Shown here piece after piece: positions 1-64,000 of a stretch of 64,000 nucleotides of DNA; positions within the stretch are counted from its first letter, which is position 1; every line of letters starts with the position of its first letter. The DNA is from Candidatus Omnitrophota bacterium. Lineage in GTDB: Bacteria > Omnitrophota > Gorgyraeia > B26-G9. Under the pieces are notes generated by a model, which was not told the origin of the DNA, ran no database searches, and was given only the letters and a program-made list of their open reading frames with translations. A program made the position numbers and the translations under genes. The stretch covers positions 67,354 to 131,353 of the forward strand of contig JBDRJV010000007.1 of the NCBI GenBank assembly GCA_043814605.1. The letters run 5' to 3'.

Positions 1-11
1 GAAGAAGTTTT

Positions 12-515
12 ATGTTTAAAATCAGATTTAAATCAATAAGATTTATAATCATTTCCTTTTTTACTTTAATTTTTCAAAGCTCATTAGCGGCAATCTTTTC
101 TTTTAAGGGTATTAAGCCGGATCTGATTTTGCTGCTGGTTATTTTTTACAGCTTGTATAACGGGTATTATGCCGGGATGTACTACGGTATAATTTTAGGA
201 TTTTTAGTAGATTGTTTAAGCAGTGGAATCTTAGGGATTAATTCTTTGACTTTCGGAATAGTAGGATTAAGCTGTGGATTATTAAAAGAAAGGGTTTACA
301 CAACTGTGCTGTTGACCAAAGTTTTAGTGGCTTTTACAGCGGGCATTTACGCGATTTTAATTTACTATTTTCTCGCCAGCAATTTTTATATCTTACCGGT
401 TTTTAGGGAAAATTTTGCTTTTATATTTTTAGCTTTAATTTATACTACGTTAACCAATATTATTTTTTTCCGGTTTTTAGAAAAAATAGTTATTATCAAA
501 CAAATGACATTATAA
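12..515 (+). CDS. mreD: rod shape-determining protein MreD (polytopic membrane protein)
   Basis: 167-aa hydrophobic multi-TM ORF immediately upstream of PBP2 and RodA in the conserved mreD-mrdA-rodA order; stop overlaps the PBP2 start (TAATG at 513-517). Confidence 0.6.
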   Translation: MFKIRFKSIRFIIISFFTLIFQSSLAAIFSFKGIKPDLILLLVIFYSLYNGYYAGMYYGIILGFLVDCLSSGILGINSLTFGIVGLSCGLLKERVYTTVLLTKVLVAFTAGIYAILIYYFLASNFYILPVFRENFAFIFLALIYTTLTNIIFFRFLEKIVIIKQMTL

Positions 516-2212
516 TGAGAATAGCAATTCTGCGGGGATTTTTAGTAATTTTATTTATAATTTTATTCACCGATCTTTTTTTGATGCAATTAATTAAAGG
601 CCGTGAATATGCAAAACAAAGTGAAAATAACCGGATTCGTCTGGTGCCGGAGGATGCTTCCCGAGGAATTATTTATGATCGAAATAATATTGCCTTGGTT
701 GAGAATAAACTGGCTTTTGATATTGTGGCTGTACCTTATGAAATTGAATCAAAAAACAAAAAAACGCTGTTTGCCCGCCTGAGTAAGTTTTTAAATATTA
801 ACCCGGAAGTTTTAGCCGATACTTTTAGCTGTAATTATAACCAAAGCTTTTCCCCGGTTATGCTCGCGAGTGATGTTAATCGTGAAATTGCTTTTTCCAT
901 TGAGCAGAATATTACTCAGCTTGCCGGAATTTTTGTAAAAACCCGTGCGGTACGAGAGTATATTTACGGGCCGGTCTGTGCGCATATTATCGGATATATC
1001 GGGAAAATGCAAGAGGATGAATATCCGGAACTAAGGAAATATGGATATCAAATAAAAGATTTTATTGGGCGTAACGGTCTGGAAAAATCTTTTGATGCTT
1101 ACCTGCGCGGTAAACCCGGCGGTATGCAGCTGGAGGTAAATAGTGAAGGTTCAATTATTCAAGTTCTCAGTTATCGGCCGCCTGCTAAGGGTGAAGATTT
1201 ATACTTAACAATAGATGTAGAATTACAAACTTTAATTTATAATTTGCTATCCGGGACAAATTCTGCGGTTACGGTTATGAATGCCGATACGGGTGAGATT
1301 CTGGCTTTATTGAGCAGTCCTTCCTTTGATCCGAATATTCTTATTGACAAAAAAAAGTATAATCAGATCGGTGAAATTTTAAAAGATCAGAATTCGCCTT
1401 TATTAAACAGGAATCTTAATGCTTATCCACCGGGCTCAATCTTTAAAATTGTTACTGCCTATGCCGGATTAAGTAAAGGGAAAATTGATTTAACTTCTGA
1501 GTTTTTTTGTCCGGGATTTTTAAATCTCGGGAATACGACTCGGCATTGTTGGCTAAAAAAAGGGCATGGCCAAGTAAATATTACGCATGCGCTGGCCACA
1601 TCATGCAATGTATTTTTTTGGGAACTGGGTTTAAAAATCGGAGAGAAAAATTTAGCGGATAGTGCGCAAATTTTTGGCTTTAGTAAACAGACAAAAGTTG
1701 AATTGCCTTCTGAAAATACGGGTCTATTGCCTCAGGCGCGCTGGAAAATGCAGACAAAACATGAAAAGTGGTATGCCGGGGATACCTTAAATTTTTCTAT
1801 CGGACAGGGCTTTTTATTGGTGACTCCTTTGCAAACAGCCAAAATGGTCGCCATGATTGCCAACGGAGGAAAAGAAATAAAACCGCATTTGATTAAAACA
1901 ACAAATAAAGTTAACAAAAGCAAGCAGATCCTTTCTCCCAGTGCGGTGACGATTATTAAAAAAGGGATGTTTGAGGTGGTTAATTCTAGCTTTGGCACAG
2001 GCAGAAAAGCTGCATTAAGTAATATAAAAGTGTATGCTAAGACCGGGACAGCTCAAACCGGGCAGGGTGAAACTCATGCCTGGTTTGTGGGTTTTGCGCA
2101 AGCGGGTAATAAAAATATTTGCTTTGTAATTTTTTTAGAGCATGGGGGCCATGGAGGAGAAAGACCAGCGGAAATTGCCAAAGAAATTATTTTATATTTT
2201 AAAAAGGATTAG
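515..2212 (+). CDS. mrdA: penicillin-binding protein 2 (peptidoglycan D,D-transpeptidase)
   Basis: N-terminal TM anchor; transpeptidase motifs SxxK (PGSIFKIV), SxN (SCN) and KTG (KTGTA) in the correct order; sits between mreD and rodA. Confidence 0.88.
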   Translation: MRIAILRGFLVILFIILFTDLFLMQLIKGREYAKQSENNRIRLVPEDASRGIIYDRNNIALVENKLAFDIVAVPYEIESKNKKTLFARLSKFLNINPEVLADTFSCNYNQSFSPVMLASDVNREIAFSIEQNITQLAGIFVKTRAVREYIYGPVCAHIIGYIGKMQEDEYPELRKYGYQIKDFIGRNGLEKSFDAYLRGKPGGMQLEVNSEGSIIQVLSYRPPAKGEDLYLTIDVELQTLIYNLLSGTNSAVTVMNADTGEILALLSSPSFDPNILIDKKKYNQIGEILKDQNSPLLNRNLNAYPPGSIFKIVTAYAGLSKGKIDLTSEFFCPGFLNLGNTTRHCWLKKGHGQVNITHALATSCNVFFWELGLKIGEKNLADSAQIFGFSKQTKVELPSENTGLLPQARWKMQTKHEKWYAGDTLNFSIGQGFLLVTPLQTAKMVAMIANGGKEIKPHLIKTTNKVNKSKQILSPSAVTIIKKGMFEVVNSSFGTGRKAALSNIKVYAKTGTAQTGQGETHAWFVGFAQAGNKNICFVIFLEHGGHGGERPAEIAKEIILYFKKD

Positions 2213-2227
2213 TTTAAGAAAATTGAT

Positions 2228-3334
2228 GTGACTAAAATGCTAAATCAAAAGTTGTTCCATAATTATGACCGTGTTTTAATTGTTATTGTATTATGCATAA
2301 TGATTATTGGTCTAGTGGCTCTGTATAGTGCCTCTTATCAAAAACAAATTTTTACCGGAAAAAATTTTGTTTTCACCCAAATACTGTGGATATTTTTCGG
2401 AGCCGGCCTGGTTTTACTAATTGCCAATACAAATTATCATTCTTTCATCAGTGTTGCGTATATAATTTACGGGATCCAAATTTTTTTCTTATTACTTGTA
2501 TTGTCTGTGGGAAAAACTGCTTTAGGTGCGCAGCGTTGGATTAACATTGGCGGAATAGGGTTCCAGCCTTCGGAGTTTTCAAAAATTTTTACGATTATTG
2601 CCTTAGCCCGGATTATTGGGGATAATCCTAATTGTTTGAAATCGACCAGAGGCCTGCTTGGTCCCATTTTAATTACATTTATTCCCATGCTTTTAATATT
2701 TAAACAACCGGATTTAGGTACCGCAATTGTTTTTTTACCGATTTTTATGGCAATAGTTTTAATCGGCGGAATAAAGTTAAAGTATTTTATAATCGCAATG
2801 TGTTCCGGCCTTTTCAGCCTGCCTTTTTTTTGGCATTTTTTAAAAGATTATCAAAAAGACAGGCTGATGGTTTTTATTAATCCTAATGTTGATCCTTTAG
2901 GTGCTGGCTATACTATTAACCAATCAAAAATTGCGATTGGTTCCGGGGGGTTTTGGGGTAAAGGGTGGTTAGCGGGAACACAGAATCAGCTCAATTTTTT
3001 ACCAGAACGCCACACAGATTTTATTTTTTCTGTAGTTGGAGAAGAATGGGGTCTTTTGGGTGCGGCTTTAATTATTTTTTTATTTTTATTACTGGTATTA
3101 AGGGCTTTAAAAATTGCGGAGTCAACAAATGAAGTCAGTGGTAAATTAATTGCGGTAGGAATAACGACAATGCTGGCTTTGCATGTTATAATAAATATCG
3201 GCATGACGCTTGGGCTAATGCCGATTGTGGGAATGCCGCTGCCCTTTATCAGCTACGGGGGTTCGGCAATAATTTCCAATTTGATTGCAATTGGATTTTT
3301 ATTAAGTATTTATCGGCATCGAGCTATTTTTTAA
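2228..3334 (+). CDS. rodA: peptidoglycan glycosyltransferase RodA (FtsW/RodA/SpoVE family)
   Basis: 368-aa polytopic membrane protein with the SEDS family C-terminal signature (GMPLPFISYGGSA); directly downstream of PBP2. Confidence 0.88.
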   Translation: MTKMLNQKLFHNYDRVLIVIVLCIMIIGLVALYSASYQKQIFTGKNFVFTQILWIFFGAGLVLLIANTNYHSFISVAYIIYGIQIFFLLLVLSVGKTALGAQRWINIGGIGFQPSEFSKIFTIIALARIIGDNPNCLKSTRGLLGPILITFIPMLLIFKQPDLGTAIVFLPIFMAIVLIGGIKLKYFIIAMCSGLFSLPFFWHFLKDYQKDRLMVFINPNVDPLGAGYTINQSKIAIGSGGFWGKGWLAGTQNQLNFLPERHTDFIFSVVGEEWGLLGAALIIFLFLLLVLRALKIAESTNEVSGKLIAVGITTMLALHVIINIGMTLGLMPIVGMPLPFISYGGSAIISNLIAIGFLLSIYRHRAIF

Positions 3335-3378
3335 ATATAAAATTTAACCTAAAAAATTATAAAGATAGGGAGGTAATA

Positions 3379-5838
3379 ATGTCTGGTGAATTAAAAAAAT
3401 GGCAGACTCCGGATAAAGGGTCTAGTGAAGAAAAAGGCATCATTAAAATATTAAAAGCTTTTTCTTCTTGTTTAAGAAAAATACCGTTATATCCCGCAAC
3501 GCACCCGATGGTTAAAGATTCAATTTTAGAATTATTTTTAAGTTTGGATGCGTTTTTAAAAAATTACGGAGATTTTAAATTAGAAGTACTCGGCGGTGAT
3601 ATTTTGATTTGTGAGGAGCGGTTGAATGACTTGCAATCTACAGCCCGGGATTTAATTTCTGATTTAAAAAAAATATACGTGGAGGGAATCACAGTATCCG
3701 GGGGGCTGACAGATGTAGAATTGGAAAATTTTTTAAAAATTCTGGCTTTAAAACCAGAAATTATGAAAGAAAAAGGCGGCATGAATTTTTTGATTAATGC
3801 GGCACAAATTAAAAATATTAATTTAATTGAAGTGCACTATGCCCGGATTAAAGAAGGGGAAGAAGTTACGGAAAAAGGCCAAGACAGCGGGGTGGGTTCA
3901 GGATCAGAGGAAGGAACAGGAGCAGGTGCTGTGGAGAAAGGTAAGGAAAAAGATATTGTCGGCATGGTCAGTGAATTCTTAAGTGGCAGCTCAGAAGAAG
4001 TTCCGGATAAAGAAGCAATTAAGTATGAATTTAAAAAGCATTCCCGCACTATTGTAAAGCAATTACTAAAATTAGTGGGGCCGGAAAAAGCAGTGGAGGA
4101 GGTTTTAAACATCATTGAAGAACGTTTTGATAAAGCGGGTTTTAGTGAAGAGGAGAAAAAGATTTATGTTCAAAAAGTAAAAGAACATACTTTGACAATA
4201 AAGGCACCTAAAGTTTCTAAAAAAGATATGGAAAAACAATTAGCCGAGCTAATGCAGGAAAATAAAAAGCTTAAATCTCAAATGAAGAGCTCCGGAGCAG
4301 GTGTTAGTGTACAAAACCCGGGGGCGGAGGTGATGGCCGAGAGTACCGATTCGATGAAAAAGAAGGTTCCTGAAAAAGATATTGTGGGTATGGTCAGTGA
4401 TTTTTTTTCGGGTGATTTAGATAAAATGCCGGATAAAGAAACAATTCAGTATGAGTTTAGAAAAAACGCCCCAAAAGTTGTAAAGCAGTTATTAAAATTA
4501 ATCGGGCCGGAAAAGGCAGTGGATGAGGTTTTGCATATTATTGAGGAGAGATTTGATAAAGCGGGGTTTAGTATAGAAGAAAAAGAGGCATATGTATCTC
4601 AGATTAAAGAACACACAATTAGAATCAATGCTCCCATGGTGCTGCAGGCGGAATTAGAAGGAAAGATAACTGTTTTAGAACAGGAAAACAGGGAGTTAAA
4701 AAATAATTTAAAAGATTTAGAATCAACCACCCGTCACGCAGCCGAAACGACCCAGGTTTTAGAGCAGGAAAATAAAAAAATTAAAAAAGAAAAACAAAGG
4801 ATAAATTCTGTATTAAGACATGTTGCCGAAGGGTTGGTGATTGTGGACAATGAAGGAAAAGTTCTTGTTTTAAACCCCGCAGCAGAAGATTTACTGGAAG
4901 TGGACAAAGAGGATAAAATTGGTAAACATATTTTAGAAGGATTAAAAGATAGCCAAATGGTTAGCATGTCTCGCGATAAACAGCAAGAAATAGAAATTGA
5001 ATTAGCCGGCCCCGATGATAAGACCAAGAAAACTTTAAGGGCCTCTAATGCGGTGATTGAAAATGAAGAAGGTGAAACAGTAGGAATTGTTTCTGTTCTG
5101 AGTGATATTACCAAAGAAAAAGAATTAGACCGCATGAAAAGCACATTTGTTTCGAATGTAACACATGATTTAAGAGCGCCTTTAATTTCAATTCAAAAGA
5201 GCTTATCCATAATTTTAGAAGAAGCGAAAAATAATATCCCCGCAGAGCAAAGGCAGTTTCTTGAAATTGCCAGCAATAATGCAGCCAGATTAACCACTAT
5301 GGTTAATGATTTATTAGATATCAGTAAACTTGAGTCCGGACACATGAAGCCAAGTTATACGCATGGAAAAATTGATGATGTGATCCAGGGAGTTTTTAAT
5401 ATGCTCGGAGCTTGGGCTGGAGGCAGAAATATTGAGCTTAAAAAAGAAGGGGTTGATTCTCTGGAAATAGATGCTGATATGAAAATGCTGGAGCAAGCTT
5501 TGTCAAATTTAGTGGGGAATGCGATTAAATTTACTCCGGATAAAGGCTGTGTCAGTGTTTGTGTGGAGGATCAAGGGCAAACACTAAAAATTAGTGTTAA
5601 GGATACAGGTTGCGGTATTCCGGAAGATAGTTTAACGCGAATTTTTGATAAATTTGAACAAGCGAAAACTGTGCCTGCCGCCGGCGGGACAAAAGGTACC
5701 GGCTTGGGGCTGGCGATTGTAAAAGATATTATTGAATTACACAGCGGACATATTTGGGTTGAAAGCGAAATTGGCCGGGGTAGTTGCTTCATTTTTACAA
5801 TGCCTAAAGAAAAAGAGGTTCTGGATATCCGTGATTAA
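3379..5838 (+). CDS. cytoplasmic sensor histidine kinase (unknown N-terminal domain, internal duplicated module, coiled coil, PAS, HisKA, HATPase_c)
   Basis: No TM segments; PAS-like segment (RHVAEGLVIVDNEGKVLVLNPAAEDLL); H-box HDLRAPL; G2 box GTGLGLAIVK; an ~85-aa segment is repeated twice. Confidence 0.85.
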   Translation: MSGELKKWQTPDKGSSEEKGIIKILKAFSSCLRKIPLYPATHPMVKDSILELFLSLDAFLKNYGDFKLEVLGGDILICEERLNDLQSTARDLISDLKKIYVEGITVSGGLTDVELENFLKILALKPEIMKEKGGMNFLINAAQIKNINLIEVHYARIKEGEEVTEKGQDSGVGSGSEEGTGAGAVEKGKEKDIVGMVSEFLSGSSEEVPDKEAIKYEFKKHSRTIVKQLLKLVGPEKAVEEVLNIIEERFDKAGFSEEEKKIYVQKVKEHTLTIKAPKVSKKDMEKQLAELMQENKKLKSQMKSSGAGVSVQNPGAEVMAESTDSMKKKVPEKDIVGMVSDFFSGDLDKMPDKETIQYEFRKNAPKVVKQLLKLIGPEKAVDEVLHIIEERFDKAGFSIEEKEAYVSQIKEHTIRINAPMVLQAELEGKITVLEQENRELKNNLKDLESTTRHAAETTQVLEQENKKIKKEKQRINSVLRHVAEGLVIVDNEGKVLVLNPAAEDLLEVDKEDKIGKHILEGLKDSQMVSMSRDKQQEIEIELAGPDDKTKKTLRASNAVIENEEGETVGIVSVLSDITKEKELDRMKSTFVSNVTHDLRAPLISIQKSLSIILEEAKNNIPAEQRQFLEIASNNAARLTTMVNDLLDISKLESGHMKPSYTHGKIDDVIQGVFNMLGAWAGGRNIELKKEGVDSLEIDADMKMLEQALSNLVGNAIKFTPDKGCVSVCVEDQGQTLKISVKDTGCGIPEDSLTRIFDKFEQAKTVPAAGGTKGTGLGLAIVKDIIELHSGHIWVESEIGRGSCFIFTMPKEKEVLDIRD
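3940..4630 (+). repeat. intragenic tandem duplication (~250-nt module twice) inside the histidine kinase gene
   Basis: Two copies of an ~85-aa module (KDIVGMVSEF/DF...PDKE.I.YEF.K....VKQLLKL.GPEKAV.EVL.IIEERFDKAGFS.EEK..YV...KEHT) at ~3946-4210 and ~4375-4635; the copies are also recognisably similar at DNA level. Confidence 0.7.
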
Positions 5839-7630
5839 GGATCAAAATTTTAATACACCGGTTGAGCTTGATGAAATATTATTAAATGTCAGAAAACCTG
5901 CACGTTATATAGGGCAAGAATATAATGCGGTTTATAAAAAACTGAGTTACAAAAATATTAATTTTGCCCTATGCTTTCCGGATAGTTATGAAATTGGTAT
6001 GAGCCATCTGGGTTTAAAAATTCTTTATAATATTTTGAATAAGCAAGAAGATGTTTATGCGCAGCGTTGTTTTTCGCCCTGGCCGGATATGCAGTTGCAA
6101 ATGCAAAAGCAGAACATTAAATTGTTTAGTTTAGAAACACAAACCCCTTTAAATTATTTTGATATAATCGGTTTTTCCCTGCAATATGAACTCGGGTTTA
6201 CCAATGTTTTAGGAATGCTGGATTTAGCGGGTATGGCTTTACACAGCGAGCAAAGAAAAACAGGCCCCTTGGTAATTGCCGGCGGGCCTTGCTGTTTAAA
6301 TCCGGAACCGATGTATAAGTTTATTGATGCTTTTTTTATCGGAGAATCGGAAGAATTGATATTGGAGTTCTTGAATGTATATCGGCAATTCAAAAAAAAA
6401 TTTCTAAATTTTGATAAAAATAATCAGGATGAATTAACCGCACTTAAAATTGAACTTCTGGAACGCATTGCCAGAATCGAAGGTATTTATGTCCCGCGTT
6501 TTTATACGCAGGATTTTAATCATTCATTGGATTTGATCCCGCAAAAATCTTATCTGCCGAAAAAAATTAAAAGAAGGTTTGTCTCGGATCTAAATAATGC
6601 TGAGTATTTTGAAGCGCCTTGCGTCCCTTATGTTGACATTGTGCATGATCGAATCAGTTTAGAAATTATGCGGGGTTGTCCTAACCGTTGTTATTTTTGC
6701 CAGGCAGGATTTACGATTAATCCCCTGCGTATGCGTAGTGTGGAGAACTTAATATCTATGGCCCGTAAAATATATGCAAATACAGGTTATGATAATATAT
6801 CTTTTTGTTCTCTTTCCAGTGCGAATTATCCTCAGCTTAAAAAATTAATTTTAAAAGTGCATGATTTTTTTAAAGAAAAAGGACTGGGGATTTCTTTGCC
6901 TTCATTACGTGTAGATAAAGAATTTTTGAGTGTAATTTCTTTGATTTCTGATCTTAAAAAAACCGGTCTAACGTTTGCCCCTGAGGCAGGCAGTGGGCGT
7001 TTGCGTAAATTGATTAATAAAAATTTAGATATGGAAAAACTTAGCGAAACAATTTTAACTGCCTATCAAACGGGTTGGCGCAGGTTAAAATTATATTTTA
7101 TGATCGGCTTGCCGACTGAGACAGAAACTGATCTTTTAGGAATTGTCCAGATGATTAATGAATATTCAGAATTAAAAAAACAAGTAGATGGCCGGCCGGC
7201 TCGCGTAAGCGTAGGGATTTCTAATTTTATTCCTAAAGCCCATACCCCATTTCAATGGCTGGGGATGGAAAGAAGAGATCAATTAGGAGTTAAACAAAAA
7301 TTTTTACGCGATCGTTTACTAAAAAGAATATTAGATGTGGATTTCCATGATATAGATATGAGTTTTATTGAGGCATGTTTAGCACGGGGCGATAGGAGCA
7401 TGGCTGCGGTAATTGAAAAAGCTTATTTTCTGGGAGCCAGATTTGATGCCTGGACAAATTTTTTTAATTATAATATATGGCAGGAGGCGTTTGAGAAAAC
7501 CGGGTTAAAGGCAGAGCATTATGTGAATGAAGGCTATGCGCTGGATTGTGTTTTACCTTGGGATCATATTGATTGTTTGATTAAAAAAAATGAACTTAAA
7601 CAATATTACACTAATATTAGCACAGTTTAA
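5831..7630 (+). CDS. B12-binding-domain radical SAM protein (TIGR03960-like; function unknown)
   Basis: CxxxCxxC radical SAM motif (CPNRCYFCQAG); N-terminal B12-binding-like region. The ORF track starts at 5732 and overlaps the kinase, so an in-frame GTG at 5831 overlapping the kinase stop is the more plausible start (start uncertain). Confidence 0.75.
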   Translation: MIKDQNFNTPVELDEILLNVRKPARYIGQEYNAVYKKLSYKNINFALCFPDSYEIGMSHLGLKILYNILNKQEDVYAQRCFSPWPDMQLQMQKQNIKLFSLETQTPLNYFDIIGFSLQYELGFTNVLGMLDLAGMALHSEQRKTGPLVIAGGPCCLNPEPMYKFIDAFFIGESEELILEFLNVYRQFKKKFLNFDKNNQDELTALKIELLERIARIEGIYVPRFYTQDFNHSLDLIPQKSYLPKKIKRRFVSDLNNAEYFEAPCVPYVDIVHDRISLEIMRGCPNRCYFCQAGFTINPLRMRSVENLISMARKIYANTGYDNISFCSLSSANYPQLKKLILKVHDFFKEKGLGISLPSLRVDKEFLSVISLISDLKKTGLTFAPEAGSGRLRKLINKNLDMEKLSETILTAYQTGWRRLKLYFMIGLPTETETDLLGIVQMINEYSELKKQVDGRPARVSVGISNFIPKAHTPFQWLGMERRDQLGVKQKFLRDRLLKRILDVDFHDIDMSFIEACLARGDRSMAAVIEKAYFLGARFDAWTNFFNYNIWQEAFEKTGLKAEHYVNEGYALDCVLPWDHIDCLIKKNELKQYYTNISTV

Positions 7631-7665
7631 ACGCGTATGATTATCCGGTAACCTGTTTTAACTGA

Positions 7666-7694
7666 TTGACTTAATTTTAGTTATATGATATAGT
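7666..7694 (+). promoter_or_regulatory. sigma70-like promoter candidate upstream of pilT1 (TTGACT-17 nt-TATAGT)
   Basis: TTGACT at 7666-7671, 17-nt spacer, TATAGT at 7689-7694, ~35 nt upstream of the pilT1 ATG. Confidence 0.4.
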
Positions 7695-7728
7695 TTTTTC
7701 AACATATCAATTAAAAGGAATTAATAAT

Positions 7729-8802
7729 ATGCCGCTAAAATTGAATAATTTATTGAAAATCATGCTCGATAGAGGGGCTTCTGATTTACATATCCATGCT
7801 TATGCTATTCCGCAAATCCGAATAAACTCACAGCTTGTTGCGCTGGATTATCCAGAGTTTACTCCGGAGCAAAGCAAAGATATTGTTTATCCGTACTTAG
7901 CAGAAGATGAAATTAAAGATTTTGAAAAGGATAAAGAACTAGATACTTCCTTTAGCGATGCCGAACTTTCGGCACGCTTTAGAATGAATGTTTTTTATCA
8001 TAAAGGTGGGGTTTGTGCGGCAATCCGGGCAATCCCAAAAAAAATTCCTGATTTTAGTGAATTAGGGTTGCCGGAGCAGCAAATGGTTCAGATTTGCCGC
8101 AGTAAAAGAGGACTGGTCTTAATGACCGGAGCCACAGGCTCAGGTAAGTCCACAACTTTAGCGTCAATAATCAACCGCATAAATGCAGAGCGTAATTGCC
8201 ATATAATTACGGTTGAAGATCCTGTGGAATTTATTTATACTAATAATAAAAGTATTATTACGCAGCGGGAAATTGGCAAAGATACAAATTCTTTTTCCGG
8301 GGCTTTAAAATATATTCTCCGGCAGGACCCGGATGTGATTTTAATTGGAGAGATGAGAGATTTAGAAACAGTGCAAGCGGCAATGAATATGGCGGAAACC
8401 GGGCATTTAGTTTTTGCCACGCTGCATACATCTGATTGTGTTCAAACGATCAACAGAATTATTGATATGTTTCCCTATCAATCACAATCTCAAGCCCGGA
8501 CACAATTATCCTATGTTTTATTATCAACTATTTCGCAGCAGCTTTTAGCTAAATCGGATAATTCCGGTTTATGTTTAGCCAGTGAATTAATGATTGCGAC
8601 TTTCGGGGTACGGGCAATGATTCGGGAAGAAAAGGTACATCAGATATTTTCTCTGATTCAAACCGGATTGAAAGAAGGGATGTATACAATGAATCATTCG
8701 CTTTATGAATTATACAAAAAGGGGTTAATTACTTATCAGGAGGCATCCGCCCACATAACTGATACTCAGGATTTCAAGAGATTTTTTCAAGGTCCAAGAT
8801 AA
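7729..8802 (+). CDS. pilT: type IV pilus retraction ATPase PilT (paralog 1)
   Basis: 357 aa; Walker A GATGSGKSTT; PilT/PilU-family layout without the GspE N-domain or Zn tetracysteine motif. Confidence 0.85.
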   Translation: MPLKLNNLLKIMLDRGASDLHIHAYAIPQIRINSQLVALDYPEFTPEQSKDIVYPYLAEDEIKDFEKDKELDTSFSDAELSARFRMNVFYHKGGVCAAIRAIPKKIPDFSELGLPEQQMVQICRSKRGLVLMTGATGSGKSTTLASIINRINAERNCHIITVEDPVEFIYTNNKSIITQREIGKDTNSFSGALKYILRQDPDVILIGEMRDLETVQAAMNMAETGHLVFATLHTSDCVQTINRIIDMFPYQSQSQARTQLSYVLLSTISQQLLAKSDNSGLCLASELMIATFGVRAMIREEKVHQIFSLIQTGLKEGMYTMNHSLYELYKKGLITYQEASAHITDTQDFKRFFQGPR

Positions 8803-8823
8803 TTTTTTTAAGGATGGTGAAGT

Positions 8824-9231
8824 ATGGAAGAAAAAATTAAAGTATTACTCGTTGATGACGAAGTAGATTTTATTAATATGATGCAGTATTGGCTTAAAAG
8901 TAAGGGGTTTGAAGCAGACTGTCTTTATCAAGGAGATAGCGTAATTGAACAATTAAAGGCAAAAAGCTACAGTATTATGTTTCTGGATTTAAACCTTCCG
9001 GGTTTAAGCGGTATTGAAATATTAACGCGATTAAGGGAGTTTGATAAAACTTTTCCCGTAATAATTTTTAGTGCATTTGGGACAAAAGAAAACTTAAAAC
9101 AAGCTACAAGTTTAGGGATTTCCGGGTTTTTTGCTAAAGAAAGAGGGTTTGAAGAAGCCGCCAGATTAATTCAAACAGCATTAAGAACCCATAAAGGGTT
9201 AACCCATCCAAAAGAAAAAGGGGATAAATAA
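8824..9231 (+). CDS. single-domain CheY-like response regulator (PilH/PilG-like) between the two pilT genes
   Basis: 135 aa; receiver motifs LLVDDE and FLDLNLPG (phospho-acceptor Asp) plus a conserved Lys region; no output domain. Confidence 0.8.
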   Translation: MEEKIKVLLVDDEVDFINMMQYWLKSKGFEADCLYQGDSVIEQLKAKSYSIMFLDLNLPGLSGIEILTRLREFDKTFPVIIFSAFGTKENLKQATSLGISGFFAKERGFEEAARLIQTALRTHKGLTHPKEKGDK

Positions 9232-9232
9232 A

Positions 9233-10297
9233 ATGGCTTTAGAAATGTCAAAATTATTAAAGAATTTAACGGAACGCAGTGGTTCAGATTTACATCTAGG
9301 CGTAAATACTCCGCCGCATTTTCGTATACATGAGAAAATGATTCCGCTGGATTCAAAGGCTTTATCCGCGGCAGAAGTGCGTGATTTAGTTTACAGTATT
9401 TTAAACCCCAGGGATATCGAAAAGTTTGAAAAAGAAAAGGAACTGGACCGATCTTTTGAAATTGAAGGGATGAGCCGGTTTCGTTTAAACGTTTTTTTTC
9501 AAAGAGGATATATCGGATGTGCAATTAGGGTGATCCCGTTTAAAATTCTTACGTTTTCAGAATGCGGTTTGCCGGAGAAAACAATAATTAATTTAGTCAG
9601 AAAGCCCAAAGGTTTAGTTTTGGTAACCGGCGCTACCGGTTCTGGTAAGTCAACAACTTTAGCTTCAATTATTGATCAGATCAATGAAGAAAGGGATTGT
9701 CATATTGTTACTGTGGAAGATCCGATTGAGTTTGTACACAAAAATAAGCAAGCGGTTATTGATCAAAGGGAAGTTGGGCAGGATACGCTCAGTTTTGCTA
9801 ATGCACTAAAGCATGTTTTGCGCCAGGATCCAGACGTCATCTTAGTTGGGGAAATGCGGGATTTAGAAACAATTGAGGCCGCTTTGACCATTGCCGAAAC
9901 CGGTCATCTTGTCTTTGCTACGCTGCATACTTCAGATTCCGTGCAAACAGTAAATAGAATTATTGATGTTTTTCCTTCGCATCAGCAGCAGCAAGTTAGA
10001 ACTCAGCTGTCTTTTGTGCTGCAGGGGATTATTTCTCAGCAATTAATTCCTAAAGTCGGCGGAACCGGCCGGGTATTAGCTTCAGAAATTATGGTTTCAA
10101 CCGCAGCGGTAAAAAGTATGGTGCGAGAGCAGAAAGTGCATCAGATATATTCTCTGATTCAATCCGGGCAAAAAGACGGAATGAGAACAATGAATCAATC
10201 AATATATGAATTATATGCAGAAAAACTAATCACTTATGAAAGTGCAATTGCGCGGTCAACAGATCCGGAAGATTTAATGCGCTTGTTAAAAAGATAA
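9233..10297 (+). CDS. pilT: type IV pilus retraction ATPase PilT/PilU-family (paralog 2)
   Basis: 354 aa; Walker A GATGSGKSTT; ~60% identity by eye to the upstream pilT. Confidence 0.85.
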   Translation: MALEMSKLLKNLTERSGSDLHLGVNTPPHFRIHEKMIPLDSKALSAAEVRDLVYSILNPRDIEKFEKEKELDRSFEIEGMSRFRLNVFFQRGYIGCAIRVIPFKILTFSECGLPEKTIINLVRKPKGLVLVTGATGSGKSTTLASIIDQINEERDCHIVTVEDPIEFVHKNKQAVIDQREVGQDTLSFANALKHVLRQDPDVILVGEMRDLETIEAALTIAETGHLVFATLHTSDSVQTVNRIIDVFPSHQQQQVRTQLSFVLQGIISQQLIPKVGGTGRVLASEIMVSTAAVKSMVREQKVHQIYSLIQSGQKDGMRTMNQSIYELYAEKLITYESAIARSTDPEDLMRLLKR

Positions 10298-10318
10298 TTA
10301 AGAGAAAATATTATAGCC

Positions 10319-10927
10319 ATGAAAAAGTCAAAAACAAAACAAATCGGAGAAATTCTCATTGAAATCGGGCTAATCAGCCAGGAACAATTAGATAAGGCCT
10401 TAGAAGTTCAGTTAAAAGAGGGTGGTCTGCTGGGGCAAATTTTAATTAAACTGGGTTTTGTGACCCAGGAAGAAATGGAAAAAAGTCTTTTTGAACAGAC
10501 AAGCAATGCGCAAAAACTAGAAAATGCTTTAATTGAAGCGAGTATGATTAGTCCGGAGCAATTACAAAAAGCAAAAAAAGTGTTAGCGGAAGAAGGGGGT
10601 TTTTTAATTGAGAAGATTATTCGCCTGGGGTTTTTAGAAGAAGAAGATTTTGTCAGCACTATGGTTACTCAATACGGATTTCCTTATTTACAATTAACAA
10701 ATTATGAGATTGAAGCGGAATTTGTAAAATTAGTGCCCAAGGAAATTGCCAAGAAATATTGCCTGATCCCGATTGATAAAATAGGGAATATCCTTACACT
10801 GGCCATGATTGATCCTCTTAATGCTGCCGCACAGGATGAAATAAGAAAAATTACCGGATTAAATGTAGAAGTTTTTATTTCAACCCTTTCTGATATTAAT
10901 AATGCGATTAATAAATACTACGCTTAA
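10319..10927 (+). CDS. standalone GspE-N-terminal-domain protein with two tandem MshEN-like 24-aa motifs (putative c-di-GMP receptor)
   Basis: Two motifs matching the MshEN pattern: QIGEILIEIGLISQEQLDKALEVQ and LLGQILIKLGFVTQEEMEKSLFEQ. These are followed by a T2SSE_N-like domain (LVPKEIAKKYCLIPIDKIGNILTLAMIDPLNAAAQDEI...). There is no ATPase domain. Confidence 0.6.
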   Translation: MKKSKTKQIGEILIEIGLISQEQLDKALEVQLKEGGLLGQILIKLGFVTQEEMEKSLFEQTSNAQKLENALIEASMISPEQLQKAKKVLAEEGGFLIEKIIRLGFLEEEDFVSTMVTQYGFPYLQLTNYEIEAEFVKLVPKEIAKKYCLIPIDKIGNILTLAMIDPLNAAAQDEIRKITGLNVEVFISTLSDINNAINKYYA

Positions 10928-10951
10928 TTAAATATGATTGAGGCTGTATAA

Positions 10952-12667
10952 ATGATGCAAAGTGTTAAAGACAAAATGCTGGAGGTGTTAACGCGTTCTA
11001 ATTTTTTAACCAAAGAGCAATTGGACGAAGCGATCCTGACACAAAAAAAAACCGGTACGCGTTTGAGTGAAGTTTTAATAACCCTCGGCTATATTTCACA
11101 GCGGGATTTAGTGATTGTATTAAGCCAGAGTTTAAATATCCCCCCGATAAATTTAGCCAAAATGAAGATTAATCCGGAAGTTGTTAAAATTATTCCCCGT
11201 GAGCTTGCCGAAAAATACCAGGCAATAGTAGTTTCTAAAATTGGCAAAATATTAACCATTGCCATGGTTGATCCTTTAAATGTTTTGGCGATTGATGAAT
11301 TAAAAGTATTAACAAACTTTACGCTTAAAATTGTTATTGCTTCAGAAGAGCAGTTAAAAGAAGCGATCAGCAATTATTATAGTGTTACGACGAATGCTCA
11401 GATCCGCGGCATTATTGATGACGTAAAAGATATGGATATTGAAATCATTGAAGACAAACTGGAAAAAGAATTTTCGATCAGTTCGCAGGAATTGTTAAGA
11501 GCGGTAGAAGATGCTCCGGTTGTAAAAATTACAAATTTAATTCTCTCGGAAGCAATAAAACTCAAGGCGAGTGATATTTTAATCGAACCGCAGGAAAAAA
11601 GATTACGGATCCGCTATCGTTTAGATGGTATTTTAAAAGAATTTCCTTCCCCTCCCAAATCAATGCAAGAGGCGATTGTTTCCCGGATTAAGGTTATGTC
11701 TATATTGAACATTGCCGAACATCGCCTGCCGCAGGATGGCCGTTTTAAAATTAAACTGCAAAACCGCGAGGTTGATTTTCGTGTTTCAGTTATGCCGACC
11801 AGCCATGGGGAGAAAGTTGCCTTACGTATTTTAGATAAAACCGTGGTTGTTTTAGATATCGATGCTATGGGATTTGAAGAAGCACCGCTTAAAAAAATAA
11901 AAGAGATTTCTTTAGAACCGCACGGAATGATTCTGATGTGCGGGCCTACCGGCAGTGGTAAGTCAACCACCCTTTACAGTATTCTTAAACATATTGATGA
12001 CCCGGAAAAAAATTTATGCAGTGCGGAAGATCCGGTGGAATATCAATTAAAAGGGATAAACCAGGTAAATGTAAATACAGATGTGGGTTTAACGTTTGCC
12101 GGGTCGCTAAGGTCTTTTTTGCGTCAGGATCCGGATATAATTATGGTCGGGGAAATTCGCGATGTGGAGACTTTAGATATTTCGATTAAAGCAGCCTTAA
12201 CCGGTCATTTAGTTTTGAGTACATTACATACGACTGAGGCAGCGGGTGCCATAACCCGAATGGTAAATATGGGGATAGAACCTTTTTTAATTACATCCTC
12301 ATGCCTTCTGGTATGTGCACAGCGTTTAATTCGAAGAATTTGTCCGGATTGTAAAGAACCCTATCCCATTACCGAAGAGCTGCGGAAAGATTTTAAAATT
12401 CCGGCGAATTACAAAGAACTGTATCGAGGCAAAGGCTGTGCTAAGTGCGAAAAAACGGGATATCGGGGCAGGATTGGTTTATGTGAAGCTTTAGTGTTAA
12501 CCCCGGCAATTCGTGATTTAATTATGGAGCGGGTGCAGGAAAATGTGCTTAAAGCCAAAGCCCGGGAAGAGGGCATGAGCACTTTACGCGAAAACGGAGT
12601 GAAAAAAGCAATAAGAGGCATTACCACAATTGAAGAAGTAACCAGGCTAACTGTGGACGATGATTAA
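10952..12667 (+). CDS. pilB: type IV pilus assembly ATPase PilB/GspE family (paralog 1)
   Basis: 571 aa; N-terminal MshEN-like motif (RLSEVLITLGYISQRDLVIVLSQS) and GspE-N domain; Walker A GPTGSGKSTT; tetracysteine Zn motif CPDCK...CAKCEKTGYRGR. Confidence 0.88.
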   Translation: MMQSVKDKMLEVLTRSNFLTKEQLDEAILTQKKTGTRLSEVLITLGYISQRDLVIVLSQSLNIPPINLAKMKINPEVVKIIPRELAEKYQAIVVSKIGKILTIAMVDPLNVLAIDELKVLTNFTLKIVIASEEQLKEAISNYYSVTTNAQIRGIIDDVKDMDIEIIEDKLEKEFSISSQELLRAVEDAPVVKITNLILSEAIKLKASDILIEPQEKRLRIRYRLDGILKEFPSPPKSMQEAIVSRIKVMSILNIAEHRLPQDGRFKIKLQNREVDFRVSVMPTSHGEKVALRILDKTVVVLDIDAMGFEEAPLKKIKEISLEPHGMILMCGPTGSGKSTTLYSILKHIDDPEKNLCSAEDPVEYQLKGINQVNVNTDVGLTFAGSLRSFLRQDPDIIMVGEIRDVETLDISIKAALTGHLVLSTLHTTEAAGAITRMVNMGIEPFLITSSCLLVCAQRLIRRICPDCKEPYPITEELRKDFKIPANYKELYRGKGCAKCEKTGYRGRIGLCEALVLTPAIRDLIMERVQENVLKAKAREEGMSTLRENGVKKAIRGITTIEEVTRLTVDDD

Positions 12668-12688
12668 AAATCAGGGTCAATTATAAAT

Positions 12689-14410
12689 ATGCGCAGAGCA
12701 AAAAAAAGACTGAATGAACTTTTATTAGATTATAATTTAATTGAAGAAAAGGAAGTTGTCCGGGCTTTAGAATTACAGCGTAAGCGGGGTGTGCCTTTAG
12801 CCACAATTTTAGTCGAGGAAAAATTTGTTAAAGAAGAAGATGTGGTTAGTTGTTTTTGCCGGCATTTAAATATTCCTCCGATTACTTTAGCAAAATTTTA
12901 TGGAGCCGAAAAAATTATTAAATTGATTCCCGAACACATTGCCCGGCATTACCGTTTACTTTGTGTTTCTCAGATGGGGAGAATGTTGACTGTGGCGATG
13001 TGTGATCCTTTAAATGTATTAGCAATTGATGATATCAAAGCTTTAACCGGATACGAGGTAACTCCGGTTGTTGCTGGCTTAGCGGATATGAAATTAGCTT
13101 TAGACAGATTTTATCTGGGAAAAGTTGAAGAAATTAAGCCGGAGCAGTCGTTTGATGAATTAGTAAAAGGTTTAGACAGTGAAGATATTGAGATAGTGAG
13201 TAATCAGTCTCAGATTGATATTGGCGAGGTTATTCGTTCCAGCAGTGAAGCACCGATAGTTAAAATTATTGATGCTTTAATTGCGGAATCTTTAATAAAA
13301 AGGGCTTCGGATATTCACATTGAGCCTTATGAAGATGAAATTCGGGTAAGATACCGCATTGACGGCGCGTTAATGCAAGCGGCAGTATTACCGAAAAAAA
13401 TTCAAAACGCTGTTGCCGCCAGACTTAAGATTATGTCTAATTTAGATATTACCCAAAGATTAGTGCCTCAGGACGGCAGGTTTAAAGTAAGGCTGGAGGA
13501 AAAAGAGGTTGATTTTCGTGTTTCAGTTTTGCCGATAAGTTTTGGGGAAAAGGTTGTTATGCGGGCTTTAGATAAATCGAATTTAAGTATTGGGCTGGAA
13601 GCTTTAGGTTTTCTGCCTCAGGCAATGGAGGCATTTCAATATGCGGTAACCCGGCCTTACGGAATGATTTTAGTGACCGGACCCACAGGTTCGGGTAAGT
13701 CAACAACACTTTACTCTGTTTTAAATAAATTAAACAACCCGGAGCGAAATATTATTACGATTGAAGACCCGGTTGAGTATCAGGTTGAGGGGATTACTCA
13801 GGTTCAGGTTAAACCGGACATCGGGCTTACTTTTGCCACAGGGTTACGTTCAATTTTACGGCAAAATCCGGATATTTTAATGGTAGGAGAAATCCGTGAT
13901 TTTGAAACCGCAGATATTGCGGTTAAGGCAGCTTTAACCGGGGCTTTGCTTTTAAGTACATTGCATACCAATGATGCACCGGGAGCAATAACCCGTCTTA
14001 TTGATATGGGGATTGAACCGTTTCTAATTTCCAGCAGTGTAATTGCGGTTGCTGCGCAGAGATTAGCGCGTAAGGTTTGTGCAGCTTGTAAAGAACCGCT
14101 TGAAATACCGCAAGCAGTATTAGACCGTTTAGGCATAAAACTGGATGCAAAAAAAATAAAAGCGTTTAAAGGCAAAGGTTGTGATAAATGTAGTGGCAGC
14201 GGGTACCGGGGCAGGTTTGCGATTTTAGAAGTTATGATTGTAACCGATGCAGTCCGGGAAATGATTATGAAGCGATGCTCGAGTGATGAAATTAAAAGAT
14301 ATGCCCGGAAAGAATTAGGCATGCTTACATTACGGGATACAGGGATTGAAAATTTTATCAGGGGCCAGACGACACTGGAAGAAGTATTAAGAGTAACATC
14401 GAGTGAATGA
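12689..14410 (+). CDS. pilB: type IV pilus assembly ATPase PilB/GspE family (paralog 2)
   Basis: 573 aa; Walker A GPTGSGKSTT; tetracysteine CAACK...CDKCSGSGYRGR; N-terminal GspE-N domain with a degenerate MshEN motif. Confidence 0.88.
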   Translation: MRRAKKRLNELLLDYNLIEEKEVVRALELQRKRGVPLATILVEEKFVKEEDVVSCFCRHLNIPPITLAKFYGAEKIIKLIPEHIARHYRLLCVSQMGRMLTVAMCDPLNVLAIDDIKALTGYEVTPVVAGLADMKLALDRFYLGKVEEIKPEQSFDELVKGLDSEDIEIVSNQSQIDIGEVIRSSSEAPIVKIIDALIAESLIKRASDIHIEPYEDEIRVRYRIDGALMQAAVLPKKIQNAVAARLKIMSNLDITQRLVPQDGRFKVRLEEKEVDFRVSVLPISFGEKVVMRALDKSNLSIGLEALGFLPQAMEAFQYAVTRPYGMILVTGPTGSGKSTTLYSVLNKLNNPERNIITIEDPVEYQVEGITQVQVKPDIGLTFATGLRSILRQNPDILMVGEIRDFETADIAVKAALTGALLLSTLHTNDAPGAITRLIDMGIEPFLISSSVIAVAAQRLARKVCAACKEPLEIPQAVLDRLGIKLDAKKIKAFKGKGCDKCSGSGYRGRFAILEVMIVTDAVREMIMKRCSSDEIKRYARKELGMLTLRDTGIENFIRGQTTLEEVLRVTSSE

Positions 14411-14498
14411 TTAATTATTAATCTTTATTTTTAATTTTTTTAGAATATAATATAATCATAAAATAAAATTTAAAACATTAATTTATAAGGAGGATTTA

Positions 14499-15704
14499 AT
14501 GCCGCTATTCAAATATGAAGCAAAGGATGAGCAGGGTAATTCGGTAAATGATACAATTGAAGCAAAAGATCAACTGGTTGCTTTGGATATGCTGCGGGTT
14601 AAAAACCTGGTAATTATTTCGATCAGCGAAATTCAAAAGGCAAAGGGAGCAGCTAAAGTCAGCTCAAAAAAAATTAAACCAGATGAACTGGTTATTTTTT
14701 CCCGGCAATTAGCAACGATGGTTAATGCGGGTATTCCGCTGGTGCAAAGTTTGGATATTTTAAGTGAGCAGATGGAAAGTCCTTCTTTTCAGCATGTAGT
14801 TGCTACAGTACGCAGTGATGTGGAAGCAGGTTCTAGTTTATCCGCAGCTTTAGAAAAACACCCCAAGGTTTTTACGATGTTGTACACAAATATGGTAAGG
14901 GCTGGGGAAACAAGCGGTATGTTAGATGAGATTTTAGACCGTTTAGCTGGTTATTTAGAAAAAACCGGCCAGCTGCAAAGAAAAGTTAAATCAGCGATGG
15001 TTTATCCGGCAGTTGTATCATTAATGGCAGTCGCGATTACTCTCGTATTATTATTAAAAGTTATTCCGACTTTTAAAGAAATCTTTTCAACTCTAGGAGG
15101 TACTTTGCCATTGCCCACACAGATTTTAATCGGTATATCCGATACTTTAAGAGCGTATTTTGTTTATGCAGTAGCTCTATTAATTGCTTTTGGTTTTGCG
15201 ATGATTAAACTTGTACAGACTCCCAAAGGTAAAGAAAGATTTGATCAATTGAAGCTGAATTTGCCTGTATTTGGTATTTTATTAAGGAAAGTGGCTGTAG
15301 CCCGGTTTTCGCGGACTCTTTCTACGCTTATTCGGAGCGGCGTGCCGATTTTAGGTGCATTAGAGATTGTAGGAAAAACAGCGGGTAATGTTGTTATTGA
15401 AGCTGCGGTTGAGAGTGCCAGAGTAGGAATCAGGGAAGGTGAAAGCATTTCTGCTCCTTTAGCCAAGAGCAAGGCATTTCCTCCCATGGTAACAAGGATG
15501 ATTTCAGTAGGTGAAGAATCTGGAGAACTGGAAAAAATGCTTTCTAAAATTGCAGATTTTTATGAAGACCAGGTGGATGCTGCAGTGAGCGGGTTAACCA
15601 GCTTAATTGAACCATTAATCATTGCGTTTTTAGGTATAGTTGTGGGTTCGATTGTTATTGCTATGTTTCTGCCTATATTTAAGATTACAGAACTTATTGG
15701 GTAG
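14499..15704 (+). CDS. pilC: type IV pilus inner-membrane platform protein PilC (GspF family)
   Basis: 401 aa; duplicated T2SSF domains with three TM segments; follows pilB. Confidence 0.88.
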   Translation: MPLFKYEAKDEQGNSVNDTIEAKDQLVALDMLRVKNLVIISISEIQKAKGAAKVSSKKIKPDELVIFSRQLATMVNAGIPLVQSLDILSEQMESPSFQHVVATVRSDVEAGSSLSAALEKHPKVFTMLYTNMVRAGETSGMLDEILDRLAGYLEKTGQLQRKVKSAMVYPAVVSLMAVAITLVLLLKVIPTFKEIFSTLGGTLPLPTQILIGISDTLRAYFVYAVALLIAFGFAMIKLVQTPKGKERFDQLKLNLPVFGILLRKVAVARFSRTLSTLIRSGVPILGALEIVGKTAGNVVIEAAVESARVGIREGESISAPLAKSKAFPPMVTRMISVGEESGELEKMLSKIADFYEDQVDAAVSGLTSLIEPLIIAFLGIVVGSIVIAMFLPIFKITELIG

Positions 15705-15757
15705 CATAATATCTTGTGAATTAATAAGTTAAAATTAATAAATATTTTTCAAAAGTC

Positions 15758-15786
15758 TTGACGAAGTTTATTTGTTAATGTATACT
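15758..15786 (+). promoter_or_regulatory. sigma70-like promoter (TTGACG-17 nt-TATACT with TG immediately upstream of the -10)
   Basis: TTGACG 15758-15763, 17-nt spacer, TATACT 15781-15786; ~55 nt upstream of the riboswitch-like element. Confidence 0.55.
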
Positions 15787-15844
15787 TTAAATAGAGGCAA
15801 TATATGCATTTTTCTTATATTAGCCCTTTACAGCTGAAAAAATC

Positions 15845-15975
15845 GAAAAAGGCAAACCTGTTGAAAAACAGGGACTCCCGCCAATGGCGGGATCCTGCTG
15901 CAGTTTAGGCAGGAGCAAAGCCGCGGGTCTAAAGGCGATCCTCATAGACAGCCGGGTTACCGAAGCAAAGGGGAA
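15845..15975 (+). ncRNA. c-di-GMP-I (GEMM)-like riboswitch aptamer candidate in the 5' leader of the minor-pilin operon
   Basis: GEMM hallmark segments occur in the canonical order. GGCAAACC (15851-58) is followed by a 6-bp hairpin capped by a GAAA tetraloop (CCUGUU-GAAA-AACAGG). GCAAAGCC lies at 15915-22. CUAAA ... CCGGGUUACCGAAG lies at ~15929-15965. Two extra small hairpins sit between the first and second conserved blocks. Confidence 0.5.
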
Positions 15976-15984
15976 AACCAATGA

Positions 15985-16026
15985 TAGCCGAGCTACCGAA
16001 AAAAAGGTAGTGCGGCTATTTTTTTT
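15985..16026 (+). terminator. intrinsic terminator / putative riboswitch expression platform
   Basis: Imperfect inverted repeat TAGCCGAGCTACC ... GGTAGTGCGGCTA followed by a T8 tract that ends 14 nt before the pilin ATG. Confidence 0.55.
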
Positions 16027-16040
16027 ATGGGGTGAATTAA

Positions 16041-16502
16041 ATGAAAAATAAAAGCGGTTTTACTTTAATTGAGATTTTAGTTTCAGTAGGTATTTTGGCT
16101 ATAGCCTTAACCTCAACCCTACAAATCCTGAAATTTTTAAATGATCTGACTGAGCAAAATAATATTTCTGTAATTTGCACAAATCATAGCGAAGGGATTA
16201 TCAGCGCAATAAGAAACCTAAATTTTGATGATGTTATTTCAGCCTATGATGGCCGGACATTCACAATCCCGGAATTAACAGCTTTAAATATTAATCACAG
16301 CGGATTGATCAGGGCAAATGAAATCGAAGCAAATTTTTTGATCCGGGTTAAAGTTGTTGTCTGCTATCAGCAGAAAAACCGTTTTTTTGGTGAGGATATT
16401 AATTTTAATAATCTTTTAGATAGCGGTGAAGACCTGAATAATAACGGAGAAATAGATTCACCCTGTACTTTTGAAACTGTGATTGTAGATACGGAAAGAT
16501 AA
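16041..16502 (+). CDS. type IV minor pilin / pseudopilin (PilV/FimT-like) with prepilin N-terminal methylation motif
   Basis: N-terminus KSGFTLIEILVSVGILAIAL, i.e. a G|FTLIE prepilin peptidase site plus hydrophobic helix; 153 aa. Confidence 0.8.
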   Translation: MKNKSGFTLIEILVSVGILAIALTSTLQILKFLNDLTEQNNISVICTNHSEGIISAIRNLNFDDVISAYDGRTFTIPELTALNINHSGLIRANEIEANFLIRVKVVVCYQQKNRFFGEDINFNNLLDSGEDLNNNGEIDSPCTFETVIVDTER

Positions 16503-16508
16503 TCAAAA

Positions 16509-17198
16509 ATGAGGCATAAAATGAAATTAATCCCTAAAATAAAATTTAATAAGCAGGGTTTTACAATAATGGAAGCAATCATTTCTTCGAGTATTTTTGC
16601 CGTTGTTATCGGCTCGTTATTTGCAATGCTGATTATTCAAAATAATTTTTTTCAAACTGTAAATGCCAGGACAGACATGTCGCAGACAGCCCGCAAGGTG
16701 ATGAATAATATGGTTAAAGAATTGCGCATTTCTAAAATTGAATCTGTTGATCTTTATGCTCGTCCCCTGCACATCAGCGGAACTGAGGATACTATTAATG
16801 CCACAAGTATTTGTTTTCAAATACCGGTTGATTCTAATCCCGGAGACGGAAATTATAATTTTTTTGATGAATTCGGCCGGGTTGTATGGGGTGCGGATAA
16901 TGTGGATGGTTATAAAATCGAGTATTATTGGGATCAAGAAAATCAGCGGATTTTAAGACGGGTTTGGGATGCATCAGATACCGCTGTTTATGAGAATGTA
17001 ATTGCCGAGAATATTACCGGGTTTCGTATGCAGGGATTTAGCTGGAATTCAGGGGCGCAAACCTATGAATCTAAATCAGGCGGGCCATGCGATGTAGTGG
17101 AAATCACAGTAACTGCGGAAAAAACAAATTTAGGCGGCCGCACTCTGGAAATGCCTATTGTCTATACATTAAAAAACCAGGTTACCTGGCGCAATTAA
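16509..17198 (+). CDS. type IV minor pilin (PilW-like) with prepilin N-terminal domain
   Basis: KQGFTIMEAIISSSIFAVVIG (G|FT.ME class III signal); 229 aa. Confidence 0.75.
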   Translation: MRHKMKLIPKIKFNKQGFTIMEAIISSSIFAVVIGSLFAMLIIQNNFFQTVNARTDMSQTARKVMNNMVKELRISKIESVDLYARPLHISGTEDTINATSICFQIPVDSNPGDGNYNFFDEFGRVVWGADNVDGYKIEYYWDQENQRILRRVWDASDTAVYENVIAENITGFRMQGFSWNSGAQTYESKSGGPCDVVEITVTAEKTNLGGRTLEMPIVYTLKNQVTWRN

Positions 17199-17223
17199 AC
17201 TTTATAAATATAAAGGAGGCGTA

Positions 17224-19962
17224 ATGATGAAGATAGGGAAAAATCAAAAAGGAACTATGCTGATTGCAACCTACATTGTATTATTTGTGGTTATTGTGGT
17301 TGCAGGTTCATATTTTGCTCTTTCTGTAAACAATAATCAAGCAATACTCAAGGAATCAGAAGGCTCAAAAGCATTGAGTTATGCGGAACGCGGTTTAGCC
17401 TATGCTTTTTATGAGTCCTATATTTCCGGCTGGAACTGGTATACGCATAATTGGAATGAAGATAAAAGCCAGCTTTCTCAGTTACCAACAACTGATCAAC
17501 AGATCGCGCGTACAGATTGTTTTTTTAATACAGATGGTTTTTATGAACATGCCAGCGGTGATTTTATGGTCAAAGCATATCCGGATACAACAAGAGAAAA
17601 TGATACAATTGTGCTTTGTAAAGGCAGATACGGCAAAGAGGAAAGAGTTTTAATGCTTTATTTATCCCGCCAGGGCATATATGATTATTTTGTTTATTCG
17701 CCGTATACTTTAGATTTATCACAAGCAGTTGGTGATGATCCCAAGATAAATGGCGGAGGTATTCATAGTAACGGTGATATTATCTTAGAATACGATACAC
17801 GGCTTGAGAATATTTCAGAATTTAGTGCAGGTAAAGATGGCAGTATATATTATGCGTGTACTCAGTATCAGCCGCCGTATATTGCGGATAAGTTTGATGG
17901 AATTATGGATGGCCAGGCGCCGATTCCGCGATTAAGTGATCTTAGTGATTTATACCGGGATGACCGAATTTCTTATTCCGGGCCGTTTGGTTATTATAAG
18001 AATAAAATATGGACTTATAAAACCGATGCTAGCAAATTTGTCTATGACAATATGGATGGCTGGCCAACAGATTCTTTTTTAAATACAGAAAGAAAATTTT
18101 GCGGTAATAATGAAGATCGATATTTGGTAGAGGTTTATCCCGGAGTATTTTATAATGACTATAATACTTGGATAAAACCCTACAGATTGGACGAAGAAGG
18201 TAATCAGATTGAAACAACCTGGTCACAAATTCCTGCGGAGTTGGATGAAGAATGGGCCTGGAGTAAATACGATGATACAAAGGACAAGCCGGGTTACGGA
18301 GCGGCTGTGGATGAGGTTCCGATAGAATTTTATATTCCGGGTGAAGAGAATACAAGGATTATGGTAAATGATACTTACTGGGAAATTAAGGATGATAAGG
18401 TTATTCAGCTTACGCCACCTGCTGTAGGTGATGTTGCGGGTTGGGAAACATTTTATGCTGAGCATCCAAATGCAGCTAAATATTGGGAGATGTTTCAAAG
18501 CCCGGAATTTTGGGATTGTGTTAAAGACGATAGTTTCATCGCAACTTATTTAAATCCGGAAATTGCTGATGGCCGCTATGGAGATGACCGCAGCAACGGA
18601 GGTACAATTTTAGTTAAACACACGAATTCCATGAAGCAGCCCAATGCCTGGCGTCAATTTATAAGCGAGCAGGGGTTAGAAGATATTGTATTTGAGGGTA
18701 ATACCGGCGGAATGTATCTTGAGCCGCCGTGTTTTTCAGTTACATATAGAAACCTTGCAGATAAAGATGGTTTACATATTAAAGCAATTGATGATTCAAT
18801 ACCTGCAGATTATTGGGCATGGAAAGATAAAATGATCGCAAGTATTGATGCTGCAGTTGAAGATATTAATACCCGAGCCGGAGGCAAAGTAGCAGAGAAA
18901 AAAGGTTTTTATAATACTTTTACGAGTAAATGGGTAACGGTATTAGAGCTGGACCTTGAGGCAATGCAGACCTATAATGTGCATCCGAATAATGGCGTGC
19001 TTTATAGTGAGGTGCCGATCAGATTAGTTAATGCCGAAAGGCTGCCGCGTTCAAAACCAAAATACGGGTTTACTGTGCTCTGTGAGGAAAATATTTTCTT
19101 GCAAGGAGATTATAATATTAAAGATAAAGTGGGTGAGTTTGAAACAGAAAATGAATGGGTAACTAGTGCGGTGATTACGAAAAAAAGAGTTTATACGTTT
19201 TCGGATGATTTTTCAGATCCGCAGCATATTCCGGCAACAGAAAATTACCCGAATTATCCTGGACTTTATGTAAAAGAGGTTGATGGAAAATGGGTGGAAG
19301 TTCCGGAATCAACCAAAGGCGGTACGTGGGTGCTAAATTATTTGTTAACTCCTAATGATCCTAAGGAAGATAATTATCGCGAAATTTCGTATGATGAAGA
19401 AGCAAAATTAAAAACGATAATTAAAGCAAAAAACAAGGCCTATCAATCTGTATTTAATGCTTATCAAACAAAAGAAACAAATGATGCCACAGCAACCTGG
19501 GTTTGGGCAGACTCAGGCACAACTTTAACTCAAGGCCTGAAACCGAATAAAGTGACTCAAGATCAGACTTATAATTGTTTGATTGCGGCAAACCGCTGGC
19601 TGGATTATTCTTATTTAAACCGCGGTTGTATTTTAGAAAACTGGGAGTACGGGGATAATCATTTTTACCGCAATTTAAATGGCGCTTATTTTGTTTTAGA
19701 AAAAGAAGGTTTTACAGCGAGTAGTGATGAATTTGTTGATCTTGAAAGCAAGTCCCTTGCGCTTAAGTATCGGGGGAAGTATAACCCCACATATAATGAA
19801 TATTTTATGGTGGATTCTTCTGCATATTGGGCACCGACAAATATTGCCTATGATGTGGCTTTTCGAACCAGAGTCCGGTCTCCGTCAGATGTGTTTATGG
19901 GCGGGGCGCAGTCGATTTGGATTGAAGCCAGCTGTGATTTATTTTATCAGATGAATTTTTAA
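17224..19962 (+). CDS. large PilX-N-terminal-domain protein (putative pilus tip/minor-pilin-associated adhesin)
   Basis: 912 aa. The N-terminus (NQKGTMLIATYIVLFVVIVVAGSYFALSVNNNQAILKESEGSKALSYAERGL) matches the PilX_N pattern (QxGxxLIxxL hydrophobic helix ... AxxxAEAGL). The rest is a large W/Y/D-rich extracellular region with no recognisable catalytic motif. Confidence 0.6.
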   Translation: MMKIGKNQKGTMLIATYIVLFVVIVVAGSYFALSVNNNQAILKESEGSKALSYAERGLAYAFYESYISGWNWYTHNWNEDKSQLSQLPTTDQQIARTDCFFNTDGFYEHASGDFMVKAYPDTTRENDTIVLCKGRYGKEERVLMLYLSRQGIYDYFVYSPYTLDLSQAVGDDPKINGGGIHSNGDIILEYDTRLENISEFSAGKDGSIYYACTQYQPPYIADKFDGIMDGQAPIPRLSDLSDLYRDDRISYSGPFGYYKNKIWTYKTDASKFVYDNMDGWPTDSFLNTERKFCGNNEDRYLVEVYPGVFYNDYNTWIKPYRLDEEGNQIETTWSQIPAELDEEWAWSKYDDTKDKPGYGAAVDEVPIEFYIPGEENTRIMVNDTYWEIKDDKVIQLTPPAVGDVAGWETFYAEHPNAAKYWEMFQSPEFWDCVKDDSFIATYLNPEIADGRYGDDRSNGGTILVKHTNSMKQPNAWRQFISEQGLEDIVFEGNTGGMYLEPPCFSVTYRNLADKDGLHIKAIDDSIPADYWAWKDKMIASIDAAVEDINTRAGGKVAEKKGFYNTFTSKWVTVLELDLEAMQTYNVHPNNGVLYSEVPIRLVNAERLPRSKPKYGFTVLCEENIFLQGDYNIKDKVGEFETENEWVTSAVITKKRVYTFSDDFSDPQHIPATENYPNYPGLYVKEVDGKWVEVPESTKGGTWVLNYLLTPNDPKEDNYREISYDEEAKLKTIIKAKNKAYQSVFNAYQTKETNDATATWVWADSGTTLTQGLKPNKVTQDQTYNCLIAANRWLDYSYLNRGCILENWEYGDNHFYRNLNGAYFVLEKEGFTASSDEFVDLESKSLALKYRGKYNPTYNEYFMVDSSAYWAPTNIAYDVAFRTRVRSPSDVFMGGAQSIWIEASCDLFYQMNF

Positions 19963-20003
19963 TAAGTTAATAAGTTTAATTATAACTAGTGGGGAGGGGA
20001 GAA

Positions 20004-20447
20004 ATGGATAATAAAGTCAGGATCACTTTAATTACTGCAGTTGTGATTTTAGTGATTATCATTACCCTGGGGCTTAGGGATGTGTTTAAAACCGCAACTG
20101 TGGCAACAGAAAAAAACCAATCTGAGTTAACATCAGATGACCGAAGAATTAGTTATCAGGAGAGGGAAAATGCACCAAAAATAAAAGCAAAAGCAACGCT
20201 CAGTTCAGACGAGTTGTATTTTCCTAAAAAAGATAAACCGGATAAAGTCGATCCAGAGGCAATAAGTAAGGTTAAGCATGCGGCGGAAAATTCTTTAGAT
20301 CCTGAGCAGGTTAATACACCTGTTGCAATCAGGGCAGATTCAGATGAGCTGCGCTTGCCGGAAGGGGTGGACACGCTGGATGCGGATATTTATTTGGATG
20401 CAGAAGGTAATCTGATTATCTCAAATAATCCGCAGAAAAAAATTTAA
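20004..20447 (+). CDS. hypothetical N-terminally membrane-anchored protein (pilus-locus associated)
   Basis: Strong RBS GGGGAGGGGAG before the ATG at 20004 (the tracked ORF begins at an upstream GTG, 19989); single TM then a charged extracytoplasmic region. Confidence 0.5.
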   Translation: MDNKVRITLITAVVILVIIITLGLRDVFKTATVATEKNQSELTSDDRRISYQERENAPKIKAKATLSSDELYFPKKDKPDKVDPEAISKVKHAAENSLDPEQVNTPVAIRADSDELRLPEGVDTLDADIYLDAEGNLIISNNPQKKI

Positions 20448-20476
20448 TATTATGTTTATAATCATCTTGTCAATAT

Positions 20477-21784
20477 TTGATTTATGAAAATTTGACATTT
20501 TTTAATTCCTCTTTTATAATAACCTCAATGTTAACCACAAAAGCTTCTCAATATTTTGTTATCTTCTTCAGGTTTTGCATTGCCACAATTATCCTGGTTG
20601 TGAATGCAAAGCTCTTCGGATTAGGTTTAAATCCTGTTTATTATTTAATTTGCAGTGTATATGTGCTGACTATAATATATCTGCTCTTAATCCTGGCAAA
20701 AATATCGCATGCCCGGCTCTTTTATGCCCAGATAATTGCGGATTTGATAATTGAAACTATGCTCGTGCATTATACGGGCGGCATTGATTCTGTTTTGAGT
20801 TTAATGTATCCGCTTTCTACGATTGCCGCAAGTATCATGATTTCCCCGCGCGCAGCAATCGTGATTGCATTCTTGGGCAGTACATTGTATTCTGTTAATG
20901 TAACTTTAGAAACACTAAATATTTTGCCCATGTATGTTATGGGAATGAATGTCTTGTTGCGGGAAAATTCGTATATTTTTACTTTACTTTATTTTAGAGT
21001 TACAGTGTTTTGCATTATCGGGTTTTTAAGCGCCTATATTGCGCAGCAGGTTAATAAAAAAGATAAAATTGTTAACCTGCTGCAGAAAAAATTACAAAGA
21101 GAAGATAAACTCCTAGCGATTGGTAAATTAGCTGCTAATACCGCCCACGAAATCCGCAATCCTCTGGCTTCAATTTCCGGCTGTGTGGAAGCGCTAAAAG
21201 AAAACCTGGATTTAAGCGGCAATAATAAAAAATTATTTGAACTGATTATCAAAGAGACAAACCGGCTTAATGATATTATCAACGGATTACTCGAATATGT
21301 TAAACCCCGCCAGCTGCAAATTGCCAGGGTTTCTCTGTCCGAACTTATCGAGGAAGTTATTTTTCTGGTTAAAAACAATAAATTTTTTAACGCGAATATT
21401 ATTTTAAAAAATGAAAGCAATGATCAAAATTTAAAAATTAACTGCGACCCGCAGCAGATAAAGCAGGTGCTGTTTAATCTTTTAATTAATGCAGTTGAAG
21501 CAATTGAAAAAAGTGGTAAAATTATAATTAAGCATAAATACTTGGAAGCTATAGATCAGGTGCAAATTGAGATTAGTGATAACGGCCAAGGGATTGGGCC
21601 CCAGCAATTGGAAAACCTATTTGAGCCTTTTTCCAGCGGCCGGGACAAAGGGGTGGGGCTGGGATTGGCCATTGTCTTGAGTATTGTAAAAGAGCATGGC
21701 GGGGATATAAAAGTTAGCAGTAAACTCGGCCGCGGCACGATTTTTCATGTTTTTTTGCCGGTAAGGAAAGAGAGTAATTTATAA
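20477..21784 (+). CDS. pilS: membrane sensor histidine kinase, PilS-like
   Basis: ~6 predicted TM helices; H-box HEIRNPLASI; N box (LLINAVEAI); G boxes (DNGQGI, GVGLGLAIV). Sits immediately upstream of a sigma54 activator. Start codon uncertain (TTG at 20477). Confidence 0.8.
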   Translation: MIYENLTFFNSSFIITSMLTTKASQYFVIFFRFCIATIILVVNAKLFGLGLNPVYYLICSVYVLTIIYLLLILAKISHARLFYAQIIADLIIETMLVHYTGGIDSVLSLMYPLSTIAASIMISPRAAIVIAFLGSTLYSVNVTLETLNILPMYVMGMNVLLRENSYIFTLLYFRVTVFCIIGFLSAYIAQQVNKKDKIVNLLQKKLQREDKLLAIGKLAANTAHEIRNPLASISGCVEALKENLDLSGNNKKLFELIIKETNRLNDIINGLLEYVKPRQLQIARVSLSELIEEVIFLVKNNKFFNANIILKNESNDQNLKINCDPQQIKQVLFNLLINAVEAIEKSGKIIIKHKYLEAIDQVQIEISDNGQGIGPQQLENLFEPFSSGRDKGVGLGLAIVLSIVKEHGGDIKVSSKLGRGTIFHVFLPVRKESNL

Positions 21785-21815
21785 ACCTAGATGAAAAAAA
21801 TAAAAGAAGGGGAAA

Positions 21816-23171
21816 ATGCAGCCAAAGATATTATTAGTTGATGATGAGAAGGATTTACTAGAATGGTTGAGCATTGTATTAGGGAAGGAAGGCTATACAG
21901 TGCGCTGTTCAAGTTCCGGCGAGGAAGCATTAAAACTGTTTAAGCAGGAAAATTTTGAAATGGTGATTACGGATATCCGCATGCCGCAAATGAGCGGGAT
22001 TGAACTCCTGCGTCAGATTAAAAATCATAACCCGGAAGTTATTGTTTTAATGGTGACGGCTTATGCTTCAGTCGAAACTGCAGTGAAAGCCCTGCGTTAT
22101 GGAGCTTATGATTATTTGTTTAAGCCGTTTAAACTTGATGAGATAAAAATAATTATTAAAAAGGCGTTCAGTCAAAAAAGGATTTTAACAGACGATAAGT
22201 CACAGCAGAAAAAATTAAAAGAAAAATACCGTTTTGCCAATATTATCGGCCAGGATAAATCAATGCAAAAAGTTTTTGATCTGATTGAGAAAGTATCCAA
22301 AACTAATACCACGGTTTTGATTAACGGTGAAAGCGGCACAGGAAAAGAGTTAATTGCCAAGGCCATGCATTTTCATAGTTTAAGAGCAACCAAACCGTTT
22401 GTTTCCATTGATTGCGGGGCTTTACCGGAAGAATTACTGGAAAGTGAATTATTCGGGCATGTTAAAGGATCGTTTACCGGTGCGATTTCCAGTAAGCAGG
22501 GATTATTTGAAGTTGCTTCCGGCGGGACTTTATTTTTAGATGAAATCGGCGAAACCTCACAAGCCATGCAGGCAAAGTTACTACGGGCTTTGCAGGAGCG
22601 GGAAATCCGTCCGGTGGGAGCAACAAAAGTAGTTAAAGTTGATGTGCGGGTTTTAGCCGCAACAAATAGAAATCTGGAAGATGAGGTCAAACGGGAAAAT
22701 TTCCGCAAAGACTTATTTTACCGCATCAGTGTGATTTCTTTTCATCTGCCGAGATTAACACAGCGCCGGGATGATATCCCTTTGCTCGTGGCGCATTTTT
22801 TAAAAAAATATCAAATTCCCGGTAAATCTTTAAATAAAATATCTCCGGAATGCTTAGATTTATTTATGCAATACAGCTGGCCGGGAAATGTCCGGGAGTT
22901 AGAAAATGCAATTGAGAGTGCCGTGGCATTAGCAGATAAAGATGTTATTAATATCGAAGATATTCCGGAGCGGATTACAAAACTCTCTGCGCCAGGATCA
23001 GAGGGCGACTCTAGTTTTGAGGATTCTTTAAAAGGAAAAGTAGAGCAGTTTGAAAAAGAGTTAATTGTAAAGACAATGACAGAGGTTGGCGGGAATAAGA
23101 ATCTGGTGGCAAAAATACTCAAAATGACACGCCGGAATCTGGATTATAAAATTAAAAGATATGGGCTTTAA
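21816..23171 (+). CDS. pilR: sigma54-dependent response regulator, PilR-like (NtrC family)
   Basis: Receiver (LLVDDE ... DIRMP); AAA+ sigma54-interaction domain (Walker A GESGTGKE, GAFTGA-equivalent GSFTGA, ELFGH); C-terminal Fis-type HTH. Confidence 0.88.
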   Translation: MQPKILLVDDEKDLLEWLSIVLGKEGYTVRCSSSGEEALKLFKQENFEMVITDIRMPQMSGIELLRQIKNHNPEVIVLMVTAYASVETAVKALRYGAYDYLFKPFKLDEIKIIIKKAFSQKRILTDDKSQQKKLKEKYRFANIIGQDKSMQKVFDLIEKVSKTNTTVLINGESGTGKELIAKAMHFHSLRATKPFVSIDCGALPEELLESELFGHVKGSFTGAISSKQGLFEVASGGTLFLDEIGETSQAMQAKLLRALQEREIRPVGATKVVKVDVRVLAATNRNLEDEVKRENFRKDLFYRISVISFHLPRLTQRRDDIPLLVAHFLKKYQIPGKSLNKISPECLDLFMQYSWPGNVRELENAIESAVALADKDVINIEDIPERITKLSAPGSEGDSSFEDSLKGKVEQFEKELIVKTMTEVGGNKNLVAKILKMTRRNLDYKIKRYGL

Positions 23172-23400
23172 TACAGCGGTTAGAAAAAATCTGAAGTACG
23201 ATGGACGATCGCCCGCCAAAAAACGGCGAAGCTGGGACGAGGGATGAAAAAGCAAAAAAGAGTTAACTATATTTAATAGTTAACACTTAACTTAAGATTA
23301 TTGTAATTAAGAATAAATTTTCATTAATTAGAAAAAATTTTCTAGCATTATAAAAACTGCAAAAACTTATCCACAGTTTAAAGGAATTGCTTGATTATTG

Positions 23401-23425
23401 TAACACAATTGTTTTCAGTGTGTTA
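23401..23425. promoter_or_regulatory. inverted repeat TAACACA-N11-TGTGTTA; candidate upstream activator (PilR-type enhancer) site
   Basis: Perfect 7-bp arms at 23401-07 and 23419-25, ~60 bp upstream of the -24 element; flanked by AT-rich direct repeats (aattg...). Confidence 0.4.
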
Positions 23426-23462
23426 TAAAAAACAATTAAAATTAATTGATTAAATTGTTTTT

Positions 23463-23477
23463 TGGCACAGTGATTGC
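23463..23477 (+). promoter_or_regulatory. sigma54 (RpoN) promoter, canonical -24/-12 elements
   Basis: TGGCAC-AGTGA-TTGC (GG-N10-GC spacing) at 23463-23477, ~60 nt upstream of the pilA1 ATG. Confidence 0.75.
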
Positions 23478-23537
23478 TTGAATTAGTATGGACTTTAACT
23501 ATTTGTTAACGGAATTTTGAAGAAGGGGGTGTTTATT

Positions 23538-24008
23538 ATGGATCGTAAGGGTTTCACATTAGTAGAAATTATGATCGTAGTAGCTATTATTGCGCTATTA
23601 GCAGCCATAGCTATTCCGAACCTTTTGCGTGCCAGGTTAAACGCTAATGAGGCAGCTGCACAGTCAACACTGAAAACAATTTCCACAGCGTGTGAAAGTT
23701 ATCGCGCTGCACAAACAGTGCCGACTTATCCAACAGGAGATTCAACTGTAGCAGGGGTTGGAGGATTGACAGATGTAAATCCAGCATATCTTGATGCTGG
23801 GATCTTTTTAGGAGCAGGTAGACAAGGCTATATTTTTAATTATGATAATGTTAGTGCTAATGAATATGTCGCAGCAGCCAGACCAGCAAATCCCAATGTA
23901 ACGGGTATCCGATGCTTTGGCATTAATGAAAGTGGTGTTTTAAGAGCTGATCCTGCTAATGCAGCTATTACTGATGCCACTTATGATGCTGCTACTGTTG
24001 TGCAATAA
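23538..24008 (+). CDS. pilA: type IVa major pilin PilA (paralog 1)
   Basis: MDRKGFTLVEIMIVVAIIALLAAIAIPNLL (G|FTLVE signal plus conserved N-terminal helix); C-terminal Cys pair; RBS GGGGGTG before the ATG at 23538 (the tracked ORF starts earlier, at 23517). Confidence 0.85.
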   Translation: MDRKGFTLVEIMIVVAIIALLAAIAIPNLLRARLNANEAAAQSTLKTISTACESYRAAQTVPTYPTGDSTVAGVGGLTDVNPAYLDAGIFLGAGRQGYIFNYDNVSANEYVAAARPANPNVTGIRCFGINESGVLRADPANAAITDATYDAATVVQ

Positions 24009-24030
24009 TATTTTTAAAACTAGGATAGAA

Positions 24031-24066
24031 AAAAGCGGTGTTTTAAAAAACACCGCTTTTTTCTTT
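24031..24066 (+). terminator. rho-independent terminator after pilA1
   Basis: AAAAGCGGTGTT-ttaaaa-AACACCGCTTTT followed by a T-tract. Confidence 0.75.
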
Positions 24067-24092
24067 ACACATCCTAAACATAATGCTAAAAT
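24064..24092 (+). promoter_or_regulatory. sigma70-like promoter candidate for pilA2 (TTTACA-17 nt-TAAAAT)
   Basis: TTTACA 24064-69, 17-nt spacer, TAAAAT 24087-92, 13 nt before the pilA2 ATG region. Confidence 0.4.
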
Positions 24093-24104
24093 ATTTATAT
24101 TATA

Positions 24105-24575
24105 ATGAATAAGTTAAAAGCATTTACTTTAGTGGAAATTTTAATTGTGGTGGCAATCATTGCCATGCTTGCAACCTTGACTATTCCTAATTTACTCAGA
24201 GCGCGTCTGAATGCAAATGAAGCAGTAGCGCAAGGGACTTTAAAGTCTATTGCTACTGGTTGTGAGAATTTCAGAGCATCTCAGGTCGCTTTGTCTTATG
24301 CTGCAAATCTAAATGAGTTAACTTCTGCTAATCCTGCATATTTAGACGCAACTGTAGATACTGCCACAATAGGAGTTGCTAAAAATGGTTATAATTTTAC
24401 TTATACTCGGGTAAATCTTAACCAGTATGTGTGCTGTGCTACGCCGGATATTTATCAGGTTAGCGGTATCCGGACTTTTGCAATCAATGAAACAGGGCTT
24501 TTAAGAGCTATGGATAACGGAGCAGTAGTGATAAATACAACAGCTGAATATGAGGCCTTGGATGTTGTCAATTAA
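24105..24575 (+). CDS. pilA: type IVa pilin PilA (paralog 2)
   Basis: MNKLKAFTLVEILIVVAIIAMLATLTIPNLLRARLNANEA is near-identical to the pilA1 N-terminus over the first ~35 aa; the C-terminal region diverges and contains Cys residues. Confidence 0.85.
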   Translation: MNKLKAFTLVEILIVVAIIAMLATLTIPNLLRARLNANEAVAQGTLKSIATGCENFRASQVALSYAANLNELTSANPAYLDATVDTATIGVAKNGYNFTYTRVNLNQYVCCATPDIYQVSGIRTFAINETGLLRAMDNGAVVINTTAEYEALDVVN

Positions 24576-24908
24576 TTTCATTTTAGTTGAGTTATCTTAT
24601 TTGGTTGCGCAGAGATAGAATCTAAAATTATTAAAAATATATTGACAAAATTGTCTAAATTATAATATTATATATATACTTAAAATAAATGGATTTGTTC
24701 AGGGAACAAGGAGGTGTTATTTGCTAAGGTCTAATATTTCTGCATTTTTCCATATCCAGGGTGTAACTTCTAGTTTTACTGGGGCAATTTTTTACTCTGC
24801 TGCCTATCGTCAAAAAATCCATTACACAGAAATTCAATCCAAAAAAAAAGACGCTTTGTTGGTTTTTTGGGGAGGAGTAAGCCGGCAAAAAAAAGAGAAT
24901 AATTATTT

Positions 24909-26186
24909 ATGGAAAAGTTAATTATTATTTTACCGACTGTAGGAATTTTGTTTTTAATAATCCTAGGAATGCTGGCACCGCTCATGGCCCCGCCGGCATT
25001 TCTGGCCACTCTGCCTTTTATTGCCTTAGCAATTTATTTATACAAGAAAAAAAACAGCCTGAAAAAAGAATTAGAGGAAATGCGGCTTTCTTACCGGCAG
25101 AAAAAAATAGAAATTGAAAAAGAAATCATAAAAAAAGACAAAAGGCAGTCTGAACAGTTTAACGAATTAAAAAAATTCGGCCGGGATCTTTCCGGAGCTT
25201 TAAATAAAGGGGAATTATTGCGTTTGATTGCCAATACGTTTCAAAAACTAACTGTTTCTAAATCCGGAGAGAGTCAGTGTTTTTTATTAAGCAATGATTT
25301 AGGCTCAGATGAATTTATCTATGAAGTGGGAGATAATTTTGATAGTAATATCCTAAAATCATTACGTTTTAAAACCACGGATGAGATCATTCAAAGCGTA
25401 GTGACATCTAAAAAAGTGCATACCTTTATCAGTGATATCTTTAGCGGAGATTCAAATATAACTTATTTTTTTAAATCAGAACATTTGGCAACACTGGCGC
25501 AGCTGGATTCTATGGCATTAATCCCCCTAATTTTAGAGGATGAGGTGTGGGGAATTATTGTAATTTTTTGCCATGAGGATGCAGCGGAAAACATAAAAAA
25601 AGAAGAAGAATTTTTTGAGCTATTGATGGCCCAGGCATCGATTGCTTTAGGCAGTGCAATTCACCGCGGTTTAGCCAGTGTGGATAGATTAACGCAATTG
25701 TATAACCGGACTTTTCTGCAAAAACGCATGAATGAGGAAATTGAATTTTGTAACCGGCAATTTTTACCAATGAGCCTGATGATGTTAGATATTGACCATT
25801 TTAAAGAAATCAATGACCTTTACGGGCATCAAGAGGGGGATATGGTTTTAAAAAAAATTGCCCATATTATCAGTAAAAATGTCCGGTTAACCGATTTAGT
25901 CGCGCGTTATGGGGGCGAGGAATTTGTGGTTGTTTTGCCGGGGATTGCGGAAACAACATTTGGAAAATTTTCCATTGCGAAAAGATTATGTGAATCTATT
26001 GCCAAGGAAGACTTTATTATCAGTGAGGAAAAAAAGATAAAAGTAACCGTAAGTATTGGGGTTGCGCTGCGCCGCTATCCTGATGATAAAGCACAGGGCA
26101 TGCAGGAATTAATCAAAAAAGCCGATACCCTGCTCTATAAGGCCAAAAATTCCGGCCGTAATCAAGTTTGTTATAGTGCAGATTAA
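24909..26186 (+). CDS. membrane-anchored diguanylate cyclase (GGDEF domain, GGEEF active site) with a GAF-like sensor region
   Basis: Two N-terminal TM helices; RYGGEEF active site; I-site-like RxxD upstream; DxLT..NR motif typical of GGDEF domains. Confidence 0.82.
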   Translation: MEKLIIILPTVGILFLIILGMLAPLMAPPAFLATLPFIALAIYLYKKKNSLKKELEEMRLSYRQKKIEIEKEIIKKDKRQSEQFNELKKFGRDLSGALNKGELLRLIANTFQKLTVSKSGESQCFLLSNDLGSDEFIYEVGDNFDSNILKSLRFKTTDEIIQSVVTSKKVHTFISDIFSGDSNITYFFKSEHLATLAQLDSMALIPLILEDEVWGIIVIFCHEDAAENIKKEEEFFELLMAQASIALGSAIHRGLASVDRLTQLYNRTFLQKRMNEEIEFCNRQFLPMSLMMLDIDHFKEINDLYGHQEGDMVLKKIAHIISKNVRLTDLVARYGGEEFVVVLPGIAETTFGKFSIAKRLCESIAKEDFIISEEKKIKVTVSIGVALRRYPDDKAQGMQELIKKADTLLYKAKNSGRNQVCYSAD

Positions 26187-26197
26187 ACAGGAGGAAA

Positions 26198-27883
26198 ATG
26201 TTTAGTTTATATAAAGAATCAATCGGGCTGGAAATCGGCGACGGATTAGTTAAAGCCATGCTGATTAAATCTAATGCCCGAGAAAATAAATTAATTGGCT
26301 TTTCCCTGCAGGAGGTTAATTTCCGGGACGGGCGCCAGGGAATAATTAATGCCGTGCAGCATGTGCTTAATGAATTAGGCGTAAATAAAAAAAAGCATAA
26401 GGTGAATATTTCTGTTTCCGGAGAATCCGTAATGGTGCGGGATATTCATTGGCCGCAAATGACCGATGAAGAAATACGTAAAGCTTTAAAATTTGAAGTG
26501 GAAAGGCAGGTGCATTATAAAGCCGAAGAAATTGTTTTTGATTATTATTCAATATTAGATAGAAGCATTGCAGAGACAAAAACCCGGGTGGTTCTGGTTG
26601 CTGCTAAGAAAAACTTGATTGAAAATTACCAGAGCTTGATCGAAGCCAGCGGCTACCAATGCGGGTTTATCGAAGTGGATACTTTTAGCCTTTTAAACTG
26701 TTTTTATTTAAACGGCCCTAAAATTGCACCGGAAAAAACAATTGCGGTAATCAGCGTAGGCATGGAAGTTACCAATATTGATATTGTCAAGGGAAGAATT
26801 GTGGGCTTAACAAAGGATGTTTTTGTGGCTTGGAGTAACTTACTGGATGCCTTACCTAAAAATACAGAGCTGGATTTTTCCCAGATTCAGGGATTAAGAG
26901 GATTAGCCGGCAGTGATGATGTTTATGAGCTGGCGTTATTTATTACAAACGCTTTGAGCAGCCAAATCCGGCGGACCATTGAATTTTATGAAAGCCAGGG
27001 CCGGGATACAGTGGATGAAATTTACCTTTCCGGCCGCATGGCCATGTGTAAAAATTTAGATAAATATTTACAGGATATTTTGGGTTTAAAAGTTATCGAG
27101 TGGAATCCTTTAGCAAATTTGCAGATCAATACAAAAACTGTGCAGAAACAAAAAGTATTGGAAAATGCGAAAATGCTGGCAATCAGTACAGGGCTGGGCT
27201 GCCACCGGTCATTTGATATTGATTTATCCACGAAAAAAATAGAGAAAAAGTCAAAGGCTGGCAGTAAAATTTTCTCAGAAAATAAAGCGATAATCGCCGC
27301 AGTTATAATTACAATTTTCTTTTTGCTAGGGCTTTGGGTAGTTTTGATTAGCCAAATTAAGGTTAAAGAGGCAAATAAAGAAAAACTTTCCAATCAAAAA
27401 AAAGAACTAGAAACGGTATTAAAAAGTATTGAAGATTTAAAAAAAGGCCGGGAACTTCTCGGACGGCATATGCTTGTTGCCCGGACCTTATTTTCCCGCA
27501 AATTACTTTGGGCTGAAAAACTTTATCAAATCAGTAAAAATTTACCGGCGGATATTTGGCTGACAGATATCTATATTTCAAAAACATCAAATAAAAAAAA
27601 TATTTCCAAATCTTCGTTTGATGAGATCAATTTTCTTTTTAAAAATGAAGAGCCGCCGAAAATTATTTTAAATCAGGATTCAGAGTCATTGTTTATTAAA
27701 GGCATTGCCTATTCAGATTTTAGCGATAAGATGCTCTTAAGCATTAATGTTTTGATTAGTAACCTTAAAGCAGAAAAAGGGTTTGTCGCCTGTTTTGATA
27801 AAATAGAATTAAACCGTCTTTACCGGCAAAATTTAGGGGAAACGCCGATTATAAAGTTTGAAATTGAGTGCCAGCTTAAATAG
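26198..27883 (+). CDS. fused PilM-PilN type IV pilus assembly protein
   Basis: N-terminal ~350 aa actin-like PilM; internal TM helix (AIIAAVIITIFFLLGLWVVLI) followed by a PilN-like periplasmic domain; precedes pilO/pilP/pilQ. Confidence 0.7.
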   Translation: MFSLYKESIGLEIGDGLVKAMLIKSNARENKLIGFSLQEVNFRDGRQGIINAVQHVLNELGVNKKKHKVNISVSGESVMVRDIHWPQMTDEEIRKALKFEVERQVHYKAEEIVFDYYSILDRSIAETKTRVVLVAAKKNLIENYQSLIEASGYQCGFIEVDTFSLLNCFYLNGPKIAPEKTIAVISVGMEVTNIDIVKGRIVGLTKDVFVAWSNLLDALPKNTELDFSQIQGLRGLAGSDDVYELALFITNALSSQIRRTIEFYESQGRDTVDEIYLSGRMAMCKNLDKYLQDILGLKVIEWNPLANLQINTKTVQKQKVLENAKMLAISTGLGCHRSFDIDLSTKKIEKKSKAGSKIFSENKAIIAAVIITIFFLLGLWVVLISQIKVKEANKEKLSNQKKELETVLKSIEDLKKGRELLGRHMLVARTLFSRKLLWAEKLYQISKNLPADIWLTDIYISKTSNKKNISKSSFDEINFLFKNEEPPKIILNQDSESLFIKGIAYSDFSDKMLLSINVLISNLKAEKGFVACFDKIELNRLYRQNLGETPIIKFEIECQLK

Positions 27884-27892
27884 GATAAATTT

Positions 27893-28471
27893 ATGAACAG
27901 AGAAATTAAACGAAAAGACCAAGTCCTGATTGCCGGAATTGTGATTATCGGTATTATAATTGGGGCATCTTTTTTGTTTATCTTCCAGCCTTTATTAAAA
28001 CAGATTTTAAATTATAATAATGAGGAAAAAGCAATTAAGGCGGAATTAGAAAAGGTTTTAAATGTAGCCAAAGATAAAGAAGAATTACAAGCGGAAGTAA
28101 AGGGAATTGAGGATAAAATCGCCGCTTACGAACAAAAACTTTCCCAGCAAACCGATATTCCGCAAATGCTGGATGATTTAATCCGGATTGGCAGAAAGAG
28201 CAATGTTGAGTTTGTCTCGATTGAGCCGCAAAAATTAGAGGTAATTACTTTTAAAACAGATGAGCTAAAAAAATATCTTAAAATCCCCATTGATATTACG
28301 TTAAGGGCCGGATATCATGAGGTGGCGCAGTTTGCCAATTATATTGAGAATAGTGAGCAATTCATGAAGATAGATGATGTTAAAATTAGTGGTAACCGGG
28401 AAGAACCATTAAGACATTCTATTGATTTAACGATAAGTGCTTTTGCGAAAGAAACAGAGAACAATGAATAA
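27893..28471 (+). CDS. pilO: type IV pilus assembly protein PilO
   Basis: 192 aa; N-terminal TM; coiled-coil then a ferredoxin-like periplasmic domain; position between pilMN and pilP. Confidence 0.65.
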   Translation: MNREIKRKDQVLIAGIVIIGIIIGASFLFIFQPLLKQILNYNNEEKAIKAELEKVLNVAKDKEELQAEVKGIEDKIAAYEQKLSQQTDIPQMLDDLIRIGRKSNVEFVSIEPQKLEVITFKTDELKKYLKIPIDITLRAGYHEVAQFANYIENSEQFMKIDDVKISGNREEPLRHSIDLTISAFAKETENNE

Positions 28472-28907
28472 TTTAAGAATTTTAAAATTTATTTTTTTGA
28501 TTATTTTTTTAATGACTTTGAGCCTATCCAAGCCGCTAAAAATTTTGGGCCAGGATACAGGGCAAAATAGTAAATTTATTTATCAGCCTGAAGGCCGGCC
28601 GGATCCGTTTATTCCGTTGCTGGATAGCACCGGGTTTCTCAAGGAGAAGGGGTTAAGCCAGCAGCAGGAATTTAACAATAGACTGACAAAAATCAAAATT
28701 AACGGTGTGTTTTGGGATAAGGAAATGCCAGTAGTGATGATTAATGGAAAATTTTATAAACAAAACGATGAAATTTTTGAGGTAAAAATCAAAGAGATAA
28801 ATTATGACAGTGTGGTTTTAGAATATTATGAATTGAAACATGAAATTTCTTTGATTGAAAAAAAGAAATTTGATGTGCAAGGAGGAATCCATGATGGTAT
28901 TTTTTAA
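28464..28907 (+). CDS. pilP: type IV pilus assembly protein PilP-like (secreted or lipoprotein)
   Basis: Signal peptide MNNLRILKFIFLIIFLMTLSLS from the ATG at 28464 (the tracked ORF starts at 28437 and overlaps pilO); small beta-rich protein just before the secretin. Confidence 0.55.
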   Translation: MNNLRILKFIFLIIFLMTLSLSKPLKILGQDTGQNSKFIYQPEGRPDPFIPLLDSTGFLKEKGLSQQQEFNNRLTKIKINGVFWDKEMPVVMINGKFYKQNDEIFEVKIKEINYDSVVLEYYELKHEISLIEKKKFDVQGGIHDGIF

Positions 28908-30462
28908 ATTTACTAAAAAAAGGCGGTTTAGTTTTATTGTAGGCTTGTTACTATTATTAATATTCAGTTCCCATATCGGGATTACCCAGGAAATATCCAA
29001 TCCGCCTGCTAATTCGGATGAGGGAAAGCTATCTATCCGCGTAAAAGACACGAATATTAAGGAAATTTTAGATATATTGGCAATTAAAGGGAAAGTGAAT
29101 ATTATTGCCGGGGATGATGTTAATAATCTGGTTTCAGTGCAGCTTAAAGATGTTTATTGGGAGCAGGCACTGGATATAATTTTAAAAACTTACAATTATA
29201 CTTACAAAAGAGAAGATAATCTGATCCGGGTGATTAGTTTAAACCAGGCAATGGAGGAAGAAAATAAAGTGCCTTTAGTGACCAAAATTATTTCTTTAAA
29301 TTTTGCTTCGGTAAATAATTTAAAAACTTCTTTAAGTAAAATGCTGAGTAAAAGAGGCAATATTGAAATTGATCTGAGAACGAATTCCTTGATCATTACA
29401 GATATTTCTGAAAATGTAGATAAAATTATAAATGCGGCGGAGCAGCTTGATTCCCGTACGCCGCAGGTATTGATTGAGGCAATGATGGTTGATGTAAAAA
29501 TTCAGGAAGATGACCAATGGGGTACGCAAATGTTTGTCGCGGGTCTAAAATCAAAAATGGATGCAGCCCAACTGAATACAGCAATGCCGGCAGATGAAAT
29601 AAATACTTTTTCCTTCCGGACAATTACGGATAGTTTTGATGTGGTCGGACTTTTGGATATGTGGCTTAAACAAAATAGAGCGACAATTTTAGCTAATCCA
29701 AAAGTTCTTACCTTAGATAACCAGGAAGCAAAAATTGAAATAATCGAGGAAATTCCTTACTTAGAAACAGTGGACTCAGGTTCCGGGACAACAACGAACG
29801 TAAAGTTTAAGGATGCCGGGATCAAACTATCTGTAACCCCGCATATTACACAAGGAAATTTTATTTCGATGAATGTAAAACCCGAGCAGAGTTTTAAGTC
29901 CAGTGAACTGGGCGGGCAGCCGATTATTGATTCCCGCCGCGCGGAAACAAACCTTCTGGTTAAAGATGGGCAGACTATTGTTATCGGAGGTTTAAGGCAG
30001 TCAAAGGATACAACAATTTATGAGAAAGTGCCATTTTTGGGGGATATCCCGGTAATCAGTATTTTTTTTAAAAAAAGAAGTATCCAAAAGGTTGAGACAG
30101 AGCTGATGTTGTTTGTTACCCCGCGTATTATTATCGAACCCCTGCTTAAAGATAGAGAGTTAGAATTACACGAAAAATTATCTAAGACTAAACGCGTGGT
30201 TATGGATGAACGCACTGAGCCAGAAAAAATAAAAGAATTTACCCGGTCAGTTACGGATAGATTTAAGGCTAAAAAGATTGAGGAAAAGGAAGTGAATAAA
30301 AAGCTCAAAAAAAGAAATAGAAAAACAAGAGAAAGATTCGTTAATTCTAAAATAGATGATAAATATAAATCCATAACCCGGGAATCAGCTCCACCCCAAG
30401 CCGAACGCCTGGATAGTGAAGAAGCTACGTTGAGAGAGTCTTTGGATATGATTAAAAAATAA
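28891..30462 (+). CDS. pilQ: type IV pilus secretin PilQ
   Basis: Secretin domain with the VPFLGDIPVISIFFKKRS signature and the LANPKVLTLDNQEAKIEI motif; RBS GGAGG 5 nt upstream of the ATG at 28891; N-terminal signal peptide. Confidence 0.88.
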   Translation: MMVFFKFTKKRRFSFIVGLLLLLIFSSHIGITQEISNPPANSDEGKLSIRVKDTNIKEILDILAIKGKVNIIAGDDVNNLVSVQLKDVYWEQALDIILKTYNYTYKREDNLIRVISLNQAMEEENKVPLVTKIISLNFASVNNLKTSLSKMLSKRGNIEIDLRTNSLIITDISENVDKIINAAEQLDSRTPQVLIEAMMVDVKIQEDDQWGTQMFVAGLKSKMDAAQLNTAMPADEINTFSFRTITDSFDVVGLLDMWLKQNRATILANPKVLTLDNQEAKIEIIEEIPYLETVDSGSGTTTNVKFKDAGIKLSVTPHITQGNFISMNVKPEQSFKSSELGGQPIIDSRRAETNLLVKDGQTIVIGGLRQSKDTTIYEKVPFLGDIPVISIFFKKRSIQKVETELMLFVTPRIIIEPLLKDRELELHEKLSKTKRVVMDERTEPEKIKEFTRSVTDRFKAKKIEEKEVNKKLKKRNRKTRERFVNSKIDDKYKSITRESAPPQAERLDSEEATLRESLDMIKK

Positions 30463-30488
30463 ATTCCCTCCGCAATTTTTCTTTAAGG

Positions 30489-30516
30489 TTGACAATTTAC
30501 CAATTATTTGTATAAT
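30489..30516 (+). promoter_or_regulatory. sigma70 consensus-like promoter (TTGACA-16 nt-TATAAT) of unclear target
   Basis: TTGACA 30489-94 and TATAAT 30511-16; lies upstream of the hairpin at 30544-70. Confidence 0.3.
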
Positions 30517-30543
30517 ATTTAAATACATAGGCCAGGCGTATGA

Positions 30544-30570
30544 AGTGGGAAATAATTCCCACTTTTTTTG
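30544..30570 (+). terminator. rho-independent terminator (end of the pilQ transcript, or of a very short transcript from the 30489 promoter)
   Basis: AGTGGGAA-ataa-TTCCCACT followed by T7. Confidence 0.65.
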
Positions 30571-30751
30571 TGGTCGGATTATTTATTATTACAATTGATA
30601 TTAATAAATATTTTTTTAGTGCAAATATCCTAGTCGCAAATAATGTAAAACACAGAGTAAAGCTGGTTATTTGCGATAACTAACTGTAATCAAATAAATT
30701 ACATAATTAACATTAATGATATTTTTAAAAAATTAGAAATTAGGTGCAAAT

Positions 30752-31900
30752 ATGAGCAATGAACTGTTATTAGTATTAGACTATATTGAAAGAGAAAAAG
30801 GTATTAACCGGCAGATAATTGTTTCCGCAATTGAGTCTGCGTTAATGTCTGCGGCGCGTAAACGCTTTGGAGAAGCCGCAGATTTGACTGTGAGCATTGA
30901 TTCTAAAACCGGTCAGATTATTGTGTTACTTGAAGGTAAGGAAACAAAGTCCGCAGGCTTTGGCCGGATTGCGGCTCAGACTGCACGTCAGATAATTACT
31001 CAAAAAATCAGAGAAGCAGAAAGAGAAGTAGTGTTTGGCGATTATCAGAGTAAAATCGGCGATATTACTAATGGAATTGTGCACCGCTTTGAGCGGGGAA
31101 ATATTATTGTGGATTTAGGTAAGACTGAAGGAGTGCTTTCCTTTAAAGAGATTTTACCGAAAGAGGAGTTTAAACAGGGAGCACGTGTCCGGGCTTTAAT
31201 TTTGGATGTAAAAAAGACTAACAAAGGGCCGCAGATTATTCTTTCACGCACGAATGCGGGTTTTGTTAAAAGACTTTTTGAATTGGAAGTGCCGGAAATT
31301 TATGAGGGAATTGTGGAAATAAAAGCAGTTTCTCGTTTAGCCGGAGAAAGAACAAAAGTCGCTGTTTATTCCAAAGATGATAAAATTGATTGTGTGGGTG
31401 CGTGCGTAGGCGTGCGCGGCTCAAGAATTAAAAATATTGTGCGTGAATTACACGGAGAAAAAGTAGATATTGTCCGGTGGAATGCAAATATTAATGAGTA
31501 TGTAAAGGCCGCGATTTCTCCGGCAAAAGTAGATAAAATTACCCTAAGTGAAACAGAAAGTAAAATGGATATTGTGGTTGAAGATGACCAGCTTTCTCTG
31601 GCGATCGGTAAAAAGGGCCAGAATGTGCGTTTGGCTTCTAAACTCATCGGATGGTCGATAAATATCAGCAGCCAATCTCAAGTACTTGAGGAGAACAAAG
31701 CAAAAGTAGATATAGGTAAAAAATCAATTTTAGCGCAAGTTCCCGGAATTGGAAAAAAGACTTTAGAGGCTTTGATTGAGGCTGGGTTTGATCAGCCTGA
31801 GGTTCTGGCAAAGGCGAGCGCAGCGGATCTAACGAAAGTCAAGGGTGTGGGAAAGAAAAGAGCGGAACAGATAGTTGAAGAAGTAAAGAAACTTGTTTGA
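30752..31900 (+). CDS. nusA: transcription termination/antitermination factor NusA
   Basis: 382 aa; NusA N-terminal domain, S1 and tandem KH regions (GxxG in GKKGQNVR); immediately upstream of infB. Confidence 0.9.
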   Translation: MSNELLLVLDYIEREKGINRQIIVSAIESALMSAARKRFGEAADLTVSIDSKTGQIIVLLEGKETKSAGFGRIAAQTARQIITQKIREAEREVVFGDYQSKIGDITNGIVHRFERGNIIVDLGKTEGVLSFKEILPKEEFKQGARVRALILDVKKTNKGPQIILSRTNAGFVKRLFELEVPEIYEGIVEIKAVSRLAGERTKVAVYSKDDKIDCVGACVGVRGSRIKNIVRELHGEKVDIVRWNANINEYVKAAISPAKVDKITLSETESKMDIVVEDDQLSLAIGKKGQNVRLASKLIGWSINISSQSQVLEENKAKVDIGKKSILAQVPGIGKKTLEALIEAGFDQPEVLAKASAADLTKVKGVGKKRAEQIVEEVKKLV

Positions 31901-31919
31901 GTTGTAAATTTAAAAAAGG

Positions 31920-33881
31920 ATGAACATGAGTGTAAGGGTTTACGAATTAGCCAAGGAACTCGGATTTGCGAGTAAAGAGTTTGTGAAAGTGCTTAAAAGT
32001 ATGCATATTTCTGTAAAGGGGCATATGAGTGCATTAGATGCGGATACAGCAGAAATTATTCGTCATGAATTTCAGGAAAAAGCGGCAAAAGCTAAAACAA
32101 CTAAACCTGCAGAAAAAAAACCCCGGTTAAAACCATTGGTTTTAAAAATACCGCTTACCGTTAAAGAATTATCGATTAAACTGCAAACAAGTACAACGGA
32201 TATTATTAAAGCATTAATGAAAATGAATGTAACCGCAGGGATTAATCAGAGTTTAGAAAAAGACATAGTTGAAAAGATTGCTGAAAAATACGGATTTATG
32301 ATCGAAGCCGAAAAGACGGAAGAAGAAAAACTTTTGATTAAACATCTAAAATCAGATAAAAAAGGTACTCATTTACGTCAGCCTGTAGTTACCTTTATGG
32401 GACATGTTGACCATGGAAAAACTTCTTTATTAGATGTGATCCGTAAATCAAATGTTACGGATCAGGAGTCTGGCGGTATTACCCAGCATATCGGGGCTTA
32501 TGAAGTTAATCTCCCGAAAGGAAAAATTACATTTTTAGATACTCCGGGCCACGAGGCTTTTACAGCGATGCGCGCACGCGGGGCAAACATTACGGATATT
32601 GTGGTAATTGTTATTGCTGCGGATGATGGGATTATGCCGCAAACCGTGGAAGCGATAAACCATGCTAAGGCCGCGGGAGTGCCCATAATTGTGGCAATTA
32701 ATAAAATTGATCTGCCGGGTGCAAATATTGATCAGGTAAAAAGACAATTGACAGAGCATGGCTTAACCAGTGAAGATTGGGGCGGAAAAACAATCACTGT
32801 ACCTGTTTCGGCAAAAAACAAGACAGGGATTGATCACCTTTTAGATATGTTATTACTGGAGGCGGAAATGTTGGAATTAAAAGCCTCACCAGAGAGTTTA
32901 GCCCGGGGAACAATAATTGAAAGTAAGCTTTCTAAAGGCACTGGGCCAACCGCAACAATTTTAGTTCAAAACGGTACTTTAAAAACCGGCGATATTTTTG
33001 TTTGCGGGTTAAGTTATGGAAAAGTACGTTTCATGATTAATGACCAGGGCCAAAGGATTGATTCTGCCGGGCCTTGCCTGCCGGTTGAAATATCCGGGCT
33101 TTCCCAAGTAGCGCAGGTGGGTGATGTTTTTTATGTGGTTGAGGATGAGAAAAAAGCTAAAGAACTTTCCGAAAAGAAAAACGTTGAGCTGCGTAATCAA
33201 AGATTAATGCCGGCACAGCGGGTAAGTTTAGAAGAGCTTTTTCAAAAGGCCCAAGAAGGTGAGATTAAAGAATTAAGCATTGTTTTAAAAGCAGATGTGC
33301 AAGGGTCATTGGAAGCATTAACCGGTTCTTTAAAAACCCTCGCGACAAAAGATATCAGTTTAAAGATAATTCATGCTCAAGTGGGGACAATTAATGAATC
33401 CGATGTGATGTTAGCGCTTGCCAGTAATGCGATTATTATTGGGTTTCACGTGAATATTGAAGCTAAGGCCAAAGATATTGCGGAACTTAAAGGTATTCAA
33501 GTTAGGCTTTACCGGATTATTTATGAAGTAATTAATGATGTGCGTTTAAGCATGGAAGGGTTATTAGAACCGACCATAAAAGAGACGTTTATTGGACGGG
33601 CAAAGGTTTTACAGATTTTTAAAATATCTAATTTTGGCAAAATTGCCGGTTGTACTGTGGTTAAGGGAAAATTTATGCGTAATGCAGATTTATTCCGGCT
33701 CTATCGTAAGGAACAATGTTTATTTGAAGGTAAATTAGATTCATTGAAAAGATATAAGGATGATGTTAAAGAAGTTGTCGAAGGTATGGAATGCGGTATT
33801 TCATTAGAAAAATTTTTTAATATTGAACCAGAAGATATTATTGAATGCTATCATATTGAAAAAATAGCACGTAAACTCTAA
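31920..33881 (+). CDS. infB: translation initiation factor IF-2 (short form)
   Basis: 653 aa; G-domain motifs [24 protein letters not shown]; conserved nusA-infB order. Confidence 0.9.
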
Positions 33882-33897
33882 TTTCAATGCAGGAAAA

Positions 33898-34881
33898 ATG
33901 AAGAAAAGAATTCTTAGCGGCATGCGCCCTACAGGAAAACTGCACTTAGGGCATCTGGTCGGGGCTTTAAAAAACTGGAAACAATTGCAGGAAAAATATG
34001 ATTGCTTGTTTATGGTGGCGGATTGGCACGCATTGATGAGCGAATATAAGGACCCGGCAAAGCTTAAAGAATATTCAATCGATAATGTAATTGATTGGAT
34101 AAGCTGCGGTGTTAATCCGGAAGAATCAACTCTTTTTATCCAATCTCAGGTTCCTGAGCATTTAGAATTATTTATGGTTTTATCCTGCATCACTCCCTTA
34201 GGCTGGCTGGAGCGCTGTCCGACATACAAAGAGCAATTGCGTGAATTGAAAAACCGGGAAATAAATAATTATGCATTTTTAGGCTATCCGGTTTTACAGG
34301 CAGCGGATATTTTACTCTACAAGGCAGAGGTTGTGCCGGTAGGAGAAGATCAGCTGCCGCATTTAGAATTAACCCGGGAAATTTCTAAGCGATTTAAACA
34401 TATTTTTAAAAAGCAAATTTTTCCTTTTCCGCAGGCAGAATTAACAAAAATTTCCCGGTTGCCGGGATTAGACGGACGAAAAATGTCAAAAAGCTATGAT
34501 AATTTTATTAATTTAAGTGATTCTGCCGACATTGTGGAGAAAAAAGTTATGAGTATGTTTACGGATCCAAAACGCATTAAAAGAACTGATCCGGGTAATC
34601 CCAAAATATGTAATGTGTTTAATTATTACCAGATTTTTAGTGATTTGCAGGTTTGCGGTATAATAGAAAATCAATGCCGAAATGCAGAGATTGGATGTAC
34701 TGATTGTAAGCAGCAGTTTGCGCAAAGACTTAACGATTATTTAAAACCGATTCAGGAAAAAAGAAAAAAACTCAGCGATGATCAGAAAAAGATCAATGAA
34801 ATTTTAGAAACAGGCTGTAAAAAGGCACGAGCAGTTGCAAAAACAACAATGCGGCAAGTCAAAGAAATGATTGGGTTATGA
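33898..34881 (+). CDS. trpS: tryptophan--tRNA ligase
   Basis: 327 aa class I aaRS; GMRPTGKLHLGHL (HIGH region) and KMSKS motif. Confidence 0.88.
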   Translation: MKKRILSGMRPTGKLHLGHLVGALKNWKQLQEKYDCLFMVADWHALMSEYKDPAKLKEYSIDNVIDWISCGVNPEESTLFIQSQVPEHLELFMVLSCITPLGWLERCPTYKEQLRELKNREINNYAFLGYPVLQAADILLYKAEVVPVGEDQLPHLELTREISKRFKHIFKKQIFPFPQAELTKISRLPGLDGRKMSKSYDNFINLSDSADIVEKKVMSMFTDPKRIKRTDPGNPKICNVFNYYQIFSDLQVCGIIENQCRNAEIGCTDCKQQFAQRLNDYLKPIQEKRKKLSDDQKKINEILETGCKKARAVAKTTMRQVKEMIGL

Positions 34882-35621
34882 GTTATAAAATAAAACTGGA
34901 AATTTTTGAAGGGCCTTTAGATTTATTGCTCTATTTGATTAAAAGAAATCATTTAAACATTCATGATATCCCGATCACCGAGGTTACCGAGCAATATTTA
35001 CAGTATTTAGAATTAATGCGTTTGCTGGATTTAAATATTGCCGGGGAATTTATTGTCATGGCGGCAACGTTGATGCACATAAAATCAAAAATGTTATTGC
35101 CGCCGGATGAGGTTGAAGAAGAAGTGGAAGAGGCGGATCCCCGAGCGGAATTGGTTAAAAAATTGTTAGAGTATAAAAAATTTAAAGAAGCAGCGGGTTT
35201 TCTGGAGAATCGGGAATCAATTCAAAGAAAAATTTTTAAAAGAGTTAATCCCGCGGCAAATATTGAAGGCGAAGCAGAGGTGTTTTTTGAAACCAGCCTT
35301 TTTGATTTAATTAATGCATTTTCGAAAGCGTTAAAAGATGTGCCGCGTGATATTTTCCGTGAAGTTATTGAAGATGAATTTACGGTAGAGGGGAAAATTC
35401 ACGATTTATTGCATGATTTAGTCAAATATAAAAAACTTTCTTTGACTAAGTTATTTAATATTGCTAAAAATAAACATGAAATTATTGTGATATTTCTTGC
35501 GGTTTTGGAATTAATCAGGCAAAAAGAGGTTATCGGAGCCCAGCAAGGTAACTTTGGGGAAATATATATTTTTCAAAACGAAGAAAAAGTTTTACCCCCG
35601 ATGCATGTGAATGTGATTTAG
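34878..35621 (+). CDS. scpA: segregation and condensation protein A (kleisin)
   Basis: 247 aa; ScpA family pattern (ELFEGPLDLLLYLI...); followed by scpB. Confidence 0.8.
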   Translation: MSYKIKLEIFEGPLDLLLYLIKRNHLNIHDIPITEVTEQYLQYLELMRLLDLNIAGEFIVMAATLMHIKSKMLLPPDEVEEEVEEADPRAELVKKLLEYKKFKEAAGFLENRESIQRKIFKRVNPAANIEGEAEVFFETSLFDLINAFSKALKDVPRDIFREVIEDEFTVEGKIHDLLHDLVKYKKLSLTKLFNIAKNKHEIIVIFLAVLELIRQKEVIGAQQGNFGEIYIFQNEEKVLPPMHVNVI

Positions 35622-35632
35622 GAGCAGGGATT

Positions 35633-36430
35633 ATGCCGGATAAAAATTTAAAAAAAATAATTGAGGCGTTATTATTTGTCAGTGAAAAACCCCTGACGCT
35701 AAAACAAATAACCGAGGTCTGTACGGGTGAGGATTTAACCGAAATTAAAAATGCGGTAAAAGAATTAAAAGCAGAATACAGTGATATTGAGAGAGGAATC
35801 CAGATTACTGATGTAGCCGGCGGCTATCAGTTTTCTACTAACCCTGATTGCGGGGATTATTTAAAAAAACTTTACAAGACCCGGACGGTTTGGCGCCTTT
35901 CGGCTCCGGCCTTGGAAACCTTGGCAATTATTGCTTATAAACAGCCGATAACACGTGCGGAAATTGAATTTATTAGAGGGGTAAATGTTGACGGGGTGGT
36001 ACGGACTTTAGAAGAACGGGACTTGATTAAAATAAAGGGAAGAAAAGAAGTTCCGGGAAGGCCTATTTTATATGGGACAACCGATGAGTTTTTGCATTAT
36101 TTTGGTTTAAAGAGTTTACAGAATTTACCTTCCATTGAAGAATATGAGGCAATCGCTTTAGAGAAAGCCAATCAGGCGGAAGCAGAACTAAACCCGGAAA
36201 ATAGAGAAGTTCCGGAGCAGAGAAATGATCCGGAGGAAAAAATACCAGAGGAATCGACTGATCAAGAATTATCCGCAATGGCGGTTGATTCAGAAGAAAT
36301 TAGTGCTGCAGAAGCAGAATTTAACCCGGAGGAAGAAAATACTTCGGATAATGTTGAAAATGTAGTTTTAAGAGAGGGAGAGCTGAATGATGAAGAAGAT
36401 GACCATTCAGAAATTACGAAAAGCAATTGA
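35633..36430 (+). CDS. scpB: segregation and condensation protein B with an acidic C-terminal tail
   Basis: ScpB winged-helix core (ALLFVSEKPL ... AYKQPITRAEIEFIRGV) plus a ~90-aa E/D-rich extension. Confidence 0.8.
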   Translation: MPDKNLKKIIEALLFVSEKPLTLKQITEVCTGEDLTEIKNAVKELKAEYSDIERGIQITDVAGGYQFSTNPDCGDYLKKLYKTRTVWRLSAPALETLAIIAYKQPITRAEIEFIRGVNVDGVVRTLEERDLIKIKGRKEVPGRPILYGTTDEFLHYFGLKSLQNLPSIEEYEAIALEKANQAEAELNPENREVPEQRNDPEEKIPEESTDQELSAMAVDSEEISAAEAEFNPEEENTSDNVENVVLREGELNDEEDDHSEITKSN

Positions 36431-37460
36431 CCAGCTAGATAAAAGATTAATTCAGATTTTAAGTCAGCGGACTAAACTGGCGGTGAGCATCGGTCGGTTA
36501 AAAAAGGATTCTAAGAAAACCGTCTTTTCTCCCTCCCGGGAAAAACAGGTTTATGACCACATTAAAAAAATAAATAAAGGCCCTTTAAATGATCAGACGA
36601 TTGAGGCAGTTTACCGGGAAATTATGTCCGGAACAATAATGCTGCAAAATCCTATGCAAGTGGCGTATTTAGGCCCGAAAGCCACATTTACTCATTTAGC
36701 CAGTTTGAAAAAATTCGGATCCCAGGTTGAATATTTTGAAGTGCAGACAATCACGGATGTTTTTAATGAAGTGGCCCGCGGCAGTTGTGATTTTGGCGTA
36801 ATTCCGGTGGAGAATTCCATTGAAGGCGCAGTTAATCATACATTGGATATGCTGGTTGATTCAGACTTGAAGATTTGTTCTGAAATTTCTTTAGATATTA
36901 CGCATAATGTTTTGGCTAATTGTGCGCTTAAGGATATTAAACGTGTTTATAGTAATCCCATGGTGTTTGGACAATGCCGGCTGTGGCTGGAATCAAATCT
37001 GTATAATCGGGAATTAATCGAAGTCTCTAGTACAACGCGGGCAGCGCAAATTGCCGCAAAAGAAAAAGGGTCAGCGGCTTTAGCTAGCGAATTAGCCGCG
37101 CAGTTGTATAAAATGAAAATTTTAGCTAAGTCAATTGAAGATAGTCCGCATAATGTAACCCGGTTTTTAGTGATTGGCAGAAAAACCGCCGAACGCACAG
37201 GATGCGATAAAACTTCAATTGTATTTTCGGTAAAAGATAGAATTGGGGCTTTACATGATATGCTGCTGTCGTTTAAATCAGCGAAAATTAATTTAACTAA
37301 GATAGAATCAAGACCGTCTAAGAAAAAAGCCTGGGATTATTATTTTTTTGTGGATATGCAGGGACATGCCAGTGAGCAGCGTTTAACAAAGGCATTGGCC
37401 CAGCTTGAGAAAAAGTGCAGTTTTTTAAAAATTCTTGGTTCCTATCCTCAAGCTGTTTAA
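36387..37460 (+). CDS. pheA: bifunctional chorismate mutase / prephenate dehydratase (P-protein)
   Basis: N-terminal chorismate-mutase helix (LRKAIDQLDKRLIQILSQR), PDT domain and C-terminal ACT domain; start ambiguous (36387-36399). Confidence 0.82.
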   Translation: MMKKMTIQKLRKAIDQLDKRLIQILSQRTKLAVSIGRLKKDSKKTVFSPSREKQVYDHIKKINKGPLNDQTIEAVYREIMSGTIMLQNPMQVAYLGPKATFTHLASLKKFGSQVEYFEVQTITDVFNEVARGSCDFGVIPVENSIEGAVNHTLDMLVDSDLKICSEISLDITHNVLANCALKDIKRVYSNPMVFGQCRLWLESNLYNRELIEVSSTTRAAQIAAKEKGSAALASELAAQLYKMKILAKSIEDSPHNVTRFLVIGRKTAERTGCDKTSIVFSVKDRIGALHDMLLSFKSAKINLTKIESRPSKKKAWDYYFFVDMQGHASEQRLTKALAQLEKKCSFLKILGSYPQAV

Positions 37461-37522
37461 TTTTTTAATATTTTTTTAATCAAAAAATTTTTAAGCATAC
37501 CCTCACCAAGGAGAATTTAACA

Positions 37523-38644
37523 ATGAGTATTAAAAAAAGTGTCAGAGATTGTATTCTAAATTTTAAGCCGTATAAACCGGGAAAGCCGATAGAAGAGCTA
37601 AAAAGAGAATTAAAACTAAAAAATGTTTTTAAAATGGCATCTAACGAGAATGCTCTGGGGCCTTCACCCCAGGCAATCAGTGCACTTAAAAATGCTTTAG
37701 CGAATATTAACCGTTATCCGGACGGGGCTTGTTATTATTTGAAACAGGTTTTAGCAAAAAAATATAAACTGCAGCCGGATAATATTATCATAGGTAACGG
37801 CTCGGATGAATTGATTGTTTTAGCCTTAAAGGCTTTTGTCAATAAATCCGATGAAGTAATTATTGCTGATCCCACATTTCTGGTTTATAAATTGGCGGCA
37901 ATTTTAGCCGAAGCGAAAGTGATTAGTGTGGATTTGAAAGCGTTTCGCTATGATTTACCGGCGATGAAAGAGAAAATAACGCCCCGCACAAAAGTAATTT
38001 TTATCGCTAACCCCGATAATCCCACGGGCAGTTATGTGAGCCGGTTAGAAGTTGAACAGTTTTTAAAAGGCATACCCAAAAATATTTTGTTGTTTTTTGA
38101 TGAAGCGTATTTTGAGTATTTAGAAGCCCGCGATTACCCGGATACTTTAAAATATTTAAGACGCGGTAATATTATTGTCTGCCGGAGTTTTTCCAAGGCT
38201 TATGGCCTGGCGGGATTGCGTATTGGCTGGGCTGCGGCATCGCGTGAAATAATTGGATATTTAAATCAAGTCAGAGAGCCTTTTAATGTTAATATGTTAG
38301 CGCAAATTGCCGCAATTGCTGCATTAGCAGATAGAAAACATGTTCAGAAATCACGTCAATTAATTAAAACTGGAAAAAAATTTATTGTCCGAGAGTTAAA
38401 ACAAATGAAATTATTTTTTGTCCCCAGTGTGACAAATTTTATCTTAATTAATATGGGATATAGGGCAAAAGCTGTTTATGAAAAATTACTAAAAAGAGGT
38501 ATTATTGTACGGGAAATGTCTGCCTGGGGATTGAATAACTTTATTCGTGTGACAATTGGCACTCCGAATGAAAATAAGGCTTTTATCCGGGAATTAAAAA
38601 AAATTTTACTCTTAATTAATAAAAAAAAAGGAGATAATCAGTGA
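37523..38644 (+). CDS. hisC: histidinol-phosphate/aromatic aminotransferase (class II PLP aminotransferase)
   Basis: 373 aa; HisC-family layout with PLP-lysine region (SFSKAYGLAGLRIG); placement inside an aromatic-amino-acid cluster suggests a possible aromatic aminotransferase role (inference). Confidence 0.7.
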   Translation: MSIKKSVRDCILNFKPYKPGKPIEELKRELKLKNVFKMASNENALGPSPQAISALKNALANINRYPDGACYYLKQVLAKKYKLQPDNIIIGNGSDELIVLALKAFVNKSDEVIIADPTFLVYKLAAILAEAKVISVDLKAFRYDLPAMKEKITPRTKVIFIANPDNPTGSYVSRLEVEQFLKGIPKNILLFFDEAYFEYLEARDYPDTLKYLRRGNIIVCRSFSKAYGLAGLRIGWAAASREIIGYLNQVREPFNVNMLAQIAAIAALADRKHVQKSRQLIKTGKKFIVRELKQMKLFFVPSVTNFILINMGYRAKAVYEKLLKRGIIVREMSAWGLNNFIRVTIGTPNENKAFIRELKKILLLINKKKGDNQ

Positions 38645-39654
38645 TAATTGTTCTCAAGAAAGAGATAACTGCGGCTCAGAAAAATAAGTTAATGCAGAAA
38701 ATACATTCCCTCGGGCTTAAAACAATGGTTTCCCGGGGGGTGGAAAGATCAATTATTGGCGTAATTGGAGCCGAAGATAAATTGCGGGTACAGCCGCTGG
38801 AGGCTTTTGCCGGAGTGGAGAGTGTTATTTCAGTTTTGGCTCCCTATAAGCTTGTTTCGCGTGAGTTTAAGCCTGAGGATACAGTGATCAAGATAAAACA
38901 GGAACGGATTGGCGGCAAGAAAGTTATTATTATGGCTGGGCCGTGTGCAATTGAGAATCTTAAAATACTTAAGGCAATAGCTAAAGCTGTAAAAAAATCC
39001 GGGGCAACAATCTTAAGAGGCGGGGCTTTTAAACCCAGGACTTCACCCTATTCTTTTCAAGGTTTGGGTGAAAAAGGTTTAAAAATCATGAAACAGGTTT
39101 GTGATGATTTTGGTCTTTTGAGTGTGACCGAGGTTATGGACCCGCGGGATGTAGGGTTAGTTTGTAAATATGTGGATATTATGCAAATTGGTGCAAGAAA
39201 TATGCAGAATTTTAATCTGCTTAAAGAAGTGGGAAAAAGCAGAAAGCCCGTACTTCTAAAACGCGGGATGATGTCTACAATTAAGGAATTACTAATGAGT
39301 GCGGAATATATATTAAGTGAAGGTAATTTCAATGTCATTCTTTGTGAACGGGGGATTCGGACATTTGAAACATACACAAGAAATACTTTAGATATCAACG
39401 CAGTTCCGGCAATAAAAAAATTAAGTCATTTACCGGTTATTGTTGATCCCAGCCACGCGACGGGTAAATGGGGATTAGTTAGTGCGGTAAGCAAGGGCGC
39501 AGTGGCTGCGGGAGCAGATGGGCTGATTGTGGAAGTGCATACTCATCCAGAGCAGGCTGCTTCTGACGGGGCCCAGTCTTTAAGTCCGGAAAATTTTGAT
39601 CAAATGCTTAAGGAATTAAAGAAAATTGCCGCGGCTGTGGATCGGGAAATGTAA
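38641..39654 (+). CDS. aroF: 3-deoxy-7-phosphoheptulonate (DAHP) synthase, type I-beta with N-terminal regulatory domain
   Basis: 337 aa; N-terminal ferredoxin-like regulatory domain then a KDO8PS/DAHPS I-beta core ([12 protein letters not shown] ... KRGMMS ... [10 protein letters not shown]). Confidence 0.8.
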
Positions 39655-39689
39655 AATTAATTTAACTTAAACAAAAAAAGATAAAAAAT

Positions 39690-40532
39690 ATGAAGAAATT
39701 TAAGAAAGTAGTTATTATCGGCCCGGGTCTTATCGGCGGCTCGATTGGTTTATTTTTAAAAAAAGAAAAAGCGGCAGAAGTTATTGTCGGAGTGGCCCGG
39801 CATCAGAAAACATTAAAAAAAGCTAAACAAAAAAAAATGGTAGACGCAACCTCTAAGGATTTGATTAATTCCGTAAGGGGTGCGGATTTAATTATTATTG
39901 CCACACCTGTTCAGTCAGTGCCGCGCATATTCCAGTTAATTAAAAATAATCTGCAGCCAGGGTGTATTATTTTTGATGTGGGTAGCACAAAAAAATATAT
40001 TTTGAAAGCAGCGGATAAATACTTACCGCGTGATATTTTCTTTATCGGCACGCATCCGATGGCTGGGTCGGAAAAAGCCGGGCCGGAATTTGCGGATCGG
40101 AATTTATTCAGAAATAGTATATGCTTTATTGTTAAGCCTAAAAAAGTAAATAAAAAAGCCTTAATTTTCGTTCAATCCTTATGGAAGAAAATGGGGGCAA
40201 AGGTTATTTTGGTTAAAGCCGAAAAACATGACCAAATTGTAGCAGGAATCAGTCATCTGCCGCATTTAGTGAGTGTGGCTATTGTGAATAGTAGCGATAC
40301 GGCCAGCCTTAAATTTGCGGCAACTGGATATAAAGATACAACTCGCGTTGTGGCAGGATTGCCGGAAATTTGGGAAGGAATATTTTTTACCAATAAAAAT
40401 TCAATATTGAAATCAATAATGGTATTTGAAAAAGAATTATTCAAGTTAAAAAAGGCGCTTAAAAATAGTGATAAAAAATTTTTTACGCAACAATTGACCG
40501 CTGCTAAAAAAACAAGGGATAAGCTTAAATAA
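39690..40532 (+). CDS. tyrA: prephenate dehydrogenase
   Basis: Rossmann motif VVIIGPGLIGGSIG; TyrA family catalytic region (GTHPMAGSE). Confidence 0.8.
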   Translation: MKKFKKVVIIGPGLIGGSIGLFLKKEKAAEVIVGVARHQKTLKKAKQKKMVDATSKDLINSVRGADLIIIATPVQSVPRIFQLIKNNLQPGCIIFDVGSTKKYILKAADKYLPRDIFFIGTHPMAGSEKAGPEFADRNLFRNSICFIVKPKKVNKKALIFVQSLWKKMGAKVILVKAEKHDQIVAGISHLPHLVSVAIVNSSDTASLKFAATGYKDTTRVVAGLPEIWEGIFFTNKNSILKSIMVFEKELFKLKKALKNSDKKFFTQQLTAAKKTRDKLK

Positions 40533-40627
40533 AAATAAATTTGATGCTAAGTAAATTATTCCGGACAAAATGGGAATATGGTTTAAATTTATATTTTTTG
40601 GCAATTCATTGATTAAAGGTAGATATT

Positions 40628-41293
40628 GTGATTATTGCTATTGATGGGCCGGCAGGTGCCGGAAAAAGTACAATCGCAAAAATCCTGGCAGATAGATTAG
40701 GATTTTTTTATGTTGATACAGGGGCAATGTACCGGGCATTGACGCTTAAAATATTAAATTGCGGGGTTGGTTTTAGCAGTCCGAAAAAATTAGTCGAAAT
40801 AACTAAGAATACAAAGATTAAGCTGATTGAACATAAAAATGCTAAGTTGTGTATTTTCCTGGATGATCAGGATGTATCCGTTGAGATTAGAAACCCTGCA
40901 GTAACAAAACAGGTTTTTCGTATTGCACGTATTCCGCAAATTAGGCAGATTATGGTTGAGTGGCAAAGGGCTTATGCGGATGAGAGTGATATTGTTATGG
41001 AAGGCCGCGATATCGGTACGGAAGTTTTTCCAGAGACAAAAAATAAATTTTATTTAGATGCCAGTGCTGATGTGCGGGCAAAACGCCGCCTAAAAGAGTT
41101 AAAAGAAAAGAAAATTGATGTCTCGTATAAAGAAATTTTAAGACAAATCCAGGAACGGGACGATAAAGATAAAAGCCGCGCCTGCGGACCATTAAAACAG
41201 GCGGAAGATGCAATTTATCTGGATACATCTAATCTTACGATTCATCAGGTTATTGAAAAAATAATTAGTTATTTACCGAAAGAAGTAAAATGA
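40628..41293 (+). CDS. cmk: cytidylate kinase
   Basis: IAIDGPAGAGKST P-loop and the Cmk family pattern (YVDTGAMYRA); GTG start. Confidence 0.88.
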   Translation: MIIAIDGPAGAGKSTIAKILADRLGFFYVDTGAMYRALTLKILNCGVGFSSPKKLVEITKNTKIKLIEHKNAKLCIFLDDQDVSVEIRNPAVTKQVFRIARIPQIRQIMVEWQRAYADESDIVMEGRDIGTEVFPETKNKFYLDASADVRAKRRLKELKEKKIDVSYKEILRQIQERDDKDKSRACGPLKQAEDAIYLDTSNLTIHQVIEKIISYLPKEVK

Positions 41294-41943
41294 AAAATGC
41301 TTTTTATTGGATGTGCCGTTTTGTGTTGATGATCTTATTAAAGATTTTTTTTCGGTTTAAATGCACCGGACGCAAATATCTGCCGAAAACAGGCGGTTGT
41401 ATTATTGCCTCTAACCACTTAAGTTATCTTGATCCAATTGTTTTAAGTGTGGCCAGCACCCGAATCCTGACTTTTATGGCAAAACGGGAATTATTTGAAC
41501 AAAATTGGTTTTTTACCTGGTTAATTACAATGTTAAATTCTTTTCCCCTTGAACGGGAAAAAACCGATGTTAAGGCTTTGCGTTTAGCCATGGAAAAATT
41601 AAATAAAGGCCATAGCATGATTATTTTTCCGGAAGGAACCCGCAGTAGAACCGGGGATGTAAAAAATGCTCAGGCCGGGGTAAGTATGTTAGCGGCAAAT
41701 TCTAAAGTAAAAGTTGTGCCGACTCTGATTATCGGCACGGACCAGGCAATGGGGGCGAAAGCAAAAAAGCTGATTTTTTTTGTGCCTTTAAGCGTGCATT
41801 TTGGTCAGGCGATGGATATGGAAACCTACAGACGGCAAAATCCGAATCTTGATAAAAAGAAACTTTATTTATCTTTTTCTCAAAAAATTATTGATGAAAT
41901 CAGGTTTTTAAAAGATGAATATAAAAAGGAAAAGTCCGCATAA
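41290..41943 (+). CDS. plsC: 1-acyl-sn-glycerol-3-phosphate acyltransferase
   Basis: Acyltransferase motifs NHLSYLDP (HxxxxD) and FPEGTRS; conserved cmk-plsC-rpsA neighbourhood. Confidence 0.82.
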   Translation: MKNAFYWMCRFVLMILLKIFFRFKCTGRKYLPKTGGCIIASNHLSYLDPIVLSVASTRILTFMAKRELFEQNWFFTWLITMLNSFPLEREKTDVKALRLAMEKLNKGHSMIIFPEGTRSRTGDVKNAQAGVSMLAANSKVKVVPTLIIGTDQAMGAKAKKLIFFVPLSVHFGQAMDMETYRRQNPNLDKKKLYLSFSQKIIDEIRFLKDEYKKEKSA

Positions 41944-41961
41944 ATAATTTTTTATTAATAC

Positions 41962-41990
41962 TTGTAAAATAAATATAAATTTGCTATACT
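41962..41990 (+). promoter_or_regulatory. sigma70-like promoter candidate for rpsA (TTGTAA-17 nt-TATACT)
   Basis: TTGTAA 41962-67 and TATACT 41985-90; followed by a leader hairpin (AGCACAGCAGC...GCTGCGTGCT at ~42075-42105) and the RBS AAAGGAGG. Confidence 0.4.
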
Positions 41991-42128
41991 TATGGGAAAT
42001 TTGCATAATTATAGCAAAAAAAGTGGAGCTTATTGATTATACTGGCGTTATCAAAAAATGAAAAGCCAGTCAGCACAGCAGCTGTAAAAATGCTGCGTGC
42101 TTTATTAAAAAAAGGAGGTTGAAATGAG

Positions 42129-43739
42129 ATGTCACGAAAAAAGAAAAAGAAATTTGCTGATTTTGATGGTTTAGACCAAAATAAGGATAGTGTATTTGCC
42201 AAGGAATTAGAAAATTTTTATGCAAAAGGGGTAACGACACTTGTTGAAGGCGAAATAATCAGCGGTAAGATTGTAGGGATTACAGGTAAAGAAGTATTAG
42301 TTGATATTGGGTTTAAGTCTGAGGGTATCCTGCCTACAGATGAGTTTGATGATCCTGCCGATATAAAAATTAATGAAGTAATCAATGTGCTTTTAGAGAC
42401 AAAAGAAGATGAAAAAGGCATGGTTATTGTCTCTAAACGCAAAGCAGACCGAACCCTGGGCTGGGAAAGAATTATTAATAATTATAAAGAAGGCGATACT
42501 ATTGAAGGAAAAGTTTCGCGTAAGGTCAAAGGCGGCTTAATGGTCGATATCGGAATGGATGCATTTTTACCAGCTTCTCAGATTGCATTAAGAGGCATTC
42601 AAAATATTGATCAGTTTATCGGCAATACATATGAATTTATGATTGTCAAAGTAAATAAGCCGAGAAAAAATATCGTGTTATCTCGCCGGGAGTTATTATT
42701 AAAAGAAAGAGAAGTTTCCCGGGAAAAGCTGCTTAAAGAAATTGAGGAAGGCCAAATTCGCCAAGGTACTGTTAAAAATATTGCTGATTTCGGTGTGTTT
42801 ATTGACCTGGGTGGAGTGGATGGTCTTTTGCATATAACGGATATGAGCTGGGGGCGAATCAGCCATCCGTCGGAAATGGTAGCAATTGGGGATAATATTG
42901 AGGTAAAGGTGCTGAAAATAGATAATGATCCCATGCGGATTTCCTTAGGCTTAAAGCAGAAAACATCTAGTCCCTGGGCCGGGATTGAAGATAAATTTCC
43001 GGTGGGAGCGAAGATTAAAGGCAAGATTGTGAATATTGTTGCCTACGGAGCCTTTGTAGAATTAGAAAAAGGAGTGGAGGGGCTAATTCATATTTCTGAA
43101 TTCTCTTGGACAAGAAGAATTTCCCATCCATCAGAAATGCTGGCAATCGGAGATATTGTAGAAGCTGTTGTTTTAAGTATGGATGTTAATACTCAGAAAA
43201 TTGCCTTAGGTATTAAACAGACTGAAACAGATCCCTGGCAGGGTATTAGCGATAAATATTCCGCAGGTTCCCGGGTAAAGGGGCGGGTGAGAAATCTTAC
43301 GGATTATGGCGCATTTGTTGAGCTGGAAGAGGGTATTGATGGATTGGTGCATGTATCCGATATTTCCTGGACAAAAAAAGTAAATAACCCCTCTGAATTC
43401 TTAAAGAAAGGCCAAAAACTGGAAGTGGTGATTTTAAGCGTGGATGAAATTAATCACAAAATTTCATTAGGCTTAAAACAGTTAACCGATGATCCTTGGG
43501 CTGCGATTGTTGAACGTTATCCGATGGAAAAAGAAGTAGAGGGAACAATTACCAAAGTTACTACTTTTGGGATATTCATTGAACTAGAAAAAGAATTAGA
43601 AGGTTTAATCCACATGACAGAAATTGATATAGAGCCAACGTTGAAACTAGAAGATTCTTTTAAAGTGGGTGATAAAGTAAAGGCCAAAGTTATTAAGGTG
43701 GATAACGATCAAAGAAAAATCGGCTTAAGTATGAAGTAA
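42129..43739 (+). CDS. rpsA: 30S ribosomal protein S1
   Basis: 536 aa containing six S1 (OB-fold) repeats; N-terminal lysine-rich stretch. Confidence 0.9.
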   Translation: MSRKKKKKFADFDGLDQNKDSVFAKELENFYAKGVTTLVEGEIISGKIVGITGKEVLVDIGFKSEGILPTDEFDDPADIKINEVINVLLETKEDEKGMVIVSKRKADRTLGWERIINNYKEGDTIEGKVSRKVKGGLMVDIGMDAFLPASQIALRGIQNIDQFIGNTYEFMIVKVNKPRKNIVLSRRELLLKEREVSREKLLKEIEEGQIRQGTVKNIADFGVFIDLGGVDGLLHITDMSWGRISHPSEMVAIGDNIEVKVLKIDNDPMRISLGLKQKTSSPWAGIEDKFPVGAKIKGKIVNIVAYGAFVELEKGVEGLIHISEFSWTRRISHPSEMLAIGDIVEAVVLSMDVNTQKIALGIKQTETDPWQGISDKYSAGSRVKGRVRNLTDYGAFVELEEGIDGLVHVSDISWTKKVNNPSEFLKKGQKLEVVILSVDEINHKISLGLKQLTDDPWAAIVERYPMEKEVEGTITKVTTFGIFIELEKELEGLIHMTEIDIEPTLKLEDSFKVGDKVKAKVIKVDNDQRKIGLSMK

Positions 43740-43764
43740 TAAGCGGATTTATTTAGTTAATTAA

Positions 43765-43798
43765 AGGCACGGATAATATTTATTCGTGCCTTTTTTTT
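43765..43798 (+). terminator. rho-independent terminator after rpsA
   Basis: AGGCACG-N13-CGTGCCT followed by T8. Confidence 0.75.
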
Positions 43799-43799
43799 G

Positions 43800-44160
43800 T
43801 TTAAAATATGAAATTCTAGAAGGGGCTGTTCCGCCCCTTAAACCCCAGACATCCTTTCTTTTGTGCGGAACAAAAGAAAGGATGCAAAGAAAAACCGCCC
43901 CATGGAAACAGCACTGTTTTTCTAATTAAGTTAGTCTTCTGGGTTGCACTGCCGAAAAGGCAATCCTGCCTTGCGGCGTTCAGACATCCATGTCTTCACC
44001 CATCCGCCTAACTTAAAGAAAAACCTAGTGCTTGGTTTCTAAAGGGGAAAAGCAGTTTTTAAGGTTTTCAAATAGAGAGTAGAGAGAACTAACCGCTATC
44101 CGCGGCTTTCATTTTTTATTGACCAACTAAGAGTAGAGGCGTATTATTTATATATTGCAA
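43800..44160. other. GC-rich, hairpin-rich non-coding block (possible mobile-element end or unclassified structured RNA)
   Basis: GC content locally much higher than the flanks; multiple stem-loops (GGGGCTGTTCCGCCCC; GGAACAAAAGAAAGGATG pairing CATCCTTTCTTTTGTGCGGAAC; GCAATCCTGCCTTGCGGC); no ORF of note; abuts the HNH and transposase genes. Confidence 0.35.
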
Positions 44161-44208
44161 AAAAAAAGAATGGTTGTATATTTAATGTTAGGAAAGTAAA
44201 TAAAACCG

Positions 44209-44520
44209 ATGAATAATTGGAACATACCAGAATGGCTTGAAAAGAAAATAACCAAAAGAGACAAGTTTTGTATTTATTGCGGAGTTAGATTTGGTACATC
44301 AAAAGAATCCAAGAAAACTCAAGCTTCTTGGGAACATATAATAAATGATGCAAAAATAATTACCAAAGATAATATTGCACGTTGTTGTGTAGCCTGCAAT
44401 TCAAGTAAAGGGACTAAAAAACTTTCAGGCTGGATAAATTCAAAATATTGCATAGAAAAAGGCATAAATAAAAATACTGTTGCCGATATAGTTAAAAAGG
44501 CATTAAATAAAAACTTCTAA
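44209..44520 (+). CDS. small HNH endonuclease
   Basis: 103 aa; HNH signature CIYCG ... WEHIIND ... CCVACNSSKG (CxxC...H...N...CxxCN); AT-rich, likely foreign. Confidence 0.7.
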   Translation: MNNWNIPEWLEKKITKRDKFCIYCGVRFGTSKESKKTQASWEHIINDAKIITKDNIARCCVACNSSKGTKKLSGWINSKYCIEKGINKNTVADIVKKALNKNF

Positions 44521-44600
44521 TAACGCACTACAAATGACTGTTACCAGTCATCTTTCGGTATTGGCTACCAGCAGGTGAGTTTGAATGTTATAATATAAAA

Positions 44601-45129
44601 ATGCAAAAATTAAAAACCCGTAAACCTACCAGATTAAATAATTATGATTATTCGTTGAATGGTTATTATTTTGTAACGATGTGTTCCAAGGATAGAAAAA
44701 ATATTTTTGGTGAAAATATAAATACAAATGACGTAGGGGCCGGCCTTGCGTCGGCCCGTGACAATATAAATTTATCAAAAATTGGTCAAATTGTTGATAA
44801 TCTAATCAATATGATGATGTTGCATTAGACAAATATATGTGATCATGCCTAATCACATACATGGAATTTTGATTATTAATAAATTACGGGAGGAGGCAAG
44901 CCCCTCCCCTACGATTTCTGACATTATTTGTTATTTTAAATCAAAATGCACGAATGAATATTTGAATCACATTAACCAGAATGATCTAAATATTTCTGGT
45001 AAAATCTGGCAACGATCATTCTACGACCACGTTATCAGAAACAAACGTTCTTTAAACGCTATTAGAAATTATATTGCAACTAATCCCGAAAACTGGGAGA
45101 ATGATATTGATAATTTAATAAATTTATAA
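44601..45129 (+). pseudogene. tnpA: disrupted IS200/IS605-family Y1 (HuH) transposase, RAYT-like, split into two ORFs
   Basis: ORF1 N-terminus RLNNYDYSLNGYYFVTMCSKDRKNIF and ORF2 motifs MPNHIHGILII (HuH) and RSFYDHVIRN (catalytic Tyr) are in different frames. GC-rich hairpin-like inserts (GGGCCGGCCTTGCGTCGGCCC; GGGAGGAGGCAAGCCCCTCCCC) interrupt both parts. Confidence 0.6.
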
Positions 45130-45211
45130 CGATTCGCTCCAGGCAATCCCGCCGGCCAATTTTTTATTCTATTTTTACAATCATCCAGAATCTAGGATCT
45201 AGAATCTGCTT

Positions 45212-45745
45212 TTATTTCCGATCAAAAAATATATTCTTTCCTGTAGCGGATAAAGGTATGGCGAGGGCGATTTTTACACTTTTATCTTCAAATAAATTTA
45301 AAGCGATTGCGGCTTTTCCTGCAGAATACATGATCCGGTTATCAATATGAAATTTTGCCGCCATGTTTACCGCTGAACCCAGGGCAATACCCAGGTCAAT
45401 AGTATTAAACGCACAGATAGATTTGGCTTTTAACATTGCCTGGCAGTTATCATAATTACAGAGGCTGCAATATTCAATTCCTAATGCCTGTGCTTTTGTG
45501 GCAATGAATACAATCACCGGTGCGGATTTCAAATTTTCTGCATCGCGCTTAAATCCCGGCTTGTTTTTAGAAACAGCTAACTCTTGCATTTTTTTAATTA
45601 ATTTATTTTTTGCATTTGCTTTATCTAGGATTAAAGTAACAATATTATCTGCGCCTTTGGCTTTGGGAGCAGTACGCGCTGCAGTAATCATAAACCCGGC
45701 TACTTGTTTTAAAATATTTTTTTCGATTTTTTTTGTCTGGTCCAT
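45212..45745 (-). CDS. conserved hypothetical protein with Cys cluster (possibly DUF2148/COG4739-type ferredoxin-domain protein)
   Basis: 177-aa ORF on the minus strand with CSLCNYDNC (CxxCxxxxC) plus a further Cys; the only substantial minus-strand gene in the window; convergent with the insertion. Confidence 0.4.
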
Positions 45746-45870
45746 ATTTTTTTTCCTTTCTTTTTATTTATTTCTCTATGAATTTTAACAATCAAATCAT
45801 CATATGTCAAGCGTTGACAATATGTTATTTGTATGTTATGATACGCGCAAAGAAAGGGAAAAAGAAAAAA

Positions 45871-47121
45871 ATGAGTTTTAAAACTCCGGAAGAACAATTA
45901 GAACTGATTAAACGCGGCAGTGTTGAGATTATTTCCGAAACAGAACTGCTTAAAAAACTGGAAAAATCCTGCAAAAATAATAAACCCCTGGTCATTAAAG
46001 CTGGCTTTGATCCGAGTGCACCGGATATCCATTTAGGCCACACAGTGTTATTGCGTAAACTTCGCCATTTTCAGCAATTAGGACATCAAGTTATTTTTCT
46101 AATCGGTGATTTTACGGGTATGATTGGTGATCCTACGGGAAAGTCGGAAATCAGAAAGCAGCTAACCCGTGAGCAGGTTAATAAAAATGCTCAGACCTAT
46201 CAGGATCAAATTGAGAAAATTCTGGATCTAAAAAAAATAAAAATTGTGTTTAACAGCACTTGGTTTGAAAAAATGAATGTGTATAAATTTTTAGAACTTA
46301 CCAGCCATTTGACAATTGCGCAAATTTTAGCGCGGGATGATTTTAAGCAGCGTTATAAGACAGGAAAAGATATCAGTGTTTTAGAATTTATTTATCCACT
46401 TTTACAGGGATATGATTCTGTAGAATTAAAAGCGGATGTGGAGCTGGGAGGGACAGATCAAAAATTTAATCTTTTAGTCGGCCGGCAGCTGCAAAAAGAT
46501 TTCCAAATGGACTCACAGTGTGTATTAATGATGCCTTTATTGGAGGGGTTAGACGGGGCGCAAAAGATGAGTAAGAGTTTAAATAATTATGTGGGTATTA
46601 CTGAGCCCGCCGACGAAATGTATGCAAAATTAATGTCGATTTCGGATGAACTTATGTTTCGTTATTATGAATTACTCACGGATATTGCTTTGCCGGAGAT
46701 CTCTCAAATGAAAAAAGATATTAAATCAGGAAATTTGCATCCGAAAAAAGCCAAAGAAAATTTAGCTTATCAAATCACTGAATTTTATCACGGACAAAAG
46801 TCAGCGGAAAAAGCCCGGATTATTTTTAACAGCCGGTTTAGCGGCGGGACAAACTGGGATGATTTAAATAATTTTCAAACATATGTTTTAAAAAAATCAG
46901 ATTGGCAGCAGGCCAAAAATGGAAAACTTTGGATTTGTAAAATTATTACGCAGGCCGGAGCAACAAAAAGTAATTCTGATGCGAGAAGATTAATCCAGCA
47001 AAAAGCAGTTATGCTTGATGGTCAAGTGCTCGAAGATGACGGTTTAGAATTGCCTTTGCCGGATAAGCATTATTTATTAAAAGTAGGCAAAAAGCAATTT
47101 ATTCGAATAATTACAGAGTAG
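45871..47121 (+). CDS. tyrS: tyrosine--tRNA ligase
   Basis: HIGH-type motif (DIHLGHTV), KMSKS, C-terminal S4-like domain. The tracked ORF starts at 45733, but an RBS-like purine-rich stretch precedes the ATG at 45871 ([13 protein letters not shown]). Confidence 0.85.
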
Positions 47122-47135
47122 TATTTATCTCATAA

Positions 47136-49223
47136 TTGTGGATGAATAAAAATACACAAATCCTCACACAGTCTGCACAATATTTAAAAGGTGTTGGCCC
47201 AAAAAAAATAAAATCCTTAAATAAGTTAAGTATTGCGACAATTAAGGATGTCCTATATTACTTTCCCCGGCGTTATGAAGACCGTTCGAATTTTATTAAT
47301 ATTAGTAAGATTAGTATAGGAAAAATTGAAACTGTACGTGGCCGAGTTTTAACCATGAGCCTAAGACGCTTGCGCGGAAAAAGAACCATATTCCATTTAG
47401 CTGTGGGTGATGAAACCGGCGTAATTTACGGCACCTGGTTTAACCAGCCTTATCTAAAAAATTTCTTTAAGATAAATGATCATGTAATTTTGCACGGAAA
47501 AGTTGATTTTTATCATAAGCTGCAAATTAATTCACCCGAGTATGAAATTTTACAGGATGATGATCCGGAAAATACAATTCACACCGGCCGCATTGTGCCG
47601 ATTTATCCCCTCACGGCTGATGTGAGCCAAAGATATTTACGCAGGATTATTAAATATTGTGTGGATAATTATGCACAGAATATACAGGAATTTTTGCCGG
47701 AAACAATTCTTAAAAGAAATAATCTACTCACATTGGGTCAGTCCTTGCTCAACATCCATTTCCCGGAATCAGATACTCAGTTAAAAACAGCAAGAAAAAG
47801 GTTAATTTTTGATGAATTTTTTCTCCTGCAGTTAGCGCTGGCGATAAAAAGAAAAGATGTAAAAACTAATAAAAACGGAATAAGTTATAAAATCGAAGGA
47901 AAAATTCTAGAAAAATTCAAAAAATCTCTGCCTTTTGAACTTACCGGTGATCAGCAGAAAGTTATGGCGGAAATTGAATCAGATATGGCTAGCTGCCAAC
48001 CGATGAACCGGTTATTACAGGGGGATGTGGGCAGCGGAAAAACAGTTGTTTGTGTGCATGCTGCCCTTATTTGTTTACAAAATAATTATCAAGCTGCTTT
48101 AATGGCGCCGACGGAAATCCTGGCACAGCAGCATGATCAGACAATCAGGGGAATGCTTAAACCTTTGGGGTTTAAAACTGTATGCTTAACCAGCAGCTTG
48201 AAAAAGAAAGAGAAAAAATCTGTTTTAGCGGAAATTGAAAATCAGGCAATAGATTTTATTATTGGTACGCATGCTCTAATTCAAGCAGAGGTTAAATTTA
48301 AAAAACTGGGTTTAATTATCGTGGATGAACAGCATAAATTTGGTGTTTTACAAAGGGAGAAATTATTAAAAAAATCAATTACGCCGGATGTGTTAGTAAT
48401 GAGTGCTACTCCCATACCGCGCACATTAGCAATTACAGTTTACGGTGATTTGGATATTTCCACAATCAGAGAGCTTCCGCCGGAACGGAATCCGGTAAAG
48501 ACCTACTGGATCAGTGAGAAAAAAAGAAAAGATTTTTATACTTTTCTAAAACAAAAAATAAAAGAAAAAAATCAGGTTTATGTGGTCTATCCGGTAATTG
48601 AAAAATCAAAAAGTCTAGATTTAAAAGCTGCCACTAAAATGTTTGAACAGTTTAAAGATAAGATTTTTCCTGAGTATAAAGTTGGCTTAGTACACGGGAA
48701 AATGACAGATTCCCAGAAAAAACAGGTAATGGGGGAATTTAAAAAAGGAAAGATTGATATTTTAGTGGCCACAACTGTGATTGAAGTGGGAATTGATGTC
48801 CCTAATGCCTCAATTATTTTAATCGAACATGCCGAGCGTTTTGGTTTAAGCCAGCTGCATCAGCTGCGCGGCCGGGTCGGACGCGGTAAAAAACAGGCTT
48901 TTTGTGTATTACTCAGTTCTGGGAAATCCGAAGATTCACAAAAAAGGCTCTCGGCGATGATTAAAACAACAGATGGGTTTAAAATCGCTGAGTATGATTT
49001 GTTGATTCGCGGCCCGGGTGAATTTTTTGGCACCCGGCAAAGCGGGCTGCCAGAGCTTAAACTCGGTAATATTATTAATGATAAAGATGCGTTAATCTTA
49101 GCTCGTAAGGAAGCTTTTTCCTTTATGCAGGAACAGAATCTTGATTACACCTCTAATTTTACGTGTATTACGGAAATGCTTGACCGATTTTCTCTTGATC
49201 CGGCTCAGGTAATGTCTCGTTAA
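47136..49223 (+). CDS. recG: ATP-dependent DNA helicase RecG
   Basis: 695 aa; N-terminal wedge/OB domain, helicase motifs GDVGSGKT, DEQHKFG, and a C-terminal RecG-type domain. Confidence 0.88.
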   Translation: MWMNKNTQILTQSAQYLKGVGPKKIKSLNKLSIATIKDVLYYFPRRYEDRSNFINISKISIGKIETVRGRVLTMSLRRLRGKRTIFHLAVGDETGVIYGTWFNQPYLKNFFKINDHVILHGKVDFYHKLQINSPEYEILQDDDPENTIHTGRIVPIYPLTADVSQRYLRRIIKYCVDNYAQNIQEFLPETILKRNNLLTLGQSLLNIHFPESDTQLKTARKRLIFDEFFLLQLALAIKRKDVKTNKNGISYKIEGKILEKFKKSLPFELTGDQQKVMAEIESDMASCQPMNRLLQGDVGSGKTVVCVHAALICLQNNYQAALMAPTEILAQQHDQTIRGMLKPLGFKTVCLTSSLKKKEKKSVLAEIENQAIDFIIGTHALIQAEVKFKKLGLIIVDEQHKFGVLQREKLLKKSITPDVLVMSATPIPRTLAITVYGDLDISTIRELPPERNPVKTYWISEKKRKDFYTFLKQKIKEKNQVYVVYPVIEKSKSLDLKAATKMFEQFKDKIFPEYKVGLVHGKMTDSQKKQVMGEFKKGKIDILVATTVIEVGIDVPNASIILIEHAERFGLSQLHQLRGRVGRGKKQAFCVLLSSGKSEDSQKRLSAMIKTTDGFKIAEYDLLIRGPGEFFGTRQSGLPELKLGNIINDKDALILARKEAFSFMQEQNLDYTSNFTCITEMLDRFSLDPAQVMSR

Positions 49224-49265
49224 AACCTTGCTTAGCTGATTTATGGTAAATTAAGGGTTTTTTTA

Positions 49266-49294
49266 TTGACGTAACTCTAAATTTCTGGTATACA
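49266..49294 (+). promoter_or_regulatory. sigma70-like promoter candidate for the transporter gene (TTGACG-17 nt-TATACA)
   Basis: TTGACG 49266-71, TATACA 49289-94. Confidence 0.35.
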
Positions 49295-49350
49295 TATCTC
49301 TATGTCTGTTATTCCAAAATTCCTAAAGATTAAACATTTTTTTTCAAATT

Positions 49351-50892
49351 TTGGAGGTCATGCAAATGAGTAAGGATTCCTTTGCTCATCACCGGCCGCA
49401 ATGGAAAACTCATATTGGTTTTTTACTGGCGGCAATTGGCTCAGCTGTAGGCTTAGGCAATATCTGGAGATTTCCATACCTGTGTTATAAAAATGGCGGC
49501 GGAGCTTTTTTAGTCCCTTATTTAATTGCGCTTTTTGTGGTGGGTATTCCCTTAATGATTTTGGAAATTGGGTTAGGCCATAAAATGCGTGGTTCAGCTC
49601 CTGCCAGTGTTTCCAGTATTTCTAAAAAATGGGAATGGTGCGGCTGGTGGCAGGTAATCTTAGCTATGGGTGGTATTTTGTTTTATTATTCAGTGATTAT
49701 TGCCTGGTGTGTTGATTATTTTTTTTATGCATTTAGCAGCAGTTGGACTGAGAATCCAAATGCTTTTTTCTTTGAAAAATTTCTTATGGTTAGCGATGGC
49801 CCTTTTCAAATCGGTGATTTAAGAACTCCGATTTTAATTGCACTCTTAGCGGTCTGGATTATAAATTGGCTGGTTGTATTTCTCGGCGTGCAAAAAGGAT
49901 TAGAACGTGCGAATAAAGTATTTATGCCTTTATTATTTTGCTTAACCGTAATAATCGTGCTTTGGAGTATCCGTTTACCAGGAGCCAAAGCAGGAATTCT
50001 GGTTTATATCACGCCTCAATTGGGCTGTTTAAAAAATATTAAAGTGTGGATGGATGCTTTTAGTCAAATTTTCTTTTCTTTAAGTTTAGGGTTTGGGGTT
50101 ATGGTGGCCTATTCATCGTATTTACCGCAGAAATGCCAGATTGTTAAAGATGCTTGCATCATAAGTATTATTGATTGTTTATTTTCGATTTTTGCCGGGT
50201 TTGGAGTTTTTTCAGTTCTGGGGTATATGGCTAATTCCACAGCTGTACCAATCAGCGAGGTTGTGCAGGAATCCATTGGCTTAGCTTTTGTTGTGTATCC
50301 GAAAGCGATTAGTCTGCTGCCAGCTTTTTCCCGTGAATTTGGTTTAATCTTTTTCGCTATTTTAGTTATTGCCGGATTATCTTCCGGAATATCAATATTA
50401 GAAGCAGTAACCTCGGCGATAATCGATAAATTCCATTATTCACGTAAAGTTGTAGTTTCTGTGCTTTCGGTTATCGGATTTTTAGGCGGTATAATTTTTA
50501 CAACCCGTGCCGGGCTTTTCTGGCTGGATATTGTTGATCATGCGGTAACGCATTACGGGATTGTGATCACGGCAATTTTTGAATGCATAATCATTGGCTG
50601 GGTGTTTAAAGCTAAACGTTTACGCATGCACATTAATCATTACAGTGTTTGGAAATTAAAAAAATGGTGGTGGGATGTTTCGATTAAGTTTATTGCGCCG
50701 CTGATTCTTTTGGGGCTGTTAATTTCTACAATTTTAGAAGAAATTGCTAAGCCCTACGGTGATTATTCCCGCCTAGCGACAATTGTGATCGGCCGTGACT
50801 GGCTTATATATACTTTATTTTTTGCAATTATTATTTCAACTTATGCCTGGAAAGTTGAACCACAAAAAAGAATGCTTGATTTGGAAAAGTAA
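49351..50892 (+). CDS. sodium-dependent transporter, NSS/SNF (neurotransmitter:sodium symporter) family
   Basis: GSAVGLGNIWRFPY signature near the N-terminus; ~12 TM helices. Confidence 0.88.
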   Translation: MEVMQMSKDSFAHHRPQWKTHIGFLLAAIGSAVGLGNIWRFPYLCYKNGGGAFLVPYLIALFVVGIPLMILEIGLGHKMRGSAPASVSSISKKWEWCGWWQVILAMGGILFYYSVIIAWCVDYFFYAFSSSWTENPNAFFFEKFLMVSDGPFQIGDLRTPILIALLAVWIINWLVVFLGVQKGLERANKVFMPLLFCLTVIIVLWSIRLPGAKAGILVYITPQLGCLKNIKVWMDAFSQIFFSLSLGFGVMVAYSSYLPQKCQIVKDACIISIIDCLFSIFAGFGVFSVLGYMANSTAVPISEVVQESIGLAFVVYPKAISLLPAFSREFGLIFFAILVIAGLSSGISILEAVTSAIIDKFHYSRKVVVSVLSVIGFLGGIIFTTRAGLFWLDIVDHAVTHYGIVITAIFECIIIGWVFKAKRLRMHINHYSVWKLKKWWWDVSIKFIAPLILLGLLISTILEEIAKPYGDYSRLATIVIGRDWLIYTLFFAIIISTYAWKVEPQKRMLDLEK

Positions 50893-50945
50893 TAAAATAT
50901 TTTATGAAAATTATACATTCTAAACCGATAAGGAGGTAGTGAGTA

Positions 50946-52997
50946 ATGGAGAAATATACAGGTAGCTCTATACGTAATATTGTAGTGCTTTCACATTTAG
51001 GGGCTGGTAAAACGTCACTGGTTGAATCAATTCTTTTTACTCAAGGCCAAGTTACAAGGCTGGGCAGTGTGGATGAGGGAAATTCTAATAGTGATTACGA
51101 TTCGATCGAAATAAGCCGCAAAATTTCTATCAATACTTCCTTACTGCACTGTTTCAGCGGTAAAGTTAAATTAAATTTTATTGATACACCGGGCTATGCT
51201 GATTTTATTATGGAATTGCGCAATGCCATTCCAGCGGCTGAAGCAGCAGTGGTAGTTATCAGTGGAGTTGACGGGATTGAGGTGGGGACACAAAGAGTAT
51301 GGACAATTCTGGATAAATATAATTTACCGCGTTGTGTTTTTATCAATAAATTAGATAAAGAAAATGCAGACTTTTATAAAACTGTAGAGCAAATTGTCGA
51401 GAATTTTGGTAATAACTGTATTCCCGTATTTATTCCTAACGGCACACAAGCAAATTTTAATAATATTGCGGATATTATTTCTCAATCAAACCTGGATTCA
51501 CTCAGTGATGAGGATAAACAAAAAGGTGAAAAATACAGAGAGAAATTTATTGAACTTGTTGCGGAAGTTGATGATAATCTTATAGAAAAGTATCTTAACG
51601 GTGAAGAATTAACCGCGGAAGAGATTAACGCAGCATTTAAACAGGCGTTTATGCAAAATAAAGTGGTGCCGATTTTTTGCGGGAATTCCCTTAAGAGTAT
51701 TGGCGTCAAGGAATTTATCCAAAAAATTGTAGATTTTGTTCCCAGTCCGGATATGAAAGGGGAAATTGAAGGGATTGACCCGCAAACAAAAGAAAAAAAA
51801 GTTTTACCGGTTAAAGACAATGCTGCTTTCAGCGGTTTTGTGTTTAAAACAATTTCTGATCCTTATGTCGGTCAGTTAAGTATTTTTAAGGTAGCATCCG
51901 GGATTTTAAAATCTAACACAGAATTTTTTAATGTTACCGAATCACAAGTTGAGCGCTTCGGACAGCTCTATGTGCTTCAGGGTAAAGAACAGCTGCCGGT
52001 GGATGAGGTTTTTGCCGGGGATATTGCGGCGGTAGCGAAATTAAAAGTAACCCATACCGGAGACTCGATCAGTGATATTAAAGAAAAAGTATTGTATGAT
52101 AAAAAAGCTACGGCTTTACCGGCAATATCATATTCTCTTAAACCAAAAACAAGACAAGATGAAGAAAAAATTTCTCAGGCGCTCGCCAAGATGACAATCG
52201 AAGATCAGGGAATTCAGGTATCCCGCGACACTCAGACAAAAGAATTAATTATTTCTGGTATGGGAGATTCGCATCTGGAAGTTACAATTGAAAGATTAAA
52301 AACCCGGTATCATGTAGAGGTTGAAGTAGGCACGCCGAAAGTCCCTTATAAAGAAACAATCAGAAAAAGCACTAAAGTGCATCATAAGTACAAAAAACAA
52401 TCCGGAGGCCGGGGGCAATACGGTGATGTATGGCTGGAGATTGAGCCTTTACCGCGCGGTGAAAATTTTGAATTTGTTAATAAAGTTGTCGGCGGTGCTG
52501 TCCCGCGCCAATATATCCCGTCTGTGGAAAAAGGTGTGCGCAGATCAATGAGTGAGGGTGCGGTTGCCGGATATCCGTTAGTTGATTTAAAAGTAACAAT
52601 TTATGATGGTTCTTATCATGAAGTTGATTCATCAGATATGGCATTTCAAATTGCCGGGGGTATGGCTTTACGTAAGGGAATATTAGAAGCGTCTCCGGTA
52701 TTATTGGAACCAGTTATGGAAGTAGAGGTTATTATACCCGATGATTGTATGGGCGCGATAAACGGTGATTTAAGTTCCCGCCGGGGCCGGGTACAGGGAA
52801 TGGAACAAGCAGGTAAGTATGAGAAGATTAAAGCCCAGGTGCCATTATCAGAAATGCTGCGCTACGCAACTGACTTGCGCAGTATGACACACGGACGGGG
52901 CTCTTATTCGATGAGTTTTTCCCATTATGAGGAAGTGCCGCAAAGAATCACGGAAAAAATTATTGCTCAGTCAAAAAAAGCGGAAAAGGAAGAATAA
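50946..52997 (+). CDS. elongation factor G-family translational GTPase (EF-G paralog / EF-G2-like)
   Basis: 683 aa; G motifs SHLGAGKTSL (divergent G1), DTPGYADF, NKLD; domains II-V recognisable. The divergent G1 and stand-alone context mean I am not calling it the canonical fusA. Confidence 0.75.
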   Translation: MEKYTGSSIRNIVVLSHLGAGKTSLVESILFTQGQVTRLGSVDEGNSNSDYDSIEISRKISINTSLLHCFSGKVKLNFIDTPGYADFIMELRNAIPAAEAAVVVISGVDGIEVGTQRVWTILDKYNLPRCVFINKLDKENADFYKTVEQIVENFGNNCIPVFIPNGTQANFNNIADIISQSNLDSLSDEDKQKGEKYREKFIELVAEVDDNLIEKYLNGEELTAEEINAAFKQAFMQNKVVPIFCGNSLKSIGVKEFIQKIVDFVPSPDMKGEIEGIDPQTKEKKVLPVKDNAAFSGFVFKTISDPYVGQLSIFKVASGILKSNTEFFNVTESQVERFGQLYVLQGKEQLPVDEVFAGDIAAVAKLKVTHTGDSISDIKEKVLYDKKATALPAISYSLKPKTRQDEEKISQALAKMTIEDQGIQVSRDTQTKELIISGMGDSHLEVTIERLKTRYHVEVEVGTPKVPYKETIRKSTKVHHKYKKQSGGRGQYGDVWLEIEPLPRGENFEFVNKVVGGAVPRQYIPSVEKGVRRSMSEGAVAGYPLVDLKVTIYDGSYHEVDSSDMAFQIAGGMALRKGILEASPVLLEPVMEVEVIIPDDCMGAINGDLSSRRGRVQGMEQAGKYEKIKAQVPLSEMLRYATDLRSMTHGRGSYSMSFSHYEEVPQRITEKIIAQSKKAEKEE

Positions 52998-53009
52998 TTT
53001 CTATTAATA

Positions 53010-53405
53010 ATGTTTCTAAAAAAAACAAAGGCATTTACTTTAATTGAAACGATAATTGCTTTGGCAATTCTAGGTGTGGGTTTGGTTGCGGTCATGCGCT
53101 ATTTTCCCCAGGCTTTAGATACGGCAAAAAGATCGGCAGATTTAACTCAGGCGACCATGATTGCTCAGCAAAAAATTGAAGAGATTAAAGCCGAGAGTTT
53201 TGATAATATTAATAATGCAGATAGTTTTCAGACCAGCGGGTTTATTTTGGATCCAGAGCATAGCGGCTTTGAATATGAAATAGTGATTAACCCCTTAGGT
53301 GATGTTACACTAAAAAGTATTACCGTGCGTGTGCGCTGGCAATTTAAAGCGAAAACAATCAGCCGGGAATTTCAAACACAAATTGTTAAATATGAGCCAG
53401 CTTAA
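53010..53405 (+). CDS. orphan prepilin-type N-terminal domain protein (type II secretion/T4P pseudopilin-like)
   Basis: KAFTLIETIIALAILGVGLVAV (A|FTLIE cleavage/methylation motif); 131 aa; located away from the pilus locus. Confidence 0.65.
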   Translation: MFLKKTKAFTLIETIIALAILGVGLVAVMRYFPQALDTAKRSADLTQATMIAQQKIEEIKAESFDNINNADSFQTSGFILDPEHSGFEYEIVINPLGDVTLKSITVRVRWQFKAKTISREFQTQIVKYEPA

Positions 53406-53440
53406 AAAACAAATAAAATGAAATAGGAGCAGGTGATTTT

Positions 53441-54193
53441 ATGTCCGGACATTCAAAGTGGGCAAGTATCAAACACAAAAAAGCAGCAACGGATGCTAAA
53501 AGAGGTAAAATTTTTACAAAACTGATTAAAGAAATAACTGTTGCGGCTAGATTCGGCGGAGGGAATCCAGAAGCTAATCCACGTTTGCGTTTAGCGATAT
53601 CCAAAGCGAAAGAATCGAATATGCCTAAGGATAATATTGATAAGGCGATAAAAAAGGGTACCGGAGAACTGCCGGGTGTTGTTTATGAAGAAATAATTTA
53701 TGAGGGTTATGGCCAGAACGGAGTAGCAATATTAGTGAATGTTTTAACTGATAATAAAAATCGCGCGGCAGCAGAATTACGCAGTTTGTTTACGAAAAAA
53801 GGCGGGAACATGGCCGGAGCCGGTTCTGTTGCCTGGCAGTTTAAGCAAAAGGGGTTGATTATTGTTAATGCCCGGGAATGTTCTGAAGAAAAACTAATGG
53901 ATATTGTTTTAGAAAACGGAGCCGAAGATATAACGCAGCAGGAAGGGAATTTTGAAGTCAGTATTCCGGTGAAAGAATTCGATAATGTAAAAAAAGCGAT
54001 TGAAGATGCCGGGATAAACCCTGTATCGGCAGAAATAACCATGATTCCCGATGCGAATGTGAAAATTACCGATCAAGTTGTGGCAGCACAAATCATGAAT
54101 TTAGTCAGCGCGTTAGAGGATCATGATGATGTGCAGAATGTTTACGCTAATTTTGATATTCCGGATGAAATTCTAGAAAAATTAGATTCTTAA
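53441..54193 (+). CDS. yebC: YebC/PmpR family DNA-binding transcriptional regulator
   Basis: MSGHSKWASIKHKK N-terminus is diagnostic; conserved yebC-ruvC linkage. Confidence 0.9.
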   Translation: MSGHSKWASIKHKKAATDAKRGKIFTKLIKEITVAARFGGGNPEANPRLRLAISKAKESNMPKDNIDKAIKKGTGELPGVVYEEIIYEGYGQNGVAILVNVLTDNKNRAAAELRSLFTKKGGNMAGAGSVAWQFKQKGLIIVNARECSEEKLMDIVLENGAEDITQQEGNFEVSIPVKEFDNVKKAIEDAGINPVSAEITMIPDANVKITDQVVAAQIMNLVSALEDHDDVQNVYANFDIPDEILEKLDS

Positions 54194-54218
54194 TTTTTAA
54201 TGTGCAAAAGAGAAAAAT

Positions 54219-54764
54219 ATGCGAGTTTTAGGTGTGGATCCCGGACTGCAATGTACAGGTTATGGTATAATCGAATTTAAGGGCAGCAGTACTAATTTAA
54301 AATCAAAGGCGGCAAATCGGATAACTCTTTTGGAAGCGGGAATCATCCGGACGAAAGCGCGCGATAAATTAACCGTAAGATTAAAAAAAATTTATGCCGG
54401 AATTTTAGAAGTGTCAGAGAAATACAATCCGGATGTAATTGCTTTAGAAGAATTATACTCGCATTATCAGAATCCGCGTACGGCAATTATTATGGCGCAT
54501 GCCCGCGGAGTAATTTGCTTAGTTGCTGCGAACACAAACATTAATGTTGTTGATTATGCCGCACGTAAAGTGAAAAAAGCCATAACCGGTACAGGCACAG
54601 CAAAAAAAATACAGATGCAAAAAGTGGTAAAAGAAATTTTAAATTTAAAAAAAAATCCCGAGCCGCATGATGTTGCCGATGCATTAGCTTTAGCGATTAC
54701 ACATTTAAATGTTTCAAGGTTTGTAAAATTTAATGCCGGTGAAAAAATAAGGATTAATTTTTGA
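54219..54764 (+). CDS. ruvC: crossover junction endodeoxyribonuclease RuvC
   Basis: MRVLGVDPGL (catalytic Asp) and the RuvC fold pattern; upstream of ruvA. Confidence 0.85.
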   Translation: MRVLGVDPGLQCTGYGIIEFKGSSTNLKSKAANRITLLEAGIIRTKARDKLTVRLKKIYAGILEVSEKYNPDVIALEELYSHYQNPRTAIIMAHARGVICLVAANTNINVVDYAARKVKKAITGTGTAKKIQMQKVVKEILNLKKNPEPHDVADALALAITHLNVSRFVKFNAGEKIRINF

Positions 54765-55396
54765 TGATTTCCCGAATATCTGGTAAACTAATAAAAAGAA
54801 ACGAACTTTCCTTGGTGCTGGATGTAAATGGAATTGGTTATGAAGTTTTTATTCCCCAAGGGGTAATAAAGTGCATGAGTTTTGACCGGACGGATGCGCA
54901 AATATTAGAGTTTATCACTTTTCATTATTATCAGAACGATCAGTCAAAAAGTATACCGATTTTAATCGGATTCGATAATGAAGTTGAGCGAGAATTCTTT
55001 GAAAAATTTATCACTGTATCCGGCATCGGGCCAAAAGCTGCGGTAAAAGCGTTAAGTGAGCCGATATCCGATATTGCCCGCGCGATTGATAATGGAGATA
55101 TTAGTTTTTTAAAATCATTACCCGGTATTGGTACACAGCGGGCCCGTGAGATTATTGCTAAATTACAGGGTAAAGTAGGAAAATTCGGTTTAATTCAGTC
55201 TGTGGCTTGGCCTAGCCTTATGCCGGAGGTGAAAACAGATTTAGAAAAAGAAGCATTAGCAGTATTATTGCAATTACAGTACAAAAAAACAGAAGCAGAA
55301 TTAATGATTAAAAAAGCAATCGAAAGAAACCCTAACCTAGAAAGTTCAGAAGAGCTGTTAAATGAAGTATACAGACAAAGATCAAAACAAGATTGA
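54761..55396 (+). CDS. ruvA: Holliday junction branch migration protein RuvA
   Basis: 211 aa; OB domain plus HhH motifs (LPGIGTQRA); between ruvC and ruvB. Confidence 0.85.
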   Translation: MMISRISGKLIKRNELSLVLDVNGIGYEVFIPQGVIKCMSFDRTDAQILEFITFHYYQNDQSKSIPILIGFDNEVEREFFEKFITVSGIGPKAAVKALSEPISDIARAIDNGDISFLKSLPGIGTQRAREIIAKLQGKVGKFGLIQSVAWPSLMPEVKTDLEKEALAVLLQLQYKKTEAELMIKKAIERNPNLESSEELLNEVYRQRSKQD

Positions 55397-55409
55397 GCCG
55401 GAGGAAAAT

Positions 55410-56450
55410 ATGCTTCGGGAACCGGTGCTCAGGCAGGCAGAGACAGAAGAAGATATTGTCCTCAATCTTTCTTTGCGTCCTTTTCAATTCAATGATTTTA
55501 TCGGCCAGAAACAGATTAAGGAAAACCTTAAGATCGGGATTGAGGCTTCAAAATCAAGAAATGAGCCGCTGGAACATTTAATTTTTTCCGGACCTCCGGG
55601 ACTGGGAAAAACAACACTGGCGCATATTATTGCGCATGAAATGGGCACGAAGATTACAACAACCTCCGGCCCGGCGATTGAACGGGCGGGAGATTTGATT
55701 GGTATTCTGACCAACCTTGAACACGGAGATATTTTATTTATTGATGAAATCCATCGCTTATCTAAAATTGTCGAAGAATTCCTTTATCCGGCCATGGAAG
55801 ATTATAAAATTGATTTTGTGATTGATAAAGGCCCGTATGCAAAAACAATAAATTTTAACTTGAAACCATTTACCTTAATCGGCGCAACAACGCGTTCCGG
55901 GCTTTTGACTGCGGCTTTGCGCAGCCGTTTTGGCATGTACTATCATCTTGATTTTTATCCCTGGGAAGAATTAGTCACTGTGATCAAAAAATCAGCCGCA
56001 GTATTGGGTATTGATTTAGATGATGAAAGTGCTGTAATAATTGCCAAAAGATCCCGCGGGACACCGCGCGTAGCCAATCGATTACTCAGGCGTGTGCGGG
56101 ATTATTCTCAAGTTAAGGCCAAAGGCCGTGTGGATGCGCAGATTACGGGTACAGCACTTAATTTACAGGGTGTAGATAATTTGGGTTTAGATGATATTGA
56201 CCGCAGAGTATTAAAAGTAATTTTGGATACCTATAATGGCGGGCCTGTAGGCATAGAATCTCTGGCCGCTACTTTAAACGAAGAAAGTGATACAATTGTT
56301 GATGTGGTTGAACCTTATTTATTAAAAATGGGTCTTTTAAAACGTTCACCGCGAGGACGCATTGCCACAGAACTAGCTTACCAGCATCTTGGCTGTAATA
56401 AAATCAAAGGCAAGAAAAACTCTCAAAAGGAGATGTTTGAAAGTGAGTAG
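55410..56450 (+). CDS. ruvB: Holliday junction branch migration ATPase RuvB
   Basis: GPPGLGKTTLA Walker A, sensor motifs, winged-helix C-terminus; RBS GGAGG 5 nt before the ATG at 55410 (the tracked ORF starts at 55362 and overlaps ruvA). Confidence 0.85.
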   Translation: MLREPVLRQAETEEDIVLNLSLRPFQFNDFIGQKQIKENLKIGIEASKSRNEPLEHLIFSGPPGLGKTTLAHIIAHEMGTKITTTSGPAIERAGDLIGILTNLEHGDILFIDEIHRLSKIVEEFLYPAMEDYKIDFVIDKGPYAKTINFNLKPFTLIGATTRSGLLTAALRSRFGMYYHLDFYPWEELVTVIKKSAAVLGIDLDDESAVIIAKRSRGTPRVANRLLRRVRDYSQVKAKGRVDAQITGTALNLQGVDNLGLDDIDRRVLKVILDTYNGGPVGIESLAATLNEESDTIVDVVEPYLLKMGLLKRSPRGRIATELAYQHLGCNKIKGKKNSQKEMFESE

Positions 56451-57018
56451 TCCGGAAATTCAAAAACATGTGCTTTTACATGTTTGCTGTGCTCCCTGCA
56501 TTATTTATCCTCTAAAAAAACTAAAATTATTAAATTATAAAGTCACCGGTTTTTTTTATAATCCGAACATCCAGCCGGAAGCAGAATACGCTTTAAGAAA
56601 AAAAAATATAGAAAAATTTTCACAATGCTTTAATTGTGATATTATTTATGCGGCTAATTATACTGCGGATGATTTTTTTCAAGCAATAGGTAATGCAATC
56701 TCACCGCCGGAACGCTGCCAGCTTTGTTGGGAACTGCGTTTAAAGCAAACCGCACATTATGCTAAGGAAAATAATTTTGATTTGTTCACATCTACCTTGC
56801 TGGTCAGCCCTTACCAGGATAGAATTTTACTAAAACAGGCAGGAGAAAAAACAGCTAGAGAGCAGGGAGTTGAATTTTTATTTTATGATTTTAGCGAAGG
56901 TTATCCGGAATCAGTAACAATTTCTCGAGAGCTGGGTATGTACCGACAAAAATATTGCGGGTGTAAATATAGTCTTGAGGAAAAGACTAAAGAAAAAAAG
57001 ATAAAAGATAAACAATGA
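56443..57018 (+). CDS. queH: epoxyqueuosine reductase QueH (DUF208)
   Basis: LLHVCCAPC ... CxxC ... YCGC cysteine pattern typical of QueH; RBS AAAGGAG before the GTG at 56443; adjacent to queA. Confidence 0.65.
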   Translation: MSSPEIQKHVLLHVCCAPCIIYPLKKLKLLNYKVTGFFYNPNIQPEAEYALRKKNIEKFSQCFNCDIIYAANYTADDFFQAIGNAISPPERCQLCWELRLKQTAHYAKENNFDLFTSTLLVSPYQDRILLKQAGEKTAREQGVEFLFYDFSEGYPESVTISRELGMYRQKYCGCKYSLEEKTKEKKIKDKQ

Positions 57019-57239
57019 ATCAAATAGCCGGGATCGGTAAATATTTAATACTCATCGGTGTAATTCTGATTATTGCGGGAATTTTTGTTTTTTTAGCCGG
57101 GAAAATTAAATGGCTGGGTCATTTACCAGGTGATATTTTTATTCAAAAAAAGAATTTTTCTTTTTATTTTCCGTTAACCACTTGTATTTTAATCAGTATT
57201 TTATTGTCTTTGATTATTTGGCTTTTTTCGAAAAAATAA
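57015..57239 (+). CDS. small membrane protein (DUF2905-like)
   Basis: 74 aa, two TM helices; overlapping-stop coupling to queH. Confidence 0.5.
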   Translation: MNQIAGIGKYLILIGVILIIAGIFVFLAGKIKWLGHLPGDIFIQKKNFSFYFPLTTCILISILLSLIIWLFSKK

Positions 57240-57281
57240 AAAGCCTGTTACTTGCAGCCTGTAACTTGTATCCATGAATAT

Positions 57282-58325
57282 ATGAATATTGAAAAATTCA
57301 ATTACCATCTTCCTCCAGAATTAATTGCCCAATATCCTTTAAAAAAGCGTGATCAGTCGCGGCTCTTAGTGATTAATAGGGCTACAGAGGAGATTATCCA
57401 TACAGGTTTTAAAAACATCCTGGATTTTTTTAATCCCGGGGATGCTTTAGTATTGAATAACACTAAAGTAAAACCCGCAAGGATAATCGGAAAAATTGAA
57501 AAAAAAGAAATTGATGTTTTATTGGTTGAACGCATCAAAAAAAATTGTTATTGGATTAAAGCCAAGCCGTTAGCCAAAATTAAAAAGGTTAAAAAAATTG
57601 TTTTTGATAACGGGAATATTGTGGCTAACTATATCCATCATCCGCATGAATATGCCAGAGTTATGTTAATTTTAGAATTTGAGTGTAAATTTGATATAGA
57701 AGAAAAATTGGAACAGATTGGGATGATGCCTTTGCCGCCATACATCAAGCGAAAAACAGAACTGAGTGATAAATCCCGTTACCAGACAATATACGCTCAA
57801 AAGCAGGGGGCAATAGCTGCTCCGACAGCCGGGCTGCATTTTTCTAAACAAATTCTGATGGCTTTAAACAAGAAAAATATTGAAACAATCTATGTTACAT
57901 TACATGTGGGGTTGGGAACTTTTGAGCCAATAAGAACAAATGATATCTCAGAACATAAAATGCACAAAGAAGATTTTGAAATTTCAGCTCAAACAACAGA
58001 AACGATCAGGAAGGTTAAACAGCAAAAAAGCAAAATTTGTGCGGTAGGCACAACCGTGGCCCGTGTTTTAGAAACTGTTACACAAATTCAAAATAATCAG
58101 ATAAAGATCATTCCGCAGGCAGCTACTACGGAAATATTCATTTACCCACCCTATGAATTCAAGGCTTGTGATATGCTGATCACTAATTTTCATCTGCCAA
58201 AATCAACATTGTTGATGCTGGTAAGTGCTTTTGCCGGACGAGAGTTAATCCTAAAAGCATATGCTGAGGCAGTAAAAGAAAAATACCGGTTTTTTAGTTA
58301 TGGGGATTGTATGCTAATTATTTAA
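57282..58325 (+). CDS. queA: S-adenosylmethionine:tRNA ribosyltransferase-isomerase QueA
   Basis: MNIEKFNYHLPPELIAQYP N-terminus and the length match QueA; the ATG at 57282 is preferred over the tracked 57252. Confidence 0.85.
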   Translation: MNIEKFNYHLPPELIAQYPLKKRDQSRLLVINRATEEIIHTGFKNILDFFNPGDALVLNNTKVKPARIIGKIEKKEIDVLLVERIKKNCYWIKAKPLAKIKKVKKIVFDNGNIVANYIHHPHEYARVMLILEFECKFDIEEKLEQIGMMPLPPYIKRKTELSDKSRYQTIYAQKQGAIAAPTAGLHFSKQILMALNKKNIETIYVTLHVGLGTFEPIRTNDISEHKMHKEDFEISAQTTETIRKVKQQKSKICAVGTTVARVLETVTQIQNNQIKIIPQAATTEIFIYPPYEFKACDMLITNFHLPKSTLLMLVSAFAGRELILKAYAEAVKEKYRFFSYGDCMLII

Positions 58326-58625
58326 ATCGCAGAAGTATGAAATTCAAAATAAAATAAAAAATGACCGAAAGTTAATTTTTTTTCTCTAGTTTTTGCTCCT
58401 TAATGGTATAGGATAAAAGAAAAGGTCAAAATATAGGCGAATGAGTTACCTATTATATTATTTGACTATATAATACACTTATAGTAGCATAACTTTATAT
58501 AGTACCGAACGTTAGATGATTAAAATTAAAATTGAACAAGGAGAAAGAAAAAAGCATATTTTATAAAATATTTTAAAAAAACGGTAATTTTATTAAGTAG
58601 AGATTGGTTTTTCTAAGGGTGAGCC

Positions 58626-59216
58626 ATGGCGAGAGAAAATATTATGCAAGCTTTAATAAAAGGAATGTTTTTAAATATATTGTTAAATTATTTAAAAAAA
58701 AATTCACATGATTTGGTAACAGAAAAAGTAAGTAAAATGCTGGATAAGCCATTAAAATATGTTGATTTTTTTGACTATCCTATAGAAGAATTTATCCTGC
58801 TCATTGAAGAAATTATAAAACAGGTTTTCCCGGATAAAACTTTTGAGGAGGCGTGCTATGAATTAGGCAGAATTTCAGTCGAGGGAATAATTATAAGTCC
58901 TGTGGCAAAAGTGGCTATCGCCTATGCAAAAAAAAATATCCAGGGAGCGATTAAGAATACGCCTTTCTATTTTTCGCAATTTGCCAAAATGGGCAAGGTA
59001 TCTGTTAATCAAAAGAGTGATTATATTTTTAACGTTGTTTTTAAGGCATGGAAGATTTATCCTTATTATGCATACGGTTTGCTTGTTTTTGTATTAAAAG
59101 AAATAGACGCAAAATTAAAGTTAAAATTAGAAGTTGCCAATGTTAAAATTTTAGGTCTAGGTAAGGTTGAATCTGATTTCACCTGCATATTAGAGTTGCC
59201 GGAGGGTAAAAAATAA
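58626..59216 (+). CDS. uncharacterised paralog family A, copy 1 (~190 aa; H-NOX-like layout, no conserved heme ligands)
   Basis: Shares a KPLKY(V/I)DFFDY.I.E(F/Y).(I/L)L.EE ... ACYELG(R/K)I(S/T) ... AKV.IAYA(K/R)(K/R)NI.GA.KN ... KLK(L/F)EV core with the next two ORFs. Confidence 0.6.
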   Translation: MARENIMQALIKGMFLNILLNYLKKNSHDLVTEKVSKMLDKPLKYVDFFDYPIEEFILLIEEIIKQVFPDKTFEEACYELGRISVEGIIISPVAKVAIAYAKKNIQGAIKNTPFYFSQFAKMGKVSVNQKSDYIFNVVFKAWKIYPYYAYGLLVFVLKEIDAKLKLKLEVANVKILGLGKVESDFTCILELPEGKK

Positions 59217-59274
59217 TCAGAGGGAATAATCTGTGGTGGGCTGATAAAACAAATAATAAAGAAGGAACATAATT

Positions 59275-59847
59275 GTGGAAGGTTTAGGAAAAGGAATATT
59301 CGCAAATATAATTTTGAAATATTTAAGAGAAAATCACCATGAGCCGGTAATCGAAAAAGTAAGTAAAATGCTGGGCAAGCCATTAAAATATATTGATTTT
59401 TTCGACTACCCTATTCCAGAATTTATGATTCTTATCGAAGAAATTGCGAAAGAAGTTTTTCCGCATAAAACATTAGAAGATGCATGCTATGAATTAGGCA
59501 GGATTTCAATTAATAAAGTGTTGGATATTCCGGTGGCGAAGGTTGCTATTGCCTATGCGAGGAAGAATATTCATGGCGCGGTTAAAAATGTTCCCTTATA
59601 TTTCTCGCAATTTGCAAGGATGGGAGAGGTTGCCGTTAGTCAGCCTAATCAAAATAGTTATGAGGTAAGATTTAAGGAATGGCAAGGGTATCCGCATTAT
59701 ACATATGCCATGCTTGTTTTTTCAGTAAAAGAAATAGATCCGAATATGAAGTTAAAACTGGAAGTTAGGGATGTAAAAATTTTAGGAAAAGGTAAAGTTA
59801 TATCTGATTTTTCGTGTATCTTGGAGCTACCAAAAGATAAAGAATAA
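59275..59847 (+). CDS. uncharacterised paralog family A, copy 2
   Basis: ~70% identical to copy 1 over the core; GTG start with RBS AAGGAA. Confidence 0.6.
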   Translation: MEGLGKGIFANIILKYLRENHHEPVIEKVSKMLGKPLKYIDFFDYPIPEFMILIEEIAKEVFPHKTLEDACYELGRISINKVLDIPVAKVAIAYARKNIHGAVKNVPLYFSQFARMGEVAVSQPNQNSYEVRFKEWQGYPHYTYAMLVFSVKEIDPNMKLKLEVRDVKILGKGKVISDFSCILELPKDKE

Positions 59848-59898
59848 TTCGATAAATTTCTAAAAAAATAACTAGACAGAAAAAAGATTAAGATTACT

Positions 59899-60471
59899 AT
59901 GCAAAGTATGTTGAAGGGAATATTTTTTAATATATTTTTAAATTACCTGAGAAAAAATAATTATGAACAAGTAATTGAAAATTTCAGCCAGATAACGGGT
60001 AAATCATTGAAATATGTTGATTTTTTTGACTACAGTATTGAAGAGTATATTATTTTAATGGAGGAAATGGCTAAACAAATTTTCCCGGATAAGACAAAAG
60101 AAGCAGCTTACTATGAATTAGGGAAAATAACCGCTATAGCAGTCCTTAATACGTCCATGGCTAAAGTAGGTATTGCTTATGCAAAAAGGAATATTCGCGG
60201 CGCTTTAAAAAATCTGCCGTTTTATTTTTATCAATTTGCAAAAATGAAGGAAGTAAGTGTTAAGCAACTTGATCAAAATAGGTATAAAATAATGTTTAAG
60301 GGCTGGCCGATTTATCCTGATAGTGAGCATGGTTTGTTTAATTTTATCGTAAAACAATTAGATCCGAAAATTAATTTAAAATTCGAGGTTATAAGTTTAG
60401 AAAACCTCGGCCATGGAAAGATCCGGACAGATTTCTCATTTACAGTGGAGTTACCGGAAAGTAAAGAATAA
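59899..60471 (+). CDS. uncharacterised paralog family A, copy 3
   Basis: Same conserved blocks as copies 1 and 2 (LKYVDFFDY, YELGKIT, AKVGIAYAKRNIRGALKN). Confidence 0.6.
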   Translation: MQSMLKGIFFNIFLNYLRKNNYEQVIENFSQITGKSLKYVDFFDYSIEEYIILMEEMAKQIFPDKTKEAAYYELGKITAIAVLNTSMAKVGIAYAKRNIRGALKNLPFYFYQFAKMKEVSVKQLDQNRYKIMFKGWPIYPDSEHGLFNFIVKQLDPKINLKFEVISLENLGHGKIRTDFSFTVELPESKE

Positions 60472-60492
60472 TTTCTCAGGCGATAATATATT

Positions 60493-60885
60493 ATGGCGAT
60501 AAAATCACACTGGATAATGCATAAGAATAAGAGAATATATTTTGTGGATTATTCAGGATTTGGCCATGATTTTGAGTTATTAAAAAAGGAAATTAAAGAA
60601 TCAACAATTGTAATTTGTGCTCAACCGGAAAAGTTTGTGTTGACGCTGGTTGATGTAAGTAATACTGTGGCTACTTCCCAGGCACTTGACTATCTTAAGG
60701 AATGTTTAAAATCGTCAAATAAACACATGAAAAAAATTGCTGTGCTCGGGGTTGAAGGGCTTAAAAATATACTGATGAAAGCGATCATCAGAATTTTTAA
60801 TCTGAATATAAAGTCTTTTGAGCATACGGAAAAAGCTAAAGATTGGTTGATTGAAAGTGATGAAACTGATGATAAATCTGGTTAA
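60493..60885 (+). CDS. uncharacterised paralog family B, copy 1 (~128 aa; STAS/anti-sigma-antagonist-like pattern)
   Basis: Core (M/P)IKSHWI.(H/Y)K.K(R)IYF.DYS.F ... E..VL.L.DV.NTV..S.(A/S)L..LKE ... K(H)MK(K/R)(I/V)A.(L/I)G..G..(N/K)I.M.A..R(I/V)FNL ... F....(E/Q)AKDWL shared with three other ORFs. Confidence 0.6.
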   Translation: MAIKSHWIMHKNKRIYFVDYSGFGHDFELLKKEIKESTIVICAQPEKFVLTLVDVSNTVATSQALDYLKECLKSSNKHMKKIAVLGVEGLKNILMKAIIRIFNLNIKSFEHTEKAKDWLIESDETDDKSG

Positions 60886-60906
60886 AATCGGGTAAAGGGA
60901 AAAACT

Positions 60907-61293
60907 GTGGCAATTAAATCACATTGGATAACGCATAAGAATAAAAGAATATATTTTATGGATGGGTCAGGACTGGGAGCTAATTTTGAGTTAGCAAAAA
61001 ATGAAATAGATGCGACAGCTTCAGCAGTTTCTACAGAGCCAGAAAAATCAGTATTAATTTTATTTGATGTAAATAATACTGTCGTTACTTCTCAATCGCT
61101 CACCTATCTTAAAGAGGCTCTAAAATTATCAAGTAAGCATGTAAAAAAAGTAGCTTCGATTGGAGTCAAGGGTGCAAAGAAAATAATAATGAGCATGATT
61201 ATCAGGGTGTTCAATCTGAATGTTGAGCCCTTTGATAATTTAGAGCAAGCTAAGGATTGGTTAGTGGAAGGTAATGTTACTGAAAATTCCTAA
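60907..61293 (+). CDS. uncharacterised paralog family B, copy 2
   Basis: Same conserved blocks; GTG start. Confidence 0.6.
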   Translation: MAIKSHWITHKNKRIYFMDGSGLGANFELAKNEIDATASAVSTEPEKSVLILFDVNNTVVTSQSLTYLKEALKLSSKHVKKVASIGVKGAKKIIMSMIIRVFNLNVEPFDNLEQAKDWLVEGNVTENS

Positions 61294-61317
61294 AAATTCC
61301 AGGAAGGAGCCAGGCAG

Positions 61318-61698
61318 ATGCCGATAAAGTCACATTGGATAAAATATAAAGAAAAAAGAATTTATTTTTGTGATTATTCAAATTTTAGTGATAAATTTGA
61401 ATTATTAAATGAAGAGATGTCCGGTGCGACTGAAATAATCTGTCAAGAGCCAGAAATTTCCGTGTTGATTCTCGTGGATATAAGTAATAGTTTAGCTAAT
61501 GCTCGGGCTTTTAATCAGGTTAAGGAATATATGAAAAGATCAGGCAAGCATATGAGGGCGATTGCGGTTATTGGCTCAACAAAGGTTCGTAATATCATGA
61601 TCCGGGCTGTAGCACGAATATTTAATTTAGAGATTATGCCTTTTGATGATCCAGAATCAGCTAAACAATGGTTGATCAACAAAGATTTTTCCGCTTAA
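61318..61698 (+). CDS. uncharacterised paralog family B, copy 3
   Basis: Same conserved blocks; RBS GGAAGGAG. Confidence 0.6.
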   Translation: MPIKSHWIKYKEKRIYFCDYSNFSDKFELLNEEMSGATEIICQEPEISVLILVDISNSLANARAFNQVKEYMKRSGKHMRAIAVIGSTKVRNIMIRAVARIFNLEIMPFDDPESAKQWLINKDFSA

Positions 61699-61761
61699 AT
61701 TTAATTAAATTTTTCAGTATGGGTAAACAATTTTTGAATTTGAATTAAAAAGGAGGTAATA

Positions 61762-62226
61762 ATGCGCAGCATTATTAAGATTTTTGTTATTGTTTTAATG
61801 GTAAGCGGGATTGTCAAAGTACAAGCCCAGGAAGAAATTGAAAAACAAGCAGTTTCTCCGGAAGCGGCTGCAGAAATAAAAGAAATATCCATTGAATCGC
61901 TGCCGCCAGTAGTAACAAAAACTGTACCCCAGTCCGGAGACCTGGCGGTTGATCCGGCTTTAAAAGAAATCAGTGTTAGTTTTAGCAAAGATATGATGCA
62001 ACAGGATATGTGGGCATGGGTAATGGTGTCTAAAGATTCGTTTCCCGAAATAACCGGAAACATAAAATTTCTTGATGACGGAAGAACTTGTGTTGCTCCG
62101 GTTGAACTTAAACCTAATAAAACTTATGCAATTTGGTTTAACTCCGAAAATCATACAGCATTTAGATGTATAAACGGCTGCAGTGCTGTACCGTATTTAT
62201 TAGTGTTCCAGACAAAAAGTGAATAA
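61762..62226 (+). CDS. hypothetical secreted protein
   Basis: Strong RBS AAAGGAGGT; signal peptide MRSIIKIFVIVLMVSGIVKVQAQEE; preferred over the overlapping minus-strand ORF 61701..62063. Confidence 0.55.
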   Translation: MRSIIKIFVIVLMVSGIVKVQAQEEIEKQAVSPEAAAEIKEISIESLPPVVTKTVPQSGDLAVDPALKEISVSFSKDMMQQDMWAWVMVSKDSFPEITGNIKFLDDGRTCVAPVELKPNKTYAIWFNSENHTAFRCINGCSAVPYLLVFQTKSE

Positions 62227-62513
62227 TCGATTCAGGGGATAGGCAGAGTAGGGCTAAGGGGGGGCAGGATGGATGGGGCAATAAAGGGAATATTCTTTCA
62301 AGGACAATTGAAAACTTTAATCGGATATATTCCTGTATGCGCAAATTGCGAGCAAATCAGAGATGATCAGGGGGCCTGGAATCGTATGGAGAAATATATT
62401 TCCGATAGGGCAGAAGTTGATTTTACACAGTATTTGCCCGGAATGCGCAGAAAAATTATACAATGAAGTTTTAAATGAATAAAATTTAAAAAAATGAGGG
62501 AGAAAAGGGAAAG

Positions 62514-62801
62514 ATGAAAAAAATAAAATTTTTTAAATATATTTGTGTGCTCGGGGCAATGTTAATTGCTGTCCCGGTAATTTTCGCACAGGATGTTTTA
62601 AAAGATAAGCCAAATGAAAAAAATCTTTTTCAAACAAAATGTGCTAAATGCCATTCACTGGATAAGTCACTATCAAAAACTAAAACATTAGCAGGCTGGC
62701 AGAAAACAACCCAAAGAATGGCAAAAAAGAAAAACAGTGAGATAACTCGGGAAGAAGCAGAAGAAATTGCCGGTTATTTAGCGGATAAAAAGAGTGAATA
62801 G
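62514..62801 (+). CDS. small secreted mono-heme c-type cytochrome-like protein (CxxCH)
   Basis: Signal peptide (MKKIKFFKYICVLGAMLIAVPVIFA) followed by a CAKCH heme-binding motif, with a downstream Met (QRMAKK) as a possible axial ligand; 95 aa. Confidence 0.5.
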   Translation: MKKIKFFKYICVLGAMLIAVPVIFAQDVLKDKPNEKNLFQTKCAKCHSLDKSLSKTKTLAGWQKTTQRMAKKKNSEITREEAEEIAGYLADKKSE

Positions 62802-62810
62802 GTAATTTTC

Positions 62811-63017
62811 GTGCAAAAATTTTTAGCTATTTTTAATTTAACTCAATTTCTTTTGCCATTAGGGATTGCTACGTTTACCTGTATTGTGATTACGTTGGGG
62901 TTAGGATTAAATATCCATAAAAATAGAAAACTTTTGCTGCCTTGGCATAAAAGAACAGCTTTTTTAGCTTTGGTACTGGCGTTAATTCATGGGGCAATTG
63001 CCTTGTTTTTATTTTAA
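62811..63017 (+). CDS. small two-TM membrane protein, hypothetical
   Basis: 68 aa, two hydrophobic helices; weak call (GTG start). Confidence 0.35.
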   Translation: MQKFLAIFNLTQFLLPLGIATFTCIVITLGLGLNIHKNRKLLLPWHKRTAFLALVLALIHGAIALFLF

Positions 63018-63032
63018 AAAAAGGAGGATGAA

Positions 63033-63275
63033 ATGACTTTAGAATTACTAAGGGAAATATTTAAGTGGTGTTCAATTATTAACTTTGGATTATTTATGCT
63101 GAGTATTATTGTTATTTGCTCAGGGCGGGATTGGATCTGTAAAATGCATGGAAAATGGTATAACATACCGGAAGATAAAATATGCGTAATTTTATATCAG
63201 GTAATGGCATTTTATAAAATCAGCATATTAATTTTTAATGTCATACCGTTTATTGTACTAAGTATTTTAACTTAA
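63033..63275 (+). CDS. small two-TM membrane protein, hypothetical
   Basis: RBS AGGAGG before the ATG; 80 aa with two hydrophobic helices. Confidence 0.45.
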   Translation: MTLELLREIFKWCSIINFGLFMLSIIVICSGRDWICKMHGKWYNIPEDKICVILYQVMAFYKISILIFNVIPFIVLSILT

Positions 63276-63347
63276 ATAAAATTGTTTATTATTGACTAAA
63301 TTTTGTCCTCATACTAAAATATAGCACGTACAATAAAATTATAATTT

Positions 63348-63731
63348 TTGAAAAAGGAAAATATGAAATCAAACTGGATAATCCATAAAGAGAAAAGGAT
63401 TTATTTCTGTGATTATTCTAATTTTGGCAGTGATTTTGAGGCATTAAAAGAAGAAATGGTTGCAGTTACCGGAGTTTTGATTCAAGAGCCGGAAAATTCG
63501 GTTCTGATTCTGACAGATGTTACCAATACTGTTGCCAGCCCGAAAGCATTAGATCAATTAAAAGCCGGCATGAAATTTTCAGGTAAACATATGAAACGAG
63601 TTGCGGTTGTGGGAGTAACGGGTGTGCGGAATATTATGCTTAAAGCCGTAGCCCGGACATTTAATCTGAGTATATTCCCGTTTTCGGATATTGAAAAAGC
63701 TAAAGATTGGCTTGTTGAGCACGATCACTAA
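63348..63731 (+). CDS. uncharacterised paralog family B, copy 4 (displaced from the main array)
   Basis: SNWIIHKEKRIYFCDYSNFG ... VLILTDVTNTVASPKALDQLK ... KHMKRVAVVGVTGVRNIMLKAVARTFNL ... EKAKDWL; the start may be the internal ATG at 63363. Confidence 0.6.
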   Translation: MKKENMKSNWIIHKEKRIYFCDYSNFGSDFEALKEEMVAVTGVLIQEPENSVLILTDVTNTVASPKALDQLKAGMKFSGKHMKRVAVVGVTGVRNIMLKAVARTFNLSIFPFSDIEKAKDWLVEHDH

Positions 63732-63772
63732 TATTTTTTAGCGTGCATATTTTTAACTATTTTTTATAAAAC

Positions 63773-63806
63773 CCCCACGGGCTTTAGCCCGTGGGGGCTT
63801 TATTTG
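63773..63806 (+). terminator. rho-independent terminator
   Basis: CCCCCACGGGC-ttta-GCCCGTGGGGG followed by a T-rich tract. Confidence 0.75.
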
Positions 63807-64000
63807 CATTATATTTTCTTTCGTGGTATACTTTTTCGTTTTCCATAATATAGTTTTATGTATTAATTAGAATGAGAATAGGTTATGCATATTTTTAAAA
63901 TAAGCAAATCATGCGCTCTTAAGTTAATTGCGGTTAGCTTAGTTAACTTAGTTTTTCTCTTTAATATTACCTCAATTAATGCGGCTGATATCGCAACAAA

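Follow-up and report, generated by a model that had tools for sequence, protein, structure and literature searches.

The window, by which we mean the whole 64-kb stretch of Candidatus Omnitrophota DNA that was analysed, carries on its + strand seven genes of two paralogous families, termed here A and B, six of which are packed in the order A-A-A-B-B-B. The first three, A1 (58626–59216), A2 (59275–59847) and A3 (59899–60471), encode DUF2378/TIGR02265 proteins of 196, 190 and 190 aa with a predicted heme-less H-NOX fold. These are followed by B1 (60493–60885), B2 (60907–61293) and B3 (61318–61698), which encode SpoIIAA-like STAS proteins of 130, 128 and 126 aa, B1 being a single-domain protein of the DUF3478 type. 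The gaps between successive genes from A1 to B3 are 58, 51, 21, 21 and 24 nt. The remaining member of family B, B4 (63348–63731), lies 1.6 kb downstream of the array; its true start is more likely the ATG at 63363, behind an AAGGAAA ribosome-binding site. All seven + strand ORFs were thus recovered at the positions and spacings given in a first-pass annotation of this DNA, together with the motifs quoted there, KG(I/M)F..N and ACYELGRI in family A and DVxNTV and AKDWL in family B.

The A copies are 53–65% identical to one another, with A3 the most divergent (53% to both A1 and A2), and the B copies are 41–59% identical, B4 sharing 49–59% with B1–B3. In a scan of the 64-kb window with the family HMMs, each copy scores with an E-value of 1e-67 to 1e-113 and no further member of either family appears, so that paralogy is far beyond chance; tblastn detected no pseudogene fragments or decayed copies of A or B in the same window. 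Synonymous sites are near saturation among the paralogs (dS 1.0–2.8) and dN/dS is 0.16–0.25 (0.17–0.19 for A3 against A1 and A2), and these are therefore old, maintained genes under purifying selection. The grouping by similarity, (A1,A2),A3 and (B1,B2),B3, matches the gene order, which is weak evidence because such congruence arises by chance in 1 of 3 cases with three taxa.

An AT-rich intergenic region of 300 nt downstream of queA (58326–58625, + strand) presumably holds the promoter of the array; a consensus promoter scan found a TTGACT-17-TAGCAT match in it at 58462–58490. On the + strand between 58326 and 63731 there is no candidate Rho-independent terminator, not even a weak one, and a strong intrinsic-terminator-like hairpin (11-bp stem with 10 GC pairs, T-rich tail) lies on this strand just past B4, at 63772–63797. 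Because the gaps are only 21–58 nt, the strand is shared, a single 300-nt region lies upstream and an internal terminator is missing, A1 to B3 probably form a single transcription unit; in particular, the gap of only 21 nt between A3 and B1, again with no terminator, makes co-transcription of A and B likely. The idea that a riboswitch or leader precedes the array was rejected, since no Rfam model reached its threshold there, and weak Rfam matches at 63.7 kb correspond to the terminator hairpin only.

Between B3 and B4, five further + strand genes were described with the help of Pfam: a secreted Big_5 protein (61762–62226), a small frameshifted ORF with a Cys motif (62269–62466), a mono-heme cytochrome c with a signal peptide (62514–62801), a 68-aa membrane protein (62811–63017) and a DUF6868 membrane protein (63033–63275). 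These are spaced by 9–72 nt and possibly share the transcription unit of the array, and B4 is preceded by a promoter-like site of its own at 63292–63320 in the consensus promoter scan. The N-terminus of the 62269 ORF (KGIFF) might suggest a relation to family A, which is not significant (E 7.5). An anti-phage role of the array was also rejected: no PADLOC model matched the seven proteins or three neighbours at E<=0.1. As read from their sequences, the A and B proteins are devoid of signal peptides and are thus presumably cytoplasmic.

Both families had at first been described as impossible to place confidently in any named family, a statement that no longer holds. All three A copies exceed the curated cut-offs of both models of DUF2378/TIGR02265: PF09536 scores are 49.8 bits for A1 (E 4.4e-13), 39.8 for A2 and 38.3 for A3 against a cut-off of 22.2, and TIGR02265 scores are 33.5, 28.6 and 26.4 bits against 25, with about 150 of the 177–184 model positions matched. 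By profile, then, family A is DUF2378/TIGR02265, and family B is PF11964, whose cut-off is passed by three of the four copies (see below); indeed, NCBI already names A and B proteins in a Candidatus Omnitrophota MAG as DUF2378/TIGR02265 and SpoIIAA-like/STAS, respectively. DUF2378/TIGR02265 is a sizeable paralogous family, first noted in Myxococcus and expanded in myxobacteria. Like most of its members the A copies are stand-alone proteins of about 185–195 aa, and tandem paralogs are found elsewhere too (L004–L006), but the branch formed by the A copies is rare and divergent: of 1.84 billion representatives searched with a profile built from all three copies, no more than 30 proteins matched at E<=1e-3. 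The best match outside the window (P0005), encoded by a single gene amid housekeeping genes, is 38% identical; another Omnitrophota relative (P0006) lies on a 73.5-kb contig. Several relatives are on contigs of 64–69% GC, whereas the window belongs to a low-GC Omnitrophota genome. A word-index protein search with A1 returned the window's own proteins only, the same search with an A3 profile added a few distant DUF2378 proteins, and tblastn with A1 found no relatives on plasmids. Pattern-based scans of GTDB representative genomes, JGI metagenomes and IMG/VR yielded relatives of neither A nor B. A literature search retrieved no functional study of the family; the one mention of DUF2378 was among the differentially expressed genes of a myxobacterial predation study, and TIGR02265 was named in no paper.

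An H-NOX-like layout had been noticed in family A from sequence motifs, and the structure model of A2 extends this to full length: the protein is predicted to have the whole H-NOX fold, with an N-terminal helical subdomain and a C-terminal alpha/beta subdomain containing a four-stranded sheet. A V4R (PF02830)/XylR_N-type sensor was rejected as an identity for A, V4R-type proteins being the closest match neither in structure nor in sequence. The proposal that A is probably heme-less is likewise supported by the sequences. The bacterial H-NOX proteins compared here (1u55, Tt H-NOX; 4u99, Shewanella; 6bde, Kordia) have a proximal His and the YxSxR motif, but A is without both and has no HNOB match. 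No His or Cys is invariant across the three A copies; A1 has a single His (H28), at a place where A3 has none, and H100 of A2 lies 9 residues upstream of the position aligned to the proximal His of 6bde. In the profile alignment this His (in IENH) falls on the Tyr of the P-(F/L)-Y-F motif of A, and YKSSR of 6bde on F-K-A-W-K, F-K-E-W-Q and F-K-G-W-P in A1–A3, so that F-K-x-W-x replaces YxSxR. Family A is thus, on its residues, without heme ligands. Tyr is able to ligate heme in other protein families, and the A Tyr aligned near the proximal-His position is invariant among the three copies, which, together with the full-length H-NOX fold, would be the ground for regarding the A proteins as genuine heme-based NO/O2 sensors with non-canonical ligation. 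This reading is nevertheless barely credible, because an invariant His, an invariant Cys and YxSxR are all missing, Pfam HNOB (PF07700) gives no match to the A copies even at E<=1, and the position aligned to the proximal His varies across 29 A relatives. A weak precomputed HNOB match stands beside DUF2378 in two distant relatives (P0009 and P0015), and the gene of the former is located 75 nt upstream of a GAF-HD-GYP gene. The array further differs from H-NOX systems in having no adjoining histidine kinase or diguanylate cyclase.

The assignment of family B to the SpoIIAA-like Pfam family PF11964 (formerly DUF3478) is borderline: scores are 23.3, 25.4, 28.4 and 28.8 bits for B1–B4 against a gathering cut-off of 25. 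B1 also touches DUF7793 in Pfam, and the NCBI name of B3 is "STAS/SEC14 domain-containing protein". A protein identical to B3 is encoded on a 540-bp ENA metagenome contig (L001), whose name includes the accession PRJEB10519; a literature search under this accession gave nothing of relevance. In the model of B1, a STAS/SpoIIAA-like alpha/beta fold is predicted, closest to 2q3l/2ook, with a C-terminal A-x-x-W-L helix, and the STAS-like character first surmised from a beta-alpha pattern is thereby supported. An assignment to SiaC/DUF1987 was rejected, as there was no DUF1987 match with an adjoining SiaB kinase and SiaA phosphatase. The only relative of B found outside is encoded on a Leptolinea plasmid (AP024711.1; match to B3), just upstream of genes for a sensor kinase, two response regulators and a GAF-HD-GYP protein; a word-index protein search with B3 returned the window's own proteins only.

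In DUF3478 proteins, W71 and a Tyr34–Asp73 pair are the conserved cavity/switch residues (PMC2954212). Unlike the DUF3478/SpoIIAA-like proteins of known structure (2q3l, 2ook; Shewanella), B does not keep W71 and D73, which align with L/L/F/L and Y/Y/Q/Q in B1–B4; the Tyr34 part lies outside the aligned region. This bears on the view that A and B act as soluble carriers, with nonpolar cargo such as a lipid, quinone or tetrapyrrole, and serve the downstream envelope and redox proteins, with no part in signalling. Such a role is improbable, since the cavity residues are lost (W71 to L/F, D73 to Y/Q; PMC2954212), no transporter or lipid-metabolism gene adjoins, and the relatives of both A and B adjoin signalling genes.

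A conserved segment of B had also been placed at the position of the phosphorylatable Ser/Thr. The position of the SpoIIAA phospho-Ser, at the start of helix alpha2 (residue 62 in the model), is occupied by S/S/A/P in B1–B4. Ser66 of 2q3l aligns with A/V/A/A, and only a loop position four residues before the helix start keeps a hydroxyl (T/T/S/T). A fixed phosphorylation site is thus not supported, and in the PF11964 family as a whole the phospho-Ser is usually replaced (PMC2954212). Classical partner switching, in which B would be phosphorylated by a kinase of the RsbW/SpoIIAB/SiaB type and restored by a PP2C phosphatase, both encoded elsewhere, with A as the input, is for these reasons very unlikely. 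It is further weakened by the best family of B being PF11964, with no match to Pfam STAS (PF01740), and by the content of the window: a Pfam scan of large ORFs over the 64 kb revealed no RsbW/SpoIIAB-type GHKL Ser-kinase and no PP2C domain, in agreement with the first-pass annotation, and no sigma factor. The HATPase_c domains of the window all belong to HisKA histidine kinases, which are over 35 kb away from the array.

RsbR combines a sensor domain and a STAS domain in one protein. Compared with the RsbR/RsbS stressosome, the array has sensor and STAS as separate genes, and its sensor has an H-NOX fold where that of RsbR has a globin fold. Neither an RsbT/RsbW kinase nor PP2C nor a sigma factor lies nearby, a further difference from the stressosome and SpoIIAA/RsbV systems, and the residue at the SpoIIAA phospho-site position varies among the B copies. 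Nothing observed for A and B points to a large assembly such as the stressosome.

How closely A and B belong together is less clear-cut. The array had been taken as a strong suggestion of one operon with functional pairing and of a partner-switching module. The operon stands as a probable single transcription unit, but the strong case for pairing, and with it that for the module, does not: none of eight independent loci of A relatives (L002, L003, L004–6, L007–L011), many of them on short contigs of 3–10 kb, has a B-like or STAS neighbour, and the same A/B co-expansion was accordingly seen in none of them. The order A-A-A-B-B-B implies that each gene was duplicated singly and not as an A-B pair, and since B4 stands apart from any A copy, the count of A to B is 3:4. 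The two families may then be independent arrays that are mere neighbours within an accessory stretch of lower GC (31–34% in 58–64 kb vs about 37% in the remaining window), neither touching nor sharing a pathway, and each with its own partners elsewhere. Besides the eight loci and the within-family duplications, the DUF2378 tandem pairs with no STAS gene (L004–L006) and the solitary B4 behind unrelated membrane and redox genes fit this explanation. It is a serious competitor and yet somewhat unlikely, as A3 and B1 are separated by 21 nt with no terminator and are likely co-transcribed, each family has three copies in the array, and both are of signalling type, with relatives of each adjoining GAF-HD-GYP genes.

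The best explanation, to which we give a probability of roughly 0.4, is that the array encodes a lineage-specific, co-transcribed set of A sensors and B STAS adaptors feeding an output encoded elsewhere. H-NOX proteins of the stand-alone kind bind directly to kinases or cyclases encoded in their own operon and thereby regulate them. Family A would most likely hold a non-heme and probably hydrophobic ligand in the cleft that separates its helical half from its alpha/beta half, and would similarly signal through altered contact with a partner protein. B, a bare STAS domain, would serve protein interaction or switching, and each A sensor would pair with a B adaptor, a "split" version of what RsbR and other sensor-plus-STAS proteins combine in one chain. 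With three or four diverged pairs, several inputs might in this way reach an enzyme or regulator encoded elsewhere, such as a c-di-GMP or two-component protein, and no classical RsbW/SpoIIAB Ser-phosphorylation cycle would be involved. No output protein is encoded near the array; c-di-GMP signalling is represented in the window by a GGDEF protein (24909–26186) and a c-di-GMP-I riboswitch (15841–15964). A more elaborate form of the sensor-adaptor explanation, in which ligand-tuned heme-less H-NOX-fold sensors act on cognate STAS adaptors as a multi-input split hub controlling an output such as c-di-GMP turnover, with no Ser-phosphorylation, is a long shot; the hub would perhaps be a mixed oligomer that resembles the stressosome by analogy. 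If true, DUF2378, a large family still uncharacterised, would thereby gain a first mechanism and a first partner.

A complete predicted H-NOX fold devoid of heme-binding residues in one branch of DUF2378 supports the view that this scaffold is in wide use as a non-heme ligand sensor. Furthermore, if the A and STAS genes are adjacent because their products are genuine partners, the locus would offer a compact entry point to the ligands and signalling of DUF2378 proteins, with three sensors and four adaptors that are small and soluble throughout. If the adjacency is local and accidental, the array amounts to an ordinary expansion of gene families within the lineage of one uncultured Omnitrophota bacterium. 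Both families are known but uncharacterised; their adjacency and joint expansion were seen in the window genome only, and the literature search found no paper linking H-NOX-like domains with DUF3478-type STAS proteins.

All seven genes that the first-pass annotation had read as tandem arrays of two paralog families are confirmed, on the forward strand. Family A consists of A1 (58626-59216, 196 aa), A2 (59275-59847, 190 aa) and A3 (59899-60471, 190 aa), which are followed by the family B copies (126-130 aa) B1 (60493-60885), B2 (60907-61293) and B3 (61318-61698); a fourth copy, B4 (63348-63731), more plausibly starts at an ATG at 63363, downstream of an AAGGAAA site. Scanning of the window with the family HMMs recovered precisely these seven ORFs, and tblastn found no decayed copies in the window. 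The spacings from A1 through B3 are 58, 51, 21, 21, and 24 nt in order, and an AT-rich spacer of 300 nt separates queA from A1. The common strand, the gaps of 21-58 nt, the single 300-nt upstream region and the lack of any detected terminator between A1 and B3 argue for co-transcription of this array; no riboswitch was found upstream of it, and the sole strong terminator of the region is located after B4 (63772-63797). Pairwise identities are 53-65% among the A copies and 41-59% among the B copies. Because synonymous sites are near saturation (paralog dS 1.0-2.8) while dN/dS is 0.16-0.25, the copies are old duplicates kept by purifying selection; the same values rule out fast-evolving filler genes. 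The order of similarity matches between the families, (A1,A2),A3 and (B1,B2),B3, an agreement that has a chance of 1 in 3 for three taxa.

Both families had been thought to match no named family, which holds for neither. For all three A copies, the scores exceed the cut-offs of Pfam DUF2378 (PF09536; 38-50 bits, cut-off 22.2) and NCBIfam TIGR02265 (26-34 bits, cut-off 25). The A and B proteins of the window have identical counterparts at NCBI, encoded on a 264,263-bp contig of a Candidatus Omnitrophota MAG, and for family A the annotation there already reads “DUF2378 family protein.” Searched exhaustively by HMMER with a profile of the three copies, a set of 1.84 billion representatives yielded only 30 proteins at E<=1e-3. 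Of these, 27 stand alone and have about 175-230 aa, two are fragments, and one, of 2638 aa, lies close to the cut-off. Since the matches are so few and the closest sequence outside the genome is 38% identical, family A of the window is, as judged from sequence, a rare branch of DUF2378, and a new, divergent member of DUF2378/TIGR02265. Six stretches of the 2638-aa protein (P0033) each match within profile positions 51-104 (E 8.9e-4). The match may be spurious, or the protein may consist of repeats derived from a portion of the H-NOX-like helical subdomain.

The proposal that family A is H-NOX-like and devoid of heme ligands was borne out. When the A profile is aligned to the Kordia H-NOX structure 6bde, F-K-A-W-K, F-K-E-W-Q, and F-K-G-W-P take the place of the YKSSR propionate motif in the three copies, and the Tyr of P-(F/L)-Y-F that of the proximal His. 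Not one His or Cys is kept in all of A1-A3; the single His of A1 is absent from A3. With YxSxR and the proximal His replaced and no invariant His/Cys, family A is an H-NOX-fold protein lacking heme ligands, which belongs to DUF2378 and, matching no HNOB model, lies outside HNOB proper. It may work like H-NOX without being one; with these residues gone, non-canonical heme sensing by family A is highly improbable.

Family B, predicted to be STAS-like, has the STAS fold and is a borderline member of PF11964 (SpoIIAA-like, ex-DUF3478), with three of the four copies above the cut-off of 25 and one slightly below (23.3-28.8 bits); B1 additionally touches DUF7793. NCBI annotation names a family B protein from a Candidatus Omnitrophota MAG “STAS/SEC14 domain-containing protein.” At the C-terminus, AKDWL corresponds to the A-x-x-W-L helix that packs on the sheet in the Shewanella DUF3478 structure 2q3l (PMC2954212). 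Across B1-B4, the start of helix alpha2, which is the phospho-Ser position of SpoIIAA, reads S/S/A/P, and the position aligned to Ser66 of 2q3l reads A/V/A/A; a loop hydroxyl four residues before the alpha2 start is conserved (T/T/S/T), beside an invariant D and N. As the first two positions vary and only the loop hydroxyl is conserved, a universal phosphorylation switch in family B is possible but not supported by the alignment. The family shares its fold with anti-sigma antagonists and is not demonstrably one of them. Classical phosphorylation-based partner switching would have to rely on enzymes encoded elsewhere: a Pfam scan of large ORFs in the window gave no RsbW/SpoIIAB-type serine kinase, PP2C, or sigma factor, in agreement with the earlier remark that a partner kinase or phosphatase is absent, and this mode of action is quite unlikely.

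Between B3 and B4 lies a compact envelope/redox gene set (61762-63275, forward strand), with spacings of 9-72 nt and no strong terminator until 63772. It begins with the gene of a secreted Big_5 protein, includes those of a signal-peptide-bearing mono-heme cytochrome c (CAKCH) and of a 68-aa membrane protein with two helices and a weak resemblance to ferric reductases, and ends with DUF6868 (84.6 bits), after which B4 follows. This neighborhood would suit a reading, prompted by PMC2954212, in which A and B are carriers of nonpolar molecules tied to the downstream envelope/redox genes. The cavity/switch residues W71 and D73 of the Shewanella protein are not kept in family B, and the carrier reading is unlikely. 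A small ORF between the Big_5 and cytochrome c genes (62269-62520, forward strand), for which no Pfam match was found, carries the motif IPVCANCEQIRDDQGAWNRMEKYISDRAEVDF and, in the next frame, reads on as HSICPECAEKLYNEVLNE to the stop. The apparent 1-nt frameshift between the two may be an assembly error or mark a pseudogene. Its four-Cys segment, here free-standing, resembles the C-terminal extension of many PAS/response-regulator signalling proteins in Desulfobacterota-like bacteria.

From the A-A-A-B-B-B order, functional pairing had been strongly suggested. Eight independent loci, whose A relatives share 16-38% identity with the copies in the window, were compared: L002, L003, L004-L006 (three contigs with one gene arrangement, counted once), L007, L008, L009, L010, and L011. 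A B-like ORF (by HMM) or a STAS or PF11964 annotation is found at none of the eight, so that the suggestion is not upheld and the co-expansion looked for in other genomes does not recur at these loci. The relatives are mostly single genes amid housekeeping genes; L004-L006 harbor a tandem DUF2378 pair without STAS. At L009 (1580-3504), the DUF2378 gene of P0009 is followed 75 nt on by that of a GAF-HD-GYP (HD_5) protein. Pattern scans for family B relatives were empty, and the sole relative found (22.5% identity, 94% coverage, E 2e-5), on the Leptolinea sp. HRD-7 plasmid AP024711.1 (locus L012, 8001-14060), is encoded directly upstream of an SBP-PAS-GAF sensor histidine kinase, two response regulators, and a GAF-HD-GYP (HD_5) protein. 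Given L009, the Leptolinea plasmid and the eight B-less loci, families A and B each adjoin signalling genes elsewhere, and not each other; the GAF-HD-GYP neighbors, one case for each family, are only a lead to a c-di-GMP-related output. Independent arrays of A and B, merely side by side, would fit these loci and sit less easily with a probably co-transcribed array; we regard them as somewhat unlikely. Both families are already named in public annotation; it is their co-expansion side by side, observed in this one genome only, of which the searchable literature holds no description.

We favor, at a probability of roughly 0.4, a cytoplasmic sensor-adaptor system in which A ligand sensors and B STAS modules act together. 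Folds, family membership, the missing heme ligands, paralogy and selection come directly from the analysis; co-transcription, ligand binding, contact between A and B, and the output are inferred from it. In this scheme, a non-heme ligand, probably a hydrophobic one, would occupy the H-NOX cleft of the A proteins, which would pass the signal on by touching other proteins, in the manner of stand-alone H-NOX proteins. The B proteins would serve as STAS interaction modules, and A and B, expressed together, would function jointly as a split counterpart to proteins that unite a sensor with STAS, such as RsbR. With several diverged copies, several inputs could thereby reach an output encoded elsewhere, for which c-di-GMP enzymes are a reasonable guess because of the HD-GYP neighbors of the relatives and of a GGDEF protein and a c-di-GMP-I riboswitch in the window.

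The riboswitch aptamer (RF01051; 15841-15964, forward strand; 50.3 bits, gathering score 35, E 7e-7) is immediately upstream of an ORF at 16041-16502 within the type IV pilus cluster (about 7.7-30.5 kb), a location which suggests that c-di-GMP controls pilus-related genes in this Omnitrophota genome. Besides this cluster, with mreD/PBP2/rodA, and the GGDEF protein, the Pfam scan of large ORFs gave two HisKA histidine kinases, a sigma-54 response regulator, nusA/infB, aromatic amino-acid biosynthesis genes, rpsA, recG, EF-G, ruvCAB, queH, and queA; no tRNA genes are found in the 64-kb window. GC content is 31-34% in the 58-64 kb region versus about 37% elsewhere in the window. Almost all genes are on the forward strand over 64 kb, and GC skew is positive throughout, collapsing in a low-GC islet (44209-45745, GC 0.33). 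The islet harbors a small Cys-rich ORF with an HNH-like look (44209-44520) and an IS200/RAYT-like Y1 transposase in two ORFs (44601-44828 and 44839-45129), recognized by eye from their translations, together with the one minus-strand gene of any size that the window contains (45212-45745).
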